A stretch of 61,002 nucleotides of DNA, the filler included, from Sluysia triapertura (taxonomy: Eukaryota), in the NCBI GenBank assembly GCA_046118255.1. It is 4 parts of 4 records of this genome, joined end to end, with 100 filler letters (N's around TTAATTAATTAA, not from the genome) between each part and the next. Parts side by side here need not be neighbours in the genome. Positions count along the whole stretch, not along the records: positions 1 to 12,881 come from JBJNIA010075496.1; 3 more parts are not named here. One strand, 5' to 3'. How positions within the stretch are numbered: the first letter of the stretch is position 1; each line of letters starts with the position of its first letter. Below are positions 1-61,002 of this stretch, piece by piece. The translations under genes and the position numbers were made by a program. The notes below the pieces were generated by a model. It saw only the letters and a list, made by a program, of their open reading frames with translations. It was not told where the DNA came from and did not search any database.

Positions 1-539
1 CAGGAAGGAGGAACGTTGTATCACGAGCACTAAAGCACCAAATGCGCAGGATACCTACCAACATATCACAAAAGAGTACACTAGGCGGTTTCGAGTCGTT
101 TGTCTTATATGTTGTTTCATCTACATGAGAACAAAACACGCATGTAAATTGCATTATTTGGTTACACAAATTCGTGCACAATTTTGTTACATTTTCAAAA
201 TTATGTAATAATGAATGTGTGCTTGCACATTCTGCATTGAAATAATCACATTGTACAGTGCCTGTTAGTAGAGGAATCAATTGATACTCAGCGCCCGTCT
301 GCACACCGCCTAAGCACACTGCTGCACTGATGCTGCACCGCCGCTGAGCCATCTGAGTCTCGAGAGCTCGCAACAAATCATAGTTCAATTCTCTAAGTTC
401 CTGTCAGAATGACAACACGACGGGGCACCCAAAGTTTTCAAAGTTACACAGCTGCACAAGAAGTTTTCATAGTGCACGATTCTGCCGCTAGTTGTTTGTA
501 TAACCACGCCTTCTCAGACAGTGTGTTAAGCGGCGTTTA

Positions 540-1178
540 TGCGGAAGGTTTTGTTTGGCCGGCGTATATTTTATTGCAAGAGCTGATTGGTCTCTCCGTC
601 GTTTTCCTCTTCACCTCCACCACGTCAGCGAAACGCTTCCCCTTGAGGTTTCACTTCATCGGCGGGAATAAAAATGTCCCTGAGAGTCATATCGGATGAA
701 TAGACAACTCTGAGTTCCTCAATGGTTTGTCATCGATCTTCACACACGAGCTCATTGATTTCTTTGGACACTTTCGCCCGTTCTGAAAGTTGTCGGAAGT
801 GCAGAATGCGGTCGATCATCAAATGGCATTTCATCATGTTTAACGCGGGTGAGCCGCGAGTAAGCTTGAACTTGACACCTAGAGTCTTCTTCGTAACAGG
901 TCTTCAACGTTTGAACGCTTTCCGATGATTTTTCCCCCATTAGGAAGCAAAATTTTACATCCGCGCCCAGCTCATTAGATTCTCCATGAAGAAACACGAT
1001 GTCTGGATAAAACATCCCTTGAAAGAAAATTTGCTCCTTGAAGTTAAAACCTTCCGCATCAACGCCGCTTGGCACACTGACTGAGAAGGCATGTTGAACA
1101 AATATCTAGCGGCAGAATCGGCTACTACGAAAACCGCGCCGCAGCGTTATTCTGAAAACTTTTGGGTACCACCTCATA
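540..1178 (-). mobile_element. Internally deleted mariner (Tc1/mariner) transposon remnant
   Basis: The minus ORF 752-1075 reads like a mariner N-terminal HTH (VKFCFLMGEKSSESVQTLKTCYEE...FDDRPHSALPTTFRT). Minus 600-700 gives YSSDMTLRDIF...NLKGKRFADVVEVK, matching the YSPDLAPxD/LKGKRF C-terminus. A mariner-type end TA|TGAGGTGGTACCCAAAAGTTTTCAG lies at ~1152-1178. The left boundary is approximate. Confidence 0.85.
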
Positions 1179-1247
1179 CCTTCAGCTGAAATGAGACTGA
1201 AGGTATCACAGTCGTATGAAACGTTTTTTAGGATAACTCAGGAACGG

Positions 1248-1415
1248 TCAGATTCTAGTGCTTCTCTGAAATTTCTTAGCAATTGTTTCGCATTTTCTAA
1301 AATTGGCTAAGTTGTCACTGCTTAGCTTTCTTAAAATTATGCGTGAGTAAAACTTACAACACTGGTTAAAAATATTTATTGTCAATCTGACGTTTCGGTC
1401 CAAGACTAAGACCAT
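1248..1415 (-). CDS. 55-codon ORF starting inside the hammerhead; corresponds to the PLE protein N-terminus carried in the 3' tail
   Basis: MVLVLDRNVRLTINIFNQCCKFYSRIILRKLSSDNLANFRKCETIAKKFQRSTRI*. The segment NFRKCETIAKK aligns with QFRRVGTLVKN, which directly precedes FLEFCLDNKLLPRF in the neighbouring PLE-2. Confidence 0.6.
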   Translation of the reverse strand: MVLVLDRNVRLTINIFNQCCKFYSRIILRKLSSDNLANFRKCETIAKKFQRSTRI

Positions 1416-1426
1416 TATCAAAGATT
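1384..1426 (-). ncRNA. Minimal type I hammerhead ribozyme (PLE-associated), U3-A8 core variant
   Basis: Minus strand reads AATCT-TTGATAA-T-GGTC-TTAGTCTTG-GACC-GAAACGTC-AGATT. Stem I is AATCT/AGATT, stem II is GGTC/GACC, and the palindromic ACGT replaces stem III, followed by a GUC cleavage site. It sits ~80 nt downstream of the PLE stop, where PLE pLTR hammerheads are expected. Confidence 0.88.
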
Positions 1427-1508
1427 CTGAAATTGAAATAAAATGCTTTAAAAGGATCGGTCAAACAGTTACATCTAAGATCTAATTAGCAACCTTTCTT
1501 ATAAAATG

Positions 1509-3812
1509 CTATCTATACAATTGGATAAAATTCGAACACTCGTTAAATTTAACATTGATATCTGGTTTCTGTTGCTTAATTAAGAGAGCCTCGGCAAATC
1601 GCAGTTCCTTCACACTATTACTAGAAAACAAGACAGAGAAACTTTGCTGATGGACGGAGAGTTCCGGCAAGCATCCGTGCTCCGTGAGATAATGCTTGCA
1701 AATGCTGCTTTGTTTATACCGATGCTGCTGAGATCGCCTGCGCAGAGTGCAAGTTGTGTAGCCAATATAGACGGCATGACAGCCGTCTCCGCTGCAATTG
1801 AACTTATATACAACGTTGCTTCTGTCAAGGGCATCTTTTGCAGACCGAGTTGAAAATTTGTTAGCCAACTTCAATGGTTTTAAAAACGTACATAATCTTG
1901 CAGGGCGATCTGCTGAGGTAGTTTGGACATGTTCTTTAAAAATGCGCTTTAAAATTTTGGTGTCATTTTTAAACGAGTAATTATTAAAAAGCTCTATATA
2001 AAATTCAGTAAAATTGGCGCTTGGTTTAGTCTCCTTAATAAAAGCACTATTGATTGCATTCCTTATGATGGTGTCTATTATATTTTGGGGAAAGTGGCTA
2101 TTGGCGGCTATTTGCTTGATATGTTCTATTTCGTCTTGAAATATGGTCCAGCTTGAGCAGTATTGTAAGGCCCTGTAAACTAAAGTCTTGATAATTGATT
2201 TCTTGTACTGTACTAGATTTGATGAATGGAAATTTTCTAGTACGGGTGCGTCTGTTGGTTTTCGGTATACTGTCGTCTCTACGGAATCCGGTTTAAAATT
2301 GAATAAAATGTCTAAAAAATGAAAAGTCTTCGAATTTCCTCTGTCTACAGTAAAATTCAACACAGAGGCTGACCTCAGTGCTTCCACGAAGTCGCCGATG
2401 TCGCTCTCGTCGCGAAACACCGCCAGTATGTCGTCGACATAGCGTCTGTAAAACCTCGGCGCATGGGAACTGCTTTCCAGGACTGCTCCCTCCACATGAG
2501 ACATATAAAAGTCTGCATAAGTCGGTCCCAATGGGGAGCCCATGCTAACACCCTCATGTTGTATGTATACTTTTCCATCAAACTCGAAAGGGGTTCTTGT
2601 GGTGACTATTAGTAGTAGTTCGCGGAGGGTTTCCTTATCAATGTCTGGTGGCGGCTTGCTTTGATGATTGTAGACATCATGAATAATTAGATTTGTTGTT
2701 TCTATGACTGGGACATTTGTGAATAGAGATTCGACGTCGAGTGAGACTATTGTTTCGTTGTTGGCCAACTTTAGATTATCAATTCCAGCAAGGACTTCTG
2801 TGCCTGATTTTACAATGTGGTTACAGTTCAGGTAAGGTCGTATGATTTTATTCAACAATTTTGCGACGTCATGTGAGGCAGTTCCTGTAAGGCTTATTAT
2901 TGGCCGGAGTGGAGGATTTGTGGGGCATTTATGTACTTTCGGAAGCCCGTACAGATGCCCGAGTGAATAGTCTCCTGTTCTCCTGAGGTGCCTGGCGAGA
3001 TCTGGATTGCTAGTTTTCAAACTTCTGCTAATTTTATTTATCGAATCTTTAAGCTCATTGTTCCATTTTATGTTGCATTCCTGGAATCTTGTTCTGTCGT
3101 TAACAATTTCTACAAGTTTGTTGTTGTAGTCTTCTGTGTCCATAATGACCACACCTTGCCCTTTGTCTTGTCTTTTGATAACTATTGATGACTCTTGTAG
3201 TTTTTTTATGATTTGATGTTGATGCTTTTCTCTGGCCAACAGCTTACGATCTTTCCTGCTGTGCTTTATCCCAAAACAACTAAGCTTATGCTTGAGATCG
3301 TCCTCACTTTTAATTGTCACGTGTCCCGTTATCTTCTTATCGACGATGTTTGCATACAACTTTTCTACACTTACTTTTTGATCTAGTTTCGTCCTTTTCT
3401 TAGCTATGGTATAATTTAGTCCTAAATTTAAGATGGCAGATTCTTCTACTGTTAATTCTTTTCGTGAAAGATTGTGAACCTGCTCAGTTTCAATGGGGAG
3501 AAAGAACTTGCTGCCGTACAAATTGGTTAGTTTTCTTTGGTGCTTAACATTTGCATGTGATTTGTACTGCCTTATTATTTTCCGTAACAGATGCACTGAG
3601 ACGTAAAATTTTAGCTTGCTTGCAGATTGTTTTAAAGAAATTATTGCCGCTGACAACTGGTGCTGCAAATCTCTCAGACGGTTTCCTTTTTCGGACAGCT
3701 CATAGTCCAGGAGTTGCCGACGATACTGTTCTGTTATTGTTGCTCTTACCGCATTCTGACTGTAGAGTCGCAGACTTGTAAACTTTGGTAGAAGCCGATT
3801 ATTTATGCACAA
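1509..3812 (-). CDS. Penelope-like reverse transcriptase with C-terminal GIY-YIG endonuclease (no ATG; 5'-truncated)
   Basis: 767 open codons. PLE RT motifs: LYGLPKVHK, PLRPIIS, SLDVESLFTNV, QHEGVSMGSPLGP, RRYVDDIL, FLDI, VYRKPT. Endonuclease: NVVYKFNCSGDGCHAVYIGYT...RRRSQQH...CKH...EALLIKQQKPDIN (GIY-YIG with CCHH residues). The track starts it at TTG. Confidence 0.96.
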   Translation of the reverse strand: MCINNRLLPKFTSLRLYSQNAVRATITEQYRRQLLDYELSEKGNRLRDLQHQLSAAIISLKQSASKLKFYVSVHLLRKIIRQYKSHANVKHQRKLTNLYGSKFFLPIETEQVHNLSRKELTVEESAILNLGLNYTIAKKRTKLDQKVSVEKLYANIVDKKITGHVTIKSEDDLKHKLSCFGIKHSRKDRKLLAREKHQHQIIKKLQESSIVIKRQDKGQGVVIMDTEDYNNKLVEIVNDRTRFQECNIKWNNELKDSINKISRSLKTSNPDLARHLRRTGDYSLGHLYGLPKVHKCPTNPPLRPIISLTGTASHDVAKLLNKIIRPYLNCNHIVKSGTEVLAGIDNLKLANNETIVSLDVESLFTNVPVIETTNLIIHDVYNHQSKPPPDIDKETLRELLLIVTTRTPFEFDGKVYIQHEGVSMGSPLGPTYADFYMSHVEGAVLESSSHAPRFYRRYVDDILAVFRDESDIGDFVEALRSASVLNFTVDRGNSKTFHFLDILFNFKPDSVETTVYRKPTDAPVLENFHSSNLVQYKKSIIKTLVYRALQYCSSWTIFQDEIEHIKQIAANSHFPQNIIDTIIRNAINSAFIKETKPSANFTEFYIELFNNYSFKNDTKILKRIFKEHVQTTSADRPARLCTFLKPLKLANKFSTRSAKDALDRSNVVYKFNCSGDGCHAVYIGYTTCTLRRRSQQHRYKQSSICKHYLTEHGCLPELSVHQQSFSVLFSSNSVKELRFAEALLIKQQKPDINVKFNECSNFIQLYR

Positions 3813-3828
3813 CTGTGCATAAATAATC
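3797..3828. repeat. Perfect 15-bp inverted repeat (fold-back) at the PLE-1 5' truncation point
   Basis: GATTATTTATGCACA-AC-TGTGCATAAATAATC. The left arm encodes the first residues (CINNR) of the ORF. Confidence 0.95.
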
Positions 3829-4359
3829 TAAAGCGACATTTGCGTATACATCTTACATTGTATAATTGTTTAAAAAGAATTCTGTCTGAAGAAATTAATC
3901 GCAAACTAGCAGTGGCGATATGGTTGCACATTTTACACTTATATAATGTACAATGCACATCACTGCTATTGTATATATTGTATGATTAGAAAGATGAGTG
4001 TCGCACAGCCAATAGGGAATAAATGAAACTAGAAAACTGGAACAAATATGCAGATCAGTGGACAAGATTTCACTAACATGAAAAACAATTGCACTAAAAG
4101 TTAAGCGTAATAACATGCGGCAATGCTGAAATAATTGTTTTGATAATAGGCAATAAACTCTAATACATTAAACTCTACAGATTAAGACACCGATTATAAA
4201 ACAAACTCCAATCACCAAACGTTTCAAGAAACAAGTAAAACTTTTATTGAGTTTAAGCAACACGGTCATAGCAAACCAACCACTTAAAAACCAGTGCTAA
4301 CAAATGTGCAAGCGAATTCATGCTAAGTTCTGAAGCTGCTCATGTCAGTCCATAACTCG

Positions 4360-4680
4360 CCTGGTTCAATGTATGGGCTGCCCAAGATACACAAGAATTG
4401 AACTGATCCACCATTACGACCCTTTATATCAATGGCTGGTACAGCAACGTATGGAATTACGCAGTTTGTGCATGAACTCATTAGACATGATGCAGACAGG
4501 GCTCATATAATTCCATAGGGTGAAGAATGGAACGAGAGACGAAGAACCGTCCTCCCCAGTTTTAAAGTGGTGTCACTAGGTGTTGAATCACTTTTTACTA
4601 ATATTTAAGTAGAAGCTGCGACAGATATTATACTACGACGAGCATCTCATCACCAAAATTTGCTTCCAGCAATACGTTAA
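4360..4680 (+). pseudogene. Degenerate PLE RT fragment, opposite orientation
   Basis: Plus-strand translation PGSMYGLPKIHKN*TDPPLRPFISMAGTATYGITQFVHELIR and VVSLGVESLFTNI*VEAATDII, homologous to the PLE-1 RT. Confidence 0.88.
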
Positions 4681-4734
4681 ATCCTGCAGAACTGTTACAC
4701 CTCCAAGTCTCCCGATAAACTCTTTCTTGGATGA

Positions 4735-5725
4735 CTATTTGATACCGGTCTATATATGGACAGATATGTTCGTTCACAAATTGCGCTGTTTAATGCGTTA
4801 CTGTGCCTGTCATTGATATTATTAGACGCAATTGTGGACCTATTGAGGTTTGATGTATTTTTTAGCCCATATAGTTGGCCTGGTGAGTAATTTCCTTATC
4901 TGTGCAGTTTGTGATATATTGCTTCTCAAATTGGTTTACATTCTTTAGCTATTTCAATGATTCGTAGTTCTAAGCGATTGTTTTGATTCGATTGCTTTCA
5001 TAAACTTCACAGTATCGCTAACCAGCTGCAGGAGTTTCTCGGTGTATTTTTCTTTATTTAAAATTACCACTCCTCCGGATTTAAGTGGTCGCTGAATAAT
5101 TATCTCTGAATTACTTCGGATTACTTTCAAGGCTTCTCTCTCTTTGTTTCTGTCCCAGTCACCTCATTTTTTGAACTGGTTCCTAGGTTGTTACTGCACA
5201 ATTTTCCCATTTAAATTCTATTTTCGATGTAATAATGTTTTTTCTTTATACAGAAATTTAGAATAAAGTATTAAATGTTCTACTTCCGTTTGGTCATACT
5301 TTGATAGGTATATGATTTTATTTTTCTTATCTGCCAAGCAAACGTTTCCACCATACAAGGTTCTTAATTTTCGGTTCTGTGAGTGTAGCACATCACATTC
5401 GTATTGCTTAGTTAATCTTGCAAAGAATTGAATGCAAGAGTAAAACTTCAAATTTTTTGTTATGTGCCTGAGTTCTTTTACTGCTCGAATGGAAGCTTCC
5501 TTCGTGTGGAGCATAGCCTCAACTTTTCGGTCCCTCTCTCTTTTCATGAGACGTTCCTTAATCTTTACAGTAGATTTGTCTGACGTGGCCGTTACATCGT
5601 GCAGTTTAATGTTGGTAAATCTAGGGAGAAGCTTATTGTCAAGACAAAATTCCAAGAACCTTACATCAGCTTCTATTTTTCATGCATTCTTCACTAGTGT
5701 CCCGACTCTCCTAAATTGTTAGAAA
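4735..5725 (-). pseudogene. Degenerate PLE-2, 5' half of ORF
   Basis: ORF 5218-5655 (EFCLDNKLLPRFTNIKLHD...LKFYSCIQF...RKLRTLYGG) is homologous to the PLE-1 N-terminal region. It continues with stops and frameshifts into GNYSPGQLYGL...LRLIISMTGTVTH. Confidence 0.9.
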
Positions 5726-5761
5726 CTCGCTGTAGGCAGCATAAATACAGTATATCAACAG

Positions 5762-6152
5762 TTAAACTTTAAAATATAGCATCGAAATAGTTCCCTGAAT
5801 AATCTTAGAATAGACGAAGCAATTTTGATCCTTCATGAAAACCCTATGATAAACTGCAATTACAATTAAATGATTAGGACTATAAATTTGTATAAGTAAA
5901 ATTGTAGTTGGTCAGCAAACTTTGTTGTAGAGAATTCTTGTTTTAAATTCATAGATTTATAACTATCATTATGTATATTTTCAGATATTAGCCTGATGAT
6001 GCCATTAGTTGAAGCCGTAACGTCACTTTTAGTGTGTTGACAACGATTTTCAAAGCTATCTGTAGTTTTTATTCACGGATAGACCTTAAGAAACTTAATT
6101 TAATAAAAAAGTTAAATTTAGGAGACTCGAGAAACTGTTGAAGAAAATACGG
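5762..6152 (+). mobile_element. Inverted partial pLTR upstream of PLE-2 (EN C-terminus + 3' UTR + hammerhead + ORF start)
   Basis: NFKI*HRNSSLNNLRIDEAILILHENPMINCNYN*MIRTINLYK* (stop 5897-5899) is colinear with the last 44 aa of PLE-1. It is followed by TTTTCAG, a hammerhead relic, and KFRRLEKLLKKIR at ~6114-6152. Confidence 0.85.
5988..6027 (+). ncRNA. Degenerate minimal hammerhead ribozyme (probably inactive)
   Basis: CTGATGA-T-GCC...GCC-GTAA-CGTC. The CUGAUGA core is canonical, but GAAA is mutated to GTAA and the stems are damaged. Its position relative to the stop codon matches PLE-1. Confidence 0.7.
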
Positions 6153-8119
6153 TATCATAATAATTTTCCAAATGAATTCCGGACAGTCGAATCATTTTTG
6201 TTCGTAATAGAAAACCTTCAATAAATTGTAAATACAACGAAATGTTCGATAATGTAAAATTTTATAGACAGATAAAAGGAAATGGGTGAACATGATCATG
6301 AAGAGACTTAATTATGTTACTTTTTAAAAACTACTTCTGAACATATTTCCAAACTTTAGCTTGATGAGAATTGCAGCTTTTAATACAACACCAGTGGCTT
6401 ACATACTTATTCGTAGTATTTACTCAGCTGCAGTCTTGAAGTTAGATTTTGCTGAAAAGAAATAATTTAGAAATGTTGAGAAACCATTAAAAAGTGTAAT
6501 CAAATATGAAGCTGATATAAATTGTCTTTGCTTTTATAACAGTTTCTATAAGGTATGCGTTGAGTAAACAGATAATTGCAAAATACTTTTAAATTTCACA
6601 CAAAAGATAAAAATTAGTAAGTTAGTAGCAAACAAGAAGCAAAAAGTTAGTTGTGCTACTTGTTTTGAAAGAAATACAAGTGAAAATATATTAATATGAA
6701 AATTATTCAATAAAAAAATTTTTAACTCTTACTTTCGATTTCATTAACTATGTATTGTTACAAATTGAACTTATTTTTTGCCAATAATTAAAGAGTATAA
6801 CAGAAATAACATTATATATTTATTACAGCATATTTGTGTTCCATGTATCATGAAATGCAAAAGAATTTCACAAGTCGCTAGTAATTTCCTGTACAGTGGA
6901 AAAGTTGCAATAACGCAGCCAAATGGTCGGAATTTAGCAAACAAGAGCGCCGTAATTTCATTCAGACATAAATAATTACAGTTTAATAAACATTTTTCTC
7001 TAAAAGTTCCATTTATTTCCAGGACTGGGTGAGAGAACAGTTTGCTTACAGATGTTTGGCTTGTTTTTAATACATAAGACAGTAAACCATGACACATAAA
7101 CATAAATGATGAACAAATGCACAGCTTTCAATAATCGTAATTGTAAAAAATAAATTTAACTATAACAAAATTAATTTACAAATGGTTTGTGCATTGCTAT
7201 GAAGTTGGAACCTTCATCTGCATCATTCTTTACATTGTACAACCAGGACCGAGATCACAATGCGAAACTTTTGTGGACCCAAACCTCGCCGCTAACTCTT
7301 GGGTGAAGCTGAAAATTGAGGGAGGTGTTATCTTCCTGTGTGCTATCTAACAGTACGATGAACTCAACGACAATTTTGAAGGAGTTAGAAACGTAGTTAG
7401 CGGCAGCAGAGTCTCATTCAAAGGATTACTACGGATTACATTATGCACAAGTATGAATAAAAATTTACCGATAATAAGTAGTAAAAATAGGGGGCTGCAG
7501 CTCGGTATTGTCCATGAACAAGTTGCCGCTTACGGCAGAGCGAATTTTGGCGTCAGCGCGCACTACTGCAAAGATGATCCAAAAGTAGCAAAATTAGTTT
7601 ATGGATCATACGACTCATGATAAGGGGTATTAAAATATTCCGATCTAGGCAAGTGACGCAAAGTCACGAATGGAACACAAAATGGCAGAACACATGTGAT
7701 AAAGTTATCTGTATACAATTTTTATTTGCTCATCTTACACACGGAATTCTCAAGGTTTTGAGATCTCAGCCGCCGTGCGAGGACATCACAGCTTCATTAA
7801 TATAAAGAACACTTTAACGGATGACTGTCTCTAAATAAGGGAAATTTTCAAAAATAATGTCTAACTACTGCATCGTGTAAAAATTGTGCTATTTTATTAG
7901 CTGAGAATCTTTAACAAATTGTATTGCTGCAGAATAAAGCTTATTCATGAAATACGTTTGCACGTTATGGGTTTCATAATAATAAACAATTTCATTGTTT
8001 ACATCGAGATGCATGGACTTATTCTAGCAGCAAATAAGTTACTAGCACAGGCATGGCAACTGAGCTAGTAACATCGAAAGAAAGTGTTGAGCACCCCTTC
8101 ACTAGCTGACACTATTATA

Positions 8120-8280
8120 CGCAGCATATGTCATCCGACCCTGGCAATATCAGACGCATGTACGAGGGGATCAAGCGAGCAACAGGCAGACCGGTGACGA
8201 GGCCGGCACCATTGAAGTCTAGGTCGGGCGAGCTCATTGTCGACAAGAACGAGCTGATGAGCTGTTGGATTGAACACAGG
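8120..8280 (+). pseudogene. RTE-type non-LTR retrotransposon fragment
   Basis: GNIRRMYEGIKRATGRPVTRPAPLKSRSGELIVDKNELMSCWIEH resembles the RTE EN-RT linker (GNIRGMYDGIKKA...APLKSxxGE...RWVEH). Confidence 0.75.
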
Positions 8281-8299
8281 AGGCGCTCAATTCTATTCC

Positions 8300-8437
8300 G
8301 GCACATGTATAGTAGCGGAGCATATGTATTGTACCGGAGCATATGCATAATACCAGAGCATATCTATAGAACCAGAGCACTTGAATAGTACTAGAGCGTA
8401 TGTGTGGTACCAGAGCATGTGCACAGCACTAGAGCTT
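8300..8437. repeat. Degenerate ~18-bp minisatellite
   Basis: About 7 tandem units resembling GTACCAGAGCATATGTAT. Confidence 0.8.
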
Positions 8438-8744
8438 GAAGTGATTTATTGTTACGTAATCAAACCTTCAACAAGTGCAAAGTATGCTACTTGAGCGTTT
8501 GTATTGCAAGTCTAGTTTAGAGTTAGGCGGTGCAGTACACCAACATGTAGTCATAGTGAACACCGGGCTCTTAGCAAACAATAAATGATATTAATAATGC
8601 TTACTAACAAAGACTCAATTCCTTGGCGTCCAAAACACAAGTTTGTACGTGCGTGCAGGATGAACACTGAACACGAGAGGCAGCATAACAGGCGCTCTCA
8701 CTTTGTAGTTCTTATGGACTACATGCCCACTCCAACATTTAGAT

Positions 8745-11160
8745 CAAAGGTTCTCGAACTATTTTTTCGCGTAGACCACTTCCAAAATTTTTATGGTTTC
8801 AGTGGACCCCCCCTTTATGCTACCTAGAAACTAGTAAAAAATTGTAAACATTAGATCTGACGATGTTAATTTGCGTAGCAACAGAGTTTTTGCCCTAAAG
8901 TCAGAGTGGAAAAAAATAATGCGTTTTATTTGTCAATTAAACTATATTTCCACAGAATAAAATTAAACATGAAAAATACAATATTAATAAAAATAAAATA
9001 ATCAAATAGAATCAATGAAACATTGTAATGGGAGGGATGTACATAATGTGTTGACAGCAAGTAATCGATGTTTGGTTTAAATTTCATTAGAAATACACGC
9101 AAATCTCCCCGTTCTATGATGTCCAATCTACTTCTTTTGCTATCAATAGATTTGTAACAACACTAAAACATTTTTCGATAAGGTATGACGTGGGATACAT
9201 TATCAAAAATTTACTTGCAATTTTCCACAGCTCAGAATATTTTACGGTTATTTCTGCCTGCTGCCAAAAGTATTGATACCCATTTCTAAATTTCTCTTTC
9301 AGTTGCTCGTTAGTGCTAAGCTCCAGCAGCTCGTCTTGTAATGAGACATCCGTCACTTCCATTTCCATTTCATCAAATGGATTGATGATCCATGGTGCCA
9401 TTTCCAAAGTTAAAATATCTTCAGATGTAATTTTGAAATCAAAATGCAGAACATTCAAATGTTGAACGTAGTAGTAAATATTCTCGTCAAGACATTCTAT
9501 CTGTGATACGTATGGAAACTGCGAGAAATCGCATTGACTAATATTTGGATTCATAGATTTTAATTGTTCAAGAAAAGCCGAAATTACAGACTGTTTGTAT
9601 TAAATTCAGGTTATCGCCTTGTAACTGCCTGTTAATTTCACTGAATTTACTAAACAAATCTGTCTCAATGTTTGCTTTCAATTTGATCAAGTTATTTTTT
9701 AAAATTAGATCTTTGCTCTCCAGAAACTCTAAAATTGTCTCGAAAAGTGCGTAAAATCTTGTTAAACAGTCACCATTCGACAACCAGCGTACTTCAGATT
9801 GTATCAGCAATCTTTGGAAATCTCATCATTCCCGTGACATAACCGTGCGAATAACAGTGTATTTAATGCATTGCTCTTTATTTTATTAACTTCATGAATC
9901 ACTAACTGAAGCGATTGGTACAATCTTTCACTCAAATTTTTCGCTACCAAGTGTTGTCGGCGGATTACTCAGTGGATCGCAGTAACCGTTGGCACAATTT
10001 TTTGAGATAGCTTGTAAATCCACGATATCGCCCAGTCATGGATGGGTGCTATATCTGCTGCCACCGAAATAATGTTTGTACGTGGAAGCGATTTATCCAT
10101 AAAAAATCACTCAGGACATTGAATATCGACTCGCCTTTAGTATCTGTCTTCAAATACTTTGCGAATAGCAGTTCTTCATGAATTTCTTCGTCCACAGCAA
10201 ATCGAACATATGCGACAATAGTGCTTCATTCCCAGGTCATGTTCACTCACCCAATTGAATGGAAAAATAAGTTGTTTTTAGATAAGTATCCAAGAAGCTC
10301 TCAATATTATAGCTTATGCCATCCATACATCTTTGAACTGTGTTATTACTGGAAGAGATTCTTTTGAGTACTTCAGATGAAGATTTATTTAGAACCGATC
10401 TTAATCTCTTCCGTAACTATTAAAATTAGCTGTTCTCCGATGGTTTACGGTCTTTCAGATTTCGCAATAAGCAGTGATATTGTAATATGCCTGCAAACCA
10501 TCATCGTTACTTTGAGACGCTGAAGCTAGCATATTCGACACGGTGGGCCTTCATATCGCTCTTGTTCTTTTTGATCAAGATGACACATTCCAAGACGATC
10601 TTCGAGCTTTGTTGAGTTCATGGATTCATTACTTAAAATTTTGTTGCATATAACGCACATAGGGAATAGTTTGTAAGAGGGTAATGGAAGAAAGCCAAAT
10701 TTTATATAATCAACACTGTACAGTCGACATTTCTTCTTAGATTCTGCCATGTTTGCTATCAGGTAACAAAAGAGAAAATATTATTTTAATAATGATGCAG
10801 CTGTTTTCTTATTATTAAACTGAAAAGCAATAAAACTTTAAGACACAAATAGAGATTTTAACAAGACAGCACAACTTATTCTAATATAAATGTACCTAAT
10901 AATGGGTAGCTATGTATTGTGTATGATAAGAAGGAACTCATTTTTTTATTCACGTGAGACAAGAAACGAAAGTTTATTCACAGGTTCAAAACCGGTAAAA
11001 AACATATCACATCACACGTAGTAATGAATTTCATGTTACACCAGTATTCACGTTCATTCGCGCAGTTTTGGATGAGTCTTTCTCCCATTCTCGCCATTCA
11101 AAATAAAGAGAACGATATCACTTTCGCAAGAGACCCTCGCGTACCCTCGCGTACCGTACC
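8745..11160 (-). mobile_element. Decayed hAT (Buster/Charlie; ZBED8/SCAND3-like) transposon
   Basis: Fragmented minus ORFs: MAESKKKCRLYSVDYIKFGF...PMCVICNKILSNESM (10526-10750), QSEVRWLSNGDCLTRFY (9568-9810), and WIINPF...FLIMYPTSYLIEKCFSVV (9114-9554). A terminus-like CAAAGGTTCTCGAAC lies at ~8745. The right boundary is uncertain. Confidence 0.9.
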
Positions 11161-12407
11161 CTTCACCAAACGTTCCACATCGAGACATGATGGAAGCGGG
11201 GGTTTTTTGGTCTGACCGACTCGTGTGCACAGAGGTCTGTGCGTGCTGTTACAGAGCCACAAAAAGTCGCATTTTCAGGATTCGACGGATTCATACAATG
11301 CTCCTTGGGACAGAACTCAGCAAGTGACAAATTTCCCTCACATGTGACGTTCAGCGGATGAATTGGTCACTCAGGTGTTCACGACTGCTCGTTCCCGCAT
11401 TCCTCTCCCAGCAAAATCCGTAATTTCGCAAGTACCACATTTTTAACACACATTCACGGCGTGAGCGCTGCGCCACTGATCGGCAACACCATTTCAAGGC
11501 CTCTGTTTCCTCTATTTTTCTGTTTTAGAGCTTCCTACGCTGGTGCACTTCCCGCACGACCGTGCATCGGTACCGTTGTATGAATTATGAATTAGCTCTC
11601 TTACGTCCTGTCAATATGAACATAATGCTGCTGCAATTTACATCGTGAATGACACATCAGAATTTCATCGAGTGTGAAATGCTATTACCGTTGAACATTA
11701 GAGGTTTGAACAATTTACCATAAGAAATTAAGGGCTCAGCCATTTTACGTGTTTGGTGGCATGCAACTTTCAGGAAGGTAACGCCTCACGTGCACCATGT
11801 AGCGGTGGTCCCAAATGGCAAGAGACGATACTGCTTTCGCATGAATACGTGTGGAAAGATTCTGTTACTATCCAACACGTCAGTTTTCAAAAGATACATC
11901 TGAAAAGGGATCAAGCAGCTAAGTCTGAATCGATAATATATCTCCTTGGCTGACCTGAGCCATCAGATCCAGACGAGTTACCTGAATGCGAAGTAATTCA
12001 GTGAACAGCCCGCAGAGGTGCACGTCTGAGGGAAATTATCCACTGTACATTGCCATCTTTCTTTTAATATTATACCAAATATACTATTTCTTAATAGAAA
12101 TGGAGCAATTACAGGAAAAAATCTCTTTAAATGAAAAAAGTAGCCTTCGGGCAATCGAACTCCCGCCTCCCGGGATAATACAAATGTCGTTGCTATTCAT
12201 GAAAAAATGAAGCAATTTACATTCTTTTATTAAAAGAACAATTTCGTTCAATAATCAAAAAGCTAATATTAAACAGTTATGCAATGAACGATCTTCTGAA
12301 TTGTAAAGAAATTTTGCACTTGTCGGGAATGTAACTCGGAACTTCGGCGTTACAGGAAACATCAATAAATGCACAGAAGCTAATGCTAATGCCAACAGCT
12401 CTATGCA

Positions 12408-12640
12408 GCCCACTTACATCAGTTATACAGGTGGCAAACGTCAGTCATACACCTGGCCTACATCAGTCACGCATGGTAGCATAAATCAGTCATGCAGGTA
12501 GCCTACTTCAGTCATGCAGGTAGCCTACATCAATCACGCAGCTGTTCTACATCACAGACACAGCTGGCCTACATCAGGCATAGAACAGGCCTATATCAGT
12601 CATACAGCTGGTCTGCATTAATCCTGACACATCAGTCATA
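12408..12640. repeat. ~22-bp minisatellite
   Basis: About 10 degenerate tandem units of CAGTCATGCAGGTAGCCTACAT. Confidence 0.85.
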
Positions 12641-12881
12641 AACATGGACCTCTGCCACGCGCATAAATGTCCGTAAATATTTCACGTGTCCAAAATGTTA
12701 ACTTGTTCCAGGAAACCAAGGCAGTTTCAGTAGCATTTCGTAAAGTGACAATGCATGTGATACAACTTTAATAAACTGGCGAGCAGTGACGCCATAAACC
12801 GAAACCATGGAGACCAGGGAAACCACTCGCTCACGGGCCCCACCAATCACTCGCTGCCCTCACGCACCTTCACAACTCGCT

Positions 12882-12981
12882 NNNNNNNNNNNNNNNNNNN
12901 NNNNNNNNNNNNNNNNNNNNNNNNNTTAATTAATTAANNNNNNNNNNNNNNNNNNNNNNNNNNNNNNNNNNNNNNNNNNNN
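12882..12981. other. Artificial contig spacer (N44-TTAATTAATTAA-N44)
   Basis: Exactly 100 bp with a six-frame stop linker; the identical construct recurs twice more. Confidence 0.97.
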
Positions 12982-14744
12982 TAATTAACAATTTATTAAT
13001 AACGCTTTCTGTCTTCATTTCACAACATTTATTGAAGTACTATAATTTAACTTTTCCGCAGCATACTTGTATATTTTAATTATCCTTAAAAGACTCTGAA
13101 AAAGACAAAATATCCATTTAATTGTAGTTTTATTAACATTATTTCTATCAAATGTGTGTCAAATGACACCTTTTAACATGTTTTAATTTGACATTATTTT
13201 CAATTATTTGACATTTTTCTCAATTAATATTTTGACTTCGTGCTATAATAATTGTTAAATTTATTTAGCGGTGTAATTTTCCTTCAGCTCATCATAGATA
13301 CACAAATAGGTATACCCAAAATCGTGGTAGAAAGTGTTAAGCAAATAATTCAATATAAGAAGTACATAAATCTATACTTGAAATGATAGAATTTTAAATT
13401 ATACGCAGAATTATTTTAATCGAAATTAAATGAAATAATCTTAAGAAAGACTAAATTAATGATATAAAATAAAAAATGATTTCTTCAATAAAATCGATGA
13501 TCTCAAACTGAATTTTACAAATTCAATCTTATTTTCTTCTATGATCTGCGTGTATATGTGTCTATGTATGTGCACTAATTTTTTACGAAACATGCATTAT
13601 TCAAATTACAAACATTATATTTTCTTTGTTAAAGCACACACACACACACACCTATTTTTACTCTTTCAAAATTTTAAATTAAATTTACAAATCCATTTAA
13701 TTTAAATTTATTTCTTAAATAAAATTATTTCAAAATAAAATTAAACATTAAGATTATAATGCTTTTTATCAATTTAAAATGAGATTTAATAGAGTTAATA
13801 TAAATTCAAAATTTAATAACAAATTGTAACAAATTTTAAGTTGGAATTAAATGCATAGTCATTTTAAAATGATATTCTATAAGGGAAATGTAAAATCAAA
13901 CTTTAAGAACAAAAAATTTAATAAAATCTATTTCAATACGTGAGTTAAAATCATGTTAAATTAAGATTGAATAAAGTTGTAAGTGATTAAAAATTAATAA
14001 CATTTTCAACTAAAATTAACTTAAATTAAGAATTGAGCAAAGTAGAGTGAATAATGTGGCATCAAAATTAAATGCGTAATAATCAACAAAAATTATCTTC
14101 AAAAGAGAATAAATATAAATTATATACAATTAAAAATTAGTAACACATTTGGACGAAAGTAGCAATTATCGCGCAGTGTTTGTTTGTGATTAAAAAGTTA
14201 ATATTATGAAATTTACACTATTAGTTTATTATGAAATTACTAGTTACACTATTAATAAAAATTATTATTATTAAAATTATTAACTACGGATTCCACTATG
14301 TGCGTTATTAGCTTACTATTATTATAATTAGAATGGAAGCTACGAATTTTGTGAAATTATTATTACTAATTATTATACTGATTATTACTGAACTATAAAT
14401 AATATAAATTATCATTAATAATAAATAACAATATAAATTGCTATAGGAATTCCATAACACACAAGATTTTAAAAAATTATATGCGAGGAACACTCGATTC
14501 GGTATTGTTTTTGCAAGAATTTTAACATTTATTTGCTACGAGGAACAACTTAATTTTAGATATTTACGGAGCTCAATTTTAATTACACGAAGTTTCTGGT
14601 GTACTTCAATCCTCCCTTCTGGACAAATAGACATTCAACGAATAAAATAGTGATTAGATTTTATCTAAACATTCATCCAATTGTCAAACAAATGAGTGAT
14701 AATTGCTATTTTTTTCGTCCAAAAATTAAAATATAAACGTTAAC

Positions 14745-14960
14745 ATTAATAATTTCATCAACAAACTTTATGCAGGTGTTTGAATTCATTTTATAATTCT
14801 ATTATTTGCTGTAAAATCTACAAACATTTCATTAATAATTTAATTACTTAATTAATAATTGTATTATTTGTTGTAAACATTTCATCAATAAACTTTATGC
14901 AGGTGTTTGAATTAATTATAATTTTATTATTTGTGGTAGAGTGTATAAAATTTTCTTTAA
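14745..14960. repeat. Tandem duplication, ~130-bp period
   Basis: ATTTCATCAA(C/T)AAACTTTATGCAGGTGTTTGAATT occurs at ~14752 and ~14879. Confidence 0.85.
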
Positions 14961-15499
14961 TAAATCTTTTCTTTATAAATTTGATTTGTGTTTTATCGTT
15001 GTTAGTTGATCAATGGAAAAAGAGCCCCCATGGGAAAACATAAAATACTACTAAGTTAAAATAACATTTCATTGATAATGGTTGAAGTTAAATGGAAGCA
15101 TTTTCATTAAATAAAATCCATTTTGAAATAAAATAAAGACTTACTTTCGCGTTTCCATTTCCGATCTCACACTTCTAAATAAGTTAAATCTAAAGCACAA
15201 ATAATGTAAAATAATTACTAGGAAAACTCAAGTTGCTATTGACTAATAATAATTTATATAAGTGAAGATATTTAGACTACTGTCGAGATCAAAAGTGTAT
15301 CTTGGACAAAGGTGAAAATTTATTTAAAGTAACTCAAAAACATAGAACGAAGAGCATTCAGAGACATTTACTTTTTATAAAGAACTACTTAATAATTAAG
15401 AATTACTTAATAAAATGTTCTTTATTAAAATATTAATTCTTTTCTGAAGATCTAATGTTCTTTGTCTTTAAAGTAATAATAACGAATCTTTTAAAACGT

Positions 15500-15882
15500 A
15501 TTCTTTCTCTAAACTTATTTCATTATGTACTTAATAGTAATGTTTCTTATCATACTATTTTGTTCTTGATGTTCTTGTAATGTTTCAGTTGCTTATCTAT
15601 TTTTTGTTGTGTTAGAGCGTTCAATTTGATATTCCTGTTACGAAATGGTTGTCGAAAGAAGGATATATGTCGTGTTAAAAATATAGGGAATATGAAATAT
15701 AAAAAGAGATTAGTGAAATTGAAGATGTTAAAAGAAATTCCATTTTTGTTTAGTGTTTTACAATAATTTTAAATGTAGATTTAATGATTTTTGATGTTAT
15801 AAATGATTTTAATGTTGTCTAATTGTGAACTTAAAAGTGATTGTCATATTTACAATTATGAATGATGAGGTTGGCCACCACA
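15500..15882 (-). mobile_element. End of a TGTGG-terminated unclassified element
   Basis: A G/T-rich, C-poor tract ends in GGTTGGCCACCACA (reverse complement TGTGGTGGCCAACC). Confidence 0.55.
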
Positions 15883-15899
15883 AGTTTATCATTATTTTT

Positions 15900-16830
15900 T
15901 GTTACTACCTGTTTTACTGTCAATTTCGACAGTTTTCAATTTGTTTTCTAGCAATTGCTGTCATCGTATGACAGTCTTGTTATGTTGATGAGTTTTAATT
16001 AAAATATTCCAGCAACAGGAAGTCGCTTTCATTGGCCAACCAATCACAATCATTATTAGTTCACAATCCAAGTAGTTTGCACAATAAATCAATCGAAATT
16101 ATTTTAGTTTTGCCACAATTCAACATAAAATTCAATGTACTGCTACTCAGTGATTTCAGTTACACATTAAAAATTTGTATCAGAAAATAAACAATGATAA
16201 AATATTTTCAAAATTAATGTCTTACCTAAATAAAGTATTACTCGTGAACGTATTCAAGAGATCATTTTAGCTCAAAGTCATAATTTATTTAAAGAAACGA
16301 ATAATATGCTAATTACAATTAATGAATTACCCATTAGTAATAATGAAGCCATTTCTCATGATTTAAAGAATTGTTTAACTGCTTTGATTGAATTAAGAAA
16401 AGATTTTGACAATAATTCTCGAAGAATTAATGTAATAAAAGATATGGTAGTTAAAAGACATCCAAGTGAATACAAATTATCTCAAACAAATAATTATAGA
16501 TATGAAGTAGATGAAGAAGTAAAACAGTAAATCTAATATTTCGAAAAGCATGTTTTACATTGAATATTGGACCAAAATTAACATATACTTATTTCAGTTC
16601 TCCAGATTTTCTAACATTGGATTGTAACATTATATTAAATGAAATCATTTCATTAATTCTATTAGATCAGCCGATATATATAAATATAACTAAGTTCAAT
16701 AACAGAACTCATTACTTAGTATATAATGCAAACAGTGAATTCTTCAATAATCAACCACTCACATCACATTGGTTCAAATTTGTGTATGCATAACGCGGTT
16801 ATACGTCATGTTTGTCACGAGAAGATTCAT
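15900..16830 (+). pseudogene. Decayed ORF of unknown function with a promoter block shared with 25300-25440
   Basis: GTTACTACC, TGACAG palindromes and CATTGGCCAACCAATCA (16030-16046) precede the interrupted reading frames 16306-16530 and 16560-16793. Confidence 0.45.
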
Positions 16831-18759
16831 TTAAAGGTATATTATTATTATTTTTTGTATTTACTATTACATTTTGATGATTAAAAATTTTTATTTTATT
16901 GTGTTCTTATGTGTCTGAATATCTTTTTAGCGTATGGATCGTAATATTTTCAATGATGCATCAACATTTATTATTATTTAAATTTTGTTTTATGAAACAA
17001 TTTTTTATCAAATCGATAAAGTTAGTGTACAATCGTCTTAGATTTTATTTTAATTATTTTACCTTCGAAAATATTTTAAACATTCTGATAAAGTTACGAT
17101 ATTATTTGAATTAAATAAATTAATAAAAATATTAATAAATTTATAATAATCATTACTAATTAATTAATTAATAATTATTAATAAATTATTAATAATTAAT
17201 AAAAATATAATAATAAAAATCTTGCAGTAACTAAATCAGAATTTTATAACAATTTTATTCATTTTAATAATCATTTAATTTTTACCTATAATATTAATAT
17301 TATTCGAAAGACATTTGATAAGCCATTTAATAAATGGTGCATTGGTTACATACTCCCTTATTTCACAATAAAGCCAATTATAATCTATAATAATATACAC
17401 ATTGCAATCTTATTGCACATATTTTCTTCATATATGATAGTTAATCACATTCTATAATATAGTTCTGGCTATATTTTCATACTCATTTCTATTTGTTATT
17501 TCCTATATTACAGTTATGTATTTATATCCGGGCTCGATTCCGGTTAGTCCATTTTATGAAGTCCAATATATCTGTCTTAGTATAATTCATATTTACTCAC
17601 TTTATGGTGCAGATCCTTTCTCTGATAATTAAGTTTAATAAGGTCCATTATTGGTTATTTTTTAGGTGTCCTTATTTCCATTTTCAAATATACAATGCTT
17701 TCTTGAATTTATTAAGGTCATTCAATTATTCAGTTAAATCAATTTATTTGTTTATTTATTTAATAAATGCAAAAATAAATAACAATTTAATTCAAATTCT
17801 TATTTGATACTAAAAATAGAAACATGTAAAAAGTTGCTTTTTTAAAAATTCGATATTTTTTCTATCAATATAAACTTTACATAATTTCATGAACAAAGAG
17901 AATCATTCTTATTTAACCATTTGAATTTTATTTCCTTCGATCTTTATACAGAATGAAATAAAGAACTAATGCAAAATTTACATTGGCGAATATATTTTCT
18001 ATTTAATGCGAAATACGTATTTTATTTAATATTGATATTGATAGAAAAGTAATATTTAATTGAGTAAAATAAAAATAATAATAATAATAATAATAATTTT
18101 AATAATAATAATAAATTATAATGATAATAATAATATCAAAAAGATGAGTTATTGCTGCAAGAAAAAGTAATTGATGATAGATCAATAAAATAACAATTAA
18201 AATGAGAAAATAACAAGAACAATGATCAAATTTTCAAATAAAAAGTATTTTTATTGACGGAAAAATGTTTGAATTAAAGTTAACCTTTTTATCGAAGACC
18301 GAATTAAAATTATTTATTGCTTTTTATATGTTTAATTAAATAATATTAGATCGAGTTACAGTCCCTGTCTTACAACATCCGTAGGAATGTCTTTGATATC
18401 ACATTTTATCAACTACAGATTAAACTCGTCCATCAAAATTACAAATGTAAAATGTATTCGACTCGAAATTTAATATTTCATAGTCAGAATTATTCTAAAT
18501 GCTCCTCCAATAATTTTATTAGCATCCTCGATCAACTCTGTCACATATTAAATCTTTAGATATTTCGAATGTCCTAGTTAGACTAAATACACTCCGTAAT
18601 CGTAATTATTTATTAATAGCTTNNNNNNNNNNNNNNNNNNNNNNNNNNNNNNNNNNNNNNNNNNNNNNNNNNNNNNNNNNNNNNNNNNNNNNNNNNNNNN
18701 NNNNNNNNNNNNNNNNNNNNNNNNNNNNNNNNNNNNNNNNNNNNNNNNNNNNNNNNNNN

Positions 18760-19140
18760 TTGTTATAATACTAATAATGATAATAATTATTATTATGGTA
18801 ATAATAATAATAACAATAATAATAATAATGATAATGTTAATAATAATATTAATGATAATAATAGTGATAATAATAACATTATTAATAGTCATAATAATGA
18901 TAATAATAACAATAATAATAGTCATATTATTGACAATAATAATGATAATGATGACAATAATAATAGTCATAATAATAATGATAATAATAATTATAGTAAT
19001 AATAATGATAATAATAATAACAATAATGATAATAATAATTATAGTACTAATAATGATAATTATAGTACTAATAATAATGATAATAATAATAATAGTAGCA
19101 ATAATAATAATAATAATAATTATAATGATAATAATAATCA
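18760..19140. repeat. Degenerate (AAT)n microsatellite
   Basis: ATA/ATG/ACA triplet run next to an assembly gap; it explains the poly-Ile ORFs. Confidence 0.97.
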
Positions 19141-19889
19141 ATCACAAACATATAAACAAATAAAATAACATCACAAAAGCTTAATTAAAGAAATTCCAAC
19201 CATTTAGTTTTAACTGAAGCTGAGAATAAGGGAAATCAATATTTATATTTTTACATAAGTTTAAAATTTCATAAGTTTTGCGTAGTTATGTAAGTAGAAA
19301 GTTTTACTTAAGTACGACAAATGTTTTTCAGTAATTTTAATATGCAAATAAAATTATCATGCTTGTTTTTATTGTGTTATANNNNNNNNNNNNNNNNNNN
19401 NNNNNNNNNNNNNNNNNNNNNNNNNNNNNNNNNNNNNNNNNNNNNNNNNNNNNNNNNNNNNNNNNNNNNNNNNNNNNNNNNNNNNNNNNNNNNNNNNNNN
19501 NNNNNNNNNNNNNNNNNNNNNNNNNNNNNNNNNNNNNNNNNNNNNNNNNNNNNGTGCTATATTTTATTGTCTTTATTGAAATTTAAAATTTTCGACGAAA
19601 ATTTAATGATTACTTATTTTATCTTTAAAAATTCACAAATTCGATTAATATTAAAAGGAACATAATTTGCTGAAATTTTATTTAAAACATTTATAAAAAA
19701 GACAAATGTTTTCACAGTTTCTTGAATATACTATTTTTCTTATTCTGAAGCAGTTAATAAATAAAATAATAAAATCATAAAAGTAACATTGTAATTCATA
19801 AAATTCTTTGAAAAACTTAAAAATGACTTTATTAATGTCTTCATTGTCCGAACAATGTGGTCCTAATAATTTTTCTTTACGTATACCAA

Positions 19890-19985
19890 GAATAGCCACA
19901 AGCTGATCTAATGCATGTTCATATGGGCAGAGGTGTCCATATTTCGTACATTGACCAGACTCCATAGTTTGGAAGATTTATTCTC
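19890..19985 (-). pseudogene. CCCH-type zinc-finger-like fragment
   Basis: MESGQCTKYGHLCPYEHALDQL resembles the second half of a CCCH finger (G-x-C...C-P-Y-x-H...L); the first Cys is missing. Confidence 0.45.
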
Positions 19986-20059
19986 TCATTTATTCTTATA
20001 TCATCAATTTCGATATCCATTGAATATGATAAAAAATATAAATCTGAAAAAAGCAAGAC

Positions 20060-20228
20060 TATATTCATTTTCGACACTTGTTTTATTCGTAATAATGAAA
20101 AACAGTACCATGCGATTGTGTATTGATTTTAGAGAATTAAACAACATAACACGAGAGGATATATTTTCACTAGCACGAATAAAAAAATCGTAGCGTTTCT
20201 CATTTCGGATCTTCGAACTTGATACAAG
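20060..20228 (+). pseudogene. Ty3/gypsy reverse transcriptase fragment
   Basis: SFSTLVLFVIMKNSTMRLCIDFRELNNITREDIFSLARI matches SP...V.KKDG..R.C.DYR.LN..T..D..PLPRI. It is followed by frameshifted SDLRT*Y (LDLRSGY) and interrupted by the TGTGG element at 20229. Confidence 0.85.
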
Positions 20229-20769
20229 TGTGGTGGTTAACCTATTTCCCTAATAATCATTCTCTACAAATCACATTCAAAAATCAACAGAAAACAACAC
20301 ATTCTATATAAAACCATGCTCTTAAACATTTTAACACTCCCATATTTTCCACTTTTACATCCATTAAAAACATCTTCATCCGTTAAAATCAACTAAACAC
20401 ATAATCTCATAACATTCTAAATGTCAATATGTAAATTATTAATCAATAAATTATGTTTAATCAATAAATTATTTTTGTATTGTAAATTATTAATAAATTA
20501 TGTTTGTATCTAAAATAAAAGGTTAACACATGTAAATTATTAATCAATAAATTATAGATTTTAATTATTATTGATTTTAAATTTTCTAAAAATAAATTTT
20601 TCAGTAATTTTAATATCTGGAATTTTAAATAATTTTAATATTTTTGAAATAATTTTGGAATTGTAATATCTGGTAAATTGTAATATCTGGTGAAGACATG
20701 ATAAAGTTTGCAATGATTGTGGTGTGTTGAATGTTTGATGATTTGTGAGTTACGAGATGAGCAACAGCA
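20229..20769. mobile_element. TGTGG-terminated unclassified element inserted into the gypsy RT relic
   Basis: Starts TGTGGTGGTTAACC with a G-poor left part, has a C-poor right part, and ends in a degenerate ATGAGCAACAGCA. Confidence 0.55.
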
Positions 20770-20874
20770 ATATAATTTCATTTTTATAATTCATTATAAT
20801 GCATAATTTATATTGTATATAATTTATATTGAATTTTAAAGCAGAATAATAGAATAAAGAGAGGGTTTTAACAT

Positions 20875-20923
20875 GAGTCCACCAACGTACTAGGCTTACC
20901 GGTTAGGGCTAGCCGTTGGATTT
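20875..20923 (+). repeat. Palindromic terminus of an unclassified repeat family, copy 1
   Basis: GAGTCCACCAACGTACTAGGCTTACCGGTTAGGGCTAGCCGTTGGATTT; four more copies occur in the window. Confidence 0.85.
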
Positions 20924-23324
20924 GTAGGTAAAAGATTTTTGAAGTAAAATTTAGAATGATTTTCTTAAACGTGCGTGGTTTTAATATTCTTAGCTTAACA
21001 ACTTTACTATTAATTTCAAATTTAGTAACGTAGGCTAAGTTCTGGAGGTATAAATGAAAATCAATATAGGTTATCTCTAGTATTAAGTTTCTGAATAATT
21101 TAAGCAATTATTTAACTGTAGAAATAGAAATAATTTATAAAGTATTTTACGAAGATCTATAAAAATGACTTTAGAGTTAAATTCTAATGGTTGAAATCTT
21201 TAATCTACTTGGTATTTTATAATTGAAATTATGAAATTTAACAATGAAAAACTTTTATTAAATAATGGATAAACAAAGTTTCAAATAGAAATATAAATGT
21301 AGTAAAATAACTAAATACGAAGAATTAATCAATTTAATTCCCAAAACGATAATATTTTGCGAAAGATCTATTATAAGATCTTTTAGAAAATAGTTACAAA
21401 ATAAATTTACGTAGATTTTATGGGCACATATGTTGTATATCCCTAACTTAATACAATAAACTAACGTATGATTACTAAGCCAAGATTTATCAAGGAGGTT
21501 TAGCAGAATTAAAATTTCCTTGACCACTACGTAAAAATTTACAAAAATCGGTTTTCAAAAAACTGTATTAAAAACTGTCATGGTTGATAAATCTTGTAAC
21601 TATTTATAGTCGACTTAGCTGGCCTTGGCCAAATTAAAACAAATTATTTTAATTTTTATTCAATAAAACGAAATTTTAAAATTTATATTAATTTTAAAAA
21701 TATTAAAATTTATATTTAATTAATAATTTAAAAATCACTTACGCAAATAATTCAATTAAAATCCAAGGTTTTATGATATTACTCAAAATAATATTAAAAA
21801 TCTAAAATTTTGAAAAATCAATAAAATATATAAAACAATATATAAATCAGGTACAAAGTTCATGAAGACAGATAAAATAGATATGTACACAAAAGTATAA
21901 ATCATAAAATTAATTAGGTAACACACAATGTGACACACAATGTTATATTATATTTTTCTCAAATAAATTGACTGTTTGATAATGGAAAATTGTATCTCTC
22001 TAATCGTAGACAAGGGATATGATGCCGTTGAATGAATTGCGAACTTGAGAATTACTGGAGCCCCACAAAAAGATTAGATGTTGAGATATTAAATTGATGG
22101 TTTTTACAGTCGATGATTGAATTAAATTGTAGATGATGAAATGACAAATTGTAAAATGGCATACTATTAACAATGGCTTCTTTCTTTTTATATACATATA
22201 TACATATAAAGACATATTTTAAAATTTAGTTTAATTAAACAATTTTCCATTCTCGAAGCTTCTTTTGAATTCTTTTTAATTTATAATAATATTATTTTTT
22301 ATAATTTTATAATTTTTTAAATAATAATTTTTTACAATTTTAAATATAAAATAAAATAAAAATTTTTAAACCTTTACGGATCTTATTTCTGCATCATTAC
22401 AATTGATTTTAAAAAATTATTTTAAACAATTAGAGCCATTTGATTTTTTATATCTGATTTGATTGTTTAAACAAAATGATTTTTCTAACAACTTGATCTG
22501 ACAATTTGAATTTGATTTTAAACAATTTGATCCTTAACAGTTTATTTGAAACGAATCTATCAGAAAACTATATTTAATAGAAATATACTGTTACTTTTAT
22601 TCTCTTAGTTTATATATAGCTTAATAAGTTAAAATTTTAAGAGTGATTAATAAAATACACTTAAAATTTTTACTAACTGTTGGTAAAGTTTTATTACTAA
22701 AATAAAATCTTGATAATATATTTACTTTTATTATTTTGTAAAAAGAAAATAATATGTGCAATTTATATTTCATTGATTGTATTTATTTCTTAAGTCAACA
22801 TTTATATTATCCTAGTATTATTGAAATTTTTATGCAAGGTTGTAACATTTAATAGTAAATGTATAGTATTTGTTAATAACTTATGTTCTAATATTATTTA
22901 TCAGTTTTCTAATAATGGCAGTTGTACTTCATAAATTTCTTTTTGTTAATTTGAAAATAAATTATTCTATAAACAATTATTCTATGAACAATTTGTTTTG
23001 CATTATAAAAATAATAAACACGTTGAAAAAAGGATATATATATATATATATATCCTACATTAAATAATTTCCCATTTTTTGAAGATAATTCTTAAACAAA
23101 TATTGTGTTTAATTAAACATATTTCCTTCACAAGCTTATCTAATTAACTTATAGTCACAACTTAATAAAAATCCGAATCTATAATAAAAAAGTTATTGTA
23201 ATAATTCTAAATCATACATAATTGATCGTTTTGGATCTGATATAAACTTGCTGAAATTAGCGGATATTCAATCGAAAAATTATCTTTGACCTCCTAAAAG
23301 CTTCCAATTCTCTTTTTATGCTGA

Positions 23325-23378
23325 GATCTATGTATCGACCCTGAGTGTATAAGCTCGGTATCGTAGAGGACTCACATA
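23325..23378 (-). repeat. Palindromic terminus, divergent copy 5
   Basis: Reverse complement TATGTGAGTCCTCTACGATACCGAGCTTATACACTCAGGGTCGATACATAGAT has the same layout with compensatory changes and is followed by the family's GGAGGT motif. Confidence 0.65.
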
Positions 23379-23799
23379 AACACAATATAAATTATAATTA
23401 AATATATTAAAGCCAAAATTCTCACTTAAAAAGTCTTCAATTTCTTTATTTTTCTTTGCATTTGTGTTCTGATTCATTTGTACTTAACTAATCCAAACAT
23501 TATTAAGCATTATTATTTCGACGTTGAAATTATTATTATTTAGTTTTTTAAATTATTACCGTTAGTTTGTTAATCTTTAGCATTTATAAATTTTGTGTTT
23601 TATCTTTTTAATATTCTTTAAATTAACAACGATAATTATACAACAAAATTACTTAAATCTGAATCTCAATCTATTGTTGGGATTGCCCGACTGTAGATCA
23701 GGAGATGGGAAAGAAACATATAGAACTATAATAAAATCAATGAAGAACTGATATAAGTGATGGGATAAACATTATTAACATTGTTGAAATAAGAATCAT

Positions 23800-25440
23800 G
23801 AAAAAGAAAACATTTATAATGATCTTAACAACTAAAGAATATTTTAAGGTTCCAAAGACCTTAAGGGTTTGAGACCTTCTGGAAGCTTGAGATGGACTTG
23901 AAAACCTTTAGAAGCATTAAGGTACCTTTTGAACTTTAGAACTCTTAGTTCAATTAAGACCTTATTAACCTTTAAGTATCTTGGAACATCGATGAGCATT
24001 TGAGATCCTTTAGAAATCTCATAAAGTGTTTAAAATCTTTAAAATAGTTGAGAAATAAAATCATTGTTATTGGTATTAAGAATAAATCTAGTATAGTAAT
24101 TATAGAACTGCTGGTTGCGTTGCTATAGAGTACGGTTTTGATAAGGTTCTGTATTCGCTCAACATGATCATGGAATAGTAATATATTAGTTTTGTGATAA
24201 CTTATTTGATCCACTGTGTGATAAAATTCGCAGGTTGAACCAGACTTCATGTATAGCCCTGACACACTGGATTGGAATGGGCATTGCAATGATCTGACTG
24301 GATTATGATCTTCTTGTCTTGAGATTAATTCGTTCATCGACTTATTTTTAATTGAATTATTATTGATAAATCTATTCACATTTTCATCATAAGAATGAAA
24401 CAGTACTTTTTTCAGGTATAGTTTTATTTTTGATGCTCTTTCGACTATTTTTGAATTACTTGTTAATATTTCATTATTGGTCAGGCTCCATATATTAAGT
24501 TGTTCCATCATTAATAACTTAATCGTTTTCTTGTTAAATTTGTCTCGATCATCGATAACATCGATTCATTATTTTCTTCTTCTGAATAATTAATAGCTCA
24601 TGCCACTTCATCTTTTCTACTAATTGAAGTACAATTATCATCATAATTTTTCTCATGGAAAGAAATATCATCGATACTATTGATTCGTTTATCTAATGGG
24701 GATACAACTTGAATGTTATCATTATTGTAAGTTTGTGTAAAAATCTTTTGGGGGAATTAAACAAATTTCTTCAATTTTAGATACTAATGTTGTAAGCGCT
24801 AGTGGCCATGGATCATTGCACTTAAAGGAATACATTGCATAATATCTTTTAAAATGTCATTTCTGCTGATATAACTTGTTGTCGAACATTAAGTCTTTCA
24901 CCGAATGTAAAAATATCATCATTACAAAATATCATCAATTCTTGATATTCATCTGCATCATCTAATTCATCATTATTGCTTTGACGATTCTTCAACACAT
25001 TTTGTTTATCACTTAACCATTCTAAATAATGAGAACCCTCCAAAAATTATCAGCCATTTGGAAACTTTTTTATTACAAAAGAACTAAAAATTTAAGTTTT
25101 ATAATTTTTTACGTAATGATAAAATTTGGTAATAATATCTGCTATTAATTTTTTAAAATGATCAAGGTATTTATGTTTTTTAAATAGAAACTTTTATTTT
25201 ATTAGTTACAGAAAGTTGGTGTGTTGTTTTAGGCCTAAAAATTTTTTATGCTATGTCCGAAATTGTTATCAATTGGATGTTTAAAGCTAGTGTACAAAGA
25301 ATAACTGATTGGATAGCCAATGAGTACACTGCTTGTACTGAAACTTGTACTGATAGTGATTGCCAGTGATGACAGTTAATAATTCATAGAACTCGAAAGA
25401 CTGTCATCACTGCAACATGGATAGTGGTAGTAACAGCACT
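23800..25440 (-). pseudogene. Decayed cassette: promoter, acidic ORF, CCCH/unkempt-like zinc-finger ORF, collagen-like repeat
   Basis: CATTGGCTATCCAATCA (reverse complement of 25306-25322). ORFs 24849-25043 and 23972-24511 (RSLQCPFQSSVSGLYMKSGSTCEFYHTVDQISYHK). A 9-bp periodic GGT-NNN-NNN relic at ~23840-24040 has a paralog at ~57810-57955. Confidence 0.5.
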
Positions 25441-25714
25441 TATATCAAAATTGTAATGAAAAATAACAATTGTGCAATGATTATGATAATGATGATAAAA
25501 TTAATTCTAATAACAATAATGATAATAAATACGATAAAATAATAATAATAATAATAATAAAAAGAAATAAAATAAAATAATAATAATACTTAATAATAAT
25601 ATAAATAAAGAAAATAAAATCACATTGCATAACGTAATTTCTTTTAAATCTTTTTAATAACAAAAACTTTTGTTTATATTCTTTGAATTGAAATTTTATT
25701 TGTATAAATATACT

Positions 25715-26063
25715 TAGAATGGTTTTGAAGTGTGCGTTACATGTTTTTCAAGGTTTTAATGATTAAGGATTGTAAATTTGGAATGTTTTGAATTAATTTT
25801 CGTGTTTCCGATGATAATTTAAGATGTAATTATGGTTCCAATGTTATGGAATAATGAATAAAATGTTTTAAATGAATTTTTAAATGTAAATTGATGGTTT
25901 TAAATGAAAGTATGATTTTGATGTTAAAATTGTTAATTTGAAGTGTTTTTAAATGTGTCGAAAGGTTTTAGTAAATCTGAGAAAGTAGATGTAAAATGTT
26001 AATGAATGTAATAATGAGATTGAAATGATTATTTGAATTTTAAGCCAGAAGTTTGCCACCACA
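25715..26063 (-). mobile_element. End of a TGTGG-terminated unclassified element
   Basis: A C-poor tract ends in AGTTTGCCACCACA. Confidence 0.55.
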
Positions 26064-28989
26064 TACCACAAATCCTACTGTCTTTAAATAATTAAAATGA
26101 GATTGAATTTGAACATAGGCGGAAATTGCTGCCGAAATTCAATCAGTAAAATTAGTCGGCATATTACCGACTAAAAGAGAATAGACAGCTTTAATTTCCA
26201 TCTTGTTCAATTTCTGATTTTTAATTTCCGAAAAGCATAATAAACTGCTGCATAAACAGTTATATTTTTGCATAAAGTTAGAGATAGATCTAAGACTTAA
26301 GAAGATTACAGGAAACTTTCTAGCTGTAGGGACGCTGCTTAAGTTCATCAGTGCATAACTGTGTAACTGAAGTTATTTCTTTAGCAATCAGCTAAAATCA
26401 ATTAGACTAGTATAAAGTAGGAATAAAGGTTAGTAAATTAATTTGTATTGATTGTATTTTGTATTAATACGGGTGCGAAGATTTAAGTTGTGTCAACCCT
26501 AGTTGTGATTTGTTTTTAGAGAGTAATTTACGTTATAAAGAATAATTTATAATATTGTTATAGAGAATAATTTATATTTTATTATAACGAGTATTTTTGC
26601 ATTGTCGTTGTTATAAAGAATAATTTACATCTTTTAATTGTAATTTTGTGATAATTCAAAGAATATATCGAGATTCTGAATTTGTTTAATCATTGAGTGT
26701 TTAATTGATAATTTGTAAAATAAAATAGTACAAAAGACACAACAAATCTAAAACTTAAATTTTACAAACTAATTGAGTTCGTATTCAATAAAATTAATTT
26801 TTAAAATTTTTTTTTCTAACAGTTTATTTTTGTAACAACATCTTGGCGTAAAGTGGTATTCTTAATTAATATTGAAACGCCATGGTGCTACTCATGGCGT
26901 TAATGTATTTGGTACACTTATTTGCATTTATTGGACTGTACACTCCTTCCAGCTTATCGGCCTTGATTTTTTACACAGTAGTTTCAGTTTTACTAGCCTG
27001 GGTCTCTTCGATCATGTTAAATAAAGATGAAGTCAGATTTCACATAGTGGAAGCTGTTAATAAAACATGACATTATTTTGTTCCGGTTTTACAGTATGCT
27101 TTAGAACAATTAGCTAGACATCTACTAAAAGTATTATGAGAACAAGTAATGACAGGACGAATCACCAGAAAGATAAACAGCACTTAAATTTCTAATTAAT
27201 GAATGTGATTAATGATGTATTCTATGCACACTATAAGTTTATTACTTTAATGATAATAATAATTATAATTACGATTATGATTATTGTTATTATTATGAGC
27301 CTTGTTATTTTTAATTCTTAATAATACTTAATACATCTTAAGATTTATCAAAAACTATTCACTATCACTATTATTTTTCATGTATTGCTTAATTAATTAA
27401 TTATTGTTGATAAATATTTTCATTTTACAATCACACAAAGTCTCTTAAGTCAATATATCATTTAGAGTCGATATTCTGTTTTTGTATTAATAAAGAAGTT
27501 TGTTTATTATTTTTATTTGCTTTTTTTCCAAATGTCAATTATAATTTTCTAAAAACATTTCATTATTAATTTCTAAAATTAGATACACTTACATTTCTGT
27601 CATCAGCTCCAGCTAGTCGACGACCCGCAACTTCGTATCAACTATATTATTTTATTTTGAATTTGGAAAAATCTTCATATTTTTAGGGCATCTTAAAATG
27701 ATTGACTCAAAAAATGTTTTTTGTTATATTAAATTACTAAAACCGAAAATTGAAAAGGTTTTCATTGATGAGTCCGTAATTTATATTTCCAACTACTCAC
27801 TAATAAGTAGTCGGTGTAAATTGTACTAATTTGGGTCGATGCATTCACGGAAAAATTACACTGATGTGCAATCCAACTGTTTATTATAAAATAAATTTAT
27901 GAAGTACGTAAGAAAAATTGTAAATAAAAACTAGCTTTATTTGAAGTATTTTATTAAATTTCATCATTTATTTTTATTGATTAATTATTAAGTTAGTAAA
28001 TATTAACAATTTTAATTGCTTATTATATTCAAAAAGCTAATTACATGGAAATTAATATTCATGCTTTAAGTAATTTTTGAATTTATTTTATAATTAAAAA
28101 TAATATTATTTTTGGGGGATTTTATTAGAATAATTTTTGTTTTTGGGAAATTTATATTTGATTATTATTAAGGAATAATCGTGAATAATAATTAATATTT
28201 TTCTTATTCTTGCGTCACCTGTGGTTTCTTTAGATAGATTGTTATTTCCTTAGCACTATTATAAACGTTATTGTTAATCTTGTCATTTTAGTCACTTTTA
28301 GTATTGTTTAGTGGAGATTTATAATAGTAATAATTTGTATTTGATTTTTATTTAACTAATAAATTAATTTGTTATTAATTTGATTTTCAAAAACTTAATT
28401 TTAGGGTGAATAATTATTAATATCATAATAAGGCAATTACTGAAAATTTATACTTGATATAGTGACTACTTAAATTATTGAGATTTTATTTTAGTTAATT
28501 AAATTGATATTGATTTAGCGCGATTAATAATTTCTAAAGATGCAACAATGTCACTGTTTATACATTTGCATAACTAATCCATAAATATAGGTTAAATAAC
28601 AAATATATCATTGAACTTATCCTTAAATATATGATTTATCAATATCATTAATTAGTTGTTTAATTCGTTGTTTAATTAATTGTTTCGATTCTTTTCAGTA
28701 GCTACTTTAAAAAATTGTAGCAGGCACTCAGGTTCTGAGATCATAATCAAATTTATAATAGGCTATAGCTGCGGTCTGGAACGAAGTTAAATTACCCCAA
28801 ATGGGGTAAAATTGAAAGTTTTCGGGATAATGAATAGGATCAAAAATTTAAAAAATTTTAATTTTCAAAAATGAAAAAGTTTTATAAAAAAGCATTCAAC
28901 TTGACAGAAAACATTATGACTATGCAGTTATAAGTTGCATAAATCGGAATAGTTTATAATTTAGTATTTTACTCCTGCTTTAATCTTAG

Positions 28990-30113
28990 TGCTGTGGTTT
29001 TCTTAATGCTAAACCTACAGCAAAATAAAAATTAAGCAGGATTCGATTATAGTAAGCGTCTTACAACTAGTAGTTGGCACCTCTGTAACTAATAAGTTGA
29101 GCATCTTACTACAATTACTTAAAAAACGTTTAACACGTTCCTAACAATGTTATTATGAGGGTCTTGATTTTTTATTTATCACAATAAAGAAACAACTCAA
29201 TTAACTTTTGAATCATATTAAATTAAATGTAAACGTAGAATGGATTATAATACAAAATAAAACGTGATTAATATATTCGATCTAATTGCTTTTAAAATTT
29301 AAGTAAAAAATTTCCCCTCAATATATCCGGGTGCTTACTATATCAAAGGTAAAAAATTGATTTTTAGTGTATTTTAGGATCTTGACTTATAAAATCAAAA
29401 TCACTTAACAAAAAAATAATTTACCATTTCATGAAACATAAAATCCTTCGATGAGAAATTTGTCTGTAGTCAAATCTGATCTGTAAATTTGGCGCTGAAA
29501 ATTTAAATGGCGGCATAAATTTAGAATGATTACTTTTAAGTATATCGAAAAATCTACTTAAAATTTTATTGAACTTTTTGGAACTATTTCAAAGTTCCAA
29601 GTATAGTATTAACTTGTATAGTATTAACTCCATAGTTAATAAGGTAAAATCATTATTTATATTTTTTGTTTGTTGTTTTGTATTGCTTTATTAACTGACC
29701 ATAATTATATAAAATTTTTCTTTCTTTTATCTTTAAATTTTTATAGCTTCAAATTAATAAAAATCAGATAAAGAGCTACAGTTATCGGAAGTTTATCGGA
29801 GTCGTAAAATCTAGTTACAACAGGATTGTTCGTAAAATCACAATTAACTTTGAGAACTATAGTCTGAATAAGTTGCATAAAGAAGTTAACATAAAGTATT
29901 TTGAAAAATCGAATTTTATTGTCTATAGTCACCGACAATTAAAGGAAAATTTCTCAGTTGATTTTTACGAGCAATTTTGTTAGATTTACCTCCAATAGTT
30001 GTTCTTTTATTGAAATCCAATGGCTAGCCCTAATCAGTAAGTCTAGTACATTGATGGACTCCCGTAAGAAATCTTTTGCTATATTCGGTTCCCATCTTAA
30101 GAAAACCCCAGCA
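28990..30113. mobile_element. Putative non-autonomous DNA element bounded by 17-bp inverted repeats
   Basis: TGCTGTGGTTTTCTTAA (28990-29006) and TTAAGAAAACCCCAGCA (30097-30113) match 16/17. The first ~80 bp recur at 53163-53250. No TSD seen. Confidence 0.5.
30013..30066 (-). repeat. Palindromic terminus, copy 2
   Basis: AAATCCAATGGCTAGCCCTAATCAGTAAGTCTAGTACATTGATGGACTCCCGTA. Confidence 0.85.
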
Positions 30114-30444
30114 TAAATAAAGATTTAATTATTATATTAATTTTTAAACGTTACTGTAATGAATAAAGACTTGCTCATTGCATTCAATAAAAATTTGTTA
30201 GTTACATCTAAGTAAAAGTTTATTTATTACATTAATTTATAAACGTTTATTCGTTGCATTCGATAAAGTTATTAAAAATACAATTTATCGATCGTGTTTG
30301 TTAAAGTATTAAATTAAATACAGGTTTTCTTTTACTACATATATCAGAAAGGTATTGAAAGCTAAGATTTGTTTTAATTTAATACAAACATTTATAATTA
30401 TGAGGTTAGAAATCAAAACGATAATTGTTGTAAAGTTAAAAATA

Positions 30445-30818
30445 CTGTAAAATCCCGATCATACGCTGCAGAGAACGTTTTTATGGAAGTGTATTTTTTA
30501 GTCGTATAAGCTGCAGCAAGCATTAGCTGCACCATTTGCGGTGATGTTCTTGAAATTGAATGAATGTGAACGAGCCTGATCCAAACGTTGCAGTTTTTCA
30601 TGACCTTGTAGAATTACTAGAAAATTTCACTTTTATTGACAATGAAAAGTGTGATGGTTTTGAGGAGTGTGATGTTGAAAATTGAAATAAATAAATAATC
30701 TTATCTTCAATTTGAATTGTTTTTTTAGTTGTATAAGCTGCACATCATATTAACTGCAATTCAAAAATGTTGCCTTTATGTACGGTATTAGCTGCAGCTT
30801 ATGCTCGGGATTTTACAG
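30445..30818. mobile_element. pogo/Tc2-like MITE
   Basis: TIRs CTGTAAAATCCCGA(T/G)CATA flanked by TA on both sides; internal GTATAAGCTGCA repeats. Confidence 0.85.
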
Positions 30819-31142
30819 TAATAGAAGATTTTGTATCAATTGATCATAGTAAAGACGAGTAGTTAGTGAAATCACTAAGACTAATATATCTTAAAAATGT
30901 AAAATAGAATTGATTAGGATTGCAAAGACTACATCTACTTGGATAGAGAGAGAGACTGATTCAATACATAGCACTATATCAATATTTTTAAAAACACGTA
31001 AACAATTTCCAAAATTTTGTAAAATTATAAATATTGATATTGATAGAATTACTTTTATAATATTCTAAAATTTAATATTGTTTTATTAATATAAAGTTTT
31101 AAATTAAATAATTAAAATCAAATTATATTTTAATTAATAAAA

Positions 31143-31460
31143 ATTATGTCAATTATTAATGTACAACAAAAACAGAAAAAGCTGATGAAAATAAACAGTA
31201 TCATACTTTAATTTTTTAATTATGCAAATATATCATTATTATTAAACATAATGTAATAAAATTTTATTATTTATAACTTTAAATATGATAAATCAAAGTA
31301 TCTAAATATTGATGTAATTGATGTAAATATTATGTCAATTAATAATGTACAAACAAAAACAGAAAAAGTTAATGAAAATAAACAATATCTTTTTATGCTT
31401 TAATTACACAAACAAATTATTATTAAACATGTAACAAAATTTATATTATTTATAAGTTTA
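31143..31460. repeat. Tandem duplication, ~187-bp period
   Basis: TTATGTCAATTA..AATGTACAA..AAAAACAGAAAAAG..ATGAAAATAAACA occurs at ~31143 and ~31330. Confidence 0.85.
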
Positions 31461-31866
31461 AAATTTTTTAAGTTTTAAATTTATTAAGTTGCAGAAAATT
31501 ATTCATAGTACTTTATAATCAGTTGATTTATTGTAATATGACAAACTTTAACCTTAGGATTACCAGTAAAATAAATATGTAGATTATCGAGCGTGGACAA
31601 AATTGTCCATAATACATATTTCTTTATTTTCAATAAATTGCATATTTAAACACACGCATTACATATTTTTCTCTTCTTTGCATGTAAAAGACAGACATTA
31701 GGAATTATTTTCAGTTTTTGCTTTTCTTCGCACGTGATAGTATCTTTATAACAAATAAAGCATCTTCCTCGGATGTTGTTCTTGTTGTTGATGTTGTCTT
31801 TGAATTTTCTTTAGGCTTTGAATCCACTCAAAACATCAGTGTAAAATCCTATAATGTTTCTTCTTC

Positions 31867-31924
31867 TACGTGAGTATAAGCCAACGTATATAGGCTTATA
31901 AGTTATGGCTAGACCGTTGGATTT
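31867..31924 (+). repeat. Palindromic terminus, copy 3
   Basis: TACGTGAGTATAAGCCAACGTATATAGGCTTATAAGTTATGGCTAGACCGTTGGATTT followed by TGGAGGT. Confidence 0.75.
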
Positions 31925-33682
31925 TAAATAAAAACGTAAGCTTACTGGAGGTTAAACTTTATTTTTACTGTATTTATATTCAATTTAAGTCACAAGTCTT
32001 GTGTGTAAACTTAATGATATTTTAGTATGGTTTCATTTTAAACAAAACTTGAAATTAAAAATTTATTTAGGTTTGTTATTTAAATCAGATCTTAAAAAAT
32101 AATTTATAAAGATTCCTTCTTAAATGGAACCTCAAAGAATTTTTAAATATTTTGTTCTTTCTTTAATACGAATCTTGATTCGCCTTTTTGGCAAGGTTAA
32201 TAGGATTTTAGACCTTACTGATTATTTTGGTTCCGCTTATTAGCGAGATTAAATTTCTTTTGGATTTTGTTGAAGTTCAGTTTTAAAATAGAACCTATAA
32301 AAATAGAAGTTTAAATGAAAATTCCAAATGTGAGGTATTATTTTGCTACAACGTTAAACTATGTAAATTATGATATTTTATTGATGATATATATTAAAAA
32401 GATCATTTGATAGTAATATTTTAAATTGTAATTGCTATTGTAAACAAAATTCAAGTATACTTAATATATGTTTTAAGTATAAATTATAAAAAAATTACAA
32501 AATTATATATAAAAACAGATTTTATCACAAATAAGAATTTATCTCGATTAATAATCAGTAATCGATTAATAATAAGTAAATAAACTTTAAAAGAAGTATG
32601 AATAGGAAATTAATTATTGAAGATGGTATGTGATGAAAACCATAGATTCTGAATTCCCACATATTTTGTTGAAATTATATAAATTAAGTCTTAATTTCGG
32701 GAACAGTGTAACATTTATTAAGTATAATAAATTATTAAACATTATGAGCATGTTATTTCACATGGCATGAATTAACGTCATCCGTCCTCAATGTGTTAAG
32801 GTATATTTGACTTAATATAGCGGATATATGAAACTGAAAGTGAAGTTAGTGAAAGATGTATTACATTTATGATGCAATTATTTTAAATAAACTAATTAAG
32901 TAAATTCGGGCTTTTCTAATAAAAGGATAAGTTTTGCCTTGTTTTTTTGTCTTAAATAAATTAAAGCTTAAAATACATTCAAACTATTAACCTCTTTCAG
33001 CTAGGATAATCTAGCTTTAAAATCTAATTAAATTGATGATTTTTATTGTGAAGCTTTATTTATTTCTTATGGTTTTCTGCATTTTGCGATAAGATAATTT
33101 TAATAATGAATTGGTGTATTAAAAATAACTTTTCCGAGTGTGAAAACATAAAGTTTCGTCAATGCATAAAACTTTACATCGCAAAAGAACATTTTCTTTA
33201 TCATTTCATTATTAGATGTTTTTATTATTGTTTTTATAACTTTCATCATGTTTAATCATAAATTTAATACAAGTTTTTCATTAAATTTTTAGTAGTTTTT
33301 CCAGTTATTACTTGTGCATTTGATTAAATTATAATTGAATGTTGACTCGCGCCTGAGATTTATTTCGATCACCCATCTCGAGTTTAGTTCTCATTCAGCT
33401 TAAATTTGCTTACTTTAATTACTATTAAATTTAATTTTATTTGATGTCAGGCGCTATATCATTAACTTTATATCAATGAGGCTAAGACAAAACAAAAAAC
33501 CGGGATTACAGCAACTTATCAATAACATAATACAATTCGTTAACAATAAAATGATAAGAAGAAACTTACGAGAAATATCACTAGATTTTGAGTAGAATCT
33601 CTCGATAATATTACAGCAAGCTTTGACCCTGAGTTTTAATACTTGAATAGTTCGGGATATCTGACGAAATTATGTTCTTCAC

Positions 33683-34595
33683 TGTGGTGGTTAGCGCGAT
33701 TTCAAACATCTCATAACACAATCAAAGAACTAAATAACTTAAAACATTAAATATTAATAATTTAAAAAATTCAAAGTGTTATAAAAAATGAAATTTATAT
33801 AAAATCTATTTCAACCTCTATAATTCTGTTTCTCATTCAGTATTCTAATTCCTTTCTTCAATTTCAATTCCTTATCTCTATTCTACGACTATTCACCAAG
33901 AACCACACCAATTATTTCTCAATCTTTTTGCACACAGACAACTTCATCACCAATATCAGCATCATCCTCAACTTACCATTATTTTTATCATTAGCAGTAG
34001 TTTCAGCATTATCAACAATCATCTATTCAAACTACTTGTAACCTAAAAAATCTTATATCAACGAAGCCACAAAAGCGAAACAATTCATGCTTACATCAAA
34101 AGTTAAAGTAAATTAAAGAAACATTATCTTGGATGATCTATAATTAGCTAAATTTGCAACTATTCATTGAAACTAATTACAGAACAAGGAAATGAAAGAC
34201 CATTTCAAAAGTAAAGTAGAAACACGAAACTCATAAAGAAGTGAGTGAGTTAATTGAATGTCATAGAACACAGGATGTTTAAAGGACTATTTAACAATCT
34301 CTGAATATGTGATTAAGATGAAATGTTTTGTTGACTGTTTTATGAGTTGTAAGATGATATTTTTCATTAATGAATTCTCGTGTATTTAGCATTTGGATTT
34401 TAGGTATCATATTTGTATCTGTTTACGGATTTAGTAAATGCATTAATGTAATGTATGACTTTTATTTTGTGAAATGGTATTATTTGATGATCCGATCATA
34501 AATGAATTAGAGATGTGTTTTAATGGTTCAAGTTAGGATTTATGAATTATGAAACTTTATGTAATAAATTTAGCGTTATAAGTTGAGCCACCATA
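33683..34595. mobile_element. Most complete TGTGG-terminated element (~910 bp)
   Basis: Left end TGTGGTGGTTAGC, right end GTTGAGCCACCATA. The left part is G-poor and the right part C-poor. An internal block is shared with the 36364 copy. Confidence 0.6.
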
Positions 34596-35738
34596 TATTT
34601 ATAATTGTATATTTCTTAAATGTACATTAGTAATTGGCTTATTATCATAAAAATTTGTTTAGTAAGATAGATTAGAAGTACATCAGTTGTATATTTTGAT
34701 ATTAAAAATGGTTAAAGCAAGGTGTTTTACTTATGGCAATATTTAGAGAAAGAAGAAACGGAAATATACACATTAAATCATAAATTGTGTTTGTTGTGTT
34801 CGTATAAAACTTTGTTATTTTATTGATTATTTTTAGGTATAATTGTATGTGATTATTGTATGTAGATTATTGTATGTAATAATCTTGATAATTATTTTGA
34901 TTAATTTTTATATTTTCATTTTAAATAAATAAATTTTAAAGATAAATATTTAATTTTAGATTTGAATAATAAAATTTTAAGACGAACGATAAATAAAATT
35001 TTTAAATAGTTTAACTGAGTTAAAATAAAATTGTTTAGTCAGGTCAACAATTTTAATATAAGTAAAAATGTTCTAATAAATTTTTCACACAATAAAATCA
35101 ACGAAACTTTAATACTATTTTAACATTGTTTCGATCAGTTCGAAAACTCTAATCACAAATCGTTTTTATTATTGATTTGTTTTATTTTTTCTAAGTTTGT
35201 GCGACGCGGAGTAAAGTTGACTTAAACTAATTTGTCAATTCTTTTGCGTTAACGTTTAAATTTGTTAACCACGTAAAATATCACTTAAATTGAATTTATA
35301 TAAGATTATAAAATAATAATCTTGATAAAATAATTATTATTAATATAAATTTTATTATTCTTGGTAATCTTGCAATATCGTTGTAATATAAATTTTATTG
35401 TAACTCGTTGTGTTATTCAATTTATATTATATTTGATTTGAAGAAGGTTTATTTTAATTAAACCTAAGAAAATTTTATTAAAGTCCTTTGTAATTAAATA
35501 CTGATTCATTTTAGGAACTAAAGTAAAATATTATCTTTTTGCTGCTTTCTTTTAATTTCAAAACCGAAGTATAATCTATTAATTTGACCTAATTATATTT
35601 TAAAATATCTTTTAGGATATCTTTACGAAAGATCCTTAGCAAAATATCGACGTTAATAATAAAATTACATAGATTTTCATTTGCATAATTTCATTGAGCA
35701 CAAATATTAAAATCCTCCATAAGTTTCATATTGCTTCT

Positions 35739-35793
35739 AAATCCAACCACTAGCCCTAACTGGTAAGACTAGATACGTTGGTGGACTCACATA
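35739..35793 (-). repeat. Palindromic terminus, copy 4
   Basis: AAATCCAACCACTAGCCCTAACTGGTAAGACTAGATACGTTGGTGGACTCACATA. Confidence 0.85.
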
Positions 35794-36363
35794 TATTTTT
35801 ATTCTGGTTAAGATTTTAGACTGAATAAAATAATCGCAAGTAAAGATATAGAAATTAGAGACTGTTAGAATCAATTGTGACAATAGCACTTTCAATAATA
35901 AAATTTCGGGCAATTTAGCGAAGCAAAAAGAATTAATATATAATTAAAGTGAATAATTAAGGGCAGTTAAACCTAAGACAATTGCTGTCATCAAAATCGA
36001 ATATCTTGACAAAAGTTAAGATAAGGAAACTTGATGGAAATGTTTGTTAGTCCCATATGAAAGTTATATTAAAATTAAACCAAGTAACAAGAGAAATTCT
36101 ATAGGTACGTTCCCCATCAAGTTAAAAATCAATAATTAATAATTAGTTCTAATTTTCTAATTAGTTCTTTAAATAAAACACTTACACAAACTTTTATTTA
36201 ATTTTTAATTTCAAAGCTTTTTTAGATTCTATTTTACAATATTTATAATTTTAATTTAAGATTATATAAAATTAAATTATTTTGACATTATTATCATTAT
36301 AAAATGTGTTACTTAATTTTTTTAAAACTCAATTTAAAATATTTATAAATTAAAATATTATAA

Positions 36364-36880
36364 TGTGGCGACCAAACACATCACTCAAAACTTTAACTTT
36401 ACGTAACACATAAACTGCTACACAACTTAAACTTTAATAACTCAAAATCTTTTCAGTTAAAAAATTCAAATTATATCATAAATGAAATTTATGTAAACAT
36501 ATCATCTGTTTCTCATAACTCTCTTTGATAACTCTTTCTTTCTACCCGTTACTACCACCTGTTGCACAACTCTATCTACAAATCTACCAAACTTCATGCG
36601 TGTTACAAATTGTCATATCAAACTCCGATGCCATTTCATCAATACAAAAATCAATAGAAAATTCAACAAGCATTCAAAAAACAGCGGCGTGATCCTATTT
36701 CAGAAGCTATCCAAGTTGTGCTTCAAAAAGCAATTAGTAAAGACGTACTCCACGAAGATGTACTTATTAGTGTTATCAAATCTCGTGTAAATAACTAAAA
36801 TATGAGCAGAATAACGAGAGTGTGATAAAGCACAAGGTGATGATGTGTTAGTAATGTTTAAGTAGGAAAGCGAACGGTTA
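36364..36880 (+). mobile_element. TGTGG-terminated element, left part
   Basis: Starts TGTGGCGACCAAAC. Shares AAAAATTCAAA...AAATGAAATTTAT.TAAA...TCTGTTTCTCAT with 33765-33836. Confidence 0.55.
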
Positions 36881-37691
36881 AAATTGGAGTTAAAACAGAA
36901 CCATAATAATAATTATACTTTTGGAATTTGTATTACAATGTCAACCAAATTATCTTATGATCCAAATTAAATTATAAGCGATGCAGCTTGCATTTTATGT
37001 ATCACTTAAACATGCTAATGATAGTCATTGTAATTCTGTATTATATACACCAAAAGAATTTTTTAGTCACGATCGTTTATTTACAATTTCATTAATTCAA
37101 CAATAATTTTTCAAGGATATGCTAAATGCCGTAGATTAACTAATTCCGGAATAAATCATAAAAATTTGCTATCAAATTCTGACAATTCCAGATCAAATAA
37201 ACGAAAATAATTACAAAATATTATTATCATCGATACTTTTTAAAAGTAAACGAATTCAAAAGATGTTTAAGTTTTGTTGCAAGTAACAGAAATTTATGAC
37301 GTCCAGAAGGAGTTTTTGTTAAAACAATTTAATTCAAAAGGAGAATGTTCATTCATACTTGAATCTACAATGAATAAATACCATAATTTACAATACGGAC
37401 ACAATACGATAAAAACTTGGAAATAACAAAGTAATATAGTGAAAAAAGAAAAAACGTATAACTTAGTAGTTAAAGTGTGTTCAGATATTTTACAGTAGTT
37501 ATCAATTTCAGATTATGCTAAATCTCACTTTTACATTATATTTTAATACCAATTCCAAATCATGTAATTGTTTAAAGTTCAGATTATATTTTAATTTGAA
37601 ATTATTAAAGTAAAGATCATGTAAAGAACAAGAAAAATTTAATTAGTTATTTTTTATGCTCGATATTATAATAAGAATAACAATTTTAATA

Positions 37692-37725
37692 CTCCCTCTG
37701 TCCGAAAATAAGAGTCCCATTTCTA
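37692..37725 (+). mobile_element. Stowaway-like Tc1/mariner MITE end, cut by the contig end
   Basis: TA|CTCCCTCTGTCCGAAAATAAGAGTCCCATTT. Confidence 0.5.
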
Positions 37726-37757
37726 AATATTAGGTTTTTTTATTGATTTAAATGGTA

Positions 37758-37857
37758 NNNNNNNNNNNNNNNNNNNNNNNNNNNNNNNNNNNNNNNNNNN
37801 NTTAATTAATTAANNNNNNNNNNNNNNNNNNNNNNNNNNNNNNNNNNNNNNNNNNNN
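37758..37857. other. Artificial contig spacer
   Basis: N44-TTAATTAATTAA-N44. Confidence 0.97.
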
Positions 37858-39453
37858 AAATACTTAATATTTAATAATATTTCAAAATTAATTAGTAAAA
37901 TGAAAATAATTTTCTAAAATAATAGAGACTTCTATAATCCATTAAGATAATGGATTGCACTGATACAAATATTTTTAAATGAATTAGATATTTCTTTGCA
38001 ATTAAAAGTAATATATTTATTTAATGGGATTATTTTTAATGTTAAGTAATGGATTAATGGAATTAATAAAACAAAATATTTTAATTGGCCAAAATAAGTG
38101 CATATAAATATTATAAAATTCAAACAAATAATAAGTTAATTAGAGGAGCTTAGACTTCTTCGAAAATTTTCATTTACAAATTCGACAAACAAAATTATAA
38201 CCAACTATCAAACTCGATTTTGTCATGCTTTATTTGGTCATCGGGAACATTATCTATATTTGTGTAGTATCAAGTAGTAAGCTACTTTATTTTAACGATA
38301 CTCTCGTTTTTCGTGGAAGATATAAAATTATACTGAAATTTCATTTAATAACAGTTATAAAGTCACCACGAAAATCATCTATTCAACAGAAATCAAGTCC
38401 TTAAGGCTTTATTGTTATTTTAAGTATTATAATTATTATTGTTGACAGCTAGAAAATTGACGATTTTAATTAATTTTCTTTTTAATACCATACATTTAAC
38501 TAATGGTACCAATATTTATATTTGAATACTTTTGATAAATTTATATATTTTTCGACTCGATCGTACTATACAGATTTTGAAAAAACTTTAATAATAAATT
38601 TTTTGTGTAGTTTGAAATTTATTGTACATCAGTATGATCAATTAAAGGAATAATATTGGGGAAGAAACACACAAGATATAGGACTGGAAAGGAATTTAGA
38701 AATAAGAGACACTCTGTATGTGCGCCAACATAAAACCTGCACTACAGTCGAACCCGTTATAAATAAAATTATTTTGCCGAACTTAGTATCAAGAATCGTA
38801 GCAAAATATATCTTTTCAGTTATGTTAATGCACTTGTAACTGGCTAAAAACTGTAAAAACATGTGTGTATGCATTTTGTTAGAACAAATTAACAAAGATT
38901 GTAAAAAAATTAAAAGTTTAATAAAATTCTTAACAAAGATGGCTACCAATTTACTAAAACATAATTTTAAAAATAGGTTTAAGCTGACCAAATGTTTTCC
39001 TAAATAAGACTAATAAAATTAACAATATGGCTGCAGTAATTTAAAGTTTAAGAAGATGTACAATGACTTCAAAGATTATCAGCTAAATAAGATGAATACT
39101 TTTGAAGATAAATGAAAATAAAGATTATGAATCACATCAGTTAAAAAATTAACACGGTTAAAGACTACATCAAGTAAAGATAAATGAAGATAATTTATTA
39201 TTTCATAAATGTCGAAATTTTAATCTTAAAATACGTAAAGCCTATTATAGATATACATTTAAAGTTATAACTTTAAAAATCGTAAGTGTTTATAATCCTG
39301 ATTGTAACGGATATGTATTTCTTAGGTAATTCTATTGTACATTTTCTGATTAACAGGTTAAGCAATACTAAAAATAAACTGAATGTTTTACATTAAGTGA
39401 TAAGTATTAACATCATTAATTCTACCTGCTGTAAGTGTTAGACTTCAATAAAT

Positions 39454-39531
39454 GAACTGACGAGAATCGAACGTGGCACCTTTTCCTTCACGGCTATGCA
39501 GTTAGATGCTGTGACCACTGAGCTAACAATT
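39454..39531 (-). pseudogene. tRNA-Cys(GCA)-like pseudogene or SINE head
   Basis: Reverse complement AATTGTTAGCTCAGTGGTCACAGCATCTAACTGCATAGCCGTGAAGGAAAAGGTGCCACGTTCGATTCTCGTCAGTTC. It has an A box (TAGCTCAGTGGT), CT-GCA in anticodon context and a B box (GTTCGATTC), but the stems are imperfect. Confidence 0.6.
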
Positions 39532-40196
39532 TTGTTTTATTATAGTTAATTATACTATCATTATTCTAAATGGCACTTTAGACATCTACCCAAGCATAAC
39601 CATTCCTTCTGCAACATCTTAATACTTTTCCATTTCTAAGGCCCCGATGAGTAAATTATCTGACTTACCACTCCAGCTACATCTAACAATTGATGGTGCA
39701 CTATCTTCATCGCATAAACAATCGTTAGCTATACACAAGTGGAATATTCTTTCTTATATACCTAACAGTGGTCGCATAATATCATTAAAACATTGCCAAT
39801 ACACAATAATAACTTCCTGGTCTCCTGGCAATTTTTATGCTACCTGAGCCCTTCTTCTTTAAAGATAAACTATATCTTTTCAAACGGTTTTCAAAAATGT
39901 AAAACTTTAACATTTAATTCGGTAATTGACATTCTGATAATTGACAAATGCTGATATTTAATCGACTTTCTTATTACGTGGAACATCTTTGTAGTTTTTT
40001 TGCTATTGTCTTGTATTAGTATCACTGATTTCGTATTCTAAGCTTGTAGCATTATTACCATGTTTTTTAGAACATGCGGGGATGTGTAATTTGTCACAAG
40101 CGCTAAATGATTGTTTTGATTCGAAATATTTGTTTAATATAAATAAAAGAGGTATAATTTATTTATTATACTTAAGTAATTATTATAATTAATGTA

Positions 40197-40197
40197 A

Positions 40198-40263
<66 letters not shown>
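40197..40263. repeat. (AAT)n microsatellite
   Basis: Perfect AAT run. Confidence 0.97.
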
Positions 40264-40266
<3 letters not shown>

Positions 40267-42229
40267 CAATAATAGCATTCCAAATAAAACAAAAACACTT
40301 GACCACATGAAAACCTATATTTACCAGGTAGCCGGCTACAATGTAAAAGAATAAGAAATAAATATTAAGAACATATGGTCACTTATAATGTAAGTGAACT
40401 ATAGTATAGAAATAACGAAAATATAGCATGACCACTTCAATGTCTATGAACCAAATGACTACTAAAAAAGGTAAAAAGGTAAACCAAGATATAGAAAGAA
40501 AAATCATTCATATATTCGATGTGAATTTGGTGAAAATAATTCTGTAAAGAATAATTTCTAATAAATTTGAGAAATAATTTTTAATTCGGACACTTTCTTT
40601 TAAAGAAATAAATGAATTTAAAATAAACATTTTACAAAATAAATTAATTTTTACTGAATAACTTAAGAAAATTAACAGACATAAGAAAACCTTAGAAATA
40701 GAAAGAAACAATACACAAATACGCTCAAAAAATAATAAAATAAAAATACAAAAGAAGAATCAAGTTTACCATACATAATTAGCCAAGAAAGGAGCTGCGC
40801 AGAATAAAGAAAATACCATAAAAGTGATAATTCATGAATTAGTACCGATATATTAAAATAAATTTGACTATAATGTGGTACCTGTGAAAAATACTATATA
40901 CGGAGGTAATTTTCAATTCAAAAGTATTACTTACAAATCTTAATTTTGAAAGAGGATCACACAGAAGAATTTATATTTGCACTATCAGAAGATGATTATT
41001 GGAGGGCCATGCAAAATAATGTTTCAGAAAATAATTATAAGAACCATTATTAATGCAGATAAACGTTGTGAGAATTCAAAGGTAAGTACATAGGTAAATC
41101 CTGCATATAAACTATAATTTAAAAATAAAATATTCATTAAGTGTGGTTTTTTCCGTTATCGTTATAATTTTTTAAGAATAGATTGTAGTTAATTTAGTTG
41201 TATTTTTTAATTTTTTTGCAATTCCATCTCTTACATCAGAAACGAGTTAGCACTATGATTTTTTAGATAGATACTATTTATATTAAGATTAAAATAAGTT
41301 GATATTAGTCATTACGTTGTGACATTTTTAAATAAAGAGTTGAACTAGAATAATTTTAAGAGAATTTAAAAGTGAAAGTGCTTAAAGAATTATATTTATT
41401 TATAGTTTTCAAATAGTTTTAAACCGGATAAAGATTATTAATAATTAGTAAAGAATAAGTTTAAAGGCAATAAGTCTAATTTAAATTTAGACTTTTAAAC
41501 TTTTAAATTTAAACTTTTCATTACAAACTCATTTATTATAATTATACATTCGGTAAAAATTTGTTAAAGATCAAAAACAATACAAAATTACGATCCTAAC
41601 TAAGTCGCTAATAATTTAAATATATATTTCATCTATTTAAATATCTATTTAATTGAAGTTTTTTTATAAAATAAGATTGAGGGATAATTTAAATTAAATT
41701 TTTTGTTTGTATTATTTTTTGAGTGTTATTTAGCATTTAGTATATTATTGTTACATATAATAAAATATAAAATTTACTTGAAATTTTAATTAATTCACTT
41801 ACATTTTGTAAAACTATATATAAAACAGATATAAAGAATTCTTAACATACGAAGAAAGTTAGTGATATAAAATACATAAATTAATTAAAATTTTATGGCA
41901 ACATAAATCTAACAATATCAATAAATAGGAAATTAAAGTAAATATGCCTTTATTCTTCCCAATATCAAGTAATGTTACATAAATTTTAAAAGTTTAATCA
42001 TCAAAAACTGTAAATTTATTCTGAAATATCAAATGATTAAGTTTCATTGTTTGTTTTTGATATGAATATACGTTGAATTTATTTAACAGTACCACATGAC
42101 TGAAAATAAATCAGCATTGTCAACATCAATTTGTTTAGCTCAATATTTGCTAGATCTTACTAAAACTGGTTTTGAAAACATGTAATGAATTTTTTCTTTT
42201 AGAAACACATTTTCTTGTTTTATAATAAA

Positions 42230-42460
42230 TGTTCATTTTGTCTCCATTACAACGTTGCCAATGAAGGTTCTTGAAAAAAATTGAAAAAGTTATTTCAAAA
42301 GAGAAAGATCTGGACTATGAATTGGATGTGGAATTAATTCAAATCCATCAAAATTATCTAATGATTTCTTTGTTTTTTCGAGGCGTGGCATTATCTTGCT
42401 GAAGTAAAATTTATTCTATTGACTAATTGTGGATAGCCATGACCGTCAAGAATCAATTCT
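42230..42460 (-). pseudogene. Degenerate mariner transposase fragment
   Basis: Minus strand gives YPQLVNR..LLQQDNATP and FELIPHPIHSPDLS (HDNARPH and LPHPPYSPDLAP motifs). Confidence 0.75.
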
Positions 42461-45400
42461 ACACATTCCAAATCTATTTTTAGCCAGAAGTTCATCAATC
42501 TCGCTTTTACCATATCATTCGTTTTTACTTTCATAGCTTTAATAATGTATCAACTTTTCGTCCTAGTTATCTCCTTTGATTTTCATTTACAACAAATAGT
42601 ATTTCCTGTGATATTTATTTCTTAGTAATTTCGAACTCGAAAATACACTCAAGATATCTGAAGCTCACTTGATATAGTTTGGACAATTTGAAGTGGATTT
42701 ATTTTAATAGAGATATTTATGACATCTAAATATGTGATACTTGGATGAAAAGATATCTATTTTTGTCTTTAAGCTCTAAACGTTTACTATTTTTACATTG
42801 GTAATGTCAAAATTTTCTATTTCACATTCTATATGCATCTTCTGGGGAACAATAAAATCTTTATTTTATTGAAATTTTAAAACATTTATTTATATTAAAT
42901 AATTAATTAAAGCGTTAAAATAAAAATATAGAAAATAATCTTTTCCATAATAAATGAGCCATTTAGCTGTTTTTGTTCAATTAAGGAAAATAAGCATAAA
43001 TTTATTGTTTCTAGATTTTTGTTTAACTTATTAGTTTTGAAATCATACTTCTACAAAAATTCAATTTTATCTACAATTTAATTTGGAACATTATAAATCC
43101 CGTAATGGCTTCATTAATTAGGAATATTAGATGTATTACGATTTTTGATAATCGGTTAAATATTTCGTATATTCAATTCTATAATTATTATATAGTTAAT
43201 TCTATCGTTCATTAAATTAAATGATGGATTTATTTCATAGTTAATTACCGTGACAGCCAATTTCATCTTAATATGTAATTTTTATATTTTATATATTGTA
43301 TTCTTATTTTCAGCCATTTGTCAGTAATTAGTTCTTAATTTCTATTTTAATGAAATTATAGGTTTCTTCTGATACAGCCGTTAAATTAGCATTATCTGTG
43401 CTTCTTTCATTTTTGATATTAGGATATTTACTAAGAAATTTTCAGTTATGATTTTATTTTAAGCGTTGCATCTTTTAAATAATTTAATTCAATTCTGTAT
43501 TAACCTTAAATTCAAACTCAGAAAATCAAAATTTATAACTTCAATTATAGTATCGATATCCCATTTAATAAAATTTATCAATTATTAAGAATAAACCTTA
43601 AATATCTTAAGTAGATGATATAATCAAGAAAGATTAAATTATAATTCAATTAATTGTAAATCAATAATCAACGTTGTAGTGTCAATAACAAAAATTGCAC
43701 AATAAAATTAACCGAATATGACGCGAACAAATATAATGCACGTCATTTATCTGTATTACAATTATTATTATTTCTATTATTATCACTAATTACATTAACT
43801 ATATGAATTTTAATTTTAATATTAATTATAGTTATTAATTTTCTGTAATTTTATTTTGTTTTAATTTTCAATTATTAATTCTATTAATAATTTTTATTAA
43901 TTTCAAAATTTCCTTAAGTCTTATTTTAATTTCTAAATTAATTTTATAATTAAATTACTTCTTATTTTTAATTTAATTTGTGATTCAGACTTGAGAGGTG
44001 TTTCCATTCGTAATCCCTTGTAATTAAACAACAATCCGAATAGGTTTTTAACCAAATATTTTTATATGCTCTAACTTTGAAGAACCTTAACATAAGATTA
44101 CTGAAGTTTTTTAGATGTACTTTGATTATATAATCTCACAGCTCTGATATTATTGTTATTTATTAATATTTGCTTCTTTCTCATTCGCTACAATAAGGAA
44201 TGATATGGTTATTATGACTGAGAGTGGTGTCATTTTTTAAATTACTTGAATTTATGTTGAATATATTCAGCCAAAGTTTTAGAAATGGCACAGAACCATG
44301 TTTCTCTAGGCGAAAGTTTAAAAAGTGACATTACTAAACATTAATCACTGTGAAGCAATAAATTTATAAAATAAAATTATTTTCAATTTTATCAAAACTT
44401 ATTATCTAATTACGGAAGAGTAATATAAACAATATTTTTAGATCAGTCAACTAAATCTGATATCATAAGTAGTACACGACGGATTGCACAGCCTTCTATT
44501 TGTTTATCACGAATAGAGCAAAATAAAGTTAGTTTAATTTTTTAATTTATTCTAATGCATTAAATTAGTAATTACTAGAGGGCTTACTAGATCAATAATA
44601 TAGTTACATTTAAAATGTTTGGAAATCTTGTATTTAAACGTATAATTGAATGTAATTAAAGGTTTTTAAATGTATGATTATTTACAAAAAACGTTCAATA
44701 TTTTATAACTAAATATTTTTTATTGAAACATCTTATCCAGATAATATTATCAAATTGCAATAGCTATTATTACACTTAAGACATTATGTAAAAATTTTCT
44801 GAAAATTACTTTTAAATAAAGTACGTTAGTCCAATTGTTTGTGATTTTTCCAATTTCATACGTATGTTATATGTATTATTGTTGTTATGTAGATGAGGTG
44901 TTCTTAGTGTTTTATCGAAGAGGTTGGTTGGTGACTTGTATGGTTATAGTAGAAAGAGTTTATTCGTTCGAAGGGTTGGTGGAGAGTTTTGTGCAAAGTT
45001 TTGGGTTTTTGTGTTTTGTGCTGGATGAGATCGTTGTGGTGTAAAGGGGTTTGATTTTCTATAATGTGAAGGTGTATTAATATATTGAATCGTTTTTTGT
45101 TGAACAGAATTTTGACGCTGGTTGTGGATTAGTGCTTGCAAATTAGCGTGTAACATGTTTAGGTGTTTAGTGTTTGTTTTAGTTAATGATTTTGTTGTTT
45201 ACAGGGTTTTGTTACCTATATATTGAATGTTATTTATTTGTTTGTTTATTTTTAATAGAATTATTTATTTTTTAGATGTTTTATTATCGTTATCAATCAT
45301 TTTTATATTCTCTAATTTATAAGATAAGATTTTGTTTATTTTTAGTTTGTTTTATTTTGAAAGGTTTACAATTAGTATTAGTGTCATTGGTATCAGTTTT

Positions 45401-47096
45401 ATTATTGTTAAAGTTGTAACTTATAATATAATAATTTTTAATATTATAATTTATTTTTATGTTGCCATCGCTATTATTAAAATCATCACCATTAGCATTA
45501 AGAAAATGATATAGCTGTGTAAAGAAATAAAAAGTGGTTTGGATTTTGAGGATTATACTATTGATTTGAAGGCGTTTAAAGTAATATGTAACATTTCTTA
45601 AATAGAATGATCGGCTTAGGCCGTTATTCTTTTCGCCATAAAATTTATTTATCGTTTTTAATCTTATTATCACATTTATTTTTGATTTTATTTTTACATT
45701 TTTTTCATATTACAAATACCTTTAGTTTTATTATTATATTGAGTTTTGATTTTACTATTACATTTATTATTTCTATTGTTAATGTCTTTAATCTTTTTTA
45801 TTATTATTGCACTTATATCCAAAATAAAACAAGAATACATTATTAGATCAATTGCTATTGCATTTATAAAAACAAATTTTACCTATTGTGCAATAAACAT
45901 GCCAGAGATGTCGTTCGTTAAATGACACAAAAGTAATTACACACAAAACACGCCGGATAATCTAACGGTTTCGTGACACCTGATGTTAAATAATTCAACG
46001 TTCTATTTAAAATCCATTCTTCCTTTCTCTTATCAGTAACTCTATAAAATAGTAATTCAAACGTAAGAGAACAACTAACCCTAGTTCTTATCTTCATATC
46101 ATAAAATACGTAATTTTAAAAACTTCACTATTCACGTCCAAGGTTTTCTCACACGGATATATGCGTTATACATACCTACCTTCATTCTTCTCTCTCGTAA
46201 TTATCAATTTGGTAATTCAAATGTGCAATTTCGTGGCTAATTTTCAATTCATTTCATCAATTTTTTCATCTAACACGTATTTCAGATTATAATCAGACAG
46301 TATATTAAAAGAGTCTGCACATTTAAATCGATGAACTCCGGCAAGGTTAAATTCAAGACTTGAATTCAATCGGAATACGATCGGATATATGAAGTTTATT
46401 TTCAAGGAATTTTATCTTAATTTTTGACTGTTAGATTAATCTAACTTGAGATTGGTTTGTATTAACTATTTATAATTGTGAATTTCATTCGTCGGATATC
46501 TTTCGTTCCCATTCTCTTAAATGCATGCATCATTAACTCATTAGATTTAATATTAGATTCAGGAACATCACTATTGTCATCAGCATGATTGTCGTCTTAG
46601 CTCGATTTTTCATTAGCGTTAAAGTAAACGTATTTTGTTGAAATCATGCGTGTTGAAATAGGTTTAAAAAATTTAACTAAATTTTTAAACTTTTTAACTA
46701 ATTCTTTTTTATTTTTTCTTTCGTAATCACTGTGAAAATATACCAAAAACTTATTTTTTAAATAATACTCTGCTTAATTTAGGATGACAGAGGAACTCAA
46801 ACTAGAAATTTTTAATGTGACATTATTTAAACATTAAATAATTATATAAAACAAATAACATTATTTTTACTCATTAATTTCTAATTCTTTACACGGTTCT
46901 TGTTCTTTAGTTAATTCTAAATTTAAAAATTTTAATTCCATATTTGATTTGGATAAGTGGCATTTTTTCTCATTAGTATCATTAAAAGTTTACTCATATT
47001 TTCCGTATTATTTTTTAAATCACTTGTTTTTTTATAATCATAATTTAATTTATTGATCATAATCATTTAATTTTCGTTATATTAAGTTGAGATTTA

Positions 47097-47390
47097 TAGG
47101 GTGGTCCTTAGAATAGCGGCGTATTTGTCAAACAGATATTTATTTTTACAAAGAAAAACTTTTACAATGTTTTTTAAAGGCACATGTTATGTTACACTCG
47201 TAGATGCTCAAAATATCCACACATTCAGCAGCGTCTTAACCCAGAAATCCAAGTTCGTGTAGCGTTTTGAGATATCGTTCAAAGCATCAATAGAGTTTGT
47301 CACGTCGACAATTCTGAAGCTCTGTTAATAACAAGCTCCAAACGCAGTAATCCATGAAAATTTGAGGGTCAGACGAAATCATGAAATCTG
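47097..47390 (-). mobile_element. Tc1/maT-like transposon 3' remnant
   Basis: Minus-strand MDYCVWSLL...NSIDAL (NPxDYxxWSxL region) lies next to a terminus-like TA|TAGGGTGGTCC. Confidence 0.55.
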
Positions 47391-48174
47391 TTTAATTATC
47401 TTAATTCACTTTATTTTAATTTATAAAACTAATTTATGTCGATCTCTTAAATTTCACGCTTATTAAATTATCAATGGTTATGTTAGTGCCACTTCAAAAT
47501 TTTTTTTATCTTAATTCTAGAGTTTATCATTTTATGAAGTACCACACTTACCTATTTGTTTAATGTACCACAATTTGTGTTCAAAATCAAGATTTATATC
47601 CAAAATTTTCCTTTTTATCTAAATTCTGATGTTTATGTATTATTTTTCTCTTTATAATTTAAAGCTAATCATCATTCAGTATTCATCACATAAGATCTTC
47701 TCTACAACCAGTTTCTCTCTTTTCATTATTTTGCTTTCTAAGAAATTTAATTCTGCAATACTTCCAATGTATTGTATTTGATACTGTAGCTACATAGCCA
47801 AATTTCTCATACTAATTAATTTTACGGTACATATCATATTTTCATTGTAATATATTTTTGTACTACGTAATTTATTTATATCGGTCTTGCTAGTTAGTAC
47901 TTTTATTCATGTTTTAGTGAATTTTCTTTATTTTATTTATGTCTGCGTTTATGTCTCGATTATTACATTTTTATAATTCTTTTGCTTTTTATTCTATTCA
48001 ATTTGATTTGAAGACAAATCTTTCTTTTATCAGAAGATTTTATAACGGCATCCTTTTCCACATAAAACGATAACAATGGTAATAAGATAATAATATAATA
48101 AATTGAATAAATAATATTTTCATAATAAATATGTGCAAATGTATAATAATTTTAAAAATTAAGAATAAAAACGT

Positions 48175-48176
<2 letters not shown>

Positions 48177-48239
<63 letters not shown>

Positions 48240-48257
48240 TAATAATAATAATAATAA
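48177..48257. repeat. (AAT)n microsatellite
   Basis: Near-perfect AAT run. Confidence 0.97.
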
Positions 48258-49432
48258 GTTACTAATATGGTGTAATATGCGCAGCACAAAATTATTGATA
48301 ATACTTTGTAGAGTAGGAAATATGTAGAAGTAGAAATAGTAAATTATTGAAAACTCCAAATGACTGAACTTTTATACTCAATCACTAATTGTTTGTTTAT
48401 TTTACACAATGAAAGTATGGCTCAATTACTAATTTTTAAAATTCAAGTATTCTCTGTCAAAATTATATTTTAAATATTTTGCTCATGTTTTAAATTATTG
48501 AATTAAACATCATTTGTTTTTCCTTTTAAGATTTTTAGAAATATCATTTGGTTTATCATTAACCTTTATCATTCCGATAATTTTAATAATAAAACTGAAC
48601 TAAATATTTTACTTGAAAATGACGGTAGATTGTACCAAAGGCACGATATGTAATTTATGTTGACTTGTAGTGAACTAAGCGCAATAATAACATTGCAAAA
48701 TTCTGAAAGTTGCGCCGGCTTAATCTTGGCAGTTTTACTACTGTTTGGAATGATAATTGATTTGTTTGAACATGATATGGGCAGGTGCGCGAGGTATTAT
48801 TTTAAAAATAGCACTTCATTAGTTAGTAATTACATTCAATTGTTAAATTAATAATGAATGTTGAAAAAACGAAAACCTGAATATTTTGGATTTTGAAATA
48901 CTTGCATAATAATTTTGTTAATTTGCGAAATGGTTTGTGTTTTATATTTGTAAATGCAGCAATAATTTCTATAAATAAATAATGAAAATTTTGAACTTTT
49001 TTACTAAATTTATGATAATTTCAACATAAGTAGTTCCATATGTGATAAATTTAGTAAATTTCAGTTGGTAAAAGTTGGATTTCGATTACACGAGTATTTT
49101 TTTCAAGCATTACAAAACTATCTTTTGTTCATTCACCAAGAATTCAAATGATAATAAGATTACCACAATAAAATAGAATAGTGAAACAGATTTTTTAACA
49201 TTTCCTTTTTTGAATTATTTTGAATGTTTTGTCATTCACATGATTTACGATTTAATGAAATGAAAAGTGCGAAAAAATATCTTACAAAGACTTAACTATT
49301 ATTTAACATGCTTTTTTATTCACGAGACATGGAGAGGTTTTATAAGAAAATTAAAATGAATTATTTCCTAATTGTAAAATTATTTTAGAATTGATAAACA
49401 AATATAAATTTGAATTAAAATATAATTTTAAG

Positions 49433-49861
49433 GTTTCAAATTCTCAACAAAGATATATATCTAACTGGAATGGAAATAACATCTCAGATTATACTGTGAT
49501 TCCTTCTTGTACATCAAAAAGCATATCCGTTGCATGTGCGCCTATAAACTCTACTAAAATTTTACAGACCAAATCAAATCCTTGCACCATTCTTCCTATC
49601 AGTAATACACTTCGAACAACATTTTCAAATTCTATTAATCTATCTCGACCAATTCAATCATCTAAACGTCAACTTTATTCCAACAATCCTTATCAGATAT
49701 CATCTCAGAATGACGGAAATTGTTATTCTTCAATACAATCCAGTACAATCACTTTGAATAACATTTCAACTTCATACAGTTCTGTTTCATCACATTTCAA
49801 CATATTCAATAAAAATACATTCCAATCCCAAGCGAAACGTATTCATCCCATAAATATGAAT
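49433..49861 (+). CDS. Probable internal exon of a host gene, Ser/Thr/Asn-rich low-complexity region
   Basis: 143 open codons in very AT-rich DNA, bounded by TTTTAAG| and |GTTAGT, both phase 0. No recognisable domain. Confidence 0.55.
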
Positions 49862-49986
49862 GTTAGTATTCTAAGTTTCTTCAGTCAATTTTTGTATTGA
49901 AATTATAATGCTTAAGATTATTCAAAAAGCACATTTAAATAATAATAATAATAATTATTATTATTATTATTTTATATATATATATA

Positions 49987-50086
49987 NNNNNNNNNNNNNN
50001 NNNNNNNNNNNNNNNNNNNNNNNNNNNNNNTTAATTAATTAANNNNNNNNNNNNNNNNNNNNNNNNNNNNNNNNNNNNNNNNNNNN
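49987..50086. other. Artificial contig spacer
   Basis: N44-TTAATTAATTAA-N44. Confidence 0.97.
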
Positions 50087-50138
50087 TAAAAGTACTACAG
50101 GTGGTCAAGTACTTCTATACTACATATTACTTCTATAC

Positions 50139-50210
50139 CAGTGGTGTCAAAGTGGCGGCCCGTGGAGGCAAATCATGCGGCCCGTAAAGCAAAAAGGTTT
50201 GACACCACTG
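50139..50210. mobile_element. 72-bp hAT MITE sharing TIRs with the element at 54908
   Basis: CAGTGGTGTCAAA...TTTGACACCACTG with two GCGGCCCG subterminal motifs. Confidence 0.88.
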
Positions 50211-50924
50211 TGTTAAAAAATTATTAATAGCTTATTATTATTACTAACATATTATTATATTTCATTTATTATTAATATTTATATTTTGTGTACCAAAATT
50301 ATAAATGTTACCATAATGTAATAAATGTGGGCCTTAAATATGATTAAATATTTCTGTTTGGTAGCAAGATTTAAATTATATCATCGGAAAAATCTTAAAG
50401 GCGTATATTTTTATAATTTAAAAAAGTTTATTTTTGAAATTTTTTCGAATAATTTTTAAATTCCACATTTACATGACCTAAGAAATTTATCCACAAAATC
50501 TCAATAGCCTGATTTGCTGAAATGCCTTGAAATGATAAAAATCCATATTAATGCCAATAGAATCAACTCATTCAGCTTCTCTCTCTCCAAACAGAAAAAT
50601 ATGATTAATGCCCATCAAAATTTTGAATAACATATGATGCTTATTACAAAGTTGAAATCTCCTGTTTAAAGCATGATTAAATCTTTGCATTTGAAAATAT
50701 ATATTGGATAGAAATTGACTTACGTTAGTTAAGTATTATTATCATGGTAAACTATATTAATAAAGTATTCTAAATGAAAACTTCATCAATAAACTAAAAT
50801 TAGAATATAAACATTAAATGAATCGTAATGTTAAAAGGATATCAATTATAATGTAAGGTTTATGGTAATAAATTTCATTAATTAAAGTTAAATAATTATA
50901 TTTTACAATAAATTCCTATATAAC

Positions 50925-51257
50925 CTGTGTTCTGGTTCTTTCTAACCGTTCTACTTGTAAATTATTCGATAAATGAATAACTGGAGATGCATAAAGAAGT
51001 ATACTTCTAACAGTTTGAAGATCATCGTCATTGAATTCCTTCATGGAATCATAACTATCAGCTAATAAAACCACAATTTTTAAACCACTAGTCATTGAAA
51101 TTAAAGAAACACAAGCTAGTATGTTATTAATAGGACTAGTATAACCATCCAAAGCATCAATAATATAAGTTTGTGATTCTTTTGGTAGTGAATTATATTT
51201 GTATATACAACAATCATTTTCATTTAACAATGTGAACAAGAAATGATCTTCATTAAT
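50925..51257 (-). CDS. Probable exon of an unidentified globular protein
   Basis: 111 open codons (INEDHFLFTLLNEND...YIIDALDGY...KIVVLLADSY...ERTRTQ) between CAATAG| and CAG|GT, phase 0-0. Flanking exons could not be resolved. Confidence 0.55.
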
Positions 51258-53778
51258 CTATTGATAATAAATAATTTGCTAAATCAATTACTGTTTCTGC
51301 ATGGTATAACAAGAGTTATTTATACATTTAAACATTATTATTATTATTATTCGCAATTTTAAGCAAATTCCAAATTATTAAAATTTAATATTTAAAATTT
51401 TCAGTAATAATATATAATGAACAAACAAAAATTACATAAACGTTTATCCATTTTAGCCTACTAATGCTCTTTTTTCGAAAATAGCAATCCAAAATAATCA
51501 TTTTTATTTAAAATAATTAGTATCTGAATAATTCATTTATCTAACTTGTATAAGATAAACAAACTAAGAGCATTAATAAAAGCAATGTTAAATTCTCATT
51601 AGCCACACTCTAGCGAGAACAAACTTCACTTGTTTATGAATGTTAAGTCTGTTGGATTATTTTTATTATAATTTAGAGTTTTGCTTGTTTATGTTATTGT
51701 TTATGTTATTGTTATTTTTATTTATTTTGATTATAAATTTTATTAAAATCATTATTGTTTTATAAAATAATATTTTAAAATAAAATAATTAAATTTTATT
51801 TTTTGTGTTCTTGTTTAAATAAATCAATTAAAAATAGGCAAATTTCTGTATAAAAGAAGAGGAAATTTGGACTCTATGACACAATTACAATTCAACACAA
51901 TTTACGATTTTTCAATTAAGTTCAACGACGAAAATCCAGATCACTTTTCCATTCACATGTAATTTCTTTATAAATAAGTTTTTTCAATCTCATCGTAAGT
52001 CGACAGATTTAAAATATCACTTAAAATTTTATTAAATTTGATGCTAGACCTTAAAAGGTTAGATTAATATCCATTTAATATATTTAATATCCATTAAGTA
52101 TTGCATAAAATAAATATATTTGTTATATTTTTGTAACTGATTTTATTTTATGTAAAGTGTATAAAAGTTATTTATTAAACTTTATAAGTTCTTTATTGTT
52201 TTTAGAATTATTAAAATAGTTAAAAAAGATAAAATCATCAGTGTGTAGACTAAACCGTATAAGGCTAGTTAAATTTTCTTAACACTTAATAAAATTTATT
52301 TAAACAGTTACTAGACCGTAAAAGGCTAGTTTAATTAAATTTCATACTAGACCGTAGACACTATAAATCATAATACGACTAGTTCAACCTACATTAAAAA
52401 TACTTTTGATTTGCAACTTAGGGCGAGTAACATAAGACGATTAAGTTAACTTGTACTAAAATAAATTTTTCTTGCTTTAAACCCTAATAACACGTCTTCT
52501 ACGTTGATATAAATCGTGCTTATTAGATGGACTTGACCTTCAGTTTATTTTGTAAGTTTAAATTTTCTAATTTGATATAAAAAGCTTGCAAGTCTAATAT
52601 GAATTCAAAAATTAAGAATAAAAATTAAGCGTATCGAAATTATAACAAAAATTTGAAATATTAATAGTTATGGTCAATATTAGGTTAACTATTTATGTAA
52701 ATGAATCCTAAGAATTAGTTTAAAATAATATGAAAAGAAATTAAATTTATATCAAAATCAGAATTTCACATTTTCTACGGTTCAAATATTACTTTACAAC
52801 AAATAAATTTAGAACATTTTATTTATTTTTACATTAATGATAATCATCACATTTCTTACTTTAAGACTTTTTGGTATTTCTTTTAAAACATTCTTGACAA
52901 CCTAAATGAAAATGTTTTCGATTAGTTAAAATCTTAGTGAATTTATTTATTACAATAATCATGAACACTAAACCCCAGAAATTAACATAAATGTATTTAT
53001 AAAACTAAGTTAGGAACATCTGTGCTTGTTAGAAAAAAAAGTACCTGATTTTCATTACCAGATATGTCATCATTAAGGTACTATCTCGGATAATTTCTAA
53101 AATTTTTCCTTGAATACCTACTGAATATTACAACAAATGTTTCTTTAATAGCAAATATGACTTGCTATGGTTTTCTTAATGCCTAACCTACGACAAAAAT
53201 AAAATTGAGCAGGATCCGGTTACTGTAAACGACCTGTAAGCGTTCTTGTAACTTTTAGCTAACTATTTTAAAATATTTACTTTAAAAAACACCTTCGAAT
53301 TGCTTACAAAATTCTATTTTAAATATTTAATCAAAAAACTGCTTAAGATGGTCTTAAAACTATTATTCTTAAACAAAATTTAAATAAATTCTTTATGGAA
53401 TTCATTCAAATAACAAATTTATTAATATTAACATTACTTTTTCTATAAAACTAAAAAATATAAAAAGTTAAATAGTTAAAATATAAAATATAAATAGCGA
53501 AATAAAAGTCGGATAAACATTTTAAAGTTAAATCCTTTTGGGATATACAACTAAATGTTTTTAAATGTAATATGAAAATTTTGCCCTCATTAGACCGGGG
53601 TTTTTTAATTAATCTAAAGAGATAATAAAAATCGAAATGACATTAGTCATTAAAAGGTTTATTTATTATCAAGGACAAAATTAGCGCTGTAAAAGAATCG
53701 GTGCTCGAACAAAAATTGATGAATGCAATGACTAAACGAAAAATTAAAACATGGTGGCATTAACTTCAAGCGGGTAGA

Positions 53779-53813
53779 ATTCTAGAAGGTTTTAGAACAT
53801 TCTAAAAACTTCT
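53779..53813. promoter_or_regulatory. Heat-shock-element-like array
   Basis: aTTCt-aGAAg-gTTTt-aGAAc-aTTCt-aAAAa-cTTCt: seven alternating pentamers, five of them perfect. Confidence 0.4.
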
Positions 53814-54907
53814 TTTTCTACTTTTAGAAGTTAGTTTTCTTTTTTAGAAAATAACTTCATTTAAAGGAATTTAGTGGGTTTAGATATTTTTTTGATAAAG
53901 GGTTGTGCTGATAACCTATCAGACTCAAGAAAACTAAATTATAGGTATTATTGGTATTTTTTGCTTGTAACAACTAAATTATTGGTATTTATATAAAAAT
54001 GCATTATGCTTATAATGTCACTTTATACGTAATTTACTGAATATGATATATATTAAAAGTAACCCATGATATAATGTAAGTAAAAATCTAAGAATCGATC
54101 AAAATTATTTAATTTCATTATTTAATAAATTATTCAAAATTATTTTTTTAACATTGTACTAATAAATCTTCCGAACAAATTATGATAGACTTGATTTTTA
54201 ATTTGTTTTCATTTAAACATCAAAAAAATTAATTGGATAAATAAATTACAATTAAAACAATATGCACTAAATTTAAAGTAAAATATAAATATTTTAATAT
54301 TGAGTTTCAATATTGAAATTACTATTATTATAATTTTCCTACTATCCATTATTATATAGCATAAATAATTTAAATACAATATTTATTTGTTATAAAAATA
54401 TACTTGAAACAATGAATGACTACAATAAATCAACAGTCTAATCAGTCAGTCAATGAAAGGATAATATTTAAGAGTAGATACATTTGGTTAATATTGCTAA
54501 AATGCACCTTACCGTTTGTTTCCTGAGGTATAACAGTTATTACTTTATGAATGGGTCAAACCATCGACAGCATACTTAAATTTTTCATTTTAAGTGACTT
54601 TAAGTGATTAAAACAAAATTTCAGGCTTTCGAACATTAAATACTAAGTATTTTGTTAATTAATGTGATTTATTTAGGTGTGATTGTGAATATACTTGTAA
54701 TGAAAATCATCTTTTGAGATGATTTATGTTCCAAAAATTTATACCAAAGACCTTTAAGCAAATGAATATTCTTGCAGCGTTTCCGTTAGAAAATTTTACT
54801 ATGTTCAATGTTTAAAATTACTGTAATATATTTTAAGTTTAATATTTATATATATATATATTTTTATAAATCGTAATACTATCTAATGCCAATATTATGC
54901 ACTAAAA

Positions 54908-57213
54908 CAGTGGTGTCAAACTCACTTACGCACGAGGGCAAAACATTTTGCGGGCCGCAAACAAAATCGAACCTTGGTGTCAAAGTTTAAAAATAAAAAG
55001 TTTATGTTTTTTATTGCATAAACTGATTACAAAAAAAGTACAAAATTTAATATTGTTTCGAAGAAGACTGACGTTTCTCACTAACTAATTTCATAATTTT
55101 AGGTCTTACGTTTTGAGATAATGATGTTCTTAATGTTGAAACTAAATGCTCATTAATTAACTTGATCTTTGATTTTTAGCAAAGAAAAAAACTGCTCACA
55201 TAAACAAGTACTTCCAAACATTGCAATAATTCTTGAAGCAAAGAGTCGCATTTCATTTCAGGCATTCAAGAGTAGCATTGAATTTCTACCAACTTTTCTG
55301 CTTGCTTTTTCAGCATTATTTCAAATTCTAACAACAGATCGTCAAAATATTAAGTATATTTGACGATATTACAATTAATATACGATTCTTTGTAAATTTT
55401 ACAAGCCAGAAAATGAACTAAATGACAATTTTAGTTGTTTTTTCCAAATGCCTTAATAAACTCCTACATCTGTTTGATAGCTTTATTTCGACCCTAAAGT
55501 TTTAAATTTAATTCATTTAAATTTTGTATAATATCGGTTAGAAAGGTTAAATCCTGCATCCGATGTTTATCTTTTAATTATTTAACTGACTGATCTTTCA
55601 TTTTTAAGAACGTTATGATTTCATTACGAAGTTTCCAGAACCCCATCAAAATTTTGTAGTAAGAAAGCCAACGCAATTCTGTATAATAAATTAAGCCATC
55701 ATGTTTATTTTCACTTTCTGACATTAAAGATTAAAATATCGTTGATTCAAACCTGAAGATCGTATAAAATTTATAGTTTTTGACAAATTGAAGAACGTTT
55801 TCCATTTTTACTACTTAGGAACACAGTATCTCCTGATGTATGATGCAATGAAGAGGGTGAAATTGGTTATCGCGAGAAATATCGTGTTGTTATCTAATAT
55901 TTAGCTAAAAATTTATTTTTTCTTCCTGTCATTGCTTTCACACCGTTTGTAGTTACGCATACTAATTTAGATAAAGGAAGATTATATTTACTTAAAAGCT
56001 CATCAACGGATTCAAAAATGTCTTGACCTTTAGGGTGTTTTTAAGAGATAAAATGACGAGGAATTCTTCAGTCGCAGTAAAATCTTTGTCACAGCTAGTT
56101 GCTCGTGGTGGATAATATCTGTAGTTTCATCAATTTCAGTTGAAAAATGTTAAATATTTCTCAAATTATTTTCAAGATTTTGAGTAATATTAGTAGCGAT
56201 ATCATTAATTCTCTCAGTAACACAATTTCTTGATAGTGAATTGCCTTGATTAGTTTTGATTTTTTCGGGAAAGAGTACTTCTGCATTTTTTAACATGGAC
56301 TCCTTAACAAAATCACCGATTGTGAAACATTTTGCAAGTTTGGATATAAGTTCCGAAATAATGAAACTAGTTTGAACTTGACCTTCGCAGTTTTCAAACG
56401 ATTTATTAAAAAATGGTTGTTTTGACTTAAGTTCACTTTTTAATTTTTTTAACTTGTCTTCTCTAATTTTTTCCGTACATTGCTTATATTCTGAATGCAT
56501 TCCATAATGACGTTTTAAATTATATTCTTTCAAAACATTTATGGTCTGTTTACAAATTAAACATAAAGCTTTGACTGTTATCTCTATAAAAAAAAGTAAT
56601 TTAACTCCCATTTTGGTTGAAAAATTCTGCGTTCGTCATGTATTGATCTTTTTTTATTATTTTTACAATCAGATAATTTTATTTCCTAAAAAATGAAAAT
56701 AAAAAGCATTGTTTTATTTATATGCAATATAAACATGTCTTTAGAAATTAAACACCTAATCAAGATTTTATACAAAAATCTATGATTAAACCAATTTTCC
56801 AAATACTTTATTTAATTGTATGTTTTGAAACACTGATATTATGATTTTCCACGTATTTTGTTACCTCTTTGATTAATACTTATCTGATTTTCTACTCCAA
56901 TTTGAATGCTCTCTAATTTAATTATTTGATGAGTTTTTGTAAATTAGGCAAATAATACCTTCAATTTGCAACTGCGACGAAACAGTCAAAAAACGATCGC
57001 GCGACTCTTCTGTACCATCTACTTTATGGATGTTACCGACTTAGCGGCAACATTAATCAAAAGGGGCGCGCAAATTCCATAGGCGGTATATTCAAATGAT
57101 TAAAAATAGTTTAAATTAAAATTTCAATCTAATCCTAAAATAAAATTATTTTATCGTTATCAAGCCTCAGGCCGCATCTCAAGTTCTTGTGGGCCGTGTG
57201 TTTGACATCACTG
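54908..57213 (-). mobile_element. Decayed near-full-length hAT transposon (SPIN/GTF2IRD2-like, Buster group)
   Basis: TIRs CAGTGGTGTCAAAC / GTTTGACATCACTG. Minus strand gives KKRSIHDERRIFQPKWE, KALCLICKQTINVLKEYNLKRHY, FTIGDFVKESM, SLSRNCVTERI and the C-terminal AMFGSTCLCEQFFSLLK. Many frameshifts. Confidence 0.93.
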
Positions 57214-57779
57214 GCTTACTTTATTATGAATTCATATTTTGATTATAAATTTGGAATAGATATTTCACTAATCGTAAGTTGGAATCAGTGTTTCTGATTT
57301 TATATTTAAAATCCAGATTAACCTAATTATAATTGTGATATTTTGACATCTATTATATTGACAATTCTTTGACCCTAAATTTTGGATAGATTCGGTAAGG
57401 ACAAGATATAATTTAAACTTAACAAAAATTAAAATCTACATAATTTCTAAATATATCAATTTTTGTGTGGGTTATGATTATTAAACACAATATATGAAAC
57501 TTAATTTTGAGTGCATGGATTTGATATTAAAATTTTTTACTTCTATCTCTATCATAAACGAATTCAAAGGAAACCTCCACGATGCAGTGACCAATCATAA
57601 ACCAATTTCATTATCCGAATTTATATATAAAATCAAATTTACCAATCATATCTTTAAGTTGAAAATTCTTTTACATAGCAATAATTTCATATTAAATTCA
57701 CTAACTTTTCATCATTCTAAATATGAAAAATTTAGTTAAAAATCTTAGTTAAACTATATCTTCATCGAAAGATCTTTTT

Positions 57780-57960
57780 AAGACAACCACTTACACACTT
57801 ATGAATGTATCAAATTTTTTCTTTAATATTAGTAACAATGATTTTATTTGACAAGTATTTTAAAGATTTCAAATTCTTTTCATGGTTACTCAAAGGTTTC
57901 AAAGATTTATAAAAGTTAATAAAGTTTTAAATGGTCCCAGTGTTCACAAGTTAAAGTGCT
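57780..57960 (+). repeat. Paralog of the 23900-24100 segment (start of the collagen-like relic)
   Basis: TAACAATGATTTTATTT..CAA.TATTTTAAAGATTT.AAA and TAAA(A/G)GTTAATAA(A/G)GT are shared with the reverse complement of 23935-24075. Confidence 0.75.
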
Positions 57961-59582
57961 TTTCAAAGCTGATATTGAATTGATCCAAATAAAAAGAAGC
58001 TTTATGTTTAATAGAAATATGCATCCAGAGAAGTGCCGATATGATTCAGTTTGGTTTTGGAAACTAAATGACCGTTACTAGATAGAGGTATTTTAGTCTT
58101 AAATTTTGTGTTACTGTGAGTATGTCTGAAAATTTAAAAAACATGAATTATTTAAAAGTTAGAAAACAAAAATAAGTTTAGTATTTTGGTTCAGAACCAT
58201 TAAAAGGACACGTAGAAATAAAATTGTTTAACTAGACCAATATAATGCGTAAATGTATATATTTTTATAAAGTGATTTATCTATTCTAATTACAATATTA
58301 GAGTTTAATTTTATTTTAATGAAATTTATTATTTTTAAGAACATTGGTTGAATTATGTTTTTCGACTTGTATAGTTGATTATTTTTGATTTGTTAGTTTA
58401 AACAATTGAGGATTTTTGGTAACTTAAAATCATGTTTTCTTACATTATAAATTGATGTAGGATTTAAATAATCATTACAAAAATGACTTAAATTCTTAAT
58501 ATTTTTGTGGTATGTTTTTAGTTATGTGATTAGATACTTGATTATTATTACGTAAATATCAAAATATGAAATATTAATGAACTTTATTTTTAATAAATTA
58601 TATTTAATTTTATTATTTAGGACATAATTATTACGATAATAAATTACTAATAAGAAGATACTTTACTAAAGAACAAAACTTGATTCGTTTTATATTATTT
58701 TTATTTTGTTTCTATAATTTAATTATTCAAATTTATTAATATATAGATCTCTGAAAATTATGAGCAAATTGAAGTTACAAATTTTTAATACTTAATTTTT
58801 TATTTTGATTATATTTTTCTATTTAATAAAATTTTGTGATTTTAATACATTTTACGTGTAGTTTTGTTTATTTAATATTTCATTTGTTTATTTGTATAAT
58901 TTTAAGCATTTGGTTATATATTGACATTTCTATGCTTAATGTAAATAAATTTTGAGCATGTCATTTAACCAAGATGAATAATCCTTGGAGGAGATTTTTA
59001 GCATAATGTAGCTATTAATCACAGTTCTAGGATGTACAAAAATTTTATAGTGATTCGTCAATTCTTATGCTTAATATTAATTTAACATTAGTTTTATTTT
59101 AGTATGCTTCTGAGTAATGTTTAATTGAGTACGGAAAAATGGTTATTCGCTTTTTTTAGTTTAATTGTTTTTAAACTAAAGCCGTAACCTACATGAAATA
59201 TCCTTAATTTAGATTTGTTGCTGAATGACGCTTCAAATTACAGTTCGAGGATTTACAACTTAAGTTCTATAGCTTGCACATAAAAATTAATAGGTTTAAA
59301 CAGAAGTGTTTGCATAAGTTAAATTGCAAATTTCGTAAAGTGGAAGCAACGTTTTGCTAAATAAATAAATCATTACTAGATAATAGTACTAAAAGCATTG
59401 TTCTGCGTTATTGTTTTGCTGTTTTGGAATAGTGGAAACATTAAGTTGCCAGAATGTTTTTATTGATAAATCCATGAAAGTCACATTTTGGTGCATTTTA
59501 TCTGTTTTTGCTACTTATGATTTAAATTTAGTTATCGTTATTAGTTCATATTGGTTTTTTTCAATTAAAAATTTCGTAATTT

Positions 59583-60172
59583 CATGTGTGCTCGAAAATA
59601 AGACGGCTTATATTAATTTTCACTTATTTTTAGAGGTTTCCTACTTTCACATCGAAAAACAGAATTACGAAGTAGAGAATTATGACAGATAATTACTAAC
59701 AGATAGTCTAATTATCTTTTAAAAAGCTGTGAATGTCTTATTTTTTCAACATGTAGTTGATTATTTAAGAAGTTCATTTAATATTTAAACGTGCTTCTGT
59801 CGTGGTGAACCATTCTTGATTTATCTAATTTTCATTGTGCGGAAAGGAGAAATGCTTTGATAATTGCCAATAAAATTTTACTTGGATGATTGAAAATGAA
59901 TCACAATTAGAATCTTATAGTGAGTTACAGTCAGTGAACCAGAATACTTTGATAATGGAAGTGCCTAAGAATGTGTTGTAATTTAAAGCTAATTGTGATT
60001 TATATACAGTAGTATATGCTAAAGAATGCATCGAACATCGTCTCAAGCCATTAATTAACTTTTATTGGGTATCCTAATCAGCTATCAAGCAGAGCTTATT
60101 TTATGGGTAGGAGTCTTAAATTAAAACCATCCTGAAATATCACGCTAGGTCTTATTTTCGGGGTAACACGAT
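59583..60172. mobile_element. Degenerate pogo/Tc2-like non-autonomous element
   Basis: Inverted ends ...CGAAAATAAGAC (59593-59604) and GTCTTATTTTCGGGGTAACACG (60149-60170). Confidence 0.55.
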
Positions 60173-61002
60173 AGTAGAATAAGTGTATTTATGTGGAATT
60201 TTAGTAAAAATATGTATTAATGAATACATAAAACCTTATAAATATAAATTAAAAGATACTAAAAGTGTGATTGATTTTTTATAAACTTATTTTGAATTTG
60301 TGGCAGAAAGCTGCAAGTTGTTACAAACAGTAATATTAAAAATACTAAAGATTTTTGTATTTATTTTTATTGTATTTGATTTATTATTATTAGATTAATA
60401 TTTATTGTTTGAATATTAATATCATTATTATTTAAATATTGTTATAGAAGTTAGTTACATTTTAGATTGTATATTAATTCCATACCTGCTAGTAATAATA
60501 GCAGTGTATAATGATAAAAATAAGTAAATATAATAATAATTTTAATATAATAAAAATGTTGATTTGAATTATAAAAAAGGGATGATATATTGCGTCATGT
60601 TAGCAACAATATTTAATGTGATGTACTCAGAAAGTTAGACGGTAACAAAGTTAGAAGTTTTAAAGAAATTTTAGGCAAATATGAAGTGTTTAAAACTAAT
60701 TTTAAGACATAAGTATTTGATTAAAATTTCGTTAGGTTTTTTAAATTAATAGTTACAAGTGGGACTAAAATTTTATAGAAAAACAAATTAGCTACTTTTT
60801 GTTATCTTATAAAGTCAGAAAATTAATGTGTGCAAAAGAAGATAAATTCAAAGATAATGTATTTTATTCAGTAGTATTTGATAATCTACAAGGATTAATT
60901 TAAAATGCTTCGTTAATATACAAGCTGTGTGGAGGGCAGAAAATGTTTTAATTTATCAAAAATATTATTACTTTTAATTGTTTTTAAAATTTTATTAAAG
61001 AT

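What the first reader, a model, noticed from the sequence alone, without database searches (positions are those of the whole stretch)
1248..1426. PLE start codon lies inside the hammerhead ribozyme core, upstream of the cleavage site
Seen: on the minus strand the ribozyme reads TTGATA-ATG-GTC-TTA-GTC-TTG-GAC-CGA-AAC-GTC^AGA. This ATG (1415) opens a 55-codon frame that runs through stem II and the GUC site into NFRKCETIAKK. That segment aligns with the true N-terminal region of PLE-2 (QFRRVGTLVKN...FLEFCLDNKLLPRF). No other ATG occurs in the frame. Established: PLE pLTRs carry minimal hammerheads thought to cleave as dimers through the palindromic stem III. Inference: self-cleavage would cut the start codon off the RT-EN ORF. 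A transcript would then be either an mRNA (uncleaved) or a retrotransposition template (cleaved), with dimer-dependent cleavage acting as an RNA-concentration switch. I cannot tell from here whether this overlap has already been described.
Basis: partly seen in the sequence, partly recalled or inferred. Interest (0 to 1): 0.82.

Follow-up and report, generated by a model that had tools for sequence, protein, structure and literature searches.

The report
Retrotransposon start codon inside its hammerhead ribozyme
The start codon of this Penelope-like retrotransposon's only gene really does lie inside its small self-cleaving hammerhead ribozyme, but this layout was already reported for a lizard element in 2024 and the proposed "mRNA or template" switch is not supported.

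Summary
On the minus strand, 1429-1384 is a minimal type I hammerhead (HHR) with no helix III. It has a U3-A8 core pair and an extra U between A9 and G10.1. A9-U-G10.1 (1415-1413) is an ATG, and the GUC cut site lies 27 nt downstream. In a natural tandem copy elsewhere in the genome, this ATG is the first in-frame ATG and reads without a stop into ...CINNRLLPKF and the RT.

In the window the frame stops after 55 codons because the insertion ends at about 1271, 145 nt into the ORF.

Stems I and II and the 3-8 pair covary across 16 natural HHRs. Five external Penelope-like element (PLE) lineages, fetched by protein similarity, start at the same A9-U-G. In three others the ATG lies 10-22 nt downstream of the cut.

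The layout is published for Anolis PAc (PMC11167929). The U3-A8 and extra-nucleotide HHR type is published too (PMC4209133).

Cleavage would remove the AUG. However, genomic copies end 118-150 nt beyond the cut site, so their templates were uncut there. No RNA data exist for this genome.

Verdict: a new member of a known kind, of moderate interest.

The parts
1271..3814 (-). One PLE insertion. It runs from +179 of the ORF (5' boundary, 3814) through the RT-EN body, stop, spacer and HHR to +145 of the 'next' ORF (3' boundary, 1271). That is one unit minus the 34-nt tail.
   Evidence: Homology to the tandem copy L031 begins at window 3814 and ends at 1271. An independent contig in run X2 carries the same 5' junction (loose end at L031 4896).
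1509..3812 (-). RT-EN open reading frame body (766 codons from Cys62 of the full protein, ..CINNRLLPKF.. to ..NFIQLYR, stop TAG 1511-1509). It lacks its own first 61 codons.
   Evidence: ORF list. Pfam RVT_1 E=4e-10. Weak GIY_YIG_2 E=0.011 in the C-terminal 133 aa. 1817 homologues, with full-length ones of 811-845 aa.
1430..1508 (-). 79-nt spacer between the ORF stop and the HHR. It contains the in-frame TAA (1451-1449) that closes the frame upstream of the ATG. It ends in a T-rich tract followed by CAG directly 5' of helix I.
   Evidence: Direct reading. The spacer is the least conserved part between subfamilies: alignments of diverged copies begin at the HHR (loose ends at L031 4710).
1384..1429 (-). 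Minimal type I hammerhead ribozyme motif. Helix I is 1426-1422 / 1388-1384. The core U3-A9 is 1421-1415 and the extra U is 1414. Helix II with its loop is 1413-1397. G12-A15.1 is 1396-1393, C15.2-G16.2 is 1392-1391, and U16.1-C17 is 1390-1389. The predicted cut is between 1389 and 1388.
   Evidence: the only such motif in the window; covariation; no variant at >=10% share in core, ATG or GAAAC-GUC in four runs. The type is described in PMC4209133.
1413..1415 (-). ATG formed by A9, the extra U and G10.1. It is the start codon of the PLE ORF when this module lies at the 5' side of a unit. The invariant A6 supplies the -3 purine.
   Evidence: It is in frame with the RT ORF in the natural tandem copy. 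Five external lineages start at the same position.
1271..1412 (-). Codons 2-48 of the ORF (VLVLDRNVRLTINIF...NFRKCETIAKK). Here they are present only as the 3'-terminal redundancy of the insertion, up to the short 3' end at +145.
   Evidence: This corresponds to the PAc region that holds the protein-binding and RT-initiation site (PMC11167929).
1248..1270 (-). Flanking, non-PLE DNA into which the frame runs by accident until TGA 1250-1248. It is not part of the element.
   Evidence: Homology to all other copies stops at 1271.

Best explanation
Shown. The region is the 3'-terminal module of a Penelope-like retrotransposon that lies on the minus strand. It has three parts: a short spacer after the RT-EN stop codon; a minimal, helix-III-less hammerhead of the known U3-A8 type with an extra U after A9; and the first 145 nt of the element's own ORF. 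The triplet A9-U-G10.1 is the first in-frame AUG of the ~827-codon RT-EN ORF. A natural tandem copy reads from it without a stop into the RT. In this window the module sits at the 3' end of the insertion, so the frame dead-ends 55 codons later in flanking DNA. The same AUG-in-ribozyme layout occurs in several other PLE lineages and is published for Anolis PAc.

Inferred. The roughly 200-nt module from the HHR to +176 has two jobs. At the 5' side of a unit it is the translation start. At the 3' side it is the site where the element's protein binds and starts reverse transcription, downstream of the cut site. The uncleaved, more-than-unit-length RNA therefore serves as both mRNA and template. 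Hammerhead cleavage is slow and needs a dimer and/or the element's protein. It would sever cap and AUG from the ORF at a 5' copy, and sever the RT-initiation site from the body at a 3' copy. So cleavage most likely inactivates or resolves multimeric RNA (possibly into circles) rather than producing the template.
For: Anatomy and frame.

Tandem units of 2561-2575 bp, about 96% of which is ORF.

The HHR is real: invariant core columns; covariation of helix II and of the 3-8 pair; covariation of helix I; no variant at >=10% share in core, ATG or GAAAC-GUC across contigs of four runs.

The same start position occurs in L045, L046, L047, L049 and L053. These loci were fetched by protein similarity, not by motif.

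Copies end in two clusters, at about +145 and about +176 from the ATG, 118-150 nt beyond the cut (loose ends and a more than tenfold depth drop after L031 4900).

Literature: PAc start codon at stem II, cut 26 bp downstream, protein-assisted HHR, HHR mutants insert normally, RT starts 111-118 nt into the ORF, tail lies between two RT start sites (PMC11167929). [quoted passage not shown]
Against: There is no RNA evidence for this genome. All eight holder runs are contigs of unknown kind, so neither the transcription start, nor use of this AUG, nor cleavage is shown.

Only one genomic locus (the C219579 tandem) shows the uninterrupted link from the ATG to the RT, and both of its units carry frameshifts further on.

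That copy also has a G-A mismatch in helix I.

Rfam models do not recognise the motif.

The ~79-nt spacer may hold a small intron acceptor (T-rich tract + CAG at helix I), so the mature 5' leader is unknown.

The dual-role and inactivation parts are extrapolated from one lizard element studied in vitro.
Confidence: 0.72

Rival explanations
1. Reader's switch. An uncleaved transcript is the mRNA and a cleaved one is the retrotransposition template. Dimer-dependent cleavage through the palindromic helix III senses RNA concentration.
For: Cleavage would remove the only usable AUG: the next Met in frame is at about residue 168 and is not conserved. The ACGU at positions 15.1-16.1 is palindromic. 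Dimeric action of such min-HHRs is published.
Against: 39 of 41 scored genomic matches run across the cut site, and copies end 118-150 nt downstream of it, so their templates were uncut there. Only one copy (L027) has a junction within 1-2 nt of the cut. PAc HHR mutants insert normally, unprocessed RNA is the main substrate, and no RNA-seq reads start or end at the cut. The two HHRs of one unit lie in cis, so no concentration dependence is needed. In three related lineages the AUG is downstream of the cut.
Confidence: 0.1
2. Neutral by-product. Any hammerhead with a U inserted between A9 and G10.1 contains AUG with A6 at -3. Because the ribozyme abuts the ORF in a very compact element, the start codon drifts in and out of it between lineages, and the overlap has no regulatory role.
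For: The extra U and the A9-U-G are present in all 11 loci compared, including those that do not use it as the start (L048, L050, L051, L052, L054). Only 8 of 71 full-length listed homologues carry the N-terminal RNV signature. Residues 2-6 are unconserved and are dictated by helix II.
Against: In the three 'downstream AUG' lineages the HHR AUG is still in the frame of the main ORF (3 of 3; chance 1/27). This hints at an ancestral start inside the HHR rather than free drift. The sample is small and the lineages are related.
Confidence: 0.3
3. Protein-triggered off-switch. The element's protein binds the RNA at about +110 to +176 and helps the adjacent hammerhead fold. The cut then removes cap and AUG, shutting off further translation of that RNA (autoregulation).
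For: The PAc HHR cleaves only when the PAc protein is added, and its binding and RT-initiation site lies in the first 172 nt of the ORF. The module from the HHR to +176 is the best conserved DNA segment of the family.
Against: This is pure inference. No such effect was reported for PAc, there are no RNA data here, and lineages with the AUG downstream of the cut would not be regulated this way.
Confidence: 0.12
4. Chance resemblance: the motif is not a ribozyme, and the ATG is just the first Met of an ORF.
For: No Rfam hit at E<=1. The core departs from CUGAUGA at two positions. MFE folding does not reproduce the hammerhead junction.
Against: The two core changes are the compensatory U3-A8 pair. 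All four Watson-Crick pairs occur at 3-8 in relatives, and helices I and II covary. This exact variant type is published for schistosome PLEs.
Confidence: 0.03

Closest known systems
PAc, the Poseidon-type PLE of Anolis carolinensis (Mob DNA 2024, PMC11167929)
   Same: [quoted passage not shown] The cut site is 26 bp (here 27 nt) downstream of the start codon, and positions 3 and 8 lie upstream of it. The units are repetitive. There are two 3' ends with a 30-40 nt tail inside the 5' part of the ORF (here +145 and +176; in PAc 111-118 nt).
   Different: The PAc core is C3-G8, whereas here it is U3-A8. The proteins are distant. PAc has biochemical data and this element has none. The paper states the overlap in one sentence and draws no functional conclusion from it.
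Minimal hammerheads of metazoan PLEs, including the U3-A8 covariant of Schistosoma mansoni Cercyon elements (Cervera & De la Pena 2014, PMC4209133)
   Same: No helix III, with palindromic 15.2-16.2. Short helix I (4-5 bp). A conserved G10.1-C11.1. An unpaired nucleotide between A9 and G10.1. A U3-A8 core. Located in the terminal repeat of a PLE.
   Different: That paper treats the motifs as features of the flanking repeats and does not relate the extra nucleotide to a start codon. Helix II here is 5 bp rather than 7-8 bp.
HDV-like ribozymes at the 5' ends of non-LTR retrotransposons (R2, RTE, L1Tc; Ruminski et al. 2011, cited in PMC13725137)
   Same: A self-cleaving ribozyme sits at the 5' boundary of a retrotransposon ORF and is linked to processing and translation initiation. 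The PLE relatives whose AUG lies 10-22 nt after the cut (L050, L051, L054) resemble this layout.
   Different: It is a different ribozyme class. There the cut lies upstream of the ribozyme and the ORF stays intact, whereas in the window's family the cut would remove the AUG.

Membership tests
Hammerhead ribozyme (type I, minimal PLE variant) | Conserved core nucleotides U4 G5 A6 N7 A9 and G12 A13 A14, plus a cleavage triplet N-U-H | tested here: met
   Direct reading. Columns T4 G5 A6 A9 and G A A A are invariant in 16 sequences. The triplet is GUC, or GUU in two relatives.
Hammerhead ribozyme (type I, minimal PLE variant) | Positions 3 and 8 form a Watson-Crick pair (C3-G8 or a covariant) | tested here: met
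   U3-A8 in the window. Across 16 sequences: UA 11, CG 3, AU 1, GC 1, none unpaired. For the own-genome copies the motif scan required a Watson-Crick 3-8 pair and minimum stems. In L049 and L050 the motif was found by eye with complementarity at 3-8 in mind. The count is therefore partly biased.
Hammerhead ribozyme (type I, minimal PLE variant) | Helices I and II flank the core and are maintained by compensatory changes | tested here: met
   Helix II is 94.9% paired, and 4 of 5 pairs show changes on both sides. The covariation score is 0.83 against 0.25 in shuffles and at most 0.14 in slid controls. Helix I has 52 of 64 cells paired against 32 +/- 4, with 0 of 5000 shuffles reaching that.
Hammerhead ribozyme (type I, minimal PLE variant) | Helix III, or a palindromic 15.1-16.1 segment able to form it in a dimer | tested here: met
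   A-C-G-U is self-complementary. Relatives have ACGU, AGCU or ACGCGU. Dimer formation itself could not be tested.
Hammerhead ribozyme (type I, minimal PLE variant) | Match to curated Rfam hammerhead covariance models | tested here: not met
   No match at E<=1 in 1-12881. This is expected for a motif that lacks helix III and has U3-A8, but it is a failed test all the same.
Hammerhead ribozyme (type I, minimal PLE variant) | Self-cleavage at the predicted site | not testable with these tools
   No RNA runs for this genome. Published relatives cleave weakly as dimers or with the element's protein.
Penelope-like element with C-terminal endonuclease (Penelope/Poseidon-like) | Single ORF with a reverse transcriptase domain and the DKG motif upstream of it | tested here: met
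   RVT_1 E=4e-10. ..IKRQDKGQGVVIMD.. is visible in the translation.
Penelope-like element with C-terminal endonuclease (Penelope/Poseidon-like) | C-terminal GIY-YIG endonuclease | tested here: inconclusive
   GIY_YIG_2 E=0.011, 16.1 bits, below the 22.4-bit cut-off. The VVYKF...YIGYT motif is visible. Some homologues carry PF01541.
Penelope-like element with C-terminal endonuclease (Penelope/Poseidon-like) | Tandem or terminal-repeat arrangement, an optional 30-40 nt tail, and an HHR in the repeat | tested here: met
   Tandem units 2561-2575 bp apart in C219579. 3' ends at about +145 and about +176. HHR in the repeat.
Start codon embedded in the PLE hammerhead (as in PAc) | The first in-frame AUG of the RT-EN ORF lies at the 5' end of helix II, upstream of the cut site, with no stop before the RT | tested here: met
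   L031:4718 onwards reads MVLVLDRNVRL...KLCINNRLLPKF...RT. The window copy shows only the first 48 codons because the insertion ends there.
Start codon embedded in the PLE hammerhead (as in PAc) | This AUG is actually used for translation | not testable with these tools
   No RNA or ribosome data. Indirect support: full-length homologues of 811-845 aa match the 827 codons counted from this AUG.

The most novel reading that the evidence does not exclude
The A9-U-G10.1 triplet made by the conserved 'extra' nucleotide of PLE hammerheads is the ancestral start codon of PLE ORFs. It is still in frame with the main ORF even in lineages where a stop now separates them. In lineages that keep it, protein-assisted cleavage works as a translational off-switch or RNA-fate decision for the element.
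Probability: 0.15. Interest if true: 0.7.

Novelty: new member of a known kind. Interest (0 to 1): 0.4.

Why it matters
PLE hammerheads are usually described as features of non-coding terminal repeats, and their role is still open. This work shows that in this family, and in at least five other lineages, the ribozyme is the first nine codons of the RT-EN gene. It also shows that the same ~200-nt module ends the insertions.

Both points tighten the constraints on any model of PLE expression and mobilisation. Cleavage and translation of the same RNA exclude each other. The RNAs that templated the observed copies were not cut at the 3' ribozyme.

The comparison also gives a testable contrast between lineages with the AUG inside the ribozyme and lineages with the AUG just after the cut. 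The core observation is not new, because PAc was published in 2024, so the gain is incremental.

Tried and rejected
- Rfam at E<=1 over the whole piece gave no hit. The curated models do not cover helix-III-less U3-A8 motifs.
- A direct-repeat search inside the window found no second copy of the module, because the window copy has no 5' repeat.
- A protein word search with the N-terminal 220 residues found nothing. The N-terminus evolves too fast, so the whole ORF was used instead.
- Sequencing runs: eight holders, all contigs of unknown kind and none recorded as RNA. Laying four of them gave conservation and copy ends but no transcript starts.
- MFE folding of the monomer, the dimer and a longer context was uninformative for a junction built on non-canonical pairs.
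- PLE-2 in the window (about 4300-5870, minus) is too decayed to align over the ribozyme.
- L036, the only other copy that crosses the tail, is riddled with stops.
- Pfam on the neighbouring ORFs gave nothing.
- The Lunse et al. paper on dimeric PLE hammerheads is not held.
- One contig (P0002) could not be fetched.
- I rejected the idea that the extra U exists only to make the start codon. It is present in all lineages examined, including those that start elsewhere.

Full report
**What is in the window.**

The minus strand carries a Penelope-like element (PLE). A 766-codon frame runs from 3812 to 1509. It begins at ..CINNRLLPKF.. and contains the DKG motif and an RT domain (Pfam RVT_1, E=4e-10). 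It ends in a GIY-YIG-like region, which gets only a weak Pfam match (E=0.011).

A 79-nt spacer follows the TAG stop. After it, the sequence reads helix I AATCT, core TTGATAA, an extra T, helix II GGTC..GACC, GAAA, C-G, T-C, and helix I AGATT (1429-1384). This is a type I hammerhead (HHR) without helix III. The segment A-C-G-U at positions 15.1 to 16.1 is self-complementary.

The core differs from CUGAUGA at positions 3 and 8, and the two changes together give a U3-A8 pair. The ATG at 1415-1413 consists of A9, the extra U and G10.1. C17 is at 1389, so the predicted cut is 27 nt after the A of the ATG.

An in-frame TAA at 1451-1449 precedes the ATG. The frame holds one Met only and stops at TGA 1250-1248.

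**Is the hammerhead real?**

Rfam finds nothing at E<=1, so I tested the structure on natural sequences. I took seven copies or subfamilies from the same genome, one further own-genome motif (L018, probably another family), and eight HHRs from seven unrelated contigs. The external contigs were fetched through protein similarity to the ORF.

- The core columns are invariant.
- The 3-8 pair is Watson-Crick in all 16 sequences, and all four pair types occur (UA 11, CG 3, AU 1, GC 1).
- Helix II is 95% paired, with double changes in four of its five pairs.
- None of 500 shuffles and none of the slid controls comes near these values.
- Helix I, parsed by register from the core, has 52 of 64 cells paired against 32 +/- 4 in shuffles.

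One caveat applies. For the own-genome copies my motif scan required 3-8 complementarity and minimum stems. In L049 and L050 I located the motif by eye with complementarity in mind. The external loci themselves were chosen by protein, and every locus that could be fetched had an HHR at the ORF boundary.

Contigs of four public runs show no variant at 10% share or more in the core, the ATG, or the GAAAC-GUC segment.

The type is published. [quoted passage not shown] Cervera & De la Pena described it for metazoan PLEs, and the U3-A8 form in schistosome Cercyon elements (PMC4209133).

**Is the ATG the start of the RT-EN ORF?**

The window copy cannot answer this, because it lacks its own 5' end. 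A natural tandem array on contig C219579 can (units 2561-2575 bp apart).

There the frame from the equivalent ATG (L031:4718) reads MVLVLDRNVRL...KCAKCQADINFIKLCINNRLLPKF and continues into the RT for 596 codons. A frameshift then breaks the frame. Counted from this ATG the ORF would be about 827 codons, which matches the 811-845 residues of full-length homologues. About 96% of the unit is ORF.

No conserved Met follows before the N-terminal domain. The next Met in the tandem copy is near residue 168 and is absent from the window copy. I built no family consensus and repaired no frame; this rests on natural copies only.

**Why the window frame stops after 55 codons.**

Genomic copies of the family end in two clusters, at about +145 and about +176 from the ATG. 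Loose ends at L031 4862 and 4892, and a more than tenfold depth drop after 4900, agree with this.

The window copy ends at the short site (1271), and the frame then runs into flanking DNA. Its 5' boundary (3814) corresponds to +179, so the copy is one unit minus the 34-nt tail. An independent contig in run X2 carries the same 5' junction.

This mirrors Anolis PAc. There, reverse transcription starts inside the first 111-118 nt of the ORF, and the 30-40 nt tail lies between two start sites (PMC11167929).

**Has the overlap been described?**

Yes, once. [quoted passage not shown] It draws no functional conclusion from this. Reviews, and a 2026 preprint, still place PLE hammerheads in non-coding terminal regions. 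My full-text searches found no paper that proposes a switch.

**How general is it?**

Of 71 listed homologues of 780 residues or more, eight begin M-x(3-6)-R-N-V. This is the signature of C-GAAAC-GU read in frame. I fetched DNA for ten external loci.

| Loci | Position of the start codon |
|---|---|
| L045, L046, L047, L049, L053 | The ORF starts at A9-U-G10.1. The cores are U3-A8, C3-G8 or G3-C8.
| L048 | The start is an ATG in loop II. |
| L052 | A9-U-G is out of frame and no in-frame ATG lies in the motif. |
| L050, L051 (a barnacle), L054 | The main ATG lies 10, 22 and 18 nt downstream of the cut. These were the loci chosen because they lack the RNV signature. |

In the last three loci A9-U-G opens a uORF of 3-11 codons. 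That uORF is in the same frame as the main ORF in all three (chance 1/27).

All 11 loci compared, counting the own-genome tandem, have the extra U. The U is therefore a property of the ribozyme family. Its use as a start codon varies by lineage.

**Mechanism.**

Shown: the ribozyme motif, the embedded first AUG, the in-frame link to the RT, and the ends of insertions downstream of the cut.

From established hammerhead chemistry it follows that a cut at a 5' copy leaves an uncapped 5'-OH RNA. That RNA lacks the only usable AUG, so the same molecule cannot be both cleaved there and translated into full-length protein.

The second half does not. 39 of 41 scored genomic matches run across the cut site, and copies end 118-150 nt beyond it. 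Their RNA templates were therefore intact at that ribozyme, or had been religated.

Only one copy (L027) has a junction within 1-2 nt of the cut. There an endonuclease-region segment is joined to AGATTGAC.

For PAc, ribozyme-dead templates insert normally, unprocessed RNA is the main substrate, cleavage needs the element's protein, and no RNA-seq reads end at the cut. Dimerisation can happen in cis between the two ribozymes of one transcript, so a concentration sensor is not required.

My preferred reading is this. The module from the HHR to +176 is a dual-purpose terminal cassette. It is the translation start at the 5' side and the protein-binding and RT-initiation site at the 3' side. Uncleaved RNA does both jobs. 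Cleavage inactivates or resolves multimers. This functional part is inference.

**What could not be tested.**

No RNA run exists for this genome in the index. Transcription start, splicing, use of the AUG and cleavage in vivo therefore all remain open.

A T-rich tract plus CAG lies directly 5' of helix I in this family, and an AG lies close to helix I in several relatives. In Drosophila virilis Penelope an intron ends at exactly this point. If the same holds here, the ribozyme and the AUG would stay in the spliced RNA, but the leader is unknown.

**Verdict.**

The element is a new member of a described kind: a PLE min-HHR of the U3-A8 type with a start codon at helix II, as in PAc. The comparative result is a modest addition: the AUG is inside the ribozyme in some lineages and just after the cut in others, and it is always in the same frame. 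The proposed mRNA-or-template switch is unsupported as stated.

Noticed in passing
window 1271 and 3814 (minus strand); L031:4862-4895: The window copy runs from +179 to +144 of the next unit. That is exactly one unit minus the 34-nt tail, with non-PLE DNA on both sides and no obvious target duplication. A contig of run X2 confirms the 5' junction. This fits a tandem or circular RNA template whose copying stops where it began. It could also be coincidence.
   Followed up: partly
L027:40-75 (G000:C176206): An endonuclease-coding segment (..HRHKQSSISEH..) is joined within 1-2 nt of the predicted cleavage site to AGATTGACAAT.... A template switch at the 5' end of a cleaved RNA would look like this. 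It is a single case, and TTGAC microhomology makes a plain deletion equally possible.
   Followed up: partly
L049:306-351 and L050:41-88: These are natural PLE hammerheads with G3-C8 (L049) and A3-U8 (L050) core pairs. With C3-G8 and U3-A8, all four Watson-Crick pairs occur at this tertiary pair. I found only U3-A8 described as natural, and C3G/G8C only as an engineered partial rescue.
   Followed up: partly
L050:55-93, L051:2450-2503, L054:259-303: In lineages whose main ATG lies 10-22 nt after the cut, the ribozyme's A9-U-G opens a 3-11 codon uORF. That uORF is in the same frame as the main ORF in 3 of 3 cases, separated from it by one or two stops.
   Followed up: partly
L031:4696-4899 in runs X1-X4: Summed contig depth over the segment from the HHR to +176 far exceeds that of the ORF beyond +180 (tenfold to several-hundred-fold by run) and is also higher than over the ORF 3' end and spacer. 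Run X1 lays 9143 contigs there. Either solo terminal modules or extreme 5' truncations abound, or non-autonomous (retrozyme-like) elements share this module. Depth from contigs is only a rough guide.
   Followed up: no
window 1427-1445 (minus strand) and the equivalent in L031, L045-L048, L051, L053: A T-rich tract followed by CAG or AG lies directly 5' of helix I in this family. In several distant relatives it lies within 1-8 nt of the core. This recalls the Drosophila virilis Penelope intron, whose 3' end maps to the 5' end of helix I. No RNA data were available to test it.
   Followed up: no
window 1415-1418 (minus strand): The invariant A6 of the hammerhead core is the -3 purine of the embedded AUG, and G10.2 gives G at +4 in this family. 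The ribozyme core thus supplies a good initiation context by itself.
   Followed up: no
It has several stops and no recognisable hammerhead upstream.
   Followed up: partly
window 463-608 and 990-1134: Inverted repeat arms of 104 nt and 42 nt (72-81% complementary) lie about 140 nt beyond the PLE 3' end. This is probably another repeat element and is unrelated to the finding.
   Followed up: no
G000:C219579:10331-10432 (-) and 10436-10569 (+): An inverted fragment of the tail region abuts a 5'-truncated direct fragment just upstream of the tandem array. This is the inverted-repeat arrangement described for PLE insertions (Craig et al. 2021).
   Followed up: no
window 9114-10750 (minus strand): Three ORFs (..EVRWLSNGDCLTRF....YPTSYLIEKCFSVV..) look, from memory, like remnants of a hAT-type transposase. 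Pfam gave no match at E<=0.1.
   Followed up: partly
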